Shown one piece after another: positions 1 to 64,000 of a stretch of DNA of 64,000 nt; positions within the stretch are counted from its first letter, which is position 1, and the number at the start of each line of letters is the position of its first letter. Location: NCBI RefSeq assembly GCF_054482525.1, contig NZ_CM137006.1. One strand, 5' to 3'. The notes below the pieces were generated by a model. The model saw nothing but the letters and a program-made list of their open reading frames with translations. It had not been told where the DNA came from and did not search any database. The translations under genes were made by a program, and so were the position numbers.

Positions 1-1309
1 GATATGTCTGTTTTATGGTGCCAGAAAGGGTGGTATCGCGCTGGGTTTATTAGGCGGTATCGGTCTGGTCATTCTGGTCTTCGTCTTCCACCTTCAGCCA
101 GGTAAACCACCGGTTGATGTCATGCTGGTTATCATTGCGGTGGTGGCGGCATCGGCGACCTTGCAAGCTTCGGGCGGTCTTGATGTCATGCTGCAAATTG
201 CCGAGAAGCTGCTGCGCCGTAACCCGAAATATGTCTCAATTGTCGCGCCGTTTGTGACCTGTACGCTGACCATTCTTTGCGGTACGGGTCATGTGGTTTA
301 CACCATTCTGCCGATCATCTACGACGTTGCTATTAAGAACAACATCCGTCCGGAACGTCCAATGGCGGCAAGTTCTATCGGTGCACAGATGGGGATTATC
401 GCCAGTCCGGTGTCGGTTGCGGTCGTATCTCTGGTTGCGATGCTGGGTAATGTCACCTTTGATGGTCGCCATCTTGAGTTCCTCGACCTGCTGGCAATCA
501 CCATTCCATCGACGTTAATCGGTATCCTGGCGATCGGTATCTTCAGCTGGTTCCGCGGTAAAGATCTGGATAAAGACGAAGAGTTCCAGAAATTCATCTC
601 CGTACCGGAAAACCGTGAGTATGTTTACGGTGATACCGCGACGCTGCTGGATAAAAAACTGCCGAAAAGCAACTGGCTGGCAATGTGGATCTTCCTCGGG
701 GCAATCGCTGTAGTCGCCCTTCTTGGTGCTGATTCGGACCTGCGTCCATCCTTCGGTGGCAAACCGCTGTCGATGGTACTGGTTATTCAGATGTTTATGC
801 TGCTGACCGGGGCGCTGATTATTATCCTGACCAAAACCAATCCCGCGTCTATCTCAAAAAACGAAGTCTTCCGTTCCGGTATGATCGCCATCGTGGCGGT
901 GTACGGTATCGCATGGATGGCAGAAACCATGTTCGGTGCGCATATGTCTGAAATTCAGGGCGTACTGGGTGAAATGGTGAAAGAGTATCCGTGGGCCTAT
1001 GCCATTGTTCTGCTGCTGGTTTCCAAGTTTGTAAACTCTCAGGCTGCGGCGCTGGCGGCGATTGTTCCGGTCGCGCTGGCGATCGGCGTTGATCCGGCAT
1101 ACATCGTGGCTTCAGCACCGGCTTGCTACGGTTATTACATCCTGCCGACTTATCCGAGCGATCTGGCAGCGATTCAGTTTGACCGTTCCGGCACCACCCA
1201 CATCGGTCGCTTCGTCATCAACCACAGCTTTATTCTGCCGGGGTTGATTGGTGTGAGCGTATCGTGCGTCTTCGGCTGGATCTTCGCCGCGATGTACGGG
1301 TTCTTATAA
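1..1309 (+). CDS. dcuB: Anaerobic C4-dicarboxylate transporter DcuB, 5-prime partial (continues upstream of window)
   Basis: Reading frame is open from base 2; translation matches DcuB (…[21 protein letters not shown]…LLRRNPKY…); immediately upstream of fumB as in E. coli. Confidence 0.9.
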
Positions 1310-1318
1310 ATGCACTTT

Positions 1319-1354
1319 GCGTGCCGCCCGTGACTACGCGGCACGCCATTTTCG
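1319..1354 (+). terminator. GC-rich hairpin (gcgtgccgc…gcggcacgc) after dcuB stop, weak T-tract
   Basis: Inverted repeat read directly from sequence; T-run is short so termination efficiency uncertain. Confidence 0.35.
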
Positions 1355-1386
1355 AATAACAAATACAGAGTTACAGGCTGGAAGCT

Positions 1387-3033
1387 ATGTCAAACAAACC
1401 CTTTATCTACCAGGCACCTTTCCCGATGGGGAAAGACAATACCGAATACTATCTACTCACTTCCGATTACGTTAGCGTTGCCGACTTCGACGGTGAAACC
1501 ATCCTGAAAGTGGAACCAGAAGCCCTGACCCTGCTGGCGCAGCAAGCCTTTCACGACGCTTCTTTCATGCTCCGCCCGGCACACCAGAAACAGGTTGCGG
1601 CTATTCTTCACGATCCAGAAGCCAGCGAAAACGACAAGTACGTGGCGCTGCAATTCTTAAGAAACTCCGAAATCGCCGCCAAAGGCGTGCTGCCGACCTG
1701 CCAGGATACCGGCACCGCGATCATCGTCGGTAAAAAAGGCCAGCGCGTGTGGACCGGCGGCGGTGATGAAGAAGCGCTGTCGAAAGGCGTCTATAACACC
1801 TATATCGAAGATAACCTGCGCTATTCACAGAATGCGGCGCTGGACATGTACAAAGAGGTCAACACCGGCACTAACCTGCCTGCGCAAATCGACCTGTACG
1901 CGGTAGATGGCGATGAGTACAAATTCCTTTGCGTTGCGAAAGGCGGCGGCTCTGCCAACAAAACGTATCTCTACCAGGAAACCAAAGCCCTGCTGACTCC
2001 CGGCAAACTGAAAAACTTCCTCGTTGAGAAAATGCGTACCCTCGGTACGGCAGCCTGCCCGCCGTACCATATCGCGTTTGTGATTGGCGGTACGTCTGCG
2101 GAAACCAACCTGAAAACCGTCAAGTTAGCAAGCGCTCACTATTATGATGAACTGCCGACGGAAGGGAATGAACATGGTCAGGCGTTCCGCGATGTCCAGC
2201 TGGAACAGGAACTGCTGGAAGAGGCCCAGAAACTCGGTCTTGGCGCGCAGTTTGGCGGTAAATACTTCGCACACGACATTCGCGTTATCCGTCTGCCACG
2301 TCACGGCGCATCCTGTCCGGTAGGCATGGGCGTCTCCTGCTCCGCTGACCGTAACATTAAAGCGAAAATCAACCGCGAAGGTATCTGGATCGAAAAACTG
2401 GAACACAATCCAGGACAGTACATTCCACAAGAACTGCGTCAGGCCGGTGAAGGCGAAGCGGTGAAGGTCGACCTTAACCGCCCGATGAAAGAGATCCTCG
2501 CCCAGCTTTCGCAATATCCGGTTTCCACTCGTTTGTCGCTCACCGGCACCATTATTGTGGGTCGAGATATTGCACACGCCAAGCTGAAAGAGCTGATTGA
2601 CGCCGGTAAAGAACTGCCGCAGTACATCAAAGATCACCCGATCTACTACGCGGGTCCGGCGAAAACGCCTGCCGGTTATCCATCAGGTTCACTTGGCCCA
2701 ACCACCGCAGGTCGTATGGACTCCTACGTGGATCTGCTGCAATCCCACGGCGGCAGCATGATCATGCTGGCGAAAGGTAACCGCAGTCAGCAGGTTACCG
2801 ACGCGTGTCATAAACACGGCGGCTTCTACCTCGGTAGTATCGGCGGTCCGGCGGCGGTACTGGCGCAGCAGAGCATCAAGCATCTGGAATGCGTCGCTTA
2901 TCCGGAGCTGGGTATGGAAGCTATCTGGAAAATCGAAGTAGAAGATTTCCCGGCGTTTATCCTAGTCGATGACAAAGGCAACGACTTCTTCCAGCAAATC
3001 GTCAACAAACAGTGCGCGAACTGCACTAAGTAA
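1387..3033 (+). CDS. fumB: Fumarate hydratase class I, anaerobic (FumB), 548 aa
   Basis: Full-length ORF; translation recognisable as class I Fe-S fumarase; synteny with dcuB. Confidence 0.93.
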
Positions 3034-3155
3034 CCTCTTCGGCCCAGCGCCTGGCAGCATGCTGCCAGGTGATCCCCCTGGGCCACCTCTTTTGCGATTG
3101 TAATTTCACGCTTGCTGGTGAATAGTCAGTATTTTCCCTGACTTGCGAACTCACC

Positions 3156-3785
3156 ATGACCCGCACACTCAAGCCGTTAATTCTTAACACCGGCGCACTG
3201 GCGCTAACATTAATCCTGATTTATACCGGCATTTCGGCCCATGACAAACTCACCTGGCTGATGGAAGTGACACCGGTGATTATTGTCGTGCCGCTACTGC
3301 TTGCCACCGCTAAACGTTATCCGTTAACGCCGCTGCTCTATACGCTCATTTTCTTTCACGCCATCATCCTGATGGTCGGCGGGCAATACACCTACGCGAA
3401 AGTCCCCGTTGGTTTTGAGGTGCAGGAATGGCTGGGGTTGAGCCGTAATCCGTATGACAAGCTGGGGCATTTTTTCCAGGGGCTGGTGCCTGCACTGGTG
3501 GCACGAGAGATCCTTGTGCGCGGGATGTACGTTCGCGGACGTAAAATGGTGGCGTTTCTGGTCTGCTGCGTGGCGCTGGCGATAAGCGCGATGTATGAAT
3601 TAATCGAGTGGTGGGCGGCGCTGGCAATGGGCCAGGGAGCGGATGATTTTCTCGGCACCCAGGGCGACCAGTGGGACACGCAATCCGATATGTTCTGCGC
3701 GCTGCTTGGCGCATTAACGACGGTGATATTCCTCGCTCGCTTTCATTGCCGCCAGCTACGGCGCTTTGGCTTGATAACCGGATAA
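3156..3785 (+). CDS. yjdF: Inner membrane protein YjdF, 209 aa
   Basis: ORF with multiple hydrophobic segments; position between fumB and melB. Confidence 0.8.
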   Translation: MTRTLKPLILNTGALALTLILIYTGISAHDKLTWLMEVTPVIIVVPLLLATAKRYPLTPLLYTLIFFHAIILMVGGQYTYAKVPVGFEVQEWLGLSRNPYDKLGHFFQGLVPALVAREILVRGMYVRGRKMVAFLVCCVALAISAMYELIEWWAALAMGQGADDFLGTQGDQWDTQSDMFCALLGALTTVIFLARFHCRQLRRFGLITG

Positions 3786-3799
3786 CAACGTGCGCTTTG

Positions 3800-3900
3800 T
3801 TGATGCCGGATGCGGCGTGAATTCCTTATCCGGTCTACAAAATTTGCAAATCCAAAGCATTACATTAAGACGTGGCCTGATAAACATATCGCATCAGGCC
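3800..3900. repeat. REP/BIME palindromic units (gccggatgcggcgtgaattccttatccgg; ggcctgataaacatatcgcatcaggcc)
   Basis: Characteristic REP motifs in yjdF-melB intergenic region. Confidence 0.75.
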
Positions 3901-3923
3901 ATTTTCGTTAGCTATTGTCCACG

Positions 3924-5345
3924 TCAGGCTTTCACATCACTCACTGCACCGACCGGAATATCAGCATGAACAGGCTCGGGCGGTACTTTGCGATATTTAT
4001 CCAGCAGATGGATCTGGATCCTGCGCAGCGTGTCACCATTGAGGCGATAGAAACGGAAGTAGAGAATCAGCGTTACCATGAAAAACAGAGTCGGTAGAGC
4101 AATCATAATAAACTGCATACCTAATAGGGCTTGCGTAGACTGTTCAACATTCGGTACATAGCCAATCATCCCTAACACAACCGCAATGAAAAAAGCCGCA
4201 AAGGCTGAACCGCCCTTCACCACCATAGTCTGCACGGAGTAAGCGATGCTTTCACAGCGTACGTGCAGTTTATATTCACCGTAATCAACGGTATCTGCCA
4301 CCATGATGACCTGTAATACCCAGAAAAGCGCCGTTCCCACATTCAGCAAGATACCCGCAATCACAATGAGGACGACGTTGTGATAGCTCATTAATGCCAT
4401 TAACAGGAGAACACCACAGCTTAACACCGGAAGAATAGATGCTCCGGCCCATAAAATGCGTCGGGATAATGATTTAACTAAGCGTGGGAAGAATACTAAC
4501 GTCACCAGATTAGCAGCTCCCGCATACGACAGATAATAGGGGAACAAATCCGCATCACCGATAACATATGAGAAATAATAGATAGCAAAGCCGGTAATAA
4601 TATTGCTGGCTACATTATAAGCAAGAGCCATACCCAAGAGGCATGAAAGCTGATCGTTTTTATAAATAAGCGCAACGATGGCTTTAAGTGTCAGATGGCT
4701 TCCTTCAGCAGACGGTTGATTGTCTGACGAAAAGACTTCATGCACATTGCGCAGAGTGATGATGGTTGAAACAATAAAAAAGGCGATCAGTACCAGAGTG
4801 AACATCTGAAAGCCAAATCCCCGATCGCCACCGCCGACATAATTAACAAATGGTAGCGTCACACCTGCCGTAACAAAGCCCGCCAGACTGGCAAAAAAAC
4901 GCGGATAAGGAACCAGTTGTTCGCGCTCACGTTTATCGAGCGTTATGGTTGGAACCAGCGACCAGAAGGGAATATCCATAATGGTGTAAGTCATGCCCCA
5001 GAGGATGTAGGTCACGCAAACAAAGACAATCTGAGTAGTACCTTCAAACAGATGCGCACTAAAGAGGAGAAATAAGATTACAGAGTTTGCCAACGTACCG
5101 ATCAGGATCCAGGGTTTGAACTTACCCCATCGCGATCGCGTAGCATTTACAATCCATCCCATAATCGGATCGTTAATAGCATCCCAGATCCTCGCCACCA
5201 GAAACAAAGTACCGACCAAACCCACAGACAGCCCGACGACATCGGTGTAGTAATACATGAGGTACATATACACAATGCCGATCGCAAAATCCTTCCCGAA
5301 CGCTCCAAATCCATAACTGAGTTTTGTAGTCATTGAAATGCTCAT
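3924..5345 (-). CDS. melB: Melibiose:cation symporter MelB, 473 aa
   Basis: Translation begins [20 protein letters not shown]…; start chosen at the second in-frame ATG of the listed ORF to match MelB length. Confidence 0.92.
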
Positions 5346-5447
5346 AGGGTATCGGGTCGCTGTTACCAACGCCCGCCTTCTGTTATTGGTATCGTCAGAG
5401 GTGTGCGCCGGAATAAATCCCCCGGCGCAGTAGCGTTTAGTCGCGTT

Positions 5448-6803
5448 TTAACGGTGCAACCAGCCTGGTAGCCAGTCGCCGTGGGCGGCAATCAGGTCGT
5501 CAACAAGAGCATATATTTCGTCAATGCCCAGCACGGCGGCAGTATGCGGGTCCATCATCGCGGCGTGGTAAACACGGTCGCGATTTTCCGTAAGAATGGC
5601 TTCGGTCAGCAGCGTCTGTACGTTGATGTTGGTTTGCATCAGAGCGGCCAGATGCGAAGGTAGCGTACCGACTTTGGTCGGCTGAATGCCATTAGCATCA
5701 ACCAGACAGGCCACTTCCACACAACATCCTTGTGGCAGGTTATCAATCAATCCATCGTTACGGACGTTGCCGTAAATCACACTCGGCTCGCCAGTCCAGA
5801 TAGCGTTCATGATTGTGCTGGCATATTCCCGTGACGGTTTAATATCAATCCGAGAGGCGTTCTTATACTCCTCCAGCTCTTTATGCCAGTTCGCCAGCTG
5901 CTCGACGCAGCGTTTCGGGTACTCATCCAGCGGTACTTTATAACGCTCAATCAAATCCTCACGACCTGGCTTAATAAACCACGGTGTGTACTCAGCAAAA
6001 TGTTCTGACGATTCCGTGACGAAGTAGCCCAGCTTTTTGAACATTTCATAGCGCACAATATTCTGGCAGCGAGTATTGCCATGAATATTCGGCTTCGGTG
6101 CCTGCCCTGCTTCATAAGCCGCCAGCAGTTCCGGGTAGAGATTCACGTAACTGCCGTCGGCGGTTTTGCGCTCCAGTTCCAGGTAAAACGCCATATGGTT
6201 GATACCTGCGCAACGGTAACGCAGCGTAGCCGGGTCGATATTGAGGTCACGCGCCAGCTCTTCCGCCGTTCCCTGCACCGAATGGCACAGCCCTACCTGT
6301 TTGATATGCGGATAGCGGGCATACATCGCCCAGGTATTCATCGCCATTGGGTTAACGTAGTTGAGCATAGTGGCATCGGGGCAAACTTCCGTCATGTCCT
6401 CGCAAATTTGCCACAGGTGCGGAATGGTACGTAGCGCGCGCATAATACCGCCCGGCCCCAACGTATCGGCAATGGTTTGTTCCAGACCATGCCGCTTACA
6501 GACCTCGAAATCAGTCACCGTGCAAGGTTCATAACCGCCAATCTGAAATGCCACCACGACAAAATCGGCATCCTGTAAGGCTTCTTTCTGTTGGATGTGG
6601 CAGGTGATTTTGCCGCTGGCCCCTGCTGAATCCATCAGCTTGCGCACCACAATATGCGACTCTTCCAGGCGGGTGGGATCAATGTCCATCAGGGCAATAT
6701 GCGCCGTTTTCAGCGCCTCGCGATGGAACACATCACCAAGAATATTTTTAACGAAAATCGTCGAACCAGCGCCGATAAATGTAATTTTGGGTGCAGACAT
6801 CAT
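5448..6803 (-). CDS. melA: Alpha-galactosidase MelA (NAD/Mn-dependent family 4 glycosidase), 451 aa
   Basis: Full ORF; N-terminal Rossmann motif (KITFIGAGST); upstream of melB in same orientation. Confidence 0.93.
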   Translation of the reverse strand: MMSAPKITFIGAGSTIFVKNILGDVFHREALKTAHIALMDIDPTRLEESHIVVRKLMDSAGASGKITCHIQQKEALQDADFVVVAFQIGGYEPCTVTDFEVCKRHGLEQTIADTLGPGGIMRALRTIPHLWQICEDMTEVCPDATMLNYVNPMAMNTWAMYARYPHIKQVGLCHSVQGTAEELARDLNIDPATLRYRCAGINHMAFYLELERKTADGSYVNLYPELLAAYEAGQAPKPNIHGNTRCQNIVRYEMFKKLGYFVTESSEHFAEYTPWFIKPGREDLIERYKVPLDEYPKRCVEQLANWHKELEEYKNASRIDIKPSREYASTIMNAIWTGEPSVIYGNVRNDGLIDNLPQGCCVEVACLVDANGIQPTKVGTLPSHLAALMQTNINVQTLLTEAILTENRDRVYHAAMMDPHTAAVLGIDEIYALVDDLIAAHGDWLPGWLHR

Positions 6804-6880
6804 GCAGATCTCCTGGCTTGCTTGAATAACTTCATCATGGCAGGCGAATCTGCAGAAAACCTCCGGCTTCCAGGTTGAGC

Positions 6881-6936
6881 ATTCCCATAAACTCAGATCC
6901 TACGTGAAGCATCAATAAATCTGAGTTTATGGGAAT
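6881..6936. promoter_or_regulatory. melAB promoter operator region: perfect inverted repeat attcccataaactcagat / atctgagtttatgggaat separated by 20 bp (probable MelR sites)
   Basis: Palindrome read from sequence, located in melA-melR divergent intergenic region; assignment to MelR by established knowledge of melAB regulation. Confidence 0.55.
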
Positions 6937-7663
6937 AAATTACCTGAAAAGCAGAGTTTTCGGCCTCAGAATGCTCGGATGGTCCCCTCGCCTCTCTGGG
7001 AAGAGAGTGAAAACCGTGCTCCCACTCGCAGTCATCTTCCTGCACTCCTGCCATAATTCTGATATTCCAGGAAAGAGAGCCATCCATGAATACAGATACG
7101 TTTATGTGCAGCAGCGACGAAAAACAGACCCGCAGCCCGCTGTCGCTGTATTCGGAATACCAGCGGATGGAGATTGAGTTTCGCGCACCGCATATCATGC
7201 CCACCAGCCACTGGCATGGTCAGGTCGAAGTGAATGTGCCTTTCGATGGCGATGTGGAATACCTGATCAACAATGAAAAAGTGAGTATCAATCAGGGACA
7301 TATCACGCTGTTCTGGGCCTGTACACCGCACCAACTAACAGATACCGGAACCTGTCAGAGCATGGCGATTTTTAATCTGCCGATGCATCTGTTTCTCTCC
7401 TGGCCGCTGGATAAAGACCTGATTAACCACGTCACTCACGGCATGGTGATCAAATCACTGGCGACACAGCAACTTAGCCCGTTTGAAGTGCGCCGCTGGC
7501 AGCAGGAATTGAACAGTCCGAACGAGCAAATTCGCCAGCTCGCCATTGATGAAATTGGCCTGATGCTCAAGCGATTTAGCCTCTCTGGCTGGGAACCGAT
7601 TCTGGTCAATAAAACCTCGCGCACACACAAAAACAGCGTCTCGCGCCATGCGCAATTTTATGT

Positions 7664-7676
7664 CAGCCAGATGCTG
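7664..7676. repeat. Left copy of 13 bp target-site duplication (cagccagatgctg) of IS4
   Basis: Identical 13-mer found at 9103..9115 directly abutting the other IS4 end. Confidence 0.85.
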
Positions 7677-9102
7677 TAATGCCAGTCAGTTAAGCAACTG
7701 ACTGGCTCTTTTTCGGGGCTGTGGGGTATTTCCAGGGCCTCTCCTTTACCACTCTCGGGAAGGCCCTTTCCCTTCTTGTCGGTAATTTCACAAGTTGTCC
7801 CATACTTGCAAGATCGCGCATCAGCTCCGGTATACGTCCCGGTGAAGCGCCCTGCAATGTCATCAGCATTCTCATCACCATTCCGCATGATTCTGAGAAA
7901 CTCAGTTGATTCGGCCAGTAACCTTTCAGATGTTCCGCCATTTTAATCATCTGATATCTCACCAGATTATAAGCCAGTAAGACACCCCACAGCTCTTGCT
8001 CCACAAGCTCCGGTTTTTTACTTCTCAGCGTCAGCCTGCTCAGTTGCATCGTCTGTTTTATCTCCCTGTATCCCAGTTCGATTTCCCAGCGATGACTGTA
8101 CAGATCCGCCATTTCTCCTCCGGGGAAGCGCATGGCGTCCGTCATCGACGTCAGCAGATGGCAGACTTTTCCTTTGCGCGTCACGGTCAGCAGGCGGGCT
8201 GTCACTTCATTTCCCAGTCCCGGCCACTTTTTTCGTGCCTGCGGGCTGGTTTTCAGCTTCACCAGATGATCGCCTTTACCCAGTTTTCTGATCTCTTCAT
8301 ATTGCGCTCCCTTTCTGAGAGGTATCATCCAGTGGCGGTGTTCTCCCGCCAGGCTCCAGGCATTTAACAGTCCCAGTGAGTAATAACCTTTATCCATTAA
8401 CGTCAGAGTGTTATCGCCGGTTTGTTCTATAAGTTGCTCAGCAAGCTCATTTTCGCTGTTCTTCATCGTGCCGAAGGCTGCAGCCGTCAGCAGATGGCTG
8501 GTCAGTTCCATCTGGCAGACCATTTTGACCTGCGGGTAGAGCGCCGGGTTCCCGGCATGTGTCTGGCGGGGGAAGGCTGCATCGTTCTCTAGTGTATCCG
8601 GTGTGCGCCAGAACACACCATCGATGGCCAGCAGGGTCAGGCCGCACCAGTGCGGATGCGGCGTGGCGTTATGCCAGAGCTGCGCTGTTTTCGTGAACAC
8701 GCGGCGGACAGCCTCACTTCCCAGGCGCTGGCGGGCCTGAATAACGGCACTGGGGGCAACGAAGGGGCGATTGCCCGGCAGCATGATGTCCAGGCGATTC
8801 ACAATCTGGTGAAGAGGTTCTTTACGCTCAAGCGCCATGCCAACAATACACCAGACCATCATTTCGAGGGGAAGACGGCGCTTGCGTAGCGTTACAGTAC
8901 CTGATTCGGCAAGGCAACGAGAGATGAGTTCGGGGTCGAGGTAATCCCCCAGAGAAGTCAGTGGGTTACGCAGAGAATCGTAACGGGATACCAGATCAAG
9001 AGCCTGTCCAATGTGCATAAAAAAATCCGGAAACAAGTGAGCGTTTCCGGATTCTTACACAGCCACTGGATCGGTCAACTGATCCTTAACTGATCGGCAT
9101 TA
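7677..9102 (-). mobile_element. IS4 insertion sequence, complete (1426 bp) with imperfect terminal inverted repeats (taatgcc…/…ggcatta)
   Basis: Length and terminal repeats; internal transposase ORF; flanked by 13 bp direct repeat cagccagatgctg. Confidence 0.9.
7690..9018 (-). CDS. insG: IS4 transposase (InsG-like, DDE family), about 442 aa
   Basis: ORF inside IS4; translation matches IS4 transposase; start placed at MHIGQALD… (listed ORF begins 6 codons earlier). Confidence 0.85.
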
Positions 9103-9115
9103 CAGCCAGATGCTG
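9103..9115. repeat. Right copy of 13 bp target-site duplication of IS4
   Basis: Identical to 7664..7676. Confidence 0.85.
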
Positions 9116-9631
9116 GGCTTTATTGCCGAAAACTATGATCAGGCGCTGACCATCAACGATGTGGCTGAGCACGTCAAACTTAACGCCAACTATGCAATGG
9201 GGATATTCCAGCGGGTCATGCAATTGACGATGAAACAGTACATTACCGCGATGCGCATCAACCACGTTCGCGCGTTACTGAGCGATACCGATAAAAGTAT
9301 TCTCGATATTGCCCTGACGGCAGGCTTTCGTTCGAGTAGCCGTTTTTACAGCACGTTCGGCAAATATGTCGGCATGTCACCGCAACAATACCGCAAACTT
9401 AGCCAACAGCGCCGCCAGACGTTTCCCGGCTAAAGACGATATCAGTATCAGCCAAAAAAATAGTTTAGCCGTCGATAATAAGCAGTGAAAATAATTTAAA
9501 ATAATCACATAACATATTGTTTATAAAAACAAATATTTCAAAAATGTTTGTTTTTCACGCGCTTTACAGCCCGAAAAGGCCGGAAGATACTTGCCCGCAA
9601 CGAAGATTCCTTCATAACCGGGTAAGCAATG

Positions 9632-11899
9632 ATGAAAGTATTAATTGTTGAAAGCGAGTTTCTCCATCAAGACACCTGGGTCGGTAACGCCGTTGAGCGT
9701 CTGGCTGATGCTTTAAGCCAGCAAAATGTTACCGTGATTAAATCCACCTCCTTTGATGATGGTTTTGCCATTCTCTCTTCAAACGAAGCCATTGACTGCC
9801 TGATGTTCAGCTATCAAATGGAACATCCGGACGAACATCAAAACGTCAGACAATTGATCGGTAAGCTTCATGAGCGCCAACAAAACGTGCCGGTCTTCCT
9901 GTTGGGCGATCGGGAAAAAGCCCTCGCCGCAATGGACCGGGATCTGCTGGAGCTTGTCGATGAATTCGCCTGGATTCTGGAAGATACCGCCGACTTTATC
10001 GCCGGACGCGCCGTTGCCGCGATGACCCGCTACCGCCAGCAACTGTTGCCGCCACTGTTCAGCGCGCTGATGAAATATAGCGACATCCATGAATATTCCT
10101 GGGCAGCGCCAGGCCACCAGGGTGGCGTTGGTTTTACCAAAACACCCGCCGGACGTTTCTACCATGACTACTATGGTGAAAACCTGTTCCGCACCGACAT
10201 GGGCATCGAACGAACTTCCCTCGGTTCTTTGCTTGACCATACTGGCGCATTTGGCGAAAGCGAAAAATATGCCGCACGCGTATTTGGTGCCGATCGCTCC
10301 TGGTCGGTAGTCGTCGGTACTTCCGGCTCTAACCGCACCATCATGCAGGCTTGCATGACCGATAACGATGTCGTGGTCGTTGACCGTAACTGCCATAAAT
10401 CCATCGAACAAGGCTTGATGCTGACAGGCGCGAAACCGGTCTACATGGTGCCAAGCCGCAACCGCTACGGCATTATCGGGCCAATCTATCCGCAGGAAAT
10501 GCAACCTGAAACCTTGCAGAAGAAAATCAGTGAAAGCCCGCTGACTAAAGACAAAGCCGGGCAAAAACCGTCTTACTGCGTAGTGACCAACTGTACCTAT
10601 GACGGCGTGTGTTATAACGCTAAAGAAGCGCAGGATCTGCTGGAAAAAACCTCCGATCGGCTGCACTTTGACGAAGCCTGGTACGGCTATGCACGTTTCA
10701 ACCCGATCTATACCGATCACTATGCCATGCGCGGCGAACCTGGCGATCACAACGGTCCTACCGTTTTCGCCACCCACTCCACCCACAAACTGCTGAATGC
10801 GCTGTCACAGGCCTCTTATATTCATGTACGTGAAGGTCGTGGGGCGATTAACTTCTCTCGCTTCAACCAGGCCTACATGATGCATGCCACCACCTCCCCG
10901 CTGTATGCCATCTGCGCATCTAACGACGTGGCGGTGTCGATGATGGACGGCAACAGCGGCCTGTCACTGACCCAGGAAGTGATCGACGAAGCGGTTGATT
11001 TCCGTCAGGCGATGGCGCGGCTGTATAAAGAGTTCACCGCTGACGGTAGCTGGTTCTTCAAACCGTGGAACAAAGAAGTCGTCACCGACCCACAAACCGG
11101 CAAAACCTATGACTTTGCTGACGCACCAACCAAACTGCTGACCACCGTTCAGGACTGCTGGGTAATGCATCCGGGCGAAAGCTGGCACGGCTTCAAAGAT
11201 ATTCCGGATAACTGGAGTATGCTCGACCCGATTAAAGTCAGCATCCTTGCTCCGGGAATGGGTGAAGATGGTGAACTGGAAGAAACCGGTGTTCCAGCGG
11301 CGCTAGTCACTGCCTGGCTTGGTCGCCACGGCATTGTGCCTACCCGCACCACTGACTTCCAAATTATGTTCCTGTTCTCTATGGGCGTAACCCGTGGGAA
11401 ATGGGGGACTCTGGTTAACACCCTTTGCTCCTTCAAACGCCACTATGACGCCAACACACCGCTGGCGCAGGTGATGCCGGAACTTGTTGAACAATATCCT
11501 GACACTTACGCGAACATGGGGATTCACGATCTGGGTGACACCATGTTTGCCTGGCTGAAAGAAAACAACCCTGGCGCACGGTTGAACGAAGCCTATTCCG
11601 GCCTGCCGGTGGCGGAAATCACCCCACGTGAAGCGTACAACGCGATTGTCGACAACAATGTCGAACTGGTATCCATTGAAAATCTGCCAGGACGCATCGC
11701 GGCAAACTCAGTTATCCCGTATCCGCCAGGAATCCCGATGCTGCTGTCTGGTGAAAACTTCGGCGATAAAAACAGTCCGCAAGTAAGTTATTTACGCTCG
11801 CTGCAATCCTGGGACCATCATTTCCCTGGATTTGAACACGAAACAGAAGGGACAGAAATTATTGACGGTATTTACCACGTTATGTGTGTGAAAGCGTAA
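9632..11899 (+). CDS. adiA: Biodegradative (acid-inducible) arginine decarboxylase AdiA, PLP-dependent, 755 aa
   Basis: Translation MKVLIVESEF…; Orn/Lys/Arg decarboxylase architecture; followed by adiY and adiC. Confidence 0.93.
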   Translation: MKVLIVESEFLHQDTWVGNAVERLADALSQQNVTVIKSTSFDDGFAILSSNEAIDCLMFSYQMEHPDEHQNVRQLIGKLHERQQNVPVFLLGDREKALAAMDRDLLELVDEFAWILEDTADFIAGRAVAAMTRYRQQLLPPLFSALMKYSDIHEYSWAAPGHQGGVGFTKTPAGRFYHDYYGENLFRTDMGIERTSLGSLLDHTGAFGESEKYAARVFGADRSWSVVVGTSGSNRTIMQACMTDNDVVVVDRNCHKSIEQGLMLTGAKPVYMVPSRNRYGIIGPIYPQEMQPETLQKKISESPLTKDKAGQKPSYCVVTNCTYDGVCYNAKEAQDLLEKTSDRLHFDEAWYGYARFNPIYTDHYAMRGEPGDHNGPTVFATHSTHKLLNALSQASYIHVREGRGAINFSRFNQAYMMHATTSPLYAICASNDVAVSMMDGNSGLSLTQEVIDEAVDFRQAMARLYKEFTADGSWFFKPWNKEVVTDPQTGKTYDFADAPTKLLTTVQDCWVMHPGESWHGFKDIPDNWSMLDPIKVSILAPGMGEDGELEETGVPAALVTAWLGRHGIVPTRTTDFQIMFLFSMGVTRGKWGTLVNTLCSFKRHYDANTPLAQVMPELVEQYPDTYANMGIHDLGDTMFAWLKENNPGARLNEAYSGLPVAEITPREAYNAIVDNNVELVSIENLPGRIAANSVIPYPPGIPMLLSGENFGDKNSPQVSYLRSLQSWDHHFPGFEHETEGTEIIDGIYHVMCVKA

Positions 11900-12016
11900 C
11901 CACTATTCCGCTGAAGGCGTAATTGTTAAATAACATTACGCCGCCTGGCTTGAGGCCTTTTAAGTATGGCAACGTTTTCATAAAAATTGCTGCAAACAAA
12001 AAATGTCATGCTTTTT

Positions 12017-12043
12017 GCGCGGTCCCACCCCGCGCTTTTTTTT
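12017..12043 (+). terminator. Rho-independent terminator: gcgcggtcccaccccgcgc stem followed by T8
   Basis: Hairpin plus T-run read from sequence downstream of adiA. Confidence 0.5.
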
Positions 12044-12234
12044 GCCTGTTATTTATCCTTTTTTTAGCCTGTAAAAAAATATGTACATGAGAAATTACTA
12101 TAAAAATTTGTAATATTAGTAAAACTCGTTATTTTTATGCATGTTTATATTCATCATACAATTATATAACCATTTCCCGGTATCGCTTCGCTTTAGCGAG
12201 AACTGGTCTTTTATTCGCACTCAGGAGTACATGT

Positions 12235-12996
12235 ATGAGGATTTGCAGCGACCAACCTTGTATTGTTTTATTGACTGAAAAAGATGTCTGGATAAGGGTG
12301 AATGGGAAAGAACCTATTAGCCTTAAAGCTAACCATATGGCGTTATTAAATTGTGAAAATAATATTATCGACGTCTCCTCTCTTAATAACACTTTGGTTG
12401 CTCATATTAGTCACGACATCATCAAAGATTACCTCCGGTTTCTGAATAAAGATCTCTCGCAAATACCAGTATGGCAACGTAGCGCTACGCCCATCCTCAC
12501 TCTGCCATGCCTGACGCCAGACGTCTTTCGCGTTGCCGCGCAACACAGCATGATGCCCGCTGAAACTGAGTCAGAAAAGGAACGAACACGTGCATTATTA
12601 TTCACTGTGCTATCCCGTTTTCTCGACAGTAAAAAATTCCTTTCATTAATGATGTATATGTTACGTAATTGTGTAAGCGACAGCGTTTATCAAATTATTG
12701 AAAGCGATATTCACAAAGACTGGAATCTTAGTATGGTAGCCAGTTGTTTATGTCTTAGCCCAAGTCTGTTAAAGAAAAAGCTGAAAAGCGAAAACACCAG
12801 TTATAGCCAAATAATCACCACCTGCCGCATGCGTTATGCCGTAAATGAATTAATGATGGACGGTAAAAATATCTCTCAGGTTTCACAGTCCTGCGGCTAC
12901 AACAGTACGTCGTACTTTATTTCTGTCTTTAAAGACTTCTACGGTATGACGCCGCTGCATTATGTTAGTCAGCACAGAGAACGCACTGTCGCCTGA
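12235..12996 (+). CDS. adiY: AraC-family regulator AdiY, 253 aa
   Basis: ORF between adiA and adiC; C-terminal AraC HTH region; AT-rich coding sequence. Confidence 0.88.
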   Translation: MRICSDQPCIVLLTEKDVWIRVNGKEPISLKANHMALLNCENNIIDVSSLNNTLVAHISHDIIKDYLRFLNKDLSQIPVWQRSATPILTLPCLTPDVFRVAAQHSMMPAETESEKERTRALLFTVLSRFLDSKKFLSLMMYMLRNCVSDSVYQIIESDIHKDWNLSMVASCLCLSPSLLKKKLKSENTSYSQIITTCRMRYAVNELMMDGKNISQVSQSCGYNSTSYFISVFKDFYGMTPLHYVSQHRERTVA

Positions 12997-13132
12997 TTTT
13001 TAACCTTAACGAAGAGCTATATTAATAACGGCATCAGCGATAACCCGGTCGATAATAATTCAACTATCGAATGCAGGCGTATGATATGACGTAATTTATT
13101 GTCACGAAGCTCGCCTTCGCAGGAGTTTAATT

Positions 13133-14470
13133 ATGTCTTCGGATGCTGATGCTCACAAAGTGGGCTTAATCCCCGTCACCCTGATGGTGTCGGGGAATAT
13201 TATGGGGTCAGGTGTTTATCTGTTACCTGCAAACCTGGCCTCCACTGGCGGGATTGCCATTTATGGATGGTTGGTGACGATTATCGGTGCGCTGGGGCTC
13301 TCGATGGTATACGCCAAAATGTCGTTCCTCGACCCAAGTCCTGGTGGTTCTTACGCTTACGCCCGCCGCTGCTTTGGCCCGTTTCTCGGTTATCAAACCA
13401 ACGTCCTCTACTGGCTGGCCTGCTGGATCGGCAATATCGCCATGGTGGTCATTGGCGTAGGTTATTTAAGTTACTTCTTCCCGATTCTGAAAGATCCATT
13501 GGTATTAACCATCACCTGCGTCGTGGTGCTGTGGATCTTCGTCCTGCTGAATATTGTCGGTCCGAAAATGATCACCCGCGTGCAGGCCGTTGCCACCGTG
13601 CTGGCGCTGATCCCCATCGTCGGGATTGCCGTATTTGGCTGGTTCTGGTTCCGTGGTGAAACCTATATGGCGGCATGGAACGTCAGCGGCCTGGGCACCT
13701 TCGGCGCGATTCAAAGTACCCTTAACGTTACGCTGTGGTCGTTCATCGGTGTGGAAAGTGCCTCCGTTGCCGCAGGTGTGGTGAAAAACCCGAAACGCAA
13801 CGTCCCTATCGCCACCATAGGTGGGGTATTGATTGCCGCCGTTTGCTATGTGCTCTCCACCACCGCGATTATGGGGATGATCCCTAATGCCGCACTGCGC
13901 GTTTCTGCCTCGCCATTCGGTGATGCCGCACGGATGGCGTTGGGTGACACCGCCGGGGCCATTGTTTCCTTCTGCGCAGCTGCGGGTTGCTTAGGTTCAC
14001 TGGGCGGCTGGACGTTGCTGGCGGGGCAAACGGCGAAAGCCGCTGCCGATGACGGACTGTTCCCACCGATTTTTGCCCGTGTAAATAAAGCGGGTACGCC
14101 AGTGGCAGGGCTGATTATCGTCGGTATTTTGATGACCATCTTCCAGCTCAGCAGCATTTCACCAAACGCGACCAAAGAGTTCGGTCTGGTTTCTTCCGTC
14201 TCGGTCATCTTTACACTGGTGCCATATCTTTACACCTGTGCGGCGTTACTGCTGCTCGGCCACGGTCACTTTGGTAAAGCACGCCCGGCATATCTGGCAG
14301 TTACTACCATTGCCTTCCTCTACTGCATCTGGGCCGTGGTGGGGTCCGGGGCGAAAGAGGTTATGTGGTCATTTGTCACCCTGATGGTCATCACCGCCAT
14401 GTATGCGCTGAATTACAACCGGCTGCATAAAAACCCGTATCCCTTAGATGCACCAATAAGCAAAGATTAA
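13133..14470 (+). CDS. adiC: Arginine:agmatine antiporter AdiC (APC family), 445 aa
   Basis: 12-TM hydrophobic ORF; synteny with adiA/adiY. Confidence 0.92.
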
Positions 14471-14573
14471 TTCCCCTTAATCCAGCAAACATAAAAGCCA
14501 ACCTTAAGAACTTAAGGTTGGCTTAATTTTGCTTTGCGAGCATATGCGCACTTTGTTCGATGGAAACACCGTG

Positions 14574-16217
14574 ATGTTGAAGCGCCTACTAAAAAGACCC
14601 TCTTTGAATTTACTCGCCTGGCTATTGTTGGCCGCTTTTTATATCTCTATCTGCCTGAATATTGCCTTTTTTAAACAGGTGTTGCAGGCGCTGCCGCTGG
14701 ACTCGCTGCATAACGTACTGGTTTTCTTGTCGATGCCGGTCGTCGCTTTCAGCGTGATTAATATTGTCCTGACACTAAGCTCTTTCTTATGGCTTAATCG
14801 ACCGCTGGCCTGCCTGTTTATTCTGGTTGGCGCGGCTGCACAATATTTCATAATGACTTACGGCATCGTCATCGACCGCTCGATGATTGCCAATATTATT
14901 GATACCACTCCGGCAGAAAGTTATGCGCTGATGACACCGCAAATGTTATTAACGCTGGGATTCAGCGGCGTGCTTGCTGCGCTGATTGCCTGCTGGATTA
15001 AAATCAAACCTGCCACCTCGCGTCTGCGCAGTGTTCTTTTCCGTGGTGCCAATATTCTGGTTTCTGTACTGCTGATTTTGCTGGTCGCCGCACTGTTTTA
15101 TAAAGACTACGCCTCGTTGTTTCGCAATAACAAAGAGCTGGTGAAGTCCTTAAGCCCCTCTAACAGCATTGTTGCCAGCTGGTCATGGTACTCCCATCAG
15201 CGACTGGCAAATCTGCCGCTGGTGCGAATTGGAGAAGACGCGCACCGCAACCCATTAATGCAGAACGAGACACGTAAAAATTTGACCATCCTGATTGTCG
15301 GCGAAACCTCGCGGGCGGAGAACTTCTCCCTCAACGGCTACCCGCGTGAAACTAACCCGCGGCTGGCGAAAGATAACGTGGTCTATTTCCCTAATACCGC
15401 ATCTTGCGGCACGGCAACGGCAGTTTCAGTACCGTGCATGTTCTCGGATATGCCGCGTGAGCATTACAAAGAAGAGTTGGCACAGCACCAGGAAGGCGTG
15501 CTGGATATCATTCAGCGAGCTGGCATCAACGTACTGTGGAATGACAACGATGGCGGCTGTAAAGGTGCCTGCGACCGCGTGCCTCACCAGAACGTCACCG
15601 CGCTGAATCTGCCTGGTCAGTGCATCAACGGCGAATGCTATGACGAAGTGCTGTTTCACGGGCTGGAAGAGTACATCAATAACCTGCAGGGTGATGGCGT
15701 GATTGTCTTACACACCATCGGCAGCCACGGTCCGACCTATTACAACCGCTATCCGCCGCAGTTCAGGAAATTTACCCCAACCTGCGACACTAACGAGATC
15801 CAGACCTGTACCAAAGAGCAACTGGTGAACACTTACGACAACACGCTGGTTTACGTCGACTATATTGTTGATAAAGCGATTAATCTGCTGAAAGAACATC
15901 AGGATAAATTCACCACCAGCCTGGTTTATCTTTCTGACCACGGTGAATCGTTAGGTGAAAATGGCATCTATCTGCACGGTCTGCCTTATGCCATCGCCCC
16001 GGATAGCCAAAAACAGGTGCCGATGCTGCTGTGGCTGTCGGAGGATTATCAAAAACGGTATCAGGTTGACCAGAACTGCCTGCAAAAACAGGCGCAAACG
16101 CAACACTATTCACAAGACAATTTATTCTCCACGCTATTGGGATTAACTGGCGTTGAGACGAAGTATTACCAGGCTGCGGATGATATTCTGCAAACTTGCA
16201 GGAGAGTGAGTGAATGA
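14574..16217 (+). CDS. eptA: Lipid A phosphoethanolamine transferase EptA (PmrC), 547 aa
   Basis: Translation from [14 protein letters not shown]…; N-terminal TM domain plus sulfatase-like periplasmic domain; stop overlaps basR start (ATGA). Confidence 0.9.
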
Positions 16218-16882
16218 AAATTCTGATTGTTGAAGACGATACGCTGTTATTGCAGGGATTGATTCTGGCGGCGCAAACCGAAGGCTACGCATGCGATGGC
16301 GTGACAACCGCGCGGATGGCGGAACAAAGCCTTGAGGCCGGTCATTACAGCCTGGTAGTACTGGATTTAGGGTTACCCGATGAAGATGGACTGCATTTTC
16401 TCGCCCGTATCCGGCAGAAAAAATATACCCTGCCGGTACTGATCCTCACCGCTCGCGATACGCTGACCGACAAAATCGCCGGGCTGGATGTCGGTGCCGA
16501 TGACTATCTGGTGAAGCCTTTTGCGCTGGAAGAGTTACACGCCCGTATCCGCGCCCTGCTACGACGCCATAATAATCAGGGTGAAAGTGAGCTGATTGTT
16601 GGCAATCTGACGCTAAATATGGGTCGCCGTCAGGTCTGGATGGGCGGTGAAGAGTTGATTCTGACGCCTAAAGAATATGCTCTGCTGTCACGGTTAATGC
16701 TCAAAGCAGGCAGTCCGGTGCATCGGGAAATTCTCTACAACGACATCTATAACTGGGACAATGAACCCTCGACCAACACCCTGGAAGTGCATATCCACAA
16801 TCTGCGCGACAAAGTGGGCAAAGCCCGTATCCGCACCGTGCGTGGTTTTGGCTATATGCTGGTCGCAAATGAGGAAAACTAA
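16214..16882 (+). CDS. basR: Two-component response regulator BasR (PmrA), OmpR family, 222 aa
   Basis: MKILIVEDD… receiver domain and winged-helix C-terminus; operon with eptA/basS. Confidence 0.93.
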
Positions 16883-16891
16883 TTGAATCTG

Positions 16892-17983
16892 ATGCGTTTT
16901 CTGCGCCGACCAATATCGCTGCGCCAACGGCTGATATTGACCATCGGGGCCATTTTGTTGGTGTTTGAGCTGATCAGCGTCTTCTGGCTATGGCATGAAA
17001 GTACCGAGCAGATTCAGCTGTTTGAGCAGGCGCTACGCGACAATCGCAACAACGATCGCCACATCATGCGTGAGATCCGCGAGGCGGTCGCCAGCCTGAT
17101 CGTCCCCGGCGTCTTTATGGTCAGCCTGACGCTATTTATCTGCTATCAGGCGGTACGCCGCATCACCCGCCCGCTGGCGGAGCTGCAAAAAGAGCTGGAA
17201 GCGCGCACCGCCGACAATTTAACGCCTATTGCCATTCACAGTGCCACCCTCGAAATCGAAGCGGTGGTTTCGGCGTTAAACGATCTGGTCAGTCGCCTGA
17301 CCAACACGCTGGATAACGAAAGGTTGTTTACCGCTGACGTCGCGCATGAACTGCGAACGCCACTGGCGGGGGTGCGTTTGCATCTGGAACTGCTGGCGAA
17401 AACGCATCACATTGATGTAGCACCGTTAGTGGCACGGCTTGATCAGATGATGGAGAGTGTCTCCCAGCTACTGCAACTGGCGCGTGCCGGACAGTCATTT
17501 TCTTCCGGGAATTATCAACATGTAAAACTGCTGGAAGATGTCATTCTCCACTCGTATGACGAACTCAGTACCATGCTCGACCAGCGACAGCAAAACCTGC
17601 TATTGCCAGAGAGCGCCGCCGACATCACCGTTCAGGGTGATGCAACCCTGCTGCGGATGTTATTGCGAAACCTGGTAGAAAACGCCCATCGTTACAGCCC
17701 GCAAGGCAGCAACATTATGATTAAGCTGCAAGAAGATGGCGGAGCGGTCATGGCCGTTGAAGATGAAGGACCGGGTATTGATGAGAGTAAATGCGGGGAG
17801 TTGAGTAAAGCGTTTGTACGTATGGACAGCCGTTATGGCGGGATTGGTCTGGGGTTAAGTATTGTCAGCCGCATTACACAGTTGCATCACGGGCAGTTTT
17901 TCCTGCAAAACCGGCAAGAGACTTCTGGCACGCGGGCCTGGGTACGGCTGAAGAAAGATCAGTACGTGGCAAACCAGATATAA
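16892..17983 (+). CDS. basS: Sensor histidine kinase BasS (PmrB), 363 aa
   Basis: H-box ADVAHELRTPL and ATPase motifs; start taken at ATG 16892 (the listed ORF begins at an upstream TTG). Confidence 0.9.
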   Translation: MRFLRRPISLRQRLILTIGAILLVFELISVFWLWHESTEQIQLFEQALRDNRNNDRHIMREIREAVASLIVPGVFMVSLTLFICYQAVRRITRPLAELQKELEARTADNLTPIAIHSATLEIEAVVSALNDLVSRLTNTLDNERLFTADVAHELRTPLAGVRLHLELLAKTHHIDVAPLVARLDQMMESVSQLLQLARAGQSFSSGNYQHVKLLEDVILHSYDELSTMLDQRQQNLLLPESAADITVQGDATLLRMLLRNLVENAHRYSPQGSNIMIKLQEDGGAVMAVEDEGPGIDESKCGELSKAFVRMDSRYGGIGLGLSIVSRITQLHHGQFFLQNRQETSGTRAWVRLKKDQYVANQI

Positions 17984-18048
17984 AGAAAGCTGCTGACCAC
18001 CAGCACGCTGAACACGGTAGTTAAACTTTCATAAACACGGTTTTTCAT
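17959..18048 (-). CDS. pmrR: Small membrane peptide PmrR, 29 aa (MKNRVYESLTTVFSVLVVSSFLYIWFATY)
   Basis: Short ORF on minus strand with RBS ggagag upstream; I recognise the peptide as PmrR; its 3-prime end overlaps the basS 3-prime end on the opposite strand. Confidence 0.65.
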   Translation of the reverse strand: MKNRVYESLTTVFSVLVVSSFLYIWFATY

Positions 18049-18118
18049 TGCACTCTCCTCCGTTAACCTGGAGGAGAGTATGCGCGTCAGAGATTAAGTG
18101 AACCTTAAGAGTTCAATT

Positions 18119-18147
18119 GGCCTGATAAGACAGCGTCACATCAGGCC
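18119..18147. repeat. REP element (ggcctgataagacagcgtcacatcaggcc)
   Basis: Canonical REP palindrome between pmrR and proP. Confidence 0.75.
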
Positions 18148-18159
18148 ATCCGTTTCAGC

Positions 18160-19662
18160 TTATTCATCAATTCGCGGATGTTGCTGCACCAGGCGGGTAC
18201 GTTTCGCCTGCAAATCGGCAATCTCGTGGTCAATATCATCGATTTTCTGCTCGATATTATCGTAATGCTCGACGAGAATTTCCTTCGCTTCCTGTATATC
18301 TGACGCCGCCGGTGTCGCACCTTTCAACGGACGATTCGCCGTCTCTTTCATGGTTACGCCGGTGATTAAACCAACCACCGCCACTACCATCAGGTAATAG
18401 GCAGGCATCATCAGATTCTGCGAGCTTTCGACCAGCCAGGCCGCCAGTGTTGGCGTCAGACCGGCAACCAGCACCGAAATATTAAATGCCGCCGCCAGCG
18501 CGCTGTAACGGATATGCGTCGGGAACATCGCTGGCAAGGTAGAAGCCATAACGCCCGTAAAGCAGTTAAGGATCACCGCCAGCATCAGTAACCCGGCAAA
18601 AATCAGGCCGATGACGTTACTGTTAATCAGAATAAACGCCGGGATCGCCAACACAAACAGTGCAACACTACCAAGTAGCACAAACGGACGACGGCCAAAA
18701 CGGTCACTCAGCAAGCCCATCACCGGCTGGACAAACAGCATACCGATCATAATGGCGATAATAATCAGCACCCCGTGGTCTTCGGAGTAATGCAGGTTAT
18801 GCGACAAATAACTCGGCATATAGGTCAGCAACATGTAGTAAGTCACGTTGGTGGCAATTACCAGACCAATACATGTCAACAGGCTGCGCCAGTATTTAGT
18901 GGCAATCTCTTTAAACGAGACTTTCGGGCCATCCTGCAAACCTTCGCGGTCGCCCTGTTCCAGTTTATCAACATGCTGCTGGAACGCCGGAGTCTCTTCC
19001 AGCGCATGGCGCAGGTAAAGCCCGATAATCCCTAACGGCAGAGCAATAAAGAACGGAATACGCCAGCCCCAGTCGAGGAAGTTCGCTTCGCCGACAATGG
19101 TCGAAATTAACACCACCACGCCCGCACCCAGCACAAACCCGGCAATAGAACCGAAGTCCAGCCAGCTGCCCATAAATCCACGTTTACGGTCAGGGGAGTA
19201 TTCCGCAACAAATATCGACGCCCCGGTATATTCACCGCCGACCGAGAAACCTTGTGCCATCTTACAGATCAACAGCAGAATCGGTGCCCAAATACCAATC
19301 GTATCGTAGGACGGTATTAAGCCAATACAGAACGTACTGATCGACATAATCACAATAGTGATAGCGAGGATCTTCTGGCGACCATATTTATCGCCCAACA
19401 TACCAAAGAAGAGTCCACCAAGCGGTCGAATCAGAAAGGGAACGGAGAAAGTGGCAAGTGCAGCAACCATCTGCACGCTGGGGTCAGCCCCCGGGAAAAA
19501 AACTTTACCTAATGCGTAAGCAACAAAACCATAAACACCAAAATCAAACCATTCCATTGCATTACCCAGTGATGCTGCGGTAATGGCTTTACGCAGTTTA
19601 CCGTCATCAATAATAGTGACATCACGAAGGGTAATTGGTTTTACTTTTTTCCTTTTCAGCAT
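18160..19662 (-). CDS. proP: Proline/glycine betaine:H+ symporter ProP (MFS) with C-terminal coiled coil, 500 aa
   Basis: Translation from MLKRKKVKPITLRDVTIIDDGKLRK…; MFS topology; start chosen at internal ATG. Confidence 0.92.
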   Translation of the reverse strand: MLKRKKVKPITLRDVTIIDDGKLRKAITAASLGNAMEWFDFGVYGFVAYALGKVFFPGADPSVQMVAALATFSVPFLIRPLGGLFFGMLGDKYGRQKILAITIVIMSISTFCIGLIPSYDTIGIWAPILLLICKMAQGFSVGGEYTGASIFVAEYSPDRKRGFMGSWLDFGSIAGFVLGAGVVVLISTIVGEANFLDWGWRIPFFIALPLGIIGLYLRHALEETPAFQQHVDKLEQGDREGLQDGPKVSFKEIATKYWRSLLTCIGLVIATNVTYYMLLTYMPSYLSHNLHYSEDHGVLIIIAIMIGMLFVQPVMGLLSDRFGRRPFVLLGSVALFVLAIPAFILINSNVIGLIFAGLLMLAVILNCFTGVMASTLPAMFPTHIRYSALAAAFNISVLVAGLTPTLAAWLVESSQNLMMPAYYLMVVAVVGLITGVTMKETANRPLKGATPAASDIQEAKEILVEHYDNIEQKIDDIDHEIADLQAKRTRLVQQHPRIDE

Positions 19663-19925
19663 AGCTTTCCTCGCAGAGTTGGCCCATTTCCGCAAACGCC
19701 AGAAAAATCAGCGCGACGGCCGCAAAAGGGGAGCGGGAATTGCAGGATGCAATCTCTGTAACAAGCGTAGCGGGTTTGCTTACACCCTCCGGTTAAGGAA
19801 TGTACAATCAAACCAGTTGACGCCTGAATTGGGCAGTTAATGACCTTTTTACCCTACCAGTGTTTAAATTTGTGATCAACTTCACACATGCATTTCGTTT
19901 AGGACTCATTGGTGTAACTGATTAT

Positions 19926-20804
19926 TTACACCAAATTTACAGAGAAGATTTCCTCGACCATTGCCCCCGCCAGACGCTGCGCTGAACAGAGTCGTGGCAT
20001 CCCCAGTGCGACAGTTCGCCAGCGTTGGGTCACTGACCAGCAAACGGGTTGTTTATCTGCCGTGGACCACTTTCCCAGCCAACTTAAAAAATCAGCATGA
20101 TCCCCGCCCGTCGAAACGGTCGAAGAGGCAAACCACTGATGGTAATAGTGACGCGTGGTCGGGGCCGCATTGATACTCTCTGCCAGATGTTGTGTCGCTT
20201 TCACGCGCAAATCACCCAGCAACAACGCCACCGCTTGCGGGCTTCCCAGACGGCAGGCATCGCCAAATCCCCCCCAGCGCAACTCCTCCAGAACGATAAA
20301 ACAGCGCCCAGGCAACGACCAGGCGTTATACGCCCCAGCACGCCAGCGGGTAAAAATTTGCTCGCTCTGTTCACCCGCCTGCACCAGTAGGCCTCGTTGC
20401 GTTAACGCCTTTTCCTTCCAGCGACAACGGGCTGAAAACCACTCATACAAGGCGGCAATTTGCTGGGGGAGCTCAGGGAAAGCAGAGTGCTGGCGGTGAT
20501 CCATTTTTTGCAGCAGCGCCAGATGTTGCGCGATCTGCGTCAGCGCCAGATGACCGGGATCCAGCATCGAAGCCAGTTTTTCCACCAATGTCAGACGCAG
20601 GCTAAGCGGCGCATTTAACATCCCGCCGTTCGTCCATGCCTGAAGCTGCACACGCGCAAGAAGTTCCTGCATCAGTCGTTCACGAAACTGCTGCTGATGG
20701 GGTTGTGGATGGCGGACATCATCGCCCTGCGCCAGATCCACTAAAAAGCGCGGATGAACCGACTCCAGCACGCGACCGGGGCCGTCCAGTAACGTCTTGG
20801 TCAA
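19926..20804 (-). CDS. yjcZ: Uncharacterised protein YjcZ, 292 aa
   Basis: ORF immediately downstream of crfC, 4-bp overlap with crfC stop; matches K-12 yjcZ by position and length. Confidence 0.8.
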   Translation of the reverse strand: MTKTLLDGPGRVLESVHPRFLVDLAQGDDVRHPQPHQQQFRERLMQELLARVQLQAWTNGGMLNAPLSLRLTLVEKLASMLDPGHLALTQIAQHLALLQKMDHRQHSAFPELPQQIAALYEWFSARCRWKEKALTQRGLLVQAGEQSEQIFTRWRAGAYNAWSLPGRCFIVLEELRWGGFGDACRLGSPQAVALLLGDLRVKATQHLAESINAAPTTRHYYHQWFASSTVSTGGDHADFLSWLGKWSTADKQPVCWSVTQRWRTVALGMPRLCSAQRLAGAMVEEIFSVNLV

Positions 20805-23029
20805 TATCGTTCTGCCGTGAAAAGTGTTTGAATATCATCGCGTAACAGCTGAGCGTCGGTGTAAATCCAGCTGTGAGTCATCACAGCCTGCTGCAATTGC
20901 TGCTGCATCAGCCTGACCACCGATTCATTTTGTTGACGCAGAGCCAGGCTTTCGCGTAAACGCGTCTGTAATTCCGTCAAACATGAAGCGAACTCAGCGA
21001 AAAAAGTATTCATGCCTGCCGTAACAGATTCATCGACCTGCTCTGCCAGAACTTTAGCCATTTGTTGGCAATAAAGATCGACTTCTGCGCTTAATGCTCG
21101 TTGCAACACACTGTAATCAACCGTCTCTGTCGGGGATTTCTCATTTCCCCGTCCCCAGTCGGGCTGATTCAACCAGCGCGAAAAAGTCTCACGCACAACG
21201 CCTAAACGCGTGCTCTGCTCGTCCGTTGCTTCCTGGCGCGAAATGACTTCACTGAACAGCTGGCGAGTGTTGAAGTGGGGAACTGCGCCGTGAAAAACAG
21301 GAAAATGAAACCCAGGACGAAACCCTGACTCGCTCAATTCCATTTTGATTTGTTGCTCAATGGGCCGAATAACATCGGTTAACACCCGGCAAAGGGTGGA
21401 TTCCAGCTCGGCAAAACGCAGCGTAAAGTCGCGACTGATGGTGTTCTGCGCCGTCTGTAACAGTGTCTCACAGCGGGTACGAATCTCGCTTAACGGCTCC
21501 GAATCATCCTGAAACAAGGCGGCTAACTGCGCATTCAGCGCATCTTGCTGTTGACGCAGAAAGTGGTTGGCGGAGGTCAGGGCCAGCTCGATTTCATGTT
21601 TAATCTCGCCGCTCACCTGCGCCTGATTGAGTTGCAATAGCTGCAAACTTTCTTCGATCTGATGGATATTTTGCCGCAATTGTTCACAAGCGACGTTTAA
21701 CCCGTGCGCACGAAAATCCAGGTATTCCCGCGCCTGCTGCGCGTAATTCAACAGTTTATGCGCGGCAGATCGCAGAGCATACAACGAGGCGTTAGCGTAA
21801 GCGGCATGAAGCAACGCCTGAATTGGCTGGGCGAACAGCGAATCTTCCCACAACTGATCGGCAGCATGACGAATATGTTCGAGGTCCGCCAGATCGGCAT
21901 GACGCCAGCGCCTGCCGAGCGCGGCATGGGCAAAATCTTCCACCCAGCGTTGTTGCTCTGGCGGTGGTAACTTACCGTTGTTGGCTAACTCATGGCGCGC
22001 CCGATTCGCCAGGTAGCCCCACATCGACGACACCGGAAATATCTGCTGTGGCGTAATACAGCCTTTCATCAGCGTCCCGGAAATCAGTGCCCGCACCTGG
22101 TCGGCGTCGTCACTGTTACGATCCTGTTGATCGAACTTATTGACCAGCACATACAGCGGCACCGATTGCCCCACCGCCAAAATCGCCTCACGGACCTCTT
22201 CATCGGAGATCGATTTCAGTTGCGTATAATCCAGCACCGCCAGTACCGCCGAGGCGCGTGCCAGCTGCTGGTTAAGCATTTTTTGCAGATGCGGTTGCCC
22301 GGCTTCATTTGGCCCAGGGGTATCCAGTAACGTCAACTGACCGGGATAACTCTCCAGCCCCGCCAGATGGACAAACTCCACTTCAATCACGGGAATATAC
22401 TCAATGGCGGCGTAAGCAGAAAAAGGAAAATCGACGTCCAGCGCCTTCGCCAGTCGCACCAAATCATTCAAACTTTTCAGACAATGAAAAATAGGCTGGG
22501 CACCCAGATAATATTTTTCGAAAGCGACGCCATTTTCGATCCGCTGCATAAGCGCACGCATATCTTTATCTATTTCCAGCACATCGGTCAGATGCTTAAT
22601 ATCGCAATCACACAGGCGCTGTTGTAATTTTTGAATTAAACAATCGATTGGCGCGACATGTGAAAAATGCAGTACCGGTTCCTTTTGCCCGGGCGTATGG
22701 CGAATAAGCGTCGGCAGCGCAGTCATTGGGCGATTACGATTAGGCAAAACCTCCGTACCAACAATGGCATTAATGGTAGTTGATTTCCCTGCTTTCATGG
22801 TACCGACAATCGCCAGCACCATTTCCAGTCGGGAAATTTTACGCAACTCATTATTCAGCATCGCGTGACGTTCGGCGATATTAGGCTGACTCCAGGGTAA
22901 AGCCAGTTGTGGCGCATCGTCTCCGGGGACAGAGAGAGGCATTTTTTCCAGTAACTGCAACTGTTGGCGAGAAAGCTGTAACAGGCGTTCAGCCTCCTGA
23001 CTTAACTCATACAGGGTCTGTGTGTACAT
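20801..23029 (-). CDS. crfC: Dynamin-like GTPase CrfC (YjdA), 742 aa
   Basis: Large ORF with N-terminal P-loop (GTMKAGKST) GTPase domain; position between phnA and yjcZ. Confidence 0.85.
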   Translation of the reverse strand: MYTQTLYELSQEAERLLQLSRQQLQLLEKMPLSVPGDDAPQLALPWSQPNIAERHAMLNNELRKISRLEMVLAIVGTMKAGKSTTINAIVGTEVLPNRNRPMTALPTLIRHTPGQKEPVLHFSHVAPIDCLIQKLQQRLCDCDIKHLTDVLEIDKDMRALMQRIENGVAFEKYYLGAQPIFHCLKSLNDLVRLAKALDVDFPFSAYAAIEYIPVIEVEFVHLAGLESYPGQLTLLDTPGPNEAGQPHLQKMLNQQLARASAVLAVLDYTQLKSISDEEVREAILAVGQSVPLYVLVNKFDQQDRNSDDADQVRALISGTLMKGCITPQQIFPVSSMWGYLANRARHELANNGKLPPPEQQRWVEDFAHAALGRRWRHADLADLEHIRHAADQLWEDSLFAQPIQALLHAAYANASLYALRSAAHKLLNYAQQAREYLDFRAHGLNVACEQLRQNIHQIEESLQLLQLNQAQVSGEIKHEIELALTSANHFLRQQQDALNAQLAALFQDDSEPLSEIRTRCETLLQTAQNTISRDFTLRFAELESTLCRVLTDVIRPIEQQIKMELSESGFRPGFHFPVFHGAVPHFNTRQLFSEVISRQEATDEQSTRLGVVRETFSRWLNQPDWGRGNEKSPTETVDYSVLQRALSAEVDLYCQQMAKVLAEQVDESVTAGMNTFFAEFASCLTELQTRLRESLALRQQNESVVRLMQQQLQQAVMTHSWIYTDAQLLRDDIQTLFTAERY

Positions 23030-23352
23030 AGAAAATTCTTCCTTAAAGCAAATTTTGTTACTTTTATTTAGCCAGATTGTTTTTGAGTTCTGTTTTCGGC
23101 TTTTATAATTACTGCAAGAAATAATTTTATATTTAGCGTGTTGTTTTTTATTAGAATAAATAACGTCTTCCGATACGTTTAAAACGTCAGAAAGATAAAA
23201 ATATCATTTGAATTAAAAAAAGAACAAGTAGAGCATTAACCTTATCTTAAATAATAAATGGAGGCAAAAAGATTATTTTCTTTTTGCGTTTCCTTTCAAA
23301 TGAAAACGATCGTCGTCTAAAATCAGCAGTACCCCCGACAAACTCAGGGATT

Positions 23353-23362
23353 TTGTGTATAA
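23353..23362 (+). promoter_or_regulatory. Candidate extended -10 element (tgtgtataat) upstream of phnA
   Basis: TGnTATAAT match read from sequence in AT-rich intergenic region; no -35 verified. Confidence 0.3.
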
Positions 23363-23430
23363 TTGCGGCCTTTTTCGGCAATCTGCCGTTTTTTGGCGCT
23401 TTTGCCCTGCTGACTTTTGAGGAAATCCAC

Positions 23431-23766
23431 ATGTCATTACCACACTGCCCAAAATGCAACTCCGAATACACCTACGAAGATAACGGCATGTACATCTGCC
23501 CGGAATGTGCCTACGAATGGAACGACGCAGAACCTGCAGAGGAAAGCGACGAGCTGATCGTTAAAGATGCTAACGGCAATCTGCTGGCTGACGGCGACAG
23601 CGTTACCATCATTAAAGATCTGAAGGTGAAAGGTAGCTCTTCGATGCTGAAAATTGGCACCAAAGTGAAAAACATCCGCCTGGTTGAAGGCGACCATAAC
23701 ATCGATTGCAAAATCGACGGTTTTGGTCCGATGAAACTGAAATCTGAGTTTGTGAAAAAGAACTGA
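23431..23766 (+). CDS. phnA: Zinc-ribbon protein PhnA (YjdM), 111 aa
   Basis: [30 protein letters not shown]… with CxxC…CxxC motifs; listed ORF extends further upstream but real start is ATG at 23431. Confidence 0.88.
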
Positions 23767-23782
23767 TTGTATTGTGATCGGT

Positions 23783-23862
23783 AAGCCGGATAAGGCGCTC
23801 GCGCCGCATCCGGCAACGATGCCGACAGCCTGATGCGACGCTGACCGCGTCTTATCAGGCTT
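23783..23862. repeat. REP/BIME cluster (two REP palindromes)
   Basis: gccggataaggcgctcgcgccgcatccggc and gcctgatgcgacgctgaccgcgtcttatcaggc motifs. Confidence 0.75.
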
Positions 23863-23925
23863 CCCTCTCATCTGTATAAATTTCGAACTACACTTAACTG
23901 GCTTCTCTTAACTGAGGTCACCATC

Positions 23926-24369
23926 ATGCCGTTAAGTCCCTACCTCTCTTTTGCCGGTAACTGTGCCGACGCAATTGCTTATTATCAACGTACGTTGGGC
24001 GCTGAACTGCTCTATAAAATCAGCTTCGGCGAAATGCCAAAATCAGCGCAGGACAGCGCCGAGAACTGCCCTTCCGGAATGCAATTTCCCGATACCGCCA
24101 TCGCTCATGCCAACGTGCGCATTGCCGGAAGCGATATCATGATGAGCGATGCTATACCGTCAGGAAAAGCCAGCTACTCCGGCTTTACGCTGGTGCTCGA
24201 TTCGCAACAGGTCGAAGAAGGGAAACGCTGGTTTGACAATCTTGCCGCCAACGGAAAAATCGAAATGGCATGGCAGGAAACTTTCTGGGCGCATGGCTTC
24301 GGCAAAGTCACTGATAAATTTGGCGTACCGTGGATGATTAATGTCGTCAAACAACAACCAACGCAATAA
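23926..24369 (+). CDS. phnB: Glyoxalase/bleomycin-resistance fold protein PhnB (YjdN), 147 aa
   Basis: ORF upstream of phnC; matches K-12 phnB by position and length. Confidence 0.82.
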   Translation: MPLSPYLSFAGNCADAIAYYQRTLGAELLYKISFGEMPKSAQDSAENCPSGMQFPDTAIAHANVRIAGSDIMMSDAIPSGKASYSGFTLVLDSQQVEEGKRWFDNLAANGKIEMAWQETFWAHGFGKVTDKFGVPWMINVVKQQPTQ

Positions 24370-24404
24370 TCCGCCGGGAGGCCCGCCCTCCCGCACTGTC
24401 ATCG

Positions 24405-24465
24405 AATTCCCGTTAACTCTTCATCTGTTAGTCACTTTTAATTAACCAAATCGTCACAATAATCC
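24405..24465 (+). promoter_or_regulatory. phnC promoter region with probable Pho box (ctgttagtcacttttaattaaccaaatcgtcacaat)
   Basis: Direct-repeat TGTCA-like half sites with 11 bp periodicity upstream of phnC; PhoB control of phn operon is established; exact site boundaries inferred. Confidence 0.45.
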
Positions 24466-24501
24466 GCCACGATGGAGCCACTTTTTTAGGGAGTCTGCAT
24501 C

Positions 24502-25290
24502 ATGCAAACGATTATCCGTGTCGAGAAGCTCGCCAAAACCTTCAATCAGCATCAGGCGCTGCACGCGGTTGATCTGAACATTCATCACGGTGAAATGGTG
24601 GCTCTGCTTGGGCCGTCGGGTTCCGGCAAATCCACCCTTTTACGTCACTTAAGCGGTTTGATTACCGGCGATAAATCTGCCGGTAGCCATATCGAGCTGC
24701 TGGGCCGCACAGTCCAGCGCGAAGGCCGCCTGGCCCGCGATATCCGCAAAAGCCGCGCCAACACCGGCTACATCTTCCAACAATTCAACCTGGTGAATCG
24801 CCTGAGCGTACTGGAGAACGTGCTGATTGGCGCGCTCGGCAGCACGCCATTCTGGCGCACCTGTTTTAGCTACTTCACCCGCGAGCAGAAACAGCGCGCG
24901 TTACAGGCGCTGACCCGCGTTGGCATGGTGCATTTTGCCCATCAGCGCGTTTCCACCCTCTCCGGCGGACAGCAGCAGCGTGTGGCGATTGCCCGCGCGC
25001 TGATGCAGCAGGCGAAGGTGATTCTGGCGGACGAACCCATCGCCTCGCTGGACCCGGAATCAGCGCGCATCGTGATGGACACCCTGCGCGACATCAACCA
25101 GAACGACGGCATTACCGTGGTCGTCACGCTGCATCAGGTGGATTACGCCCTGCGCTACTGCGAACGCATCGTCGCCCTGCGCCAGGGGCACGTCTTCTAC
25201 GACGGCAGCAGCCAACAGTTTGATAACGAACGCTTTGATCATCTCTATCGCAGCATCAACCGCGTCGAAGAGAACGCGAAAGCTGCCTGA
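24502..25290 (+). CDS. phnC: Phosphonate ABC transporter ATP-binding protein PhnC, 262 aa
   Basis: Walker [13 protein letters not shown] signature LSGGQQQR. Confidence 0.93.
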
Positions 25291-25314
25291 CATCCCCATC
25301 ATTGAGGAAAACGA

Positions 25315-26331
25315 ATGAACGCTAAGATAATTGCCTCGCTGGCCTTCACCAGCATGTTCAGCCTCAGCACCCTGTTAAGCCCGGCGCACGCCGAAGAGCA
25401 GGAAAAGGCGTTGAATTTCGGCATTATTTCAACGGAATCACAGCAAAACCTGAAACCGCAATGGACGCCGTTCTTACAGGATATGGAGAAGAAGCTGGGC
25501 GTAAAGGTCAACGCCTTCTTTGCCCCGGACTACGCGGGCATTATCCAGGGGATGCGCTTCAATAAAGTGGATATCGCCTGGTACGGCAATCTGTCGGCGA
25601 TGGAAGCGGTGGATCGCGCCAACGGTCAGGTCTTCGCCCAGACGGTCGCGGCGGATGGATCGCCGGGTTACTGGAGCGTGTTGATCGTCAACAAAGATAG
25701 TCCGATCAACAACCTGAACGATCTGCTGGCGAAGCGTAAAGATCTCACCTTCGGCAATGGCGATCCTAACTCCACCTCTGGCTTCCTCGTCCCCGGCTAC
25801 TACGTCTTCGCCAAAAACAATATCTCCGCCAGCGACTTCAAGCGCACCGTCAACGCCGGGCATGAAACCAACGCGCTGGCCGTCGCCAACAAGCAGGTGG
25901 ATGTGGCGACCAACAACACCGAAAACCTCGACAAGCTGAAAACCTCCGCACCGGAGAAGCTCAAAGAACTGAAGGTGATCTGGAAATCGCCGCTGATCCC
26001 AGGCGATCCGATCGTCTGGCGCAAAAATCTGTCCGAAACCACCAAAGACAAGATCTACGACTTCTTTATGAACTACGGCAAAACGCCGGAAGAGAAAGCG
26101 GTGCTGGAGCGCCTGGGCTGGGCCCCGTTCCGCGCCTCCAGCGACCTGCAACTGGTGCCGATTCGCCAGCTCGCGCTGTTTAAAGAGATGCAGGGCGTGA
26201 AAGGCAATAAAGGGCTGAATGAGCAGGACAAGCTGGCAAAAACCACCGAGATTCAGGCGCAGCTGGATGACCTGGACCGCCTGAACAACACGTTAAGCGC
26301 GATGAGTTCGGTAAGTAAAGCGGTGCAGTAA
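25315..26331 (+). CDS. phnD: Phosphonate ABC transporter periplasmic binding protein PhnD, 338 aa
   Basis: Signal peptide then binding-protein fold; operon position. Confidence 0.92.
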   Translation: MNAKIIASLAFTSMFSLSTLLSPAHAEEQEKALNFGIISTESQQNLKPQWTPFLQDMEKKLGVKVNAFFAPDYAGIIQGMRFNKVDIAWYGNLSAMEAVDRANGQVFAQTVAADGSPGYWSVLIVNKDSPINNLNDLLAKRKDLTFGNGDPNSTSGFLVPGYYVFAKNNISASDFKRTVNAGHETNALAVANKQVDVATNNTENLDKLKTSAPEKLKELKVIWKSPLIPGDPIVWRKNLSETTKDKIYDFFMNYGKTPEEKAVLERLGWAPFRASSDLQLVPIRQLALFKEMQGVKGNKGLNEQDKLAKTTEIQAQLDDLDRLNNTLSAMSSVSKAVQ

Positions 26332-26334
26332 TGT

Positions 26335-26452
26335 GCTCGATCGGTCCCCTCTCCCTTGAGGGAGAGGGTTAGGGTGAGGGGGAAATGCGCACGCTGATGC
26401 CCTCACCCCGGCCCTCTCCCACAGGGAGAGGGAGAAAACATTAAACGGAGCA
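26335..26452. repeat. GC-rich palindromic intergenic repeat (Box C/RSA-like; units cccctctccc…gggagaggg and ccctcacccc)
   Basis: Read directly; a permuted inverted copy occurs at 35336..35490. Confidence 0.7.
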
Positions 26453-26456
26453 ATAT

Positions 26457-27236
26457 ATGCAAACCATCACCATCGCCCCACCCAAGCGCAGCTGGTTCGC
26501 GCTTCTGAGCTGGGCCATTGTTCTCGCCGTGCTGGTCGTCTCGTGGCAGGGCGCGGAAATGGCCCCGCTCACGCTGATTAAAGGCGGCGGCAACATGGCG
26601 ACGTTCGCCGCCGACTTCTTCCCGCCCGATTTCAGCCAGTGGCAGGATTACCTCACCGAAATGGCCGTCACGCTGCAAATCGCCGTCTGGGGCACCGCGC
26701 TGGCGGTGGTTCTCTCCATCCCCTTTGGCCTGATGAGCGCCGAAAACCTGGTGCCGTGGTGGGTTTACCAGCCCGTTCGCCGCCTGATGGACGCCTGCCG
26801 CGCCATTAACGAGATGGTCTTCGCCATGCTGTTCGTGGTCGCCGTCGGTCTCGGTCCGTTCGCTGGCGTACTGGCGCTGTTTATCCACACCACCGGCGTG
26901 CTCTCCAAACTGCTTTCCGAAGCGGTAGAAGCAATTGAACCCGGCCCGGTGGAAGGTATTCGCGCCACCGGTGCCAACAAGCTCGAAGAGATCCTCTACG
27001 GCGTGCTGCCGCAGGTGATGCCGCTGCTGATCTCCTACTCCCTCTATCGCTTCGAATCCAACGTCCGTTCGGCCACCGTTGTTGGCATGGTCGGCGCGGG
27101 CGGGCTCGGCGTCACCCTGTGGGAAGCGATTCGCGGTTTCCAGTTCCAGCAAACCTGCGCCCTGATGGTGCTGATTATCGTCACTGTCAGCCTGCTGGAT
27201 TTCCTCTCTCAACGGTTGCGTAAGCACTTTATCTGA
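26457..27236 (+). CDS. phnE: Phosphonate ABC transporter permease PhnE, uninterrupted 259 aa ORF
   Basis: Continuous ORF with EAA-type permease region; no frameshift seen. Confidence 0.88.
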
Positions 27237-27256
27237 TAAGCGAGGCATTGATAGCT

Positions 27257-27982
27257 ATGCACTTGTCTACACATCCGACCAGCTACCCAACACGCTATCA
27301 GGAGATAGCCGCAAAACTTGAGCAGGAGCTTCGTCAACACTACCGCTGCGGCGACTATCTTCCCGCCGAGCAGCAACTGGCGGCGCGCTTTGAGGTGAAC
27401 CGCCACACCCTGCGCCGCGCCATCGACCAACTGGTGGAAAAAGGCTGGGTACAGCGCCGTCAGGGCGTCGGCGTGCTGGTGCTGATGCGCCCGTTCGATT
27501 ACCCGCTCAACGCCCAGGCGCGTTTTAGCCAGAACCTGCTGGATCAGGGCAGCCATCCCACCAGCGAAAAACTGCTGTCTGTGCTGCGCCCGGCCTCCGG
27601 TCACGTCGCTGACGCGCTGGGGATAACCGAAGGCGAGAACGTTATCCACCTGCGCACCCTGCGCCGGGTCAACGGCGTCGCGCTCTGTTTAATCGACCAC
27701 TACTTTGCGGACCTCACCCTCTGGCCGACGCTGCAACGCTTCGACAGCGGCTCGCTGCACGATTTTCTGCGCGAGCAAACGGGGATTGCGCTGCGCCGCA
27801 GCCAGACGCGGATCAGCGCCCGCCGCGCCCAGGCCAAAGAGTGCCAGCGTCTTGAAATCCCGAATATGTCGCCGCTGCTGTGCGTGCGCACCCTTAACCA
27901 CCGTGACGGTGAAAGCAGCCCGGCGGAGTACTCCGTCAGCCTGACGCGCGCCGACATGATTGAATTCACTATGGAGCACTGA
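27257..27982 (+). CDS. phnF: GntR-family repressor PhnF, 241 aa
   Basis: N-terminal winged HTH, UTRA-like C-terminus; start at MHLSTHP. Confidence 0.9.
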   Translation: MHLSTHPTSYPTRYQEIAAKLEQELRQHYRCGDYLPAEQQLAARFEVNRHTLRRAIDQLVEKGWVQRRQGVGVLVLMRPFDYPLNAQARFSQNLLDQGSHPTSEKLLSVLRPASGHVADALGITEGENVIHLRTLRRVNGVALCLIDHYFADLTLWPTLQRFDSGSLHDFLREQTGIALRRSQTRISARRAQAKECQRLEIPNMSPLLCVRTLNHRDGESSPAEYSVSLTRADMIEFTMEH

Positions 27983-28435
27983 ATGCACGCAGATACCGCG
28001 ACCCGCCAGCACTGGATGTCCGTACTGGCACACAGCCAACCGGCTGAACTGGCAGCCCGCCTGAAGGCGCTGAACATCACTGCCGACTATGAAGTAATCC
28101 GCGCCGCTGAAACCGGCCTGGTGCAGATTCAGGCGCGGATGGGTGGCACCGGCGAACGCTTTTTTGCTGGCGACGCCACGCTCACCCGCGCCGCCGTACG
28201 CCTGACTGACGGCACGCTCGGCTACAGCTGGGTGCTGGGGCGCGACAAACAGCACGCCGAACGCTGCGCGCTGATCGACGCGCTGATGCAGCAAACCCGC
28301 CATTTTCAAAACTTATCAGAAACTCTTATTGCCCCGCTGAACGCTGACCGTATGGCACGCATTGCCGCACGCCAGGCCGAAGTAAACGCCAGCCGGGTCG
28401 ACTTCTTTACGATGGTTCGCGGAGATAACGCATGA
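27983..28435 (+). CDS. phnG: C-P lyase core complex subunit PhnG, 150 aa
   Basis: Operon position and length; start abuts phnF stop. Confidence 0.9.
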
Positions 28436-29016
28436 CCCTGGAAACCGCTTTTATGCTTCCCGTGCAGGATGCCCAGCACAGTTTTCGTCGCCTGTTAAAG
28501 GCCATGAGCGAGCCGGGCGTGATTGTCGCCCTGCATCAGCTCAAGCGCGGCTGGCAGCCGCTGAATATCGCCACCACCAGCGTGCTGCTGACGCTGGCCG
28601 ATAACGACACGCCGGTGTGGCTTTCTGCGCCATTAAGTAACGATATCGTCAGCCAGAGCCTGCGTTTTCATACCAACGCGCCGCTGGTCAGCCAGCCGGA
28701 ACTGGCGACCTTCGCGGTAACGGATGAGGCGATTTCCAGCGAACAGCTCAACGCTCTTTCCAGCGGCACCGCTGTTGCGCCGGAAGCGGGCGCGACGCTG
28801 ATTTTACAGGTCGTCAGCCTGAGCGGCGGGCGCATGCTGCGCCTTACTGGCGCGGGTATTGCCGAAGAACGAATGATCGCTCCGCAGCTGCCGGAGTGCA
28901 TTCTGCACGAACTCACCGAGCGCCCGCACCCGTTCCCGCTCGGCATCGACCTGATCCTGACCTGCGGCGAGCGGCTGCTGGCTATCCCGCGAACCACTCA
29001 TGTGGAGGTGTGCTGA
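28432..29016 (+). CDS. phnH: C-P lyase core complex subunit PhnH, 194 aa
   Basis: 4-bp overlap with phnG; operon position. Confidence 0.9.
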
Positions 29017-30080
29017 TGTACGTTGCCGTGAAAGGGGGCGAGAAGGCGATCGACGCCGCCCACGCCCTGCAAGAGAGCCGACGCCGGGGCAATACCGATT
29101 TGCCTGAACTGAGCGTCGCCCAGATTGAACAGCAGCTTAACCTTGCGGTGGATCGCGTGATGACCGAAGGCGGCATTGCCGACCGCGAACTGGCGGCGCT
29201 GGCGCTGAAACAGGCCAGCGGCGATAACGTCGAAGCGATTTTCCTGCTGCGCGCCTACCGCACCACGCTGGCGAAGCTCGCGGTAAGCGAGCCGCTCGAC
29301 ACCACGGAGATGCGCTTCGAACGGCGTATTTCAGCGGTTTATAAAGATATTCCCGGCGGTCAGTTGCTTGGCCCAACCTACGACTACACCCATCGCCTGC
29401 TCGATTTCACCCTGCTGGCAAACGGCGAAGCGCCGACGCTGACCACCGCCGACAGCGCACAACAGCCGTCGCCGCACGTTTTCAGCCTGCTGGCGCGTCA
29501 GGGGCTGGCGAAGTTTGAGGAGGATAGCGGCGCACAGCCGGATGACATCACCCGCACGCCGCCGGTTTACCCCTGCTCACGCTCCTCCCGCCTGCAACAA
29601 TTAATGCGCGGGGACGAAGGCTATTTGCTGGCGCTGGCCTACTCCACCCAGCGTGGTTACGGGCGCAATCACCCGTTCGCGGGCGAGATCCGCAGTGGCT
29701 ATATCGACGTGTCTATTGTGCCGGAAGAGCTGGGATTTGCGGTGAACGTCGGCGAACTGCTGATGACCGAATGTGAAATGGTCAACGGTTTTATCGACCC
29801 GCCGGATGAGCCGCCGCACTTCACGCGCGGCTACGGACTGGTGTTCGGCATGAGCGAGCGCAAAGCGATGGCAATGGCGCTGGTTGACCGTGCGTTGCAG
29901 GCTCCGGAGTACGGCGAGCACGCGACAGGCCCGGCGCAGGATGAAGAGTTCGTGCTGGCGCATGCCGACAACGTCGAAGCCGCAGGCTTTGTCTCGCACC
30001 TCAAACTCCCCCACTACGTCGATTTCCAGGCCGAACTGGAGCTACTCAAATGTCTGCAACAGGAGCAGAACCATGGCTAA
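29016..30080 (+). CDS. phnI: C-P lyase subunit PhnI (ribosyl-triphosphate forming), 354 aa
   Basis: Start at ATG 29016 ([16 protein letters not shown]…), overlapping phnH stop; the listed ORF starts at an upstream GTG. Confidence 0.9.
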   Translation: MYVAVKGGEKAIDAAHALQESRRRGNTDLPELSVAQIEQQLNLAVDRVMTEGGIADRELAALALKQASGDNVEAIFLLRAYRTTLAKLAVSEPLDTTEMRFERRISAVYKDIPGGQLLGPTYDYTHRLLDFTLLANGEAPTLTTADSAQQPSPHVFSLLARQGLAKFEEDSGAQPDDITRTPPVYPCSRSSRLQQLMRGDEGYLLALAYSTQRGYGRNHPFAGEIRSGYIDVSIVPEELGFAVNVGELLMTECEMVNGFIDPPDEPPHFTRGYGLVFGMSERKAMAMALVDRALQAPEYGEHATGPAQDEEFVLAHADNVEAAGFVSHLKLPHYVDFQAELELLKCLQQEQNHG

Positions 30081-30918
30081 TCTGAGCGGCTACAACTTTG
30101 CTTACCTCGACGAGCAGACCAAACGCATGATCCGCCGCGCCATCTTAAAAGCGGTGGCGATCCCCGGTTATCAGGTGCCGTTTGGCGGGCGCGAGATGCC
30201 GATGCCGTACGGCTGGGGAACTGGTGGTATCCAGCTAACCGCCAGCGTGATTGGCGAAAGCGACGTGTTGAAGGTGATTGACCAGGGCGCGGATGACACC
30301 ACCAACGCCGTGTCGATTCGCAACTTCTTTAAGCGCGTGACCGGGGTAAACACCACTGAACGTACGGACGATGCGACGCTTATCCAGACGCGCCACCGCA
30401 TCCCCGAAACGTCGCTGACCGAAGATCAGATCATTATTTTCCAGGTACCGATCCCCGAACCGATGCGCTTTATCGAGCCGCGCGAAACGGAGACCCGCAC
30501 TATGCACGCGCTGGAGGAGTACGGCGTGATGCAGGTGAAGCTGTATGAAGATATCGCCCGCTTCGGTCATATCGCCACCACCTATGCCTATCCGGTGAAG
30601 GTGAACGGGCGCTACGTGATGGACCCGTCGCCGATCCCGAAATTCGATAACCCGAAAATGGACATGATGCCCGCCCTGCAACTGTTCGGCGCGGGGCGCG
30701 AGAAGCGCATCTATGCGGTGCCGCCGTTTACCCGCGTGGAAAGCCTCGATTTCGACGATCACCCGTTCACCGTTCAGCAGTGGAATGAGCCATGCGCCAT
30801 CTGCGGATCGACCCACAGCTATCTTGATGAAGTGGTGCTGGATGACGCCGGAAACCGCATGTTTGTCTGCTCCGATACCGATTATTGCCGCCAACAGAGC
30901 GAGGCGAAAAGCCAATGA
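30073..30918 (+). CDS. phnJ: C-P lyase catalytic subunit PhnJ (radical SAM-like, Cys-rich C-terminus), 281 aa
   Basis: MANLSGYNFAYLDEQTKRMIRRA…; C-terminal CxxC…C…C cluster. Confidence 0.92.
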   Translation: MANLSGYNFAYLDEQTKRMIRRAILKAVAIPGYQVPFGGREMPMPYGWGTGGIQLTASVIGESDVLKVIDQGADDTTNAVSIRNFFKRVTGVNTTERTDDATLIQTRHRIPETSLTEDQIIIFQVPIPEPMRFIEPRETETRTMHALEEYGVMQVKLYEDIARFGHIATTYAYPVKVNGRYVMDPSPIPKFDNPKMDMMPALQLFGAGREKRIYAVPPFTRVESLDFDDHPFTVQQWNEPCAICGSTHSYLDEVVLDDAGNRMFVCSDTDYCRQQSEAKSQ

Positions 30919-31673
30919 ATCAACCGTTACTTTCGGTCAATAACCTGACCCACCTTTACGCGCCGGGCAAAGGCTTTAGCGATGTCTCTTTTGATTTATG
31001 GCCGGGGGAAGTGCTGGGCATTGTCGGGGAGTCCGGCTCCGGGAAGACCACGCTGCTGAAATCAATCTCCGCGCGCCTGACGCCGCAGCAGGGGGAGATT
31101 CGCTATGAAAACCGCTCCCTCTATGGCATGAGCGAAGCCGACCGCCGCCGTTTACTGCGCACCGAATGGGGCGTGGTACATCAGCATCCGCTCGACGGCC
31201 TGCGCCGCCAGGTGTCGGCAGGCGGCAATATCGGCGAGCGGCTGATGGCGACCGGGGCGCGTCATTACGGCGACATCCGCGCCACCGCGCAGAAGTGGCT
31301 GGAGGAGGTGGAGATTCCCTCCAACCGGATCGACGACCTGCCGACCACCTTTTCCGGCGGTATGCAGCAACGTTTGCAGATTGCCCGCAACCTGGTGACG
31401 CATCCGAAGCTGGTGTTTATGGACGAGCCAACCGGCGGGCTGGATGTATCGGTACAGGCGCGCCTGCTCGATCTGCTGCGCGGTCTGGTGGTGGAGCTGA
31501 ATCTGGCGGTGGTGATTGTCACCCACGATCTGGGCGTCGCCCGCCTGCTGGCGGACCGTTTGCTGGTGATGAAACAGGGGCAAGTGGTGGAGAGTGGGTT
31601 AACCGACCGCGTGCTCGACGACCCGCATCATCCGTATACCCAGCTGCTGGTGTCATCGGTTTTGCAGAATTGA
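30915..31673 (+). CDS. phnK: ABC-type ATPase PhnK, 252 aa
   Basis: Walker [10 protein letters not shown]; start at [15 protein letters not shown]. Confidence 0.9.
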
Positions 31674-31677
31674 GCCA

Positions 31678-31765
31678 GTGCCGGATACGGCGTAAACGCC
31701 TTATCCGGCCGACAAATGCGCTCCCCGTAGGTCGGATAAGACGCGTCAGCGTCGCATCCGACACC
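31678..31765. repeat. REP/BIME cluster inside phn operon (between phnK and phnL)
   Basis: gccggatacggcgtaaacgccttatccggcc and gtaggtcggataagacgcgtcagcgtcgcatccgac palindromes. Confidence 0.8.
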
Positions 31766-31783
31766 CGAACCACGAGGCGAAAA

Positions 31784-32464
31784 ATGATTAACGTACAAAA
31801 CGTCAGTAAAACCTTCATCCTGCACCAGCAAAACGGCGTGCGCCTGCACGTCTTACAACGTGCCTCGCTCACCGTCAACGCAGGCGAATGCGTGGTGCTC
31901 CACGGCCACTCCGGCAGTGGAAAATCAACCCTGCTACGCTCGCTGTACGCCAACTATCTGCCCGATGAAGGTCAAATCCAGATCAAACACGGTGATGAGT
32001 GGGTAGACCTGATCACCGCGCCAGCCCGCAAAGTGGTGGAGATCCGCAAAACCACCATCGGCTGGGTGAGCCAGTTTCTGCGCGTCATCCCGCGTATTTC
32101 GGCACTGGAAGTGGTGATGCAGCCTCTGCTCGATACCGGCGTACCGCGTGAAGCCTGCGCCGCTAAAGCCGCGCGTCTGCTCACCCGCCTGAACGTGCCT
32201 GAACGCCTGTGGCACCTGGCACCATCGACCTTCTCCGGCGGCGAACAGCAGCGCGTCAACATCGCCCGTGGCTTTATCGTCGACTATCCGATTCTGCTGC
32301 TCGACGAACCTACCGCCTCGCTGGACGCTAAAAACAGCGCCGCCGTAGTGGAACTGATCCGCGAAGCCAAAGCCCGCGGCGCGGCCATCGTCGGTATCTT
32401 CCATGACGAAGCCGTACGCAATGACGTCGCCGACCGCCTGCACCCGATGGGAGCCTCTTCATGA
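31784..32464 (+). CDS. phnL: ABC-type ATPase PhnL, 226 aa
   Basis: [11 protein letters not shown]…, Walker [10 protein letters not shown]; start at ATG 31784. Confidence 0.9.
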
Positions 32465-33597
32465 TTATCAATAACGTCAAACTGGTGCTGGAAAATGAAG
32501 TGGTGCACGGTTCACTGGAAGTACAGGATGGCGAAATTCGGGCCTTTGCCGAAAGCCAGAGCCGCCAGCCGGAAGCGATGGACGGCGAAGGTGGCTGGCT
32601 ACTGCCCGGACTGATTGAGCTGCATACCGACAACCTCGATAAATTCTTCACCCCGCGCCCGAAAGTCGACTGGCCCGCCCATTCGGCGATGAGCAGCCAC
32701 GACGCGCTGATGGTGGCAAGCGGCATCACCACCGTACTGGACGCCGTGGCGATTGGTGATGTGCGCGACGGCGGCGATCGGCTGGAGAATCTGGAGAAGA
32801 TGATCAACGCCATCGAAGAGACGCAGAAACGCGGCGTCAACCGCGCCGAGCACCGCCTGCACCTGCGCTGCGAACTGCCGCACCACACCACGTTGCCGCT
32901 GTTTGAAAAACTGGTGCAGCGCGAACCGGTGACGCTGGTATCGCTGATGGACCACTCGCCAGGCCAGCGCCAGTTCGCCAATCGCGAGAAGTATCGCGAA
33001 TATTATCAGGGCAAATATTCCCTCACCGATGCGCAGATGCAGCAGTACGAAGAAGAGCAATTGGCGCTCGCCGCACGCTGGTCGCAGCCAAATCGCGAAA
33101 CCATCGCCGCAATGTGCCGCGCGCGACACATTGCCCTCGCCAGCCACGATGACGCCACGCACGCCCACGTTGCCGAATCTCACCAGCTTGGCAGCGTGAT
33201 CGCCGAATTTCCCACCACGTTCGAAGCGGCAGAAGCCTCGCGCAAGCATGGCATGAACGTGCTGATGGGCGCGCCGAATATCGTGCGCGGCGGTTCGCAC
33301 TCCGGCAACGTGGCGGCCAGTGAACTGGCGCAGCTTGGCCTGCTGGATATCCTCTCTTCCGACTACTACCCCGCCAGCCTGCTCGATGCGGCATTTCGCG
33401 TCGCCGATGACGAGAGCAACCGCTTTACGCTGCCGCAGGCGGTGAAGCTGGTGACTAAAAATCCGGCGCAGGCGCTTAATCTTCAGGATCGCGGAGTGAT
33501 TGGCGAGGGCAAACGCGCCGACCTGGTGCTGGCGCATCGCAAGGGCAACCACATTCATATCGACCACGTCTGGCGTCAGGGTAAAAGGGTGTTCTGA
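32461..33597 (+). CDS. phnM: Amidohydrolase-family PhnM (ribosyl-triphosphate diphosphohydrolase), 378 aa
   Basis: Metal-dependent hydrolase motifs (HTD…); operon position. Confidence 0.9.
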
Positions 33598-34154
33598 TGA
33601 CGGGAAAACTGATTTGGTTAATGGGGGCCTCTGGCTCCGGAAAAGACAGTCTGTTGACGGAACTTCGCCAGCGGGAACAAACTCAGCTACTGGTAGCGCA
33701 TCGCTACATCACGCGCGCCGCCAGCGCCGGAAGTGAAAACCATATCGCCCTGAGCGAGCAGGAGTTTTTTACCCGCGCGGGGCAGAACCTTCTGGCCTTA
33801 AGCTGGCACGCTAACGGTCTGTATTATGGCGTCGGCGTCGAGATTGACCTCTGGCTGCACGCCGGATTCGACGTGCTGGTCAACGGCTCACGCGCGCATT
33901 TGCCGCAGGCGCGGGCGCGCTATCAATCGGCGCTGCTGCCCATTTGCTTACAGGTTTCGCCGGAGATCCTGCGCCAGCGCCTGGAAAACCGTGGTCGTGA
34001 AAACGCCAGTGAAATTAACGCCCGGCTGGCGCGCGCCGCCCGCTATACTCCTCAGGATTGCCATACGCTCAATAATGACGGCAGCCTGCGCCAGTCGGTC
34101 GACACGCTGCTGACGCTGATTCATCAGAAGGAGAAACACCATGCCTGCTTGTGA
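33597..34154 (+). CDS. phnN: Ribose 1,5-bisphosphate phosphokinase PhnN, 185 aa
   Basis: P-loop GASGSGKDS; operon position. Confidence 0.9.
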
Positions 34155-34575
34155 GCTTCGCCCGGCCACGCAGTACGATACCGACGCAGTGTACGCGCTG
34201 ATTTGTGAGCTAAAACAGGCGGAGTTTGACCACCACGCGTTTCGCGTGGGCTTTAACGCCAACCTGCGCGACCCGAACATGCGCTACCATCTGGCGCTGC
34301 TGGATGGCGAAGTTGTCGGCATGATCGGCCTGCATTTGCAGTTTCATCTGCATCATGTCAACTGGATCGGCGAAATTCAGGAACTGGTGGTGATGCCGCA
34401 GGCGCGCGGTCTGAATGTCGGCAGTAAATTACTGGCATGGGCAGAAGAAGAAGCCCGCCAGGCCGGGGCCGAAATGACCGAGCTTTCCACCAACGTGAAG
34501 CGCCACGACGCGCACCGTTTCTATCTGCGCGAAGGCTACGAGCAGAGCCACTTCCGCTTCACCAAGGCGCTGTAA
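34141..34575 (+). CDS. phnO: GNAT aminoalkylphosphonate N-acetyltransferase PhnO, 144 aa
   Basis: GNAT-like motifs; 14-bp overlap with phnN. Confidence 0.9.
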
Positions 34576-34576
34576 C

Positions 34577-35335
34577 ATGAGCCTGACCCTCACACTTACT
34601 GGCACTGGCGGCGCACAGGGCGTTCCGGCATGGGGCTGCGAGTGCGTGGCCTGCGCCAGAGCGCGGCGCTCACCGCAGTATCGCCGCCAGCCATGCAGCG
34701 GCGTCGTGAAGTTTAACGACGCGATCACCCTGATCGACGCCGGGCTGCACGATCTCGCCGATCGCTGGTCGCCCGGATCGTTCCAGCAGTTTTTGCTGAC
34801 GCACTACCATATGGATCACGTGCAGGGGCTGTTTCCGCTGCGCTGGGGTGTGGGCGATTCGATCCCGATCTACGGCCCGCCGGATGAACAGGGCTGCGAC
34901 GATCTGTTTAAACATCCGGGCCTGCTTGATTTCAGCCACACGATGGAACCGTTTGTGGTGTTTGATTTACAGGGGTTACAGGTCACGCCCCTGCCGCTCA
35001 ACCACTCAAAACTGACCTTCGGTTATCTGCTGGAAACGGCACACAGCCGGGTGGCGTGGCTGTCTGACACCGCTGGCTTGCCGGAAAAAACGCTGAAATT
35101 TTTACGCAATAATCAGCCGCAGGTAATGGTGATTGATTGCAGCCACCCGCCGCGCGAGGATGCACCGCGTAATCACTGTGATTTAAATACCGTGCTTGCG
35201 CTGAATCAGGTTATCCGCTCGCCACGGGTGATTCTGACCCATATCAGCCACCAGTTTGATGCGTGGCTGATGGAAAACGCACTGCCGTCGGGGTTTGAGG
35301 CGGGGTTTGATGGGATGGAGATTGGGGTGGCGTGA
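34577..35335 (+). CDS. phnP: Metallo-beta-lactamase-fold phosphodiesterase PhnP, 252 aa
   Basis: HxHxDH motif ([10 protein letters not shown]). Confidence 0.9.
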
Positions 35336-35490
35336 TGGGAGGGAATGTGCGCGCTGGCCCCCTCACCCTAACCCTCTCCCCAGAGGGGCGAGGGGACCGA
35401 TTGTGCTCGATATTGAATATTGCGCTGGTTTTCTCCCTCGCCCCATTGGGGAGAGGGCCGGGGTGAGGGGCGATGCCTGCTCCATACCCA
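35336..35490. repeat. GC-rich palindromic intergenic repeat, inverted and module-permuted relative to 26335..26452
   Basis: Shares cccctcaccc / ccctctcccc / gggagaggg / gtgctcgat modules with the phnD-phnE repeat. Confidence 0.7.
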
Positions 35491-35493
35491 ACA

Positions 35494-35823
35494 TCAACGC
35501 CCATACTCATCTTCCATTCTCCGCTCTTCATCTTCTAGCTGCCGACGCTCCTGATCCAGCTGGCGCTGGCGATCGTCCAGCTGCCTGCGGCGATCTTCAA
35601 ACTGGCGGCGGCGATCGTCATATTGTCTGCGCCGATCGTCGTTCACTTCACGCTGCCAGCCGTCGTCGCGCGAATCTTCATAGTCTCGCCCACGGTCAGG
35701 GTTATAAGCGTCGTTAATCGCCTGCTGAATATTGCCAATGGTGTCGTCGATAATATCGGCCTGGGCCGGAACGGTGGACAGCGTGAGCAGGGTGAATAAA
35801 AGAAATAGCGGAAAGCGTTTCAT
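35494..35823 (-). CDS. yjdP: Small secreted Arg/Asp/Glu-rich protein YjdP, 109 aa
   Basis: Signal peptide MKRFPLFLLFTLLTLSTVPAQA followed by charged low-complexity RRRQ repeats. Confidence 0.8.
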   Translation of the reverse strand: MKRFPLFLLFTLLTLSTVPAQADIIDDTIGNIQQAINDAYNPDRGRDYEDSRDDGWQREVNDDRRRQYDDRRRQFEDRRRQLDDRQRQLDQERRQLEDEERRMEDEYGR

Positions 35824-35891
35824 TAGCCAACCTCAAAAAGAAACTCTATCCACATTAGTCATTACTCATCCATGCAAGTAGTGGATGAATC

Positions 35892-36226
35892 TCAATTTCT
35901 CCGCTGCTCTATTGCCGTAATCGCCTCCACGCGTTGTTGATGACGACCGCCTTCGTACTGCGCGCCCAGCCACGCATCCACAATCATTTTTGCCAGTTCG
36001 AGGCCAACCACTCGTGAACCAAAAGCCAGTGCAACTTCACTGGCGTAATGCGGATAATCAGTACGCTCTGACGACCTGGTTTCTTTATCAATCCCCTCAC
36101 TCATTGACCATGAATAAAAGGCTGGCACAGCAACGCAGAATCCTGCGGTGCCAGCGACATGACCGCCCATTGCTCCGGTACGTTTTTTAATAAAAAACAC
36201 CGGTTGCATTGATTAATTGTGCTCAG
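35892..36226 (-). pseudogene. rpiB: rpiB (ribose-5-phosphate isomerase B) remnant: C-terminal about 67 codons recognisable, internal segment missing, 5-prime part unrelated
   Basis: Translation ends …AFGSRVVGLELAKMIVDAWLGAQYEGGRHQQRVEAITAIEQRRN which I recognise as the RpiB C-terminus; …SSERTDYPHYAS… is also present, but the segment between (with the catalytic Cys) is absent and the N-terminal 38 codons do not resemble RpiB. Confidence 0.5.
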
Positions 36227-36241
36227 GGTAATGACTCCAAC

Positions 36242-36745
36242 TTATTGATAGTGTTTTATGTTCAGATAATGCCCGATGACTTTGTCATGCAGCTCCACCG
36301 ATTTTGAGAACGACAGCGACTTCCGTCCCAGCCGTGCCAGGTGCTGCCTCAGATTCAGGTTATGCCGCTCAATTCGCTGCGTATATCGCTTGCTGATTAC
36401 GTGCAGCTTTCCCTTCAGGCGGGATTCATACAGCGGCCAGCCATCCGTCATCCATATCACCACGTCAAAGGGTGACAGCAGGCTCATAAGACGCCCCAGC
36501 GTCGCCATAGTGCGTTCACCGAATACGTGCGCAACAACCGTCTTCCGGAGACTGTCATACGCGTAAAACAGCCAGCGCTGGCGCGATTTAGCCCCGACAT
36601 AGCCCCACTGTTCGTCCATTTCCGCGCAGACGATGACGTCACTGCCCGGCTGTATGCGCGAGGTTACCGACTGCGGCCTGAGTTTTTTAAGTGACGTAAA
36701 ATCGTGTTGAGGCCAACGCCCATAATGCGGGCAGTTGCCCGGCAT
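36242..36745 (-). CDS. insB: IS1 InsB frame, 167 aa (expressed as InsAB-prime transposase by -1 frameshift)
   Basis: Translation matches IS1 InsB; overlaps insA 3-prime end around the ttaaaaaactc slippery motif. Confidence 0.9.
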
Positions 36746-36939
36746 CCAACGCCATTCATGGCCATATCAATGATTTTCTGGTGCGTACCGGGTTGAGAAG
36801 CGGTGTAAGTGAACTGCAGTTGCCATGTTTTACGGCAGTGAGAGCAGAGATAGCGCTGATGTCCGGCGGTGCTTTTGCCGTTACGCACCACCCCGTCAGT
36901 AGCTGAACAGGAGGGACAGCTGATAGAAACAGAAGCCAC
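36664..36939 (-). CDS. insA: IS1 InsA, 91 aa
   Basis: [43 protein letters not shown]… zinc-finger/HTH protein of IS1. Confidence 0.92.
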
Positions 36940-37238
36940 TGGAGCACCTCAAAAACACCATCATACACTAAATCAGTAAGTTGGCAGCATCACCTGTGCT
37001 CAGTATTTGCCGAAGTACAATATATATAATAAATATATAAAACACCTCATATTATTTACAGAGATAATAAATTCGCGTACTTTTCCCTCTTCAGCACAAA
37101 TGCCTAATAAAGTGGCGCGTTCAGCTCACACTTCTACTTATTAAAGTCGCAATTTCCCAATTATGATAACGCCAGCTTTAAATGACGTATTTTGCATGGA
37201 TTACATATTTACGACATAAATGATAAATGGAGATTTAT

Positions 37239-39224
37239 ATGAATAACTCTCGGTTATTCCGTTTGAGCAGGATTGTTATTGCGTTAACTGCCGCCAGCGG
37301 CATGATGGTAAATACCGCTTACGCAACAGATGAAGCGAAAGCCGCCACTCAATATACCCAACAGATTAATCAGAATTACGCCAAATCATTACCTTTTAGC
37401 GATCGTCAAGATTTTGACGATGCCCAGCGTGGATTTATCGCTCCGCTGCTGGATGAAGGTATTCTGCGTGATGCTAACGGCAAAGTTTACTACCGCGCAG
37501 ACGATTACAAATTTGATATTAATGCCGCTGCGCCGGAAACCGTAAACCCCAGCCTGTGGCGTCAGTCGCAAATCAACGGTATTTCTGGCCTGTTCAAAGT
37601 CACCGATAAAATGTATCAGGTGCGCGGCCAGGATATCTCTAACATTACGTTCGTTGAGGGCGAGAAAGGCATTATTGTTATCGACCCGCTGGTGACGCCG
37701 CCTGCCGCAAAAGCCGCACTTGATCTTTACTTCCAGCATCGTCCGCAAAAACCGATTGTTGCTGTGATTTACACCCACAGCCACGCCGACCATTATGGCG
37801 GTGTGAAAGGCATTATCTCTGAAGCGGATGTTAAATCCGGCAAAGTGCAGGTGATCGCTCCGGCAGGCTTTATGGACGAAGCCATCAGCGAAAACGTGCT
37901 GGCGGGTAACATCATGAGCCGCCGTGCGCTCTACTCTTACGGTCTGTTACTGCCGCACAACGCGCAAGGCAACGTGGGCAACGGCCTGGGCGTGACGCTG
38001 GCAACCGGCGACCCGAGCATTATTGCACCGACTAAAACTATCGTCAGAACTGGCGAGAAGATGATTATCGACGGCCTGGAGTTTGACTTCCTGATGACTC
38101 CGGGTAGCGAAGCGCCAGCCGAAATGCACTTCTATATTCCGGCCCTGAAAGCCCTGTGTACCGCCGAGAACGCCACGCATACCCTGCACAACTTCTACAC
38201 TCTGCGCGGCGCGAAAACCCGCGATACCAGCAAGTGGACCGAGTACCTGAACGAAACGCTGGATATGTGGGGTAACGACGCGGAAGTACTGTTTATGCCG
38301 CACACCTGGCCGGTCTGGGGCAATAAGCATATCAATGATTATATTGGTAAATATCGCGATACTATCAAGTACATTCACGACCAGACCCTGCACCTGGCGA
38401 ACCAGGGCTACACCATGAATGAAATCGGCGACATGATTAAGCTGCCGCCTGCGCTTGCCAATAACTGGGCCAGCCGCGGCTATTACGGTTCTGTCAGCCA
38501 CAACGCCCGCGCGGTGTATAACTTCTATCTTGGCTATTACGACGGTAACCCGGCTAACCTGCATCCATATGGTCAGGTGGAGATGGGTAAACGTTACGTG
38601 CAAGCTCTGGGCGGTTCTGCCCGCGTCATCAACCTGGCGAAAGAAGCGAACAAGCAAGGTGATTATCGCTGGTCGGCAGAACTGCTGAAACAGGTGATTG
38701 CCGCCAACCCTGGTGACCAGGTCGCGAAGAATCTGCAAGCGAATAACTTTGAACAGCTGGGCTATCAGGCCGAGTCCGCCACCTGGCGCGGTTTCTACCT
38801 GACCGGCGCGAAAGAGCTGCGCGAAGGGGTGCATAAATTCAGCCACGGCACCACCGGTTCCCCGGACACCATTCGCGGAATGTCGGTCGAAATGCTGTTC
38901 GACTTTATGTCCGTTCGCCTCGATAGTGCGAAAGCCGCGGGTAAAAATATCAGCCTGAACTTCAATATGAGCAACGGCGATAACCTCAACCTGACGCTGA
39001 ACGATAGCGTGCTTAACTACCGTAAAACGCTGCAACCTGAAGCCAACGCCTCTTTCTACATCAGCCGTGAAGATCTTCACGCCGTGCTGACCGGACAAGC
39101 CAAAATGGCGGATCTGGTAAAAGCGAAGAAAGCCAAAATTATTGGCAATGGCGCGAAACTGGAAGAAATTATTGCCTGTCTGGATAATTTCGATTTGTGG
39201 GTGAATATCGTAACCCCAAATTAA
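37239..39224 (+). CDS. yjcS: Metallo-beta-lactamase-fold alkyl/aryl-sulfatase YjcS, 661 aa
   Basis: Signal peptide, [10 protein letters not shown] metal-binding motif, C-terminal SCP2-like region; start at MNNSRLF. Confidence 0.88.
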
Positions 39225-39234
39225 TGCCACTCAC

Positions 39235-39262
39235 TTTTGGGGGCCCTTAAGCCCCCAAAAGC
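39235..39262. terminator. Near-perfect palindromic hairpin cttttgggggc ccttaa gcccccaaaag flanked by A/T runs (bidirectional terminator candidate)
   Basis: Read from sequence immediately after yjcS stop. Confidence 0.55.
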
Positions 39263-39432
39263 ATTTATTTAAAAAATATATACAGCAAATTAATACATAA
39301 AATATATAAGTTATGAATGCGGTGGCTGAATAAAGCTATTTTTATTCATCGAGAAAATAGCCATACTGACGCCTTCAATGGATATTGATATTCACTACAG
39401 ATATTGTTCGCAGCAGACAGGATGTATTTAAT

Positions 39433-39708
39433 ATGCCAACAGTTCTCTCTCGCATGGCGATGCAACTCAAAAAAACAGCCTGGATAATTCCCGTCTTCAT
39501 GGTTTCGGGATGCTCATTATCTCCGGCAATCCCGGTGATCGGCGCTTATTATCCCAGCTGGTTTTTCTGCGCCATTGCCAGCCTTATTTTGACGCTCATC
39601 ACGAGGCGAATTATTCAGCGGGCAAATATCAATCTGGCATTTGTCGGAATTATTTATACCGCCCTTTTTGCTCTCTACGCCATGCTGCTCTGGCTGGCAT
39701 TTTTCTAA
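39433..39708 (+). CDS. ytcA: Small lipoprotein YtcA, about 91 aa
   Basis: Lipobox MVSGCSL; immediately upstream of mdtN; start at MPTVLSRMAMQLKK (listed ORF starts at an upstream codon). Confidence 0.7.
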   Translation: MPTVLSRMAMQLKKTAWIIPVFMVSGCSLSPAIPVIGAYYPSWFFCAIASLILTLITRRIIQRANINLAFVGIIYTALFALYAMLLWLAFF

Positions 39709-39726
39709 TCTATTTGAGACGCGCTC

Positions 39727-40758
39727 ATGGAAAGTACGCCGAAAAAAGCTCCTCGCAGTAAATTCCCTGCTCTGTTAGTGGTTGCGTTGGCGCTGGTTGC
39801 CCTTGTTTTCGTTATCTGGCGCGTAGACAGTGCGCCATCAACTAATGACGCCTACGCGTCAGCAGATACCATTGATGTGGTGCCGGAAGTCAGCGGTCGC
39901 ATTGTAGAACTGGCGGTCACCGACAACCAGGCGGTGAAACAGGGTGATTTGCTATTCCGCATCGACCCACGCCCATACGAAGCCAATCTGGCGAAAGCCG
40001 AAGCCTCCCTCGCGGCGCTGGATAAGCAAATTATGCTCACCCAACGTAGCGTTGACGCGCAACAGTTTGGTGCCGACTCGGTTAATGCCACGGTAGAAAA
40101 AGCCCGTGCCGCCGCGAAACAGGCCACAGATACATTACGCCGCACCGAGCCATTACTGAAAGAAGGTTTTGTCTCAGCGGAAGACGTTGACCGTGCAAGA
40201 ACTGCGCAGCGCGCCGCAGAAGCCGATCTTAATGCCGTATTGTTGCAGGCGCAGTCAGCCGCCAGTGCCGTCAGCGGCGTCGATGCGCTGGTCGCCCAAC
40301 GTGCGGCGGTCGAAGCGGATATTGCCCTGACCAAACTGCATCTGGAAATGGCGACCGTTCGCGCGCCGTTTGATGGCCGGGTCATTTCCCTCAAAACCTC
40401 CGTCGGGCAATTTGCTTCTGCCATGCGCCCTATTTTTACCCTAATCGACACTCGTCACTGGTACGTGATCGCCAACTTCCGCGAAACCGATCTGAAAAAT
40501 ATTCGCTCAGGTACACCCGCAACGATTCGCCTGATGAGCGACAGCGGCAAAACCTTCGAGGGTAAAGTGGATTCGATTGGCTACGGCGTGCTACCGGATG
40601 ACGGCGGTCTGGTGCTGGGCGGCCTGCCGAAAGTGTCTCGTTCTATTAACTGGGTCCGCGTTGCCCAGCGTTTTCCGGTCAAAATCATGGTTGATAAACC
40701 TGACCCGGAAATGTTCCGCATCGGCGCTTCGGCAGTCGCTAATCTTGAGCCGCAATAA
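39727..40758 (+). CDS. mdtN: Efflux pump membrane fusion protein MdtN (HlyD family), 343 aa
   Basis: N-terminal TM anchor, coiled-coil and lipoyl-like domains. Confidence 0.88.
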   Translation: MESTPKKAPRSKFPALLVVALALVALVFVIWRVDSAPSTNDAYASADTIDVVPEVSGRIVELAVTDNQAVKQGDLLFRIDPRPYEANLAKAEASLAALDKQIMLTQRSVDAQQFGADSVNATVEKARAAAKQATDTLRRTEPLLKEGFVSAEDVDRARTAQRAAEADLNAVLLQAQSAASAVSGVDALVAQRAAVEADIALTKLHLEMATVRAPFDGRVISLKTSVGQFASAMRPIFTLIDTRHWYVIANFRETDLKNIRSGTPATIRLMSDSGKTFEGKVDSIGYGVLPDDGGLVLGGLPKVSRSINWVRVAQRFPVKIMVDKPDPEMFRIGASAVANLEPQ

Positions 40759-42809
40759 TGAGCGCGCTCAACTCCCTGCCATTACCGGTGGTCAGGCTGC
40801 TGGCGTTCTTTCATGAAGAGTTAAGCGAGCGGCGACCAGGCCGCGTGCCGCAGACTATGCAACTCTGGGTAGGCTGCCTGCTGGTGATTCTGATCTCGAT
40901 GACTTTTGAGATCCCTTTTGTGGCGTTATCGCTGGCAGTGCTGTTTTACGGTATTCAGTCGAACGCGTTTTACACCAAATTTGTCGCGATCTTGTTTGTG
41001 GTCGCCACGATGCTGGAGATCGGCAGCCTGTTTTTGATCTACAAATGGTCATATGGCGAACCGTTGATCCGATTGATCATCGCCGGACCGATCCTGATGG
41101 GCTGCATGTTTTTGATGCGCACCCATCGGCTGGGGCTGGTCTTTTTCGCCGTCGCCATTGTCGCTATTTACGGGCAAACCTTCCCCGCCATGCTCGACTA
41201 TCCGGAAGTGGTCGTGCGCTTAACCCTGTGGTGTATCGTTGTCGGCCTCTACCCGACGTTATTGATGACGTTAATCGGCGTGCTGTGGTTTCCCAGCCGC
41301 GCTATCACGCAGATGCATCAGGCGCTTAATGATCGGCTTGATGATGCCATTAGTCACCTGACGGACAGCCTCGCACCGCTACCCGAAACGCGGATTGAAA
41401 GAGAGGCGCTGGCGCTGCAAAAACTCAATGTCTTTTGCCTCGCGGACGATGCCAACTGGCGAACTCAGAGCGCATGGTGGCAAAGCTGCGTGGCAACGGT
41501 AACCTACATTTACTCGACGCTGAATCGCTACGATCCCACCTCTTTTGCTGATTCTCAGGCAATTATTGAATTTCGGCAAAAATTAGCCTCAGAAATCAAC
41601 AAACTGCAGCATGCCATTGCCGAAGGTCAGTGCTGGCAAAGCGACTGGCGGATCACTGAAAGTGAAGCGATGGCGGCACGGGAATGTAACCTGGAGAATA
41701 TCTGCCAGACATTGTTGCAACTGGGTCAGATGGACCCGAATACGCCGCCAACGCCCGCCGCCAAACCGCCATCAATGGTCGCCGATGCTTTTACCAATCC
41801 AGACTATATGCGCTACGCGGTAAAAACGCTGCTCGCCTGTTTGATCTGTTACACCTTCTACAGCGGCGTGGACTGGGAAGGCATTCACACCTGTATGCTG
41901 ACCTGCGTGATCGTCGCTAACCCGAATGTTGGTTCGTCGTATCAGAAAATGGCGCTGCGTTTTGGCGGTGCCTTCTGCGGTGCAATTCTGGCGCTGTTAT
42001 TCACGTTACTGGTCATGCCCTGGCTGGACAATATTGTCGAATTGCTATTTGTGCTGGCACCGATTTTTCTGTTGGGCGCATGGATTGCCACCAGCTCTGA
42101 ACGCTCTTCTTATATCGGCACACAGATGGTGGTCACCTTCGCGCTCGCCACGCTCGAAAACGTTTTTGGCCCGGTGTACGACCTGGTGGAAATTCGCGAT
42201 CGCGCCCTGGGTATCATCATTGGTACCGTGGTGTCCGCGGTGATTTACACCTTTGTCTGGCCTGAAAGTGAAGCGCGCACACTGCCGCAAAAACTGGCTG
42301 GCGCGCTGGGTATGTTGAGTAAAGTAATGCGGATCCCACGCCAGCAGGAAGTCACGGCTCTGCGCACTTATCTGCAAATTCGTATAGGTCTGCATGCGGC
42401 GTTTAATGCCTGTGAAGAGATGTGCCAACGCGTGGCGCTGGAGCGTCAACTGGACAGCGAAGAACGCGCTTTACTGATTGAACGTTCGCAAACGGTTATT
42501 CGTCAGGGCCGCGATATTCTTCACGCCTGGGATGCAACCTGGAACTCGGCGCAGGCGCTGGATAACGCACTACAGCCGGACAGAGCAGGTCAGTTTGCCG
42601 ACGCACTGGAGAAATACGCTGCCGGTCTGGCAACCGCACTCAGCCGTTCTCCTCAAATAACGCTTGAAGAAACACCCGCCTCGCAGGCCATCCTGCCGAC
42701 CTTATTAAAACAGGAACAACACGTCTGCCAGCTTTTCGCCCGCTTGCCAGACTGGACAGCCCCGGCATTAACGCCCGCCAAGGAACAGGTACAAGGAGCC
42801 ACGCAATGA
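40758..42809 (+). CDS. mdtO: Efflux pump inner membrane component MdtO (aromatic acid exporter/FUSC family), 683 aa
   Basis: Two hydrophobic domains separated by cytoplasmic region; operon position. Confidence 0.88.
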   Translation: MSALNSLPLPVVRLLAFFHEELSERRPGRVPQTMQLWVGCLLVILISMTFEIPFVALSLAVLFYGIQSNAFYTKFVAILFVVATMLEIGSLFLIYKWSYGEPLIRLIIAGPILMGCMFLMRTHRLGLVFFAVAIVAIYGQTFPAMLDYPEVVVRLTLWCIVVGLYPTLLMTLIGVLWFPSRAITQMHQALNDRLDDAISHLTDSLAPLPETRIEREALALQKLNVFCLADDANWRTQSAWWQSCVATVTYIYSTLNRYDPTSFADSQAIIEFRQKLASEINKLQHAIAEGQCWQSDWRITESEAMAARECNLENICQTLLQLGQMDPNTPPTPAAKPPSMVADAFTNPDYMRYAVKTLLACLICYTFYSGVDWEGIHTCMLTCVIVANPNVGSSYQKMALRFGGAFCGAILALLFTLLVMPWLDNIVELLFVLAPIFLLGAWIATSSERSSYIGTQMVVTFALATLENVFGPVYDLVEIRDRALGIIIGTVVSAVIYTFVWPESEARTLPQKLAGALGMLSKVMRIPRQQEVTALRTYLQIRIGLHAAFNACEEMCQRVALERQLDSEERALLIERSQTVIRQGRDILHAWDATWNSAQALDNALQPDRAGQFADALEKYAAGLATALSRSPQITLEETPASQAILPTLLKQEQHVCQLFARLPDWTAPALTPAKEQVQGATQ

Positions 42810-44305
42810 TCAATCGTCAACTTTCACGTCTGCTGTTGTGCAGCATTCTCGGCAGCACGACGCTGATTTCCGGCTGTGCCCTGGTACGTAAGGATTCTGC
42901 ACCTCATCAACAGCTCAAACCGGAACAAATCAAACTGGCCGATGATATTCATCTTGCCAGCTCCGGCTGGCCGCAGGCGCAGTGGTGGAAACAACTCAAT
43001 GACCCGCAGCTGGATGCGCTGATCCAACGGACGCTAAGTGGTTCACACACCCTCGCCGAAGCGAAACTGCGGGAAGAAAAAGCGCAGTCGCAGGCCGATT
43101 TGTTAGATGCCGGTTCACAGTTGCAGGTGGCCGCGTTAGGGATGCTCAACCGACAACGTGTCTCGGCGAACGGCTTTTTAAGCCCTTATGCGATGGATGC
43201 GCCAGCACTGGGTATGGACGGGCCGTACTATACGGAAGCCACAGTCGGTTTGTTTGCCGGACTGGATCTTGATTTGTGGGGTGTGCATCGCTCAGCGGTT
43301 GCCGCCGCCATTGGCGCGCATAATGCCGCGCTGGCAGAAACCGCAGCAGTAGAGCTATCGCTGACCACGGGCGTAGCGCAGCTTTATTACAGTATGCAGG
43401 CCAGCTATCAGATGCTCGATCTGTTAGAACAAACACGCGATGTGATTGATTACGCGGTGAAAGCGCACCAGAGTAAAGTGGCGCACGGTCTGGAAGCGCA
43501 CCAGAGTAAAGTGGCGCACGGTCTGGAAGCGCAAGTGCCTTTCCACGGCGCGCGGGCACAGATTCTGGCGGTCGATAAACAAATTGCTGCCGTTAAAGGG
43601 CAAATCACCGAAACGCGAGAATCTCTGCGTGCATTGATTGGCGCGGGAGCCAGCGATATGCCGGAGATCAAACCGGTGGCATTACCGCAAGTCCAGACCG
43701 GCATTCCGGCGACACTCTCTTATGAGTTGCTCGCCAGACGCCCGGATCTGCAAGCCATGCGCTGGTATGTTCAGGCGTCATTAGATCAGGTGGATTCCGC
43801 GCGGGCGCTGTTCTATCCGAGCTTTGATATCAAAGCGTTTTTCGGCCTGGATTCTATCCACCTGGATACCTTATTCAAAAAAACCAGTCGCCAGTTCAAC
43901 TTTATCCCAGGTCTGAAATTGCCGCTGTTTGACGGTGGACGGTTGAATGCCAATCTCGAAGGCACTCGCGCCGCCAGCAACATGATGATTGAACGTTACA
44001 ACCAGTCAGTGCTGAATGCGGTGCGCGACGTTGCCGTCAACGGCACGCGTCTGCAAACGCTCAACGACGAGCGAGAGATGCAGGCTGAACGCGTGGAAGC
44101 AACGCGCTTCACCCAGCGCGCTGCCGAGGCCGCCTATCAACGCGGCTTAACCAGCCGCTTACAGGCCACCGAAGCCCGGTTGCCAGTGCTTGCCGAGGAG
44201 ATGTCATTACTGATGCTGGACAGCCGCCGGGTGATCCAAAGCATTCAGTTGATGAAATCGCTGGGCGGCGGGTATCAGGCAAGTCCCGTCGTCGAGAAAA
44301 AATAA
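42806..44305 (+). CDS. mdtP: Outer membrane efflux factor MdtP (TolC-like), 499 aa, containing an 11-residue tandem duplication
   Basis: Lipoprotein signal (LISGCAL); OMF family; internal repeat HQSKVAHGLEA x2. Confidence 0.88.
   Translation: MINRQLSRLLLCSILGSTTLISGCALVRKDSAPHQQLKPEQIKLADDIHLASSGWPQAQWWKQLNDPQLDALIQRTLSGSHTLAEAKLREEKAQSQADLLDAGSQLQVAALGMLNRQRVSANGFLSPYAMDAPALGMDGPYYTEATVGLFAGLDLDLWGVHRSAVAAAIGAHNAALAETAAVELSLTTGVAQLYYSMQASYQMLDLLEQTRDVIDYAVKAHQSKVAHGLEAHQSKVAHGLEAQVPFHGARAQILAVDKQIAAVKGQITETRESLRALIGAGASDMPEIKPVALPQVQTGIPATLSYELLARRPDLQAMRWYVQASLDQVDSARALFYPSFDIKAFFGLDSIHLDTLFKKTSRQFNFIPGLKLPLFDGGRLNANLEGTRAASNMMIERYNQSVLNAVRDVAVNGTRLQTLNDEREMQAERVEATRFTQRAAEAAYQRGLTSRLQATEARLPVLAEEMSLLMLDSRRVIQSIQLMKSLGGGYQASPVVEKK
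43461..43533 (+). repeat. Perfect 33 bp tandem duplication (aagcgcaccagagtaaagtggcgcacggtctgg x2, plus 7 bp of a third unit) inside mdtP
   Basis: Read directly from sequence; in-frame. Confidence 0.95.
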
Positions 44306-44313
44306 AATGTCTG

Positions 44314-44346
44314 CCGCGTGATGGCTGTCACGCGGTATTTCGTTTC
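44314..44346 (+). terminator. Terminator hairpin ccgcgtga tggctg tcacgcgg followed by T-rich tract, after mdtP
   Basis: Perfect 8 bp inverted repeat then tatttcgtttcg. Confidence 0.5.
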
Positions 44347-44435
44347 GTCACGTCAAAACTGACGACAGCCTGTTTTTCGTCAGAGTTTTGAATAAATAGT
44401 GCCCGTAATATCAGGGAATGACCCCAAATAAAATG

Positions 44436-44451
44436 TGGCATAAAAGATGCA
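44436..44451 (+). promoter_or_regulatory. Sigma-54 promoter of fdhF (TGGCAtaaaagaTGCAt; GG and GC 12 nt apart)
   Basis: -24/-12 consensus read from sequence about 50 bp upstream of fdhF ATG; fdhF is known to be sigma-54/FhlA dependent. Confidence 0.7.
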
Positions 44452-44502
44452 TACTGTAGTCGAGAGCGCGTATGCGTGATTTGATTAACTGGAGCGAGAC
44501 CG

Positions 44503-46650
44503 ATGAAAAAAGTCGTCACGGTTTGCCCCTATTGCGCATCAGGTTGCAAAATCAACCTGGTCGTCGATAACGGCAAAATCGTCCGGGCGGAGGCAGCGCA
44601 GGGGAAAACCAACCAGGGTACCCTGTGTCTGAAGGGTTATTATGGCTGGGATTTCATTAACGATACCCAGATCCTGACCCCGCGCCTGAAAACCCCCATG
44701 ATCCGTCGCCAGCGTGGCGGCAAACTCGAACCTGTTTCCTGGGATGAGGCACTGAATTACGTTGCCGAGCGCCTGAGCGCCATCAAAGAGAAGTACGGTC
44801 CGGATGCCATCCAGACGACCGGCTCCTCGCGTGGTACGGGTAACGAAACCAACTATGTAATGCAAAAATTTGCGCGCGCCGTTATTGGTACCAATAACGT
44901 TGACTGCTGCGCTCGTGTCTGACACGGCCCATCGGTTGCAGGTCTGCACCAATCGGTCGGTAATGGCGCAATGAGCAATGCTATTAACGAAATTGATAAT
45001 ACCGATTTAGTGTTCGTTTTCGGGTACAACCCGGCGGATTCCCACCCAATCGTGGCGAACCACGTAATTAACGCTAAACGTAACGGGGCGAAAATTATCG
45101 TCTGCGATCCGCGCAAAATTGAAACCGCGCGCATTGCTGACATGCACATTGCACTGAAAAACGGCTCGAACATCGCGCTGTTGAATGCGATGGGCCATGT
45201 CATTATTGAAGAAAATCTGTACGACAAAGCATTCGTCGCTTCCCGTACAGAAGGCTTTGAAGAGTATCGTAAAATCGTTGAAGGCTACACGCCGGAGTCG
45301 GTTGAAGATATCACCGGCGTCAGCGCCAATGAGATTCGTCAGGCGGCACGGATGTATGCCCAGGCGAAAAGCGCCGCCATCCTGTGGGGCATGGGTGTAA
45401 CCCAGTTCTACCAGGGCGTGGAAACCGTGCGTTCTCTGACCAGCCTCGCGATGCTGACCGGTAACCTCGGTAAGCCACATGCGGGTGTTAACCCGGTTCG
45501 TGGTCAGAACAACGTACAGGGTGCCTGCGATATGGGCGCGCTGCCGGATACGTATCCGGGATACCAGTACGTGAAAGATCCGGCTAACCGCGAGAAATTC
45601 GCCAAAGCCTGGGGCGTGGAAAGCCTGCCTGCTCATACCGGTTATCGCATCAGCGAGCTGCCGCACCGCGCAGCGCATGGTGAAGTGCGTGCCGCGTACA
45701 TTATGGGCGAAGATCCGCTGCAAACTGACGCGGAGCTGTCGGCAGTACGTAAAGCCTTTGAAGATCTGGAACTGGTTATCGTTCAGGACATCTTTATGAC
45801 CAAAACCGCGTCGGCGGCGGATGTTATTTTACCGTCAACGTCGTGGGGCGAGCATGAAGGCGTGTTTACTGCGGCTGACCGTGGCTTCCAGCGTTTCTTC
45901 AAAGCGGTTGAACCGAAGTGGGATCTGAAAACGGACTGGCAGATTATCAGTGAAATCGCCACTCGTATGGGTTATCCGATGCACTACAACAACACCCAGG
46001 AGATCTGGGATGAGTTGCGTCATCTGTGCCCGGATTTCTACGGTGCGACTTACGAGAAAATGGGCGAACTGGGCTTCATTCAGTGGCCTTGCCGCGATAC
46101 TTCAGATGCCGATCAGGGGACTTCTTATCTGTTTAAAGAGAAGTTTGATACCCCGAACGGTCTGGCGCAGTTCTTCACCTGCGACTGGGTAGCGCCAATC
46201 GACAAACTCACCGACGAGTACCCGATGGTACTGTCAACGGTGCGTGAAGTTGGTCACTACTCTTGCCGTTCGATGACCGGTAACTGTGCGGCACTGGCGG
46301 CGCTGGCTGATGAACCTGGCTACGCACAAATCAATACCGAAGACGCCAAACGTCTGGGTATTGAAGATGAGGCATTGGTTTGGGTGCACTCGCGTAAAGG
46401 CAAAATTATCACCCGTGCGCAGGTCAGCGATCGTCCGAACAAAGGGGCGATTTATATGACCTACCAGTGGTGGATTGGTGCCTGTAACGAGCTGGTTACC
46501 GAAAACTTAAGCCCGATTACGAAAACGCCGGAATACAAATACTGCGCCGTGCGCGTCGAGCCGATCGCCGATCAGCGCGCCGCCGAGCAGTACGTGATTG
46601 ACGAGTACAACAAGTTGAAAACTCGCCTGCGCGAAGCGGCACTGGCGTAA
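44503..46650 (+). CDS. fdhF: Formate dehydrogenase H (selenocysteine-containing molybdoenzyme) FdhF, 715 aa with in-frame UGA (Sec) at 44920..44922
   Basis: Two adjacent same-frame ORFs (44503..44922 and 44971..46650) joined by a TGA; N-terminal 4Fe-4S Cys motif CPYCASGC; SECIS hairpin follows the TGA. Confidence 0.93.
44920..44970 (+). other. SECIS element: UGA plus downstream stem-loop (cacggcccatcggttgcaggtctgcaccaatcggtcgg)
   Basis: Matches the fdhF SECIS hairpin as I recall it; positioned immediately 3-prime of the in-frame TGA. Confidence 0.8.
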
Positions 46651-46664
46651 TACAGTCCTTTCTA

Positions 46665-46691
46665 CAGCCTCCTTTCGGAGGCTGTTTTTTT
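46665..46691 (+). terminator. Rho-independent terminator of fdhF (cagcctcc tttc ggaggctg + T7)
   Basis: Perfect hairpin followed by T-run. Confidence 0.8.
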
Positions 46692-46743
46692 ATCCATTCG
46701 AACTCTTTATACTGGTTACTCCCTACCCAATCGTATTATCAAA

Positions 46744-47433
46744 ATGAAAAAAATTATCGCATTGATGTTGTTTTTGACATTCTTTGCCCACGCGAACGAC
46801 TCCGAGCCTGGCAGCCAGTATTTAAAGGCAGCAGAGGCCGGGGACCGACGCGCACAATATTTTCTTGCCGACAGCTGGTTTAGCTCCGGCGATTTGAGCA
46901 AAGCCGAATATTGGGCACAGAAAGCCGCCGACAGCGGTGATGCTGATGCCTGCGCGCTGTTGGCGCAGATCAAAATCACCAATCCGGTCAGTCTGGACTA
47001 TCCACAAGCAAAAGTTCTTGCAGAGAAAGCAGCGCAAGCGGGGAGTAAAGAAGGTGAAGTAACGCTGGCGCATATTCTGGTAAATACGCAAGCGGGTAAA
47101 CCGGATTATCCAAAGGCGATTTCGCTGTTAGAAAACGCTTCGGAAGATCTGGAGAACGACTCTGCCGTCGATGCCCAAATGCTGCTTGGTTTGATTTACG
47201 CCAACGGCGTGGGCATTAAGGCCGACGATGACAAGGCAACCTGGTATTTCAAACGCAGCTCTGCGATTTCACGAACCGGTTATTCCGAGTACTGGGCGGG
47301 AATGATGTTCTTAAACGGTGAAGAAGGTTTTATCGAGAAGAACAAACAAAAGGCGCTGCACTGGCTGAACCTGAGCTGTATGGAAGGGTTTGATACCGGG
47401 TGTGAGGAGTTTGAAAAATTAACTAACGGTTAA
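46744..47433 (+). CDS. yjcO: Sel1-repeat (TPR-like) periplasmic protein YjcO, 229 aa
   Basis: Signal peptide then repeated Sel1-like motifs. Confidence 0.82.
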   Translation: MKKIIALMLFLTFFAHANDSEPGSQYLKAAEAGDRRAQYFLADSWFSSGDLSKAEYWAQKAADSGDADACALLAQIKITNPVSLDYPQAKVLAEKAAQAGSKEGEVTLAHILVNTQAGKPDYPKAISLLENASEDLENDSAVDAQMLLGLIYANGVGIKADDDKATWYFKRSSAISRTGYSEYWAGMMFLNGEEGFIEKNKQKALHWLNLSCMEGFDTGCEEFEKLTNG

Positions 47434-47435
47434 GG

Positions 47436-47510
47436 TAGGCCTGATAAGACGCGGTAAGCGTCGCATCAGGCATCCACATATTGCCGGGTGGATATCCCCG
47501 GCAATCTTCA
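47436..47510. repeat. REP element plus adjacent palindrome (aggcctgataagacgcggtaagcgtcgcatcaggcat; ccgggtggatatccccgg)
   Basis: Canonical REP in yjcO-gltP convergent intergenic region. Confidence 0.75.
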
Positions 47511-47511
47511 A

Positions 47512-48825
47512 TTATTGATCCGCAGTTTTATCAAATTTGCCCAGCACTTCACGCTCATAAGCCAGCGCTTTCTTACGGTCAAATTTGTGTTCCCACTTGG
47601 CAATCACCAGCACCGCCAGCGCATTACCCACCACGTTCAGCGCAGTACGCGCCATATCGAGGATACGGTCAACACCGGCAATAAATGCCAGACCTTCCAG
47701 CGGAATACCTACGCTACCCAGCGTTGCCAGCAGCACCACAAACGACACGCCCGGCACGCCAGCAATCCCTTTCGAGGTCACCATCAGCGTCAGCACCAGA
47801 ATGATTTCCTGCCAGATGGACAGGTCAATGCCATACAACTGCGCGATGAAGATAGCGGCAATACTTTGATACAGCGTCGAACCATCAAGGTTAAAAGAGT
47901 AACCGGTCGGCACCACGAAACTGGTGATCGACGCCGGTGCACCGTAGGCTTCCATCTTCTCAATAATTCGCGGCAACACGCTTTCAGAGCTGGCAGTGGA
48001 GTACGCCAGAATCAGCTCATCTTTCAGAATACGAATCAGGATCCAGACGCTTAACCCGCACAGGCGCGCCACAATTCCCAGCACTACCAGCGCGAAGAAC
48101 AGAATGGCGAAATGCACCAGCAGCACCAGTTTCGCCAGTGGCCACAGAGAAGAGAAACCAAAGTTAGCCACCGTCACCGCAATCAGCGCAAACACACCCA
48201 CCGGTGCATAACGCATCACCATGTGAGTCACTTTAAACATGGTTTCAGAGATGGAGCGGAACACGGTCACCAGCGGTTCACGATGCGTCGCGGGCAGGGA
48301 GGAAAGCCCCAGACCAAACAGCACCGAGAAGAAGATGATCGGCAGCATTTCGCCTTTCGCCATCGACGCCACAATGTTCGTCGGCACCAGCGACAAAATC
48401 GTGCCCATAATGCCGTGGGAACTGCTTTGTACCGCTTCCGTAGTGCTCTGATATTTCGAGATATCGACGGTCGCCAGCTGCGACATATCCACCCCGGCAC
48501 CGGGCTGGAAGACGTTCGCCAGAGTGATCCCCAAAATGATGGCGACGGTGGTGATCACCTCGAAGTAAATAATGGTTTTCGCGCCAATACGCCCGAGCTG
48601 TTTGGCATCACCAACACCCGCGATACCCACCACCAGCGTGGAGATCACAATCGGCACAACAATCATTTTGATCAGATGGATGAAGATATCACCCGCCGGA
48701 GAGAGCAAATTGACGACCAGCCAGTCGCGGCTGTCGCTATGGTAGTGCAGGTAGCTTCCCAGGAGAATGCCCAGCACCATAGCAAACAGAATCTGCCAAG
48801 CCAGGCTGAATTTTATATTTTTCAT
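47512..48825 (-). CDS. gltP: Glutamate/aspartate:proton symporter GltP (DAACS family), 437 aa
   Basis: Full-length ORF; translation matches GltP. Confidence 0.93.
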   Translation of the reverse strand: MKNIKFSLAWQILFAMVLGILLGSYLHYHSDSRDWLVVNLLSPAGDIFIHLIKMIVVPIVISTLVVGIAGVGDAKQLGRIGAKTIIYFEVITTVAIILGITLANVFQPGAGVDMSQLATVDISKYQSTTEAVQSSSHGIMGTILSLVPTNIVASMAKGEMLPIIFFSVLFGLGLSSLPATHREPLVTVFRSISETMFKVTHMVMRYAPVGVFALIAVTVANFGFSSLWPLAKLVLLVHFAILFFALVVLGIVARLCGLSVWILIRILKDELILAYSTASSESVLPRIIEKMEAYGAPASITSFVVPTGYSFNLDGSTLYQSIAAIFIAQLYGIDLSIWQEIILVLTLMVTSKGIAGVPGVSFVVLLATLGSVGIPLEGLAFIAGVDRILDMARTALNVVGNALAVLVIAKWEHKFDRKKALAYEREVLGKFDKTADQ

Positions 48826-49166
48826 CAGAATAACTTCCTCAATGGAGCGCCGTTCCCCGTTCAGAAACGCGAGAACGTGACATACTGCCAGGGCATGAAT
48901 TGTGTTGCGTTGGTTTGTAGATTTTTTTAACGCTTATGATCAGTATCATTTGCGCGGTATGTTGCGCAACCCTTTAACAACAGAGCTTTTCGCTGCATTA
49001 ATGCATAATAACGCGAGTTTATGGCAGGATTAATGAATAACCATTTGTTATGGAAAGATTTTTATTTGTTTAATCTGCAATAATACTGATTGGTTATTAT
49101 TTTTGGCATATGTTCATTCGATTATTTTTTATGCAGCTCAATAACATAATCTTCATCACCAGATGA

Positions 49167-49763
49167 TTAATCTGATCTCCGCTGCAACAGTTTCGCCAAA
49201 TTAATCGACTCGACCAGCTGTGTCCGGTTGATCCGGGGTGAGTTGAGATCCATCACTTTTTGCCATAGTTCGATGGCTTGCGCGTAATTCGCCTGCATAA
49301 ACGCATCGGAAGCCAGCAGCATCAGAGCGGTGATTTCGTTAGAGTCCAGCGCGAGGGCTTTGTCGATCATTGCGCGAGTCTGGGCGGTCATATGCTGGCT
49401 GGCCTGGTAATAAAGCACCGTCGCCAGCGCCGCATACAGTTCAGCGTTCTCACCACGTAGTTGCAACGCCTGACGGTACGCCAGCAGCGAATTGCTGTAA
49501 TCGTTTTGCCACAGATAATACTCGCCCAGTAACGCCCATTGTTCGCTGTTTTGTGGATTAGTGCGGATTTTATCCTGCAATGCCTGAAGCTGCGCTTCCG
49601 GGGTTTGCTGGTTGGCAAACTGATGTAGCGGATCGCGCTGACGCTGATACTCCGCACGTACCGCCTGCCATTTTGGGCTTAACAGATAACTGCCGATACA
49701 GAGAAATACCATCAATATCGTGAGTGTTGTCAGCATTTTCACCGGTATTTGAGGCTGTTTCAT
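49167..49763 (-). CDS. nrfG: TPR-repeat protein NrfG (cytochrome c552 heme-attachment accessory), 198 aa
   Basis: Start at [14 protein letters not shown]; TPR repeats; operon position. Confidence 0.88.
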
Positions 49764-50143
49764 CGCTTCGCCCTTACCCGCCAGAGGATCAGTATCATCA
49801 GCAGTAACAACACCACTGGCAGCGCCCACAACACCAGAGTCTGACCGGTTAACGGTGGGTTATAGCGAACAAAATCTCCGTAGCGTTCGGTCATCCAGCC
49901 AATGATTTCGACTTCACTTTTCCCCTCCGCCACCATGCTGTAAACCTGATGGCGCATACTGACTGCCACCGGCGCATTGGATTCCAGTAAGTTTTGATTC
50001 TGGCACTGCGGACAACGTAACTGGCTGGCAATATTTAACGCCTGTTCCTGTTGTTGCGGATTGGCGAATTGCCAGGTGTCTACAACCTGAGCGCGCGCAA
50101 AACAGGTAAATAACAGCAGTAGCGTGAGAAGCGCTTTATTCAT
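49760..50143 (-). CDS. nrfF: NrfF (CcmH-like thiol-disulfide protein), 127 aa
   Basis: Signal peptide, CPQC motif. Confidence 0.9.
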
Positions 50144-51818
50144 CGCGCTTCCTCCCCCGCCATCCGCTTAACAATGCGCCCGCAATCATCAACAATCCTC
50201 CCCCCCAGATCCAGCGCACACCGCTTTGTACATACAAACGAAAAGCGTAACGATCCGGCCCAGTTTTCTCCCCCATGACCGCATACCAGTCATGGATGCC
50301 GTTCCAGCGAATTGACGGTTCCATCATTTGCTGACGACGTGCTTCGTAAAAACGCCGCTCCGGCGTTAATTCACCAATGCGTTGCTGATGGTCAAACAGT
50401 GCCACTATCGCTTTTTCGCTGGTGTAATTGCCTCTGGCTTGCAGATCGAGGCGCTCAAAACGGAAGGTGTATCCTGCCAGCGTCACCTGCTGACCCGGCT
50501 GTAAATTCAGGCTGATCTCCTGACGGCTGACGCTGGAGACCACGATCCCCGCGGCAAATAACAGCACGCCCGCATGCGCCAGCAGCGCCGGAAGCTGCAC
50601 GCGTTTGCCAGAGACAAACGTCGCCAGCACAATCACCACCAGCATCAACAGACCAAACGGTAACGTCGCGCGGTTAAAATACGGCGCGCCAACGGAGAGG
50701 CGTCCCCAGCCCAGCAGGCCGTAAATCATCGGATAAAGCGTTCCCACCAGCACGATCAGTAGCACTGTGCAAAACAGCAACAGCGTAGCGAGGATTAACA
50801 TTTCCCGCGATAATCCCGAAAAACGCACCGCCGGGCCACCGTCCCGCGCTCGCCAGCCATACAGAGCCAGAGACGCAAGGCTAATCAGTGCAAACAGGCC
50901 GAACAACGGCACGGCGCGGACGTTATCCAGTGCGAACGCATGAACCGAAACCAGAATGCCAGAACGGACAATTAAGGTGCCCAGCAGCGACAGCATCAAA
51001 GTAACTATCGCCAGCAACAGCGACCAGTGGCGGAAAATCCCCCGCTGGCGTGTCAGGGATAAACTGTGCAGCAGCGCAGTGGCAGAAAGCCAGGGTAATA
51101 AAGAGGCGTTTTCCACCGGATCCCAAAACCACCAGCCGCCCCAGCCCAGTTCGCAATAGGCCCACCAGGAGCCGAGGATGATCCCCGCCGTTAATGCGCT
51201 CCAGCCAGGTAGTGCCCAGCGCCAGCAAATTCGGGCGCAGGCACCATCAAACTCGCTGCGCAGTAAACTCGCCAGCGCCACGCTCGCCGCCACCATCAAA
51301 CCGCCATACCCGAGATAAAGCAGCGGTGGATGAAAGATAAGACCGGGATGTTGCAGCATCGGATTGAGATCGCGGCCTTCGATTGCTGGTGGAAATATCC
51401 GCACGAAGGGATCGGACCACAGCACCACAAACAGTAGCAGTGCGGCGAGCATGAGAGATAAAACGGCTAGCGTCAGCGGAAATAGCGGATCGGTTTGCTG
51501 CCGATAATGCCAGGCAAACAGCGCGCTCCAGGCGGAAAGCAGTAGCACCCAAAGCAGCAGCGAACCTTCATGCCCCCCCCATACCGCCGCCAGTTTGAGT
51601 TCCCACGACAGCAGGCTATAGCTATGTTGGGCGACATAAATGACCGAGAAATCGCTGATGAGAAAACAATACGTCAGTACGCCAAAGGCGAGCAGCAGGA
51701 GCGCGAACTGCGCCAGAATGCCGATGCAAGTGAGTCGCATCATGGCAGGCCAGCGCAACCGCACTCCCGCGAAGGCCGTCAACGGGGTCAACACGTTGAC
51801 CCCGAGACTTAACAACAA
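50136..51818 (-). CDS. nrfE: NrfE (CcmF-like heme lyase); exact start uncertain
   Basis: Polytopic membrane protein with WGGWWFWDPVEN tryptophan-rich motif; listed ORF is 560 aa, true start may be a few codons downstream. Confidence 0.88.
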   Translation of the reverse strand: MLLSLGVNVLTPLTAFAGVRLRWPAMMRLTCIGILAQFALLLLAFGVLTYCFLISDFSVIYVAQHSYSLLSWELKLAAVWGGHEGSLLLWVLLLSAWSALFAWHYRQQTDPLFPLTLAVLSLMLAALLLFVVLWSDPFVRIFPPAIEGRDLNPMLQHPGLIFHPPLLYLGYGGLMVAASVALASLLRSEFDGACARICWRWALPGWSALTAGIILGSWWAYCELGWGGWWFWDPVENASLLPWLSATALLHSLSLTRQRGIFRHWSLLLAIVTLMLSLLGTLIVRSGILVSVHAFALDNVRAVPLFGLFALISLASLALYGWRARDGGPAVRFSGLSREMLILATLLLFCTVLLIVLVGTLYPMIYGLLGWGRLSVGAPYFNRATLPFGLLMLVVIVLATFVSGKRVQLPALLAHAGVLLFAAGIVVSSVSRQEISLNLQPGQQVTLAGYTFRFERLDLQARGNYTSEKAIVALFDHQQRIGELTPERRFYEARRQQMMEPSIRWNGIHDWYAVMGEKTGPDRYAFRLYVQSGVRWIWGGGLLMIAGALLSGWRGRKRDE

Positions 51819-51873
51819 CGCCAGAAAACCGACTTCAGGAAGGAATACGTCCAGAAACCACCTCTGTTCTGGC

Positions 51874-52830
51874 TTACGCCACCGTTAACTGCCCGGCGTA
51901 GAGAATGAAAAATCGCAACATCAACACGCCGACCAGGCTGGCCCCACACGCCGCCAGCACGGCAGGAATGCCGGAACTGCGATTGACCCACGGTTTGAGC
52001 AACATTGGTACAATCAACCCCAGCCCGGCGACACCAAGCCAGAACCACCACGTCCAGAAACCGCCGCCCAATGCCGCCACCAGCGCACGCACTTTACCGT
52101 CATCGCCCAGCGCCAGACCGACAAAAAACGCCACCAGCAGGAAGATTTCGCCCCATACCACAGGGATCTCCATACGGTGTACAAAGTGCGCTTCCGTGGA
52201 ATGCGGATTTTTGCGCTGACATATCGCCATGGCGATCAGCGCCACCGCCGCACCGGACGAGATGCCGGAGAAGAGGAACAACACCGGCAGGATCGGGTTA
52301 TTGAGGAACGGATACGATTTCAGCGCCGATAGCAGAAAGCCGGTATAAGCCCCCAGCATTACCGCCAGCACCAGCATCAATGTTTCCAGTCCGCGATGAA
52401 CGGGCGTCAGCAGGCTCAGAACCTTTTGTACGATCCCCAGCTTCGGCAACCAGCGTTGTTGCAGGGCAAGCAAATCATGTTCAAAGATTTTCGCCAGCCA
52501 CAGCACCAGCACCACCATGTAAAACTGAAAAAGCATCACCCCCATCGACATCACCGAGGTAAAACTGTAGTGGAACATCAGCTTCCAGAAGGTCCACGGT
52601 CTTGTCAGGTGGAAGACGAGGATCAACAGACCAAGGATCACCGCACCAGGCCCGATAATCAGCGTGGTGCGCAGCAACGTGCTGTCTGCACCGCCCGCCT
52701 GCGGGTAGACGCGACGTAACAGCACGGCCAGCGTCACCAGACCAGCAGAAATACCAATCAAAAACAGGTAGATGGCAATCGGCCAGTCCCACACCAGCGA
52801 TTCAAAATGAAATGCGGAAGTCTGCGTCAT
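51874..52830 (-). CDS. nrfD: NrfD membrane quinol-dehydrogenase subunit, 318 aa
   Basis: Polytopic membrane ORF; operon position. Confidence 0.9.
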   Translation of the reverse strand: MTQTSAFHFESLVWDWPIAIYLFLIGISAGLVTLAVLLRRVYPQAGGADSTLLRTTLIIGPGAVILGLLILVFHLTRPWTFWKLMFHYSFTSVMSMGVMLFQFYMVVLVLWLAKIFEHDLLALQQRWLPKLGIVQKVLSLLTPVHRGLETLMLVLAVMLGAYTGFLLSALKSYPFLNNPILPVLFLFSGISSGAAVALIAMAICQRKNPHSTEAHFVHRMEIPVVWGEIFLLVAFFVGLALGDDGKVRALVAALGGGFWTWWFWLGVAGLGLIVPMLLKPWVNRSSGIPAVLAACGASLVGVLMLRFFILYAGQLTVA

Positions 52831-53498
52831 TGGCTCACCTCCCCGTATTTAAACGGTACGCGGTACAGCTTCGGTTTGGTTCCCAGCGCCAGCTTGTAGC
52901 GGTAAGTGGGCTTCTTGCGCAGCAGTTGCGAAATCTCACTGTTGGGATCGTCCAGATTGCCAAACGTCAGCGCCTTCGTCGGGCAAGCCTCAACGCACGC
53001 GGGCAGCTTACCGGCCTGCAAATTGGTCTTACGGCAGAAATCGCATTTGTCCGCTGTCTTCGTGACCGGATGGATAAAGCGCACGCGGTACGGACAGGCG
53101 GCGATGCAGTACTGACAACCGACGCAGAGATCCGGATTTACATCGACAATCCCACTGGCAGCATCGCGAAAAGACGCACCGGTCGGGCAGACGTCAACGC
53201 ACGGCGCATGATCGCAGTGCTGGCAAGACTTACGGAAGAAGCGATATTTCACATCAGGAAATTCGCCCTGTGGCTCGCTACGAATAATTGTCAGGCGCGA
53301 GACGCCTTCCGGCACCTTGTTCACTTCCCGACAAGCATCCATACAGGCGGTACAGCCGATACATAACGACTCGTCATGCACCATGCCGTAACGCACCCCA
53401 TTGATATTCAACGTTTTCGCCACCACGCGCCCTGCGGTGCCGCTGACGGCTGCCAGCACGCCGACGCCGGTGAGAAACTGGCGACGAGACCAGGTCAT
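52827..53498 (-). CDS. nrfC: NrfC 4Fe-4S ferredoxin-type subunit with Tat signal, 223 aa
   Basis: Twin-arginine motif SRRQFL; multiple CxxCxxCxxxCP clusters. Confidence 0.92.
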
Positions 53499-54061
53499 GG
53501 CTGCTCCTTAAGCAACGGAACAGACGCCGGGTTAAAGTTCGGATTGGTGCGCTGATCGCTGTGGCAATCGACGCAAATCTTAATCCGTCCTTTGTCACTT
53601 AACGTCTGCATCGTATCTTGCTGTGGATGCAGGGAATGGCAGCTGGCGCACGCCACTTTGGTTACGTGGACATCGTGTGGCCAGAACGCTTTTTGCAACT
53701 GTTCCGGCAGATGGCAGGACATACAGACGCTGTTCTGCTCTCCAACCTTGTACATAGGCTCGTTAAAGCGCATCACATCTTTCACCCCTTCGCGGTGTTG
53801 CGGTGATGGCTGGCCGTGACAGTTGGTGCAGGTGACCGGCAGTTTGTTATTCGGGTTGATAACGGAAGCATGTTTGCCATGCATACCTTCGGTATCTGGT
53901 TTATGGCAGTCCAGACAGGCGGCATCCGGGTTACGCTGCTGGGTAACTTCGTAGCGATCACCAGATGCCTGCGCCGCAGGGGTAGCGGTAATTCCGTTCA
54001 GGCTCCACAACAGGCCCGACGCCAGCACCCCGGCAGTTAATAACGAACGTAATACGCTCAT
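53495..54061 (-). CDS. nrfB: NrfB pentaheme c-type cytochrome, about 188 aa
   Basis: Five CxxCH motifs; start at MSVLRSLL. Confidence 0.9.
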
Positions 54062-54105
54062 ATTCACTCCATTGTGTTTTCCGCCCCTTGCGAGGCGGAA
54101 CGGGG

Positions 54106-55584
<1,479 letters not shown>

Positions 55585-55934
55585 TTATTGTTTTTCACGA
55601 CAGTAACCGCACCTACACTGTCATGACATTACTCGCCCCTATGTGTAACAAATAACCACACTGTGAATGTTGTCTTTAATCAATTGTAAGTGCATGCAAA
55701 ATACCACTTTAGAGTTAGTCAGTATCTTCCTCTTTTTCAACAGCATGCATAACTGCATGTTCCTCAAAGAATTAATCAACTTTTGTTGCTGACCTTCAAA
55801 AATTACCCTGCCGTTTATTTGCACAATTCTACTTTTGCGTGATCTGTCGCCCAAATACTAAACAAAACTGCCAATACCCCTACATTTAACGCTTATGCCA
55901 CATATTATTAACATCCTACAAGGAGAACAAAAGC

Positions 55935-57893
55935 ATGAGTCAAATTCACAAACACACCATTCCTGCCAACATCGCAGACCGTTGCCTGATAAACCCTCAG
56001 CAGTACGAGGCGATGTATCAACAATCTATTAACGCACCAGATACCTTCTGGGGCGAACAGGGAAAAATTCTCGACTGGATCAAACCTTACCAGAAGGTGA
56101 AAAACACCTCCTTTGCCCCCGGTAATGTGTCCATTAAATGGTACGAGGACGGCACGCTGAATCTGGCGGCAAACTGCCTTGACCGCCATCTGCAAGAAAA
56201 CGGCGATCGTACCGCCATCATCTGGGAAGGCGACGACGCCAGCCAGAGCAAACATATCAGCTATAAAGAGCTGCACCGCGACGTCTGCCGCTTCGCCAAT
56301 ACCCTGCTCGAGCTGGGCATTAAAAAAGGTGATGTGGTGGCGATTTATATGCCGATGGTGCCGGAAGCCGCGGTCGCGATGCTGGCCTGCGCCCGCATTG
56401 GCGCGGTGCATTCGGTAATTTTCGGCGGCTTCTCGCCGGAAGCCGTTGCCGGGCGCATTATCGATTCTAACTCACGGTTGGTGATCACTTCCGACGAAGG
56501 CGTGCGCGCCGGGCGTAGTATTCCGCTGAAGAAAAACGTTGATGACGCGCTGAAAAACCCGAACGTCACCAGCGTAGAGCATGTGGTGGTACTGAAGCGT
56601 ACTGGCGGAAAAATCGACTGGCAGGAAGGGCGCGACCTCTGGTGGCACGACCTGGTTGAGCAAGCCAGCGATCAGCACCAGGCGGAAGAGATGAACGCCG
56701 AAGATCCGCTGTTTATTCTCTACACCTCTGGTTCTACCGGGAAGCCGAAAGGCGTGCTGCACACTACCGGCGGTTATCTGGTGTACGCGGCGCTGACCTT
56801 TAAATATGTCTTTGATTATCATCCGGGTGATATCTACTGGTGCACCGCCGATGTGGGCTGGGTTACCGGACACAGTTATTTGCTGTACGGCCCGCTGGCC
56901 TGCGGCGCGACCACGCTGATGTTTGAAGGCGTACCGAACTGGCCGACGCCTGCCCGTATGGCGCAGGTGGTGGACAAGCATCAGGTCAATATTCTCTATA
57001 CCGCGCCCACGGCGATTCGCGCGCTGATGGCGGAAGGCGATAAAGCGATTGAAGGCACCGACCGTTCGTCACTGCGCATTCTCGGTTCCGTGGGCGAGCC
57101 AATTAACCCGGAAGCGTGGGAGTGGTACTGGAAAAAAATCGGCAATGAGAAATGCCCGGTGGTCGACACCTGGTGGCAGACCGAAACTGGCGGTTTCATG
57201 ATCACGCCGCTGCCTGGCGCTACCGAGCTAAAAGCCGGTTCGGCAACACGTCCGTTCTTCGGCGTGCAACCGGCGCTGGTCGATAACGAAGGTAACCCGC
57301 TGGAAGGCGCTACCGAAGGCAGCCTGGTGATTATTGACTCCTGGCCGGGTCAGGCGCGTACGCTGTTTGGCGATCACGAACGTTTTGAACAGACCTACTT
57401 CTCCACCTTCAAAAATATGTATTTCAGCGGCGACGGCGCGCGTCGTGATGAAGATGGCTATTACTGGATCACCGGGCGTGTGGACGACGTGCTGAACGTC
57501 TCCGGTCACCGTCTGGGAACGGCAGAGATTGAGTCGGCGCTGGTGGCCCATCCGAAGATTGCCGAAGCCGCTGTCGTCGGTATTCCGCACAATATTAAAG
57601 GTCAGGCGATCTACGCCTACGTCACGCTTAATCATGGGGAGGAACCGTCACCAGAACTGTACGCAGAAGTCCGCAACTGGGTGCGTAAAGAGATTGGCCC
57701 GCTGGCGACGCCAGACGTGCTGCACTGGACCGACTCCCTGCCTAAAACCCGCTCTGGCAAAATTATGCGCCGTATTCTGCGCAAAATTGCGGCGGGCGAT
57801 ACCAGCAACCTGGGCGATACCTCGACGCTTGCCGATCCTGGCGTAGTCGAGAAGCTGCTTGAAGAGAAGCAGGCTATCGCGATGCCATCGTAA
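55935..57893 (+). CDS. acs: Acetyl-CoA synthetase Acs, 652 aa
   Basis: AMP-binding motifs ([11 protein letters not shown]); full-length. Confidence 0.95.
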
Positions 57894-57902
57894 CCCACAA
57901 TT

Positions 57903-57937
57903 GCCGGATGCGGCGTATAACGCCTTATCCGGTCTAC
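57903..57937. repeat. REP element (gccggatgcggcgtataacgccttatccggtctac)
   Basis: Canonical REP between acs and yjcH. Confidence 0.75.
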
Positions 57938-58119
57938 ACGCCCCTTTCTTTATAGTGGGAAAGGGCAAATATAAAAATTCCCCTAAGTATTTCGCGTTGC
58001 AGGAAGGAAGCAAGCGAGCATCTCCCCAGGAGCATAGAAAACTATGTGACTGGGGAAGGCGAGTGCGGCTGACGAACCTGCGGCGTGAAAGACGACGGGG
58101 AACCTCTGGAGAATCTGTG

Positions 58120-60080
<1,961 letters not shown>

Positions 60081-60257
60081 TCTCTCCCCTTCCCCGGTCG
60101 CCTGACCGGGGAATACTCTTCCTCTGCAAAATGCATCACCTTTTCACATAATATTAAACAAATAAACTCATTAAAAAATGAGCGATTTTTGACAGTCGTA
60201 GAAAATGATAATGCAGAGAATATGCCTTTTCTTTCTTGTTAATTATAAGGATATTTC

Positions 60258-61550
60258 ATGCGCTATAATGGTTTAAATAATATGTTTTTTCCTCTTTGCC
60301 AGATTAACGATAACCACTCTGTCACAAGTCCATCACATACAAAGAAAACAAAATCAGATAATTATAGCAAACATCATAAAAACACGTTAATTGACAATAA
60401 AGCCCTCTCTCTTTTCAAAAAAGATGATCATGAAAAAGTGATAGGCTTGATTCAGAAAATGAAAAGATTTTATGATAGTTTGCCATCAGGAAAAATCACG
60501 AAAGAAACGGACAGGAAAATACATAAACATTTTATAGATATAGCTTTATATGCAAATAATAAATGTGACGATAGAATTACGAGAAGAGTTTACCTTAGTA
60601 AAGAAAAGGAAGTGTCCATTAAGGTGGTATATTTTATAAATAATGTCACCGTCCATAATAATACTATCGAAATCCCACAGACAGTAAATGGTGGTTACGA
60701 TTTTTCACACCTTAGCCTGAAAGGTATCGTGATTAAAGATGAAGATTTATCCAATTCGAATTTTGCAGGTTGCAGACTACAAAACGCTATTTTCCAGGAC
60801 TGTAATATGTATAAAACGAATTTTTATTGCGCCATAATGGAAAAAATACTTTTTGATAATTGTATTCTCGATGACTCAAATTTCGCTCAGATAAAAATGG
60901 CTGACGGAACTCTAAATGCTTGCTCCGCTATGCATGTTCAATTCTTCAATGCAGCAATGAATAGAGCCAATATTAAAAATACCTTCCTTGATTATTCAAA
61001 TTTTTATATGGCGTACATGGCTGAGGCAAATCTTTATAAAGTAATAGCGCCATATGTTAATTTATTTAAAGCCGACCTTAGTTTCTCTAAACTCGATTTA
61101 ATTAACTTTGACCATGCTGATCTGTCTCGCGTCAATCTGAACAAAGCAATCCTCCAGAATATAAACTTAATTGATAGCAAACTCTTTTTTACGCGGCTGA
61201 CAAATACATTCCTCGAAATGGTTATATGTACCGGCTCTAATATGGCTAATGTTAATTTTAATAATGCCAATTTAAGCAACTGCCATTTCAACTGTTCTGT
61301 TTTAACAAAAGCCTGGATGTTTGATACCCGTCTCTATCGGGTTAATTTCGATGAGGCTAACGTGCAGGGAATGGGCATTTCCATTCTCCGTGAGGAGGAA
61401 AATATCCCCATTAATAGTGATACCCTGATAACACTACAGAAATTCTTTGAAGAAGATTGTACCTCTCATACTGACATATCACAAACTGAGGATAATATTC
61501 ATGCAGTCGCTATGAAGATTACTGCAGATATTATGCGAGATGCAGATTGA
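60258..61550 (+). CDS. yjcF: Pentapeptide-repeat protein YjcF, 430 aa, function unknown, AT-rich
   Basis: Repeated A(N/D)L(S/T)xAx-type pentapeptide tracts in C-terminal half; strongly AT-rich codon usage. Confidence 0.8.
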   Translation: MRYNGLNNMFFPLCQINDNHSVTSPSHTKKTKSDNYSKHHKNTLIDNKALSLFKKDDHEKVIGLIQKMKRFYDSLPSGKITKETDRKIHKHFIDIALYANNKCDDRITRRVYLSKEKEVSIKVVYFINNVTVHNNTIEIPQTVNGGYDFSHLSLKGIVIKDEDLSNSNFAGCRLQNAIFQDCNMYKTNFYCAIMEKILFDNCILDDSNFAQIKMADGTLNACSAMHVQFFNAAMNRANIKNTFLDYSNFYMAYMAEANLYKVIAPYVNLFKADLSFSKLDLINFDHADLSRVNLNKAILQNINLIDSKLFFTRLTNTFLEMVICTGSNMANVNFNNANLSNCHFNCSVLTKAWMFDTRLYRVNFDEANVQGMGISILREEENIPINSDTLITLQKFFEEDCTSHTDISQTEDNIHAVAMKITADIMRDAD

Positions 61551-61644
61551 GGTTAAGCCGAAGAACAGCCAATGAATTGACTTTAAAAGAGAGATAACTT
61601 ATTTGTTTTAGAATCATGTATGTTAGCCCGAGCTAACCTGTTAA

Positions 61645-61669
61645 AGGTGCAAAAGATTGCACCTTTTTC
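61645..61669 (+). terminator. Terminator hairpin aggtgcaaaagattgcacct + T5 after yjcF
   Basis: Inverted repeat and T-run read from sequence. Confidence 0.55.
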
Positions 61670-61703
61670 AAATTACCTCGGGCCTGGTTACGTCGCTTTC
61701 GGC

Positions 61704-63353
61704 TTACTGATTTTCCTCAATCAACAACGCTTCAAGCAAATCGAGATCGTGCAGTAATTTTTGCAGCGTTTCGTTGCTGATCTCCCGCGTGGCGCGCAGG
61801 TGGTACAGTTCAGCACGTTCAGAACGCAATGCCGCCAGACGGAAGCGACGCTCAAGGTTCTCTTCCTGCACGGAACTTTCAACGTCGTTACGTCCATCGG
61901 CGCGACGACGCAGGTTACCAATGACGCGAGAACTGACCTCCGTAAGCAACTGGTTATCGATATTCTCTTCGGTATCCGCCGCCAGACGCTCCTCCATTTT
62001 CTGGATCGCCACAATCGCCACTTCTGCCGTTGCCGCTCGCGCAATACGTTCCTCTTTCAATTGTTGCGAATGGTCCGCGACTTCAATGTGTTGTAGCAGA
62101 ATAGGCAACATCACCACGCCGACAAACAGCGAGAAGAGAATGACACCAGCCGCCAGGAATACCAGCTCGTAGCGCGCCGGGAAGACGTTACCATCCGGCA
62201 AGAGCAGCGGGATTGAGAGCACACCGGCCAGAGTGATCGCCCCACGCACCCCAGCGAAAGACGCGATCAGGATTTCTCGTGTGGTCCACGAACCAAACTC
62301 CATCGGCTTCTTCTTCAGGAAGCGGTTGCTGAACTTTTTCATCGTCCACAGCCAGCCGAAACGGACCAGCATCAGCGCCGCATAAATCAGAATGATATCG
62401 GTAAACAGCATCCAGATTTCGACGTTAGGGTCGATTTCTGCCGCCATCAGCGACGTCTCCAGAATACCCGGCAGCTGCAGACCTAACAGCAGGAACACCA
62501 TGCCGTTAAAGACAAATTCCAGCATCGCCCAGGTGCTGTTTGCGCGCAGGCGCATTGCCAGCGGCGCACGGCGCATCACACCGGAGCGGGTGATGGTCAT
62601 CCCGGCGGCAACCGCAGCGAGGATGCCGGAAACGCCAATATGTTCGGCAATCAGATAAGAAGCGAATGGCAGCAAGAACAGTAGAACAATCTGCGTCGCA
62701 GGTTCATCACCGCCCCAGCGGCTGAGGAATCGCAGCGAGCGACCATACAGCCAGCTCACTACAAAACCGGCGAGAATACCGCCAATGGCCACTTTCATAA
62801 ATTCGACCGTCGCACCGCCGACGGTGAAGATCATCGTCCCCATCGCCACTGCTACAGCAAACTTCAACGACACCAGGCCGGAGGCGTCATTCATCAACGC
62901 TTCGCCCTGCAAAATGCCCATGATTTTTTTCGGGATGCGCCCTTCGCCAACAATCCCCGAGAGCGCCACAGCATCGGTCGGAGAAAGCACCGCCGCCAGC
63001 GCAAAGGCGGGGATCAGCGGAATGCCCGGCACCACCCAGTAAATAAGAAAGCCAATGCCGACCACGGTGACCACCACCAGCGCCAGCGCGAGGCCGAAAA
63101 TCTCTCGACCATGTTCGAGAAATTCACGGGTCGGCGTTTTCCAGCCATCAGCGAACAGCAACGGCGGGATAAACAAGACTAAAAAGAGTTCAGGATCAAA
63201 CTCCACATGCAAACCAAACGTCGGCCACGCCAATAGCGCACCGATGGCGATTTGCATAAGCGGAAGCGGGATCTGAAAGGGCATGACACGAGTGACCACC
63301 CCGGACAGCGAGACCACGAGGGTCATTATCAGTATGGTGAAGAAGATTTCCAT
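61704..63353 (-). CDS. yjcE: Putative Na+/H+ exchanger YjcE (CPA1 family), 549 aa
   Basis: Polytopic membrane domain plus C-terminal cytoplasmic tail. Confidence 0.85.
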   Translation of the reverse strand: MEIFFTILIMTLVVSLSGVVTRVMPFQIPLPLMQIAIGALLAWPTFGLHVEFDPELFLVLFIPPLLFADGWKTPTREFLEHGREIFGLALALVVVTVVGIGFLIYWVVPGIPLIPAFALAAVLSPTDAVALSGIVGEGRIPKKIMGILQGEALMNDASGLVSLKFAVAVAMGTMIFTVGGATVEFMKVAIGGILAGFVVSWLYGRSLRFLSRWGGDEPATQIVLLFLLPFASYLIAEHIGVSGILAAVAAGMTITRSGVMRRAPLAMRLRANSTWAMLEFVFNGMVFLLLGLQLPGILETSLMAAEIDPNVEIWMLFTDIILIYAALMLVRFGWLWTMKKFSNRFLKKKPMEFGSWTTREILIASFAGVRGAITLAGVLSIPLLLPDGNVFPARYELVFLAAGVILFSLFVGVVMLPILLQHIEVADHSQQLKEERIARAATAEVAIVAIQKMEERLAADTEENIDNQLLTEVSSRVIGNLRRRADGRNDVESSVQEENLERRFRLAALRSERAELYHLRATREISNETLQKLLHDLDLLEALLIEENQ

Positions 63354-63503
63354 GCGTTCCCTGTTTGCGATGTTTTTTATGATCTGAGAAAGACGTTATG
63401 CCTGAATTCTCATTTTTTCAGAATATCGCAAAAGATCACACAATGTACGGAGAAAATAAAAACGGGTAGCCATTGCCACCCGTTTTCAGAATCATATGAA
63501 AGA

Positions 63504-64000
63504 TTAGATAGCCCAGCCACCCGCATAGAAGGTCACCAGCGCCACAGCGATAACGACCGTACCGATGTTCAACTTGCGCCATTCGCCGGAAACCAGACGA
63601 CCAATCACCAGAGTCGCGAAGCCGATCATAATGCCTGTTACGATGTTACAGGTCAGCACGATGAATACCGCCGTAACCAGCCCCGCCATCGCATCAACAA
63701 AATCAGCAAAGTCGATTTTCGCCACGTTACTCAGCATCAGCAGGCCAACGTACATCAGCGCCGGAGCCGTTGCATACCCCGGAACGAGGTAAGAGAGCGG
63801 AGAGAGGAACAGAATCAGCAGGAACAGCACGCCAACGGTGATAGCCGTCAAACCGGTTTTACCGCCCGCCGCCGTACCCGCCGCAGACTCAATGTATACC
63901 GCTGCCGGAGCTGCCCCCACCAGGCCAGAGAAAACGCTGCTCATGGAGTCAGTGGTCAGTGCTTTCCCGCCGTCGATGATCTGTCCATCTTTATCCAGCA
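63504..64000 (-). CDS. ghxP: Nucleobase (guanine/hypoxanthine) permease GhxP/YjcD, 3-prime portion; gene continues beyond window end
   Basis: C-terminal hydrophobic segments; frame open to window end. Confidence 0.75.

Follow-up and report, generated by a model that had tools for sequence, protein, structure and literature searches.

Within the window, by which we mean the whole 64,000-nucleotide stretch of DNA analyzed here, an open reading frame of 430 amino acids with an ATG start lies between actP (TIGR02711, 1144 bits) and yjcE, which encodes a CPA1 Na+/H+ antiporter (Table 1). The frame corresponds exactly to the RefSeq coding sequence yjcF (WP_001270114.1) of Escherichia coli PCN033 (100% match). 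Orthologs are annotated as yjcF or espX5, including ECs5048 (EspX5) of O157:H7 Sakai and the K-12 gene b4066; for some alleles, the RefSeq product name is "T3SS effector pentapeptide repeat protein EspX5." The ORF is therefore a known, catalogued accessory gene of E. coli. Its product passed the gathering thresholds of two Pfam models, Pentapeptide_4 (PF13599; 1.8e-21, 76.4 bits, cutoff = 38) and Pentapeptide (PF00805; 8.5e-20, 70.4 bits, cutoff = 20.2), and is a member of the pentapeptide repeat protein superfamily. ORF, Pfam matches, and neighbor annotation all agree with the sequence-only reading, which had placed a 430-amino-acid pentapeptide-repeat gene between actP and yjcE. A Shine-Dalgarno-like AAGGA motif is located 6 nt 5′ of the ATG (~60247 to 60251, read off the junction alignment). 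The K-12 and Sakai proteins are orthologs from the same actP-yjcE locus, also 430 amino acids long, that differ from the window protein only allelically, with the differences concentrated in the C-terminal tail (K-12, 92% amino acid identity, 34 of 430 residues different, 96% nucleotide identity). Alleles at least 99% identical to that of the window were detected in just 4 of 5,426 complete E. coli genomes. No paralog of yjcF was found within the window; the yjbI/espX4 locus lies outside it.

Table 1. Coordinates of the features of the yjcF locus, numbered from the first nucleotide of the window
Feature	Position	Strand	Basis
Left flank, 3′ end of the actP transcription unit, with perfect 10-bp hairpin (60090-60099 / 60104-60113)	60081..60116	+	Inverted repeat I12
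yjcF-specific low-GC islet, ~1.5 kb	60117..61623	.	Junction alignments against HB42 and ST131; GC
AT-rich upstream region and 5′ leader of yjcF, including AAGGA	60117..60257	+	GC
Imperfect 20-nt direct repeat, left copy	60125..60144	+	Family D3
yjcF / espX5 CDS	60258..61550	+	430 aa plus stop; RefSeq match
Residues 1-49, basic, predicted disordered	60258..60404	+	pLDDT 22-44; composition
Residues 50-146, orphan N-terminal region, two predicted helices then linker	60405..60695	+	pLDDT; Pfam; search of the region alone
Residues 147-371, 45 uninterrupted repeats, ~11 predicted coils	60696..61370	+	Pfam; register; AlphaFold; Foldseek
Residues 372-430, acidic C-terminal tail, two low-confidence helices	61371..61547	+	Composition; pLDDT
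Right flank, imperfect hairpin with 27-nt arms, in the gap between yjcF and convergent yjcE	61626..61683	.	Inverted repeat I1
Imperfect 20-nt direct repeat, right copy, inside the right-flank hairpin	61648..61667	+	D3; I1

The coding sequence occupies most of a low-GC islet found only in one of three states of the actP-yjcE site, which carries yjcF, an lrgAB-like/LysR trio, or an 81-bp empty site. The left flank is near-identical between the window and MG1655 (one substitution) and ~90% identical in the alternative state of B2 strains, and alignment similarity between the locus states ends after ~60116. The islet sits between two conserved hairpins. That on the left lacks a T-run and was not called by the terminator scan. 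The core of that on the right, AAAGGTGCA...TGCACCTTTTT, is also present in the empty site of strain HB42 (junction alignment) and may act as a bidirectional terminator. The two copies of the direct repeat (15 of 20 positions identical, 1523 nt apart) bracket the islet; two-copy repeats of this length are frequently chance matches, and this pair stands out solely for its position at both borders. Apart from this weak repeat, no identifiable donor or mobility vehicle was found for the islet: the site contains no integrase, IS element, or tRNA, and the plasmid and phage collections searched held no true copy of yjcF. Seven plasmid-collection records with full-length yjcF (0.37 to 4.9 Mb) were rejected as chromosomes under a wrong label or pieces of chromosomal size; all phage matches and the other plasmid matches were confined to the repeats. 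The promoter and terminator consensus scan found no excess over shuffled expectation, with no enrichment of promoter sites in the upstream region (8 versus 6.3 expected), and an Rfam scan of the islet returned a chance U4 match alone (E = 0.9).

The GC content of yjcF is 0.339 (GC3 = 0.332), compared with 0.55 to 0.57 for acs, actP, and yjcE (GC3 = 0.66 to 0.67); its GC3 is thus half that of the flanking genes, as expected from the AT-richness noted on first inspection of the sequence. In 400-nt windows, GC ranged from 0.29 to 0.40 within the islet versus 0.53 to 0.58 outside, with 0.362 in the left intergenic region (60081 to 60257) and a mean of 0.530 for the whole window. Across the complete E. 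coli genomes, yjcF was present in 4,120 of 5,426 and absent or replaced in 24%. It was found at 100% coverage and 95 to 100% nucleotide identity, with the same neighbors actP and yjcE, in 4,097 genomes. B2-type strains lack yjcF and have in its place the lrgAB-like/LysR trio, which is of native GC content and was counted in 1,038 genomes; the site is empty in a few strains such as HB42. Outside E. coli, no ortholog was detected among one-genome-per-species representatives, where the sole match was a 235-bp contaminant contig. That scan used exact-peptide patterns, which orthologs below ~85% identity could escape, and the absence of yjcF from other species rests mainly on searches of two large protein collections. 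No full-length relatives below 86% identity were detected in the collection of 5.8 billion proteins, nor among the matches listed for that of 1.8 billion. A HMMER search with the full protein found no paralogs among the best 150 matches, which were dominated by giant multi-repeat proteins. The sequence-only reading had proposed horizontal acquisition. Low GC3, the lack of the gene in 24% of E. coli and in all other species scanned, and alternative contents of the site all point the same way. Because neither a flank-like GC content nor universal presence in E. coli relatives was found, this interpretation stands, and yjcF looks horizontally acquired.

The 45 pentapeptides of YjcF are consecutive and share one register (score of 60.5 versus 9 to 23 for the other four). 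AlphaFold predicted a confident beta-helix at residues 150 to 370 (pLDDT 84 to 98 over residues 150 to 350) with periodic short strands, and Foldseek matched the model to HetL, MfpA, QnrB1, and AlbG with a probability of 1.00. The predicted structure is a right-handed quadrilateral beta-helix with four repeats per coil, and the right-handed beta-helix forecast from the repeats alone is thereby supported at the level of modeling. This helix is nearly neutral (net charge −3, pI 5.8), residues 1 to 147 are basic (net charge +10, pI 9.6), and residues 373 to 430 of the tail are acidic (net charge −9, pI 4.25). The N-terminal region is modeled at a pLDDT of 22 to 66, with helices at residues 55 to 73 and 82 to 96 predicted at moderate confidence and the linker after them poorly predicted. 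No Pfam domain was detected in residues 50 to 146. When searched alone, the N-terminal region and the C-terminal tail each matched E. coli YjcF fragments only; both termini are orphans, with no relatives outside E. coli yjcF. YjcF contains no hydrophobic segment (top Kyte-Doolittle 19-residue mean = 0.92) and hence neither a Sec signal peptide nor a transmembrane helix.

In both sequence and structure, the repeat domain was matched best by cyanobacterial pentapeptide proteins (HetL, the Rfr family, and Np275/276). The HetL model scored 63.7 bits (cutoff = 260; Foldseek, 1.2e-10) on the repeat consensus only, and HetL-type proteins belong to unrelated organisms and lack the regions that flank the repeats in YjcF. 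All NCBIfam equivalog models fell far below cutoff, including that of Hailong HalA (22.9 bits, cutoff = 250), and a PADLOC defense-system scan assigned YjcF to no family. Comparison with Qnr, MfpA, and PipB2, which the sequence-only reading had offered as a guide to function, failed in that role: the models are below cutoff, and fold matches of this kind are common to all pentapeptide proteins.

Seven sampled alleles, spanning 4 to 5% nucleotide divergence, were compared for selection. The dN/dS ratio of yjcF was 0.34 overall. The 20 allele pairs that were informative gave values of 0.23 to 0.55, of which 19 lay significantly below 1. The ratio was lowest for the helix (0.22), followed by the N-terminal part (0.43); the tail evolves fastest, with a ratio of 0.79 and variation at 17 of 58 positions. 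None of the 24 variable helix residues falls in the central pentapeptide slot. yjcF is under purifying selection, helix core included, and its product is kept foldable.

Together, these results suggest, at somewhat better than even probability, that yjcF is a single-gene, AT-rich islet of non-B2 E. coli that is quieted by H-NS and encodes a non-enzymatic beta-helix rod. The islet of ~1.5 kb is an insert in the gap that separates the convergent genes actP and yjcE, confined to non-B2 lineages, and H-NS would keep yjcF transcriptionally quiet. In the K-12 literature, yjcF is a standard H-NS-bound ChIP locus, and a 615-bp H-NS-bound promoter island at yjcF/actP overlaps a predicted genomic island (PMC3661553). 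By analogy with these K-12 papers, we infer that H-NS also silences the gene in the strain from which the window derives. The predicted rod consists of a disordered, basic, lineage-specific N terminus, a beta-helix of ~11 coils, and an acidic, quickly changing tail. Its most likely mode of action would be that of a rigid binding or mimicry surface, in which outward-facing helix residues and the tail engage another macromolecule; the cellular compartment of this action is one that we infer. The fold is conserved in lineages without an injectisome, and the maintained function is therefore probably independent of the LEE type III system.

The name EspX5 leads to a different explanation, in which YjcF is a genuine type III effector, delivered by the LEE system where present or historically by ETT2. 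The disordered N terminus would be the secretion signal, residues 50 to 146 would serve for chaperone binding or for targeting to a compartment of the host, and the beta-helix and acidic tail would contact a host protein in the way that PipB2 engages kinesin-1. We regard this as unlikely, if still worth serious weight. The name has denoted a candidate effector since 2006 and is used by RefSeq and about 80 genome-survey papers. The first 30 residues are predicted to be disordered and resemble type III secretion signals in composition (43% Ser/Thr/Asn/Pro/Gln, one acidic residue), although such features are not diagnostic. The gene is AT-rich and H-NS bound, like most effector genes, and its surface and tail evolve fast. 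Enterobacterial pentapeptide domains with N-terminal extensions include real effectors, namely, PipB, PipB2, SopA, and NleL, and the beta-helix of NleL is a structural match to YjcF (Foldseek, 3e-4). PipB2 and PipB of Salmonella SPI-2 resemble YjcF in having a non-repeat N-terminal region, then the repeat domain and a short C-terminal segment, and they were near the top among functional NCBIfam families (models NF011743 and NF011744; PipB2, 46.7 bits, cutoff = 354; PipB, 36.9 bits, cutoff = 274). However, these scores reach 13% of the cutoffs, and the models align to the repeats only (PipB2 profile positions 172 to 327). A further difference from these effectors is that no LFNEF motif was visible in the C terminus of YjcF.

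The relatives implied by the name do not strengthen the case. EspX1 (ECs0025), EspX4/YjbI, and EspX7 (= NleL) were named together with EspX5 as candidate effectors and, like yjcF, are AT-rich E. coli genes that all contain some pentapeptide repeats. The best BLASTP matches of YjcF among them, YjbI (E = 2e-5) and EspX1 (E = 0.005), share 21 to 30% identity with it over the repeats only, and EspX1 and YjbI do not match each other. In YjbI, unlike YjcF, the repeats are N-terminal and precede a SopA central domain (PF13981, 6e-56). The pentapeptide domain of EspX1 reaches just 18 bits, and YjcF contains no SopA central domain and no HECT domain. With no common non-repeat domains and with differing architectures and Pfam content, the "EspX family" is, by sequence comparison, not a homologous family.

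Genome counts and the published record also argue against delivery. The LEE genes escN-escV were detected in 697 genomes, compared with 4,120 for yjcF, so that at least 3,423 carriers (at least 83%) lack LEE. In K-12, yjcF is intact while the ETT2 region consists of successive pseudogenes, and K-12-like lineages with degraded ETT2 keep the gene intact and under purifying selection. By the genome counts and the state of K-12, yjcF mostly occurs without a functional injectisome. In favor of the historical ETT2 variant, the ETT2 remnant ygeGH is of the same order of frequency as yjcF when totals only are compared (3,579 versus 4,120 genomes), and Ren et al. are said to have found in 2004 that ETT2, like yjcF, is absent from B2. 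A literature search found no report of injectisome-dependent secretion or translocation of YjcF. Ogura 2007, from which we deduced the experimental status of EspX5, summarises 39 Sakai effectors identified by experiment, and EspX5 is not one of them; of the 32 identified non-LEE effectors in that study, just three are encoded outside prophages (EspY1, EspX2, and EspY4; Table 4 therein), and EspX5 is missing. The one effector screen that included EspX5 (Weigele 2017) did not obtain its expression. The product name "T3SS effector" is a homology-based candidate label and no established property.

A silenced relic, i.e., a foreign gene switched off by H-NS, functionless today and persisting through its low cost, would also account for H-NS binding at yjcF. 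It would further fit a dN/dS ratio that is 20 to 30 times that of the neighboring genes and near neutral in the tail, the truncated alleles on complete chromosomes and one allele with a 30-amino-acid in-frame deletion, and the absence or replacement of the gene, without evident effect, in 24% of genomes. We nonetheless consider a relic quite improbable. The 430-codon frame (1293 bp) is intact in seven of seven alleles examined despite a stop chance of 7.4% per codon at this composition, at which 430 stop-free codons would arise by chance with a probability of ~4e-15. The ratio is significantly below 1 in nearly every informative pair, and substitutions spare the structural core of the helix completely, the mark of a protein obliged to fold. 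The truncated alleles and the elevated dN/dS ratio suggest that the function may be weak or conditional, or may have disappeared already from part of E. coli.

Qnr, MfpA, AlbG, and McbG form right-handed quadrilateral beta-helices of about 9 to 11 coils, similar in length to that of YjcF, and four proteins of this kind matched the model (MfpA, QnrB1, AlbG, and EfsQnr; Foldseek, 1e-5 to 1e-7). YjcF could accordingly be imagined as a cytoplasmic DNA mimic that binds DNA gyrase or topoisomerase IV and modulates or protects it. A C-terminal helical segment is predicted in YjcF, and in Qnr/MfpA-type proteins a C-terminal helix mediates dimerisation. Among ASKA over-expression screens, those for the waking of persisters and for tolerance to oxidants had yjcF as a hit, a hint at some intracellular activity, although these hits are list entries without follow-up. 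The hallmarks of the Qnr/MfpA group are an acidic, DNA-like surface and, in Qnr, loop insertions that interrupt the helix. We consider a mimic of this type very improbable, given that the Qnr, MfpA, and Qnr-subfamily models scored 17 to 35 bits against cutoffs of 240 to 490 (NF033086, 35.3 bits, cutoff = 240; NF000349, 21.1 bits, cutoff = 360), that the uninterrupted repeats lack the two surface loops on which Qnr activity depends, that a near-neutral helix is joined to a basic N-terminal extension of 147 residues where an acidic surface would be expected, and that the C-terminal helices are low-confidence predictions in the least conserved part of the protein.

We tentatively entertain one further reading: YjcF may be the founding member of an Escherichia-specific beta-helix class that acts inside the bacterium once H-NS silencing is lifted, rather than an injected effector. 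A macromolecule of bacterial or phage origin would then meet the helix surface and acidic tail as a decoy or adaptor, and YjcF would be tethered to nucleic acid or membrane by its basic N-terminal region. If so, the virulence call "T3SS effector EspX5," widely repeated in genome surveys, would be an annotation artifact. The description of yjcF as poorly characterized is correct in that the gene has no established function, and our literature search found no experiments on the protein; it is incorrect in that the gene is long catalogued, as EspX5 since 2006 and as an H-NS-bound locus of K-12. The gene itself is accordingly nothing new in the window, and the practical point is one of annotation. 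Kept foldable by selection, YjcF is one of the better-defined E. coli accessory proteins that lack an assigned function. As a virulence marker, espX5 is uninformative because it occurs in three-quarters of E. coli, including K-12, mostly without an injectisome, and because its homology to proven effectors is that of the generic repeat only and it is off the list of experimentally identified effectors.

The ORF studied here corresponds exactly to the RefSeq CDS yjcF (WP_001270114.1) of E. coli PCN033, with 100% identity across the region. The sequence-only reading had described an AT-rich, 430-codon pentapeptide-repeat ORF between actP and yjcE, and this description was confirmed throughout by the ORF list, the RefSeq match, Pfam, and the base composition relative to the flanks (GC = 0.339 and GC3 = 0.332, versus GC = 0.55 to 0.57 and GC3 = 0.66 to 0.67 for acs, actP, and yjcE). 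At the composition of yjcF, the chance of a stop-free frame of this length is about 4e-15. YjcF scored far over threshold with the Pfam pentapeptide models. When residues 147 to 371 were read in fives, one register scored 60.5 and the remaining four 9 to 23, so the protein contains 45 unbroken repeats, or about 11 coils.

Features of the actP-yjcE gap and of comparison loci from other genomes (L002, L003, L005); positions are those of the window unless a locus is named
Feature	Position	Strand	Remarks
yjcF CDS	60258..61550	+	430 codons, ATG start; ORF list
AAGGA motif	6 bases 5′ of yjcF ATG	+	from junction alignment
acs, yjcH, actP	5′ of yjcF	+	same strand as yjcF
yjcE	3′ of yjcF	convergent	Na+/H+ antiporter gene
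Post-actP hairpin	60090-60113		perfect 10-bp GC-rich stem
yjcF-specific DNA	~60117-61623		islet
Right-border hairpin	61626-61683		long, imperfect
Direct repeat	60125-60144 and 61648-61667		imperfect, 20 nt, 15/20 identical; flanks islet
Gap, yjcF state	60081-61703
Gap, trio state	L003 9820-11900
Gap, empty state	L002 2282-2362
K-12 yjbI (EspX4)	L005 6704-8284		pseudogene

The gap between actP and yjcE is a hotspot that takes three states across complete E. coli genomes. The yjcF islet occupies it in 4,120 of 5,426 genomes, and a trio of LrgB-family, CidA/LrgA-family, and LysR regulator genes with native-like composition (GC = 0.51) in 1,038, ST131 and O18 strains among them; in a few strains (e.g., HB42 and SBF22) the site is empty, with actP and yjcE only 81 bp apart. 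Together with the GC3 contrast, this distribution upholds the earlier suspicion of horizontal acquisition. Junction alignments placed the left border directly after the hairpin 3′ of actP, which is common to the yjcF and trio (B2) states, and the right border at a hairpin common to the empty site; these borders delimit the yjcF-specific DNA. The bracketing direct repeat, whose right copy sits within the hairpin also found in the empty site, may be a scar left by insertion or a coincidence; at this length it has no evidential weight. The site lacks an integrase, an IS element, and a tRNA, and searches of plasmid and phage collections returned no genuine copy that would identify a vehicle. Seven PLSDB "plasmid" records with yjcF (H90-H96; 0.37 to 4.9 Mb) represent misfiled chromosomes, whole or in part. 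The post-actP hairpin has no T-run and drew no call in the terminator scan; read-through from acs-yjcH-actP into yjcF is therefore conceivable.

Full-length relatives of YjcF were confined to E. coli (≥86% identity) in a search of 5.8 billion proteins, below which came matches of about 30% to the repeats only, in cyanobacteria and other organisms. An exhaustive HMMER search of 1.84 billion cluster representatives agreed with this result: among the matches listed, all that touched residues 1 to 147 or 375 to 430 were YjcF fragments. Used as separate queries, the N-terminal 147 and C-terminal 59 residues matched nothing beyond E. coli YjcF fragments, and neither region contains a Pfam domain. 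When bacterial genomes were scanned at one per species, the single match was a 235-bp contaminant contig at 0.9x coverage. This contig (NZ_JAPWGW010000108.1, locus L007), from a Henriciella marina assembly, encodes a product 95% identical to E. coli YjcF residues 287 to 363 and is almost certainly E. coli contamination. The GTDB representative of E. coli is a B2 strain, which would account for the lack of a match in E. coli itself.

yjcF already has a name and an annotation and serves as a reference locus for H-NS, and earlier work has recorded that it is foreign and silenced: in K-12, the DNA between yjcF and actP forms a 615-bp "promoter island" that is associated with H-NS and overlaps a predicted genomic island (PMC3661553). 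We are highly confident in identifying yjcF as the known accessory gene yjcF/espX5 and in describing it as what appears to be a horizontally acquired, H-NS-bound, single-gene islet limited to non-B2 E. coli. RefSeq splits its alleles between "yjcF: pentapeptide repeat-containing protein" and "espX5: T3SS effector pentapeptide repeat protein EspX5," a choice that apparently depends on the allele even for same-locus orthologs (L004 and L009-L013, from other genomes); the window strain's allele bears the neutral name. About 80 papers list espX5, for the most part virulence-gene surveys. The sole functional mentions of yjcF come from ASKA library overexpression (persister waking on alanine and an oxidant-tolerance list), in keeping with the earlier statement that no function is established.

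The second name implies that YjcF is a true type III effector, as does the description of ECs5048 of O157 Sakai, which is EspX5, as a "putative effector" encoded on an island that K-12 also has (PMC5931665). This label is weakened on four counts. First, the "EspX" proteins do not form a homologous family: YjcF matched EspX1 with a best E-value of 0.005 and YjbI/EspX4 at 2e-5 (21% identity, repeat on repeat), and pairwise comparison of EspX1 with YjbI gave no match. EspX1, unlike YjcF, hardly scores as a pentapeptide protein. In YjbI the N-terminal repeats precede a SopA-like central domain that YjcF lacks, which makes YjbI a HECT-less SopA/NleL relative unrelated to YjcF outside the repeats; the K-12 copy is a pseudogene in which this domain is recognizable (PF13981, 6e-56). 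Second, the PipB2 and PipB models reached 13% of their own cutoffs on YjcF, aligning to repeats only. Third, Ogura et al. 2007, with coauthors from the group behind the EspX nomenclature, state that 32 non-LEE proteins had been identified as secreted effectors, and the non-prophage effectors of their Table 4 are EspY1, EspX2, and EspY4, EspX5 not being among them (PMC2323221). In the sole effector screen that included EspX5, expression of the protein was not obtained (PMC5599653, supplementary table 1). Fourth, LEE injectisome genes (escN-escV) occur in 697 genomes versus 4,120 for yjcF, so at least 83% of carriers have no LEE, and K-12 has an intact yjcF beside an ETT2 region that is a string of pseudogenes. 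We consider a true effector unlikely; that the effector or virulence-factor label of espX5 is poorly founded is a point of wider use.

Between the window strain and K-12, dN/dS was 0.39 for yjcF, 0.017 for actP, and 0.011 for yjcE. Among seven alleles the 1,293-bp frame was intact in all seven, and pairwise dN/dS (0.23 to 0.55) was significantly below 1 in 19 of 20 informative pairs. Regional values were 0.22 for the helix, 0.43 for the N-terminal part, and 0.79 for the tail; of 24 variable helix residues, none lay on the inward central slot, 3 on i-2, and 21 on the three outward slots. This looks like a protein obliged to fold, its surface free or driven to change. Because the fold constraint persists in lineages without an injectisome, YjcF may have a maintained function independent of the LEE injectisome, a proposal we advance tentatively. 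Some complete chromosomes carry truncated yjcF ORFs: protein records P0219, P0228, P0068, and P0004, comprising N-terminal ORFs of 91 to 99 aa and a 359-aa form, lie on 4- to 4.9-Mb contigs and hence reflect disrupted alleles. Another E. coli record (P0003; 400 aa) has lost in frame exactly 30 residues within the helix (six pentapeptides, 1.5 coils), which fits repeat-mediated slippage with the register preserved. These truncations and the six-repeat deletion show yjcF to be dispensable in some lineages, as a silenced relic would be; given the intact frames and the constraint on the helix, we regard a relic as quite improbable. yjcF is a clean orphan kept by selection and worth a translocation and pull-down test.

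The right-handed beta-helix anticipated from the repeats was recovered very confidently by AlphaFold (pLDDT 84 to 98, residues 150 to 350), in a model built on a shallow alignment. Foldseek against the PDB returned HetL, designed pentapeptide solenoids, MfpA, QnrB1, AlbG, and EfsQnr, with the NleL beta-helix weaker; because the fold is generic to all pentapeptide proteins, such matches cannot separate functions, and the proposed comparison with Qnr, MfpA, and PipB2 adds nothing. A Qnr/MfpA-like topoisomerase-binding DNA mimic, to which these matches might point, is very improbable, as family models, missing loops, and charge distribution are all contrary: the helix is near-neutral (net charge −3), the N-terminal region basic (+10, pI 9.6), and the C-terminal tail acidic (−9, pI 4.25). 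We favor a rod-shaped beta-helix protein, non-enzymatic and lineage-specific at both termini, that would serve as a rigid surface for binding or mimicry; as a whole, this explanation of yjcF is moderately probable. YjcF has no hydrophobic segment and therefore lacks both a Sec signal peptide and a membrane anchor. Outside the rod, AlphaFold predicts disorder for residues 1 to 49, two moderate-confidence helices at 55 to 96 followed by a poorly predicted linker, and two low-confidence helices at 387 to 429.
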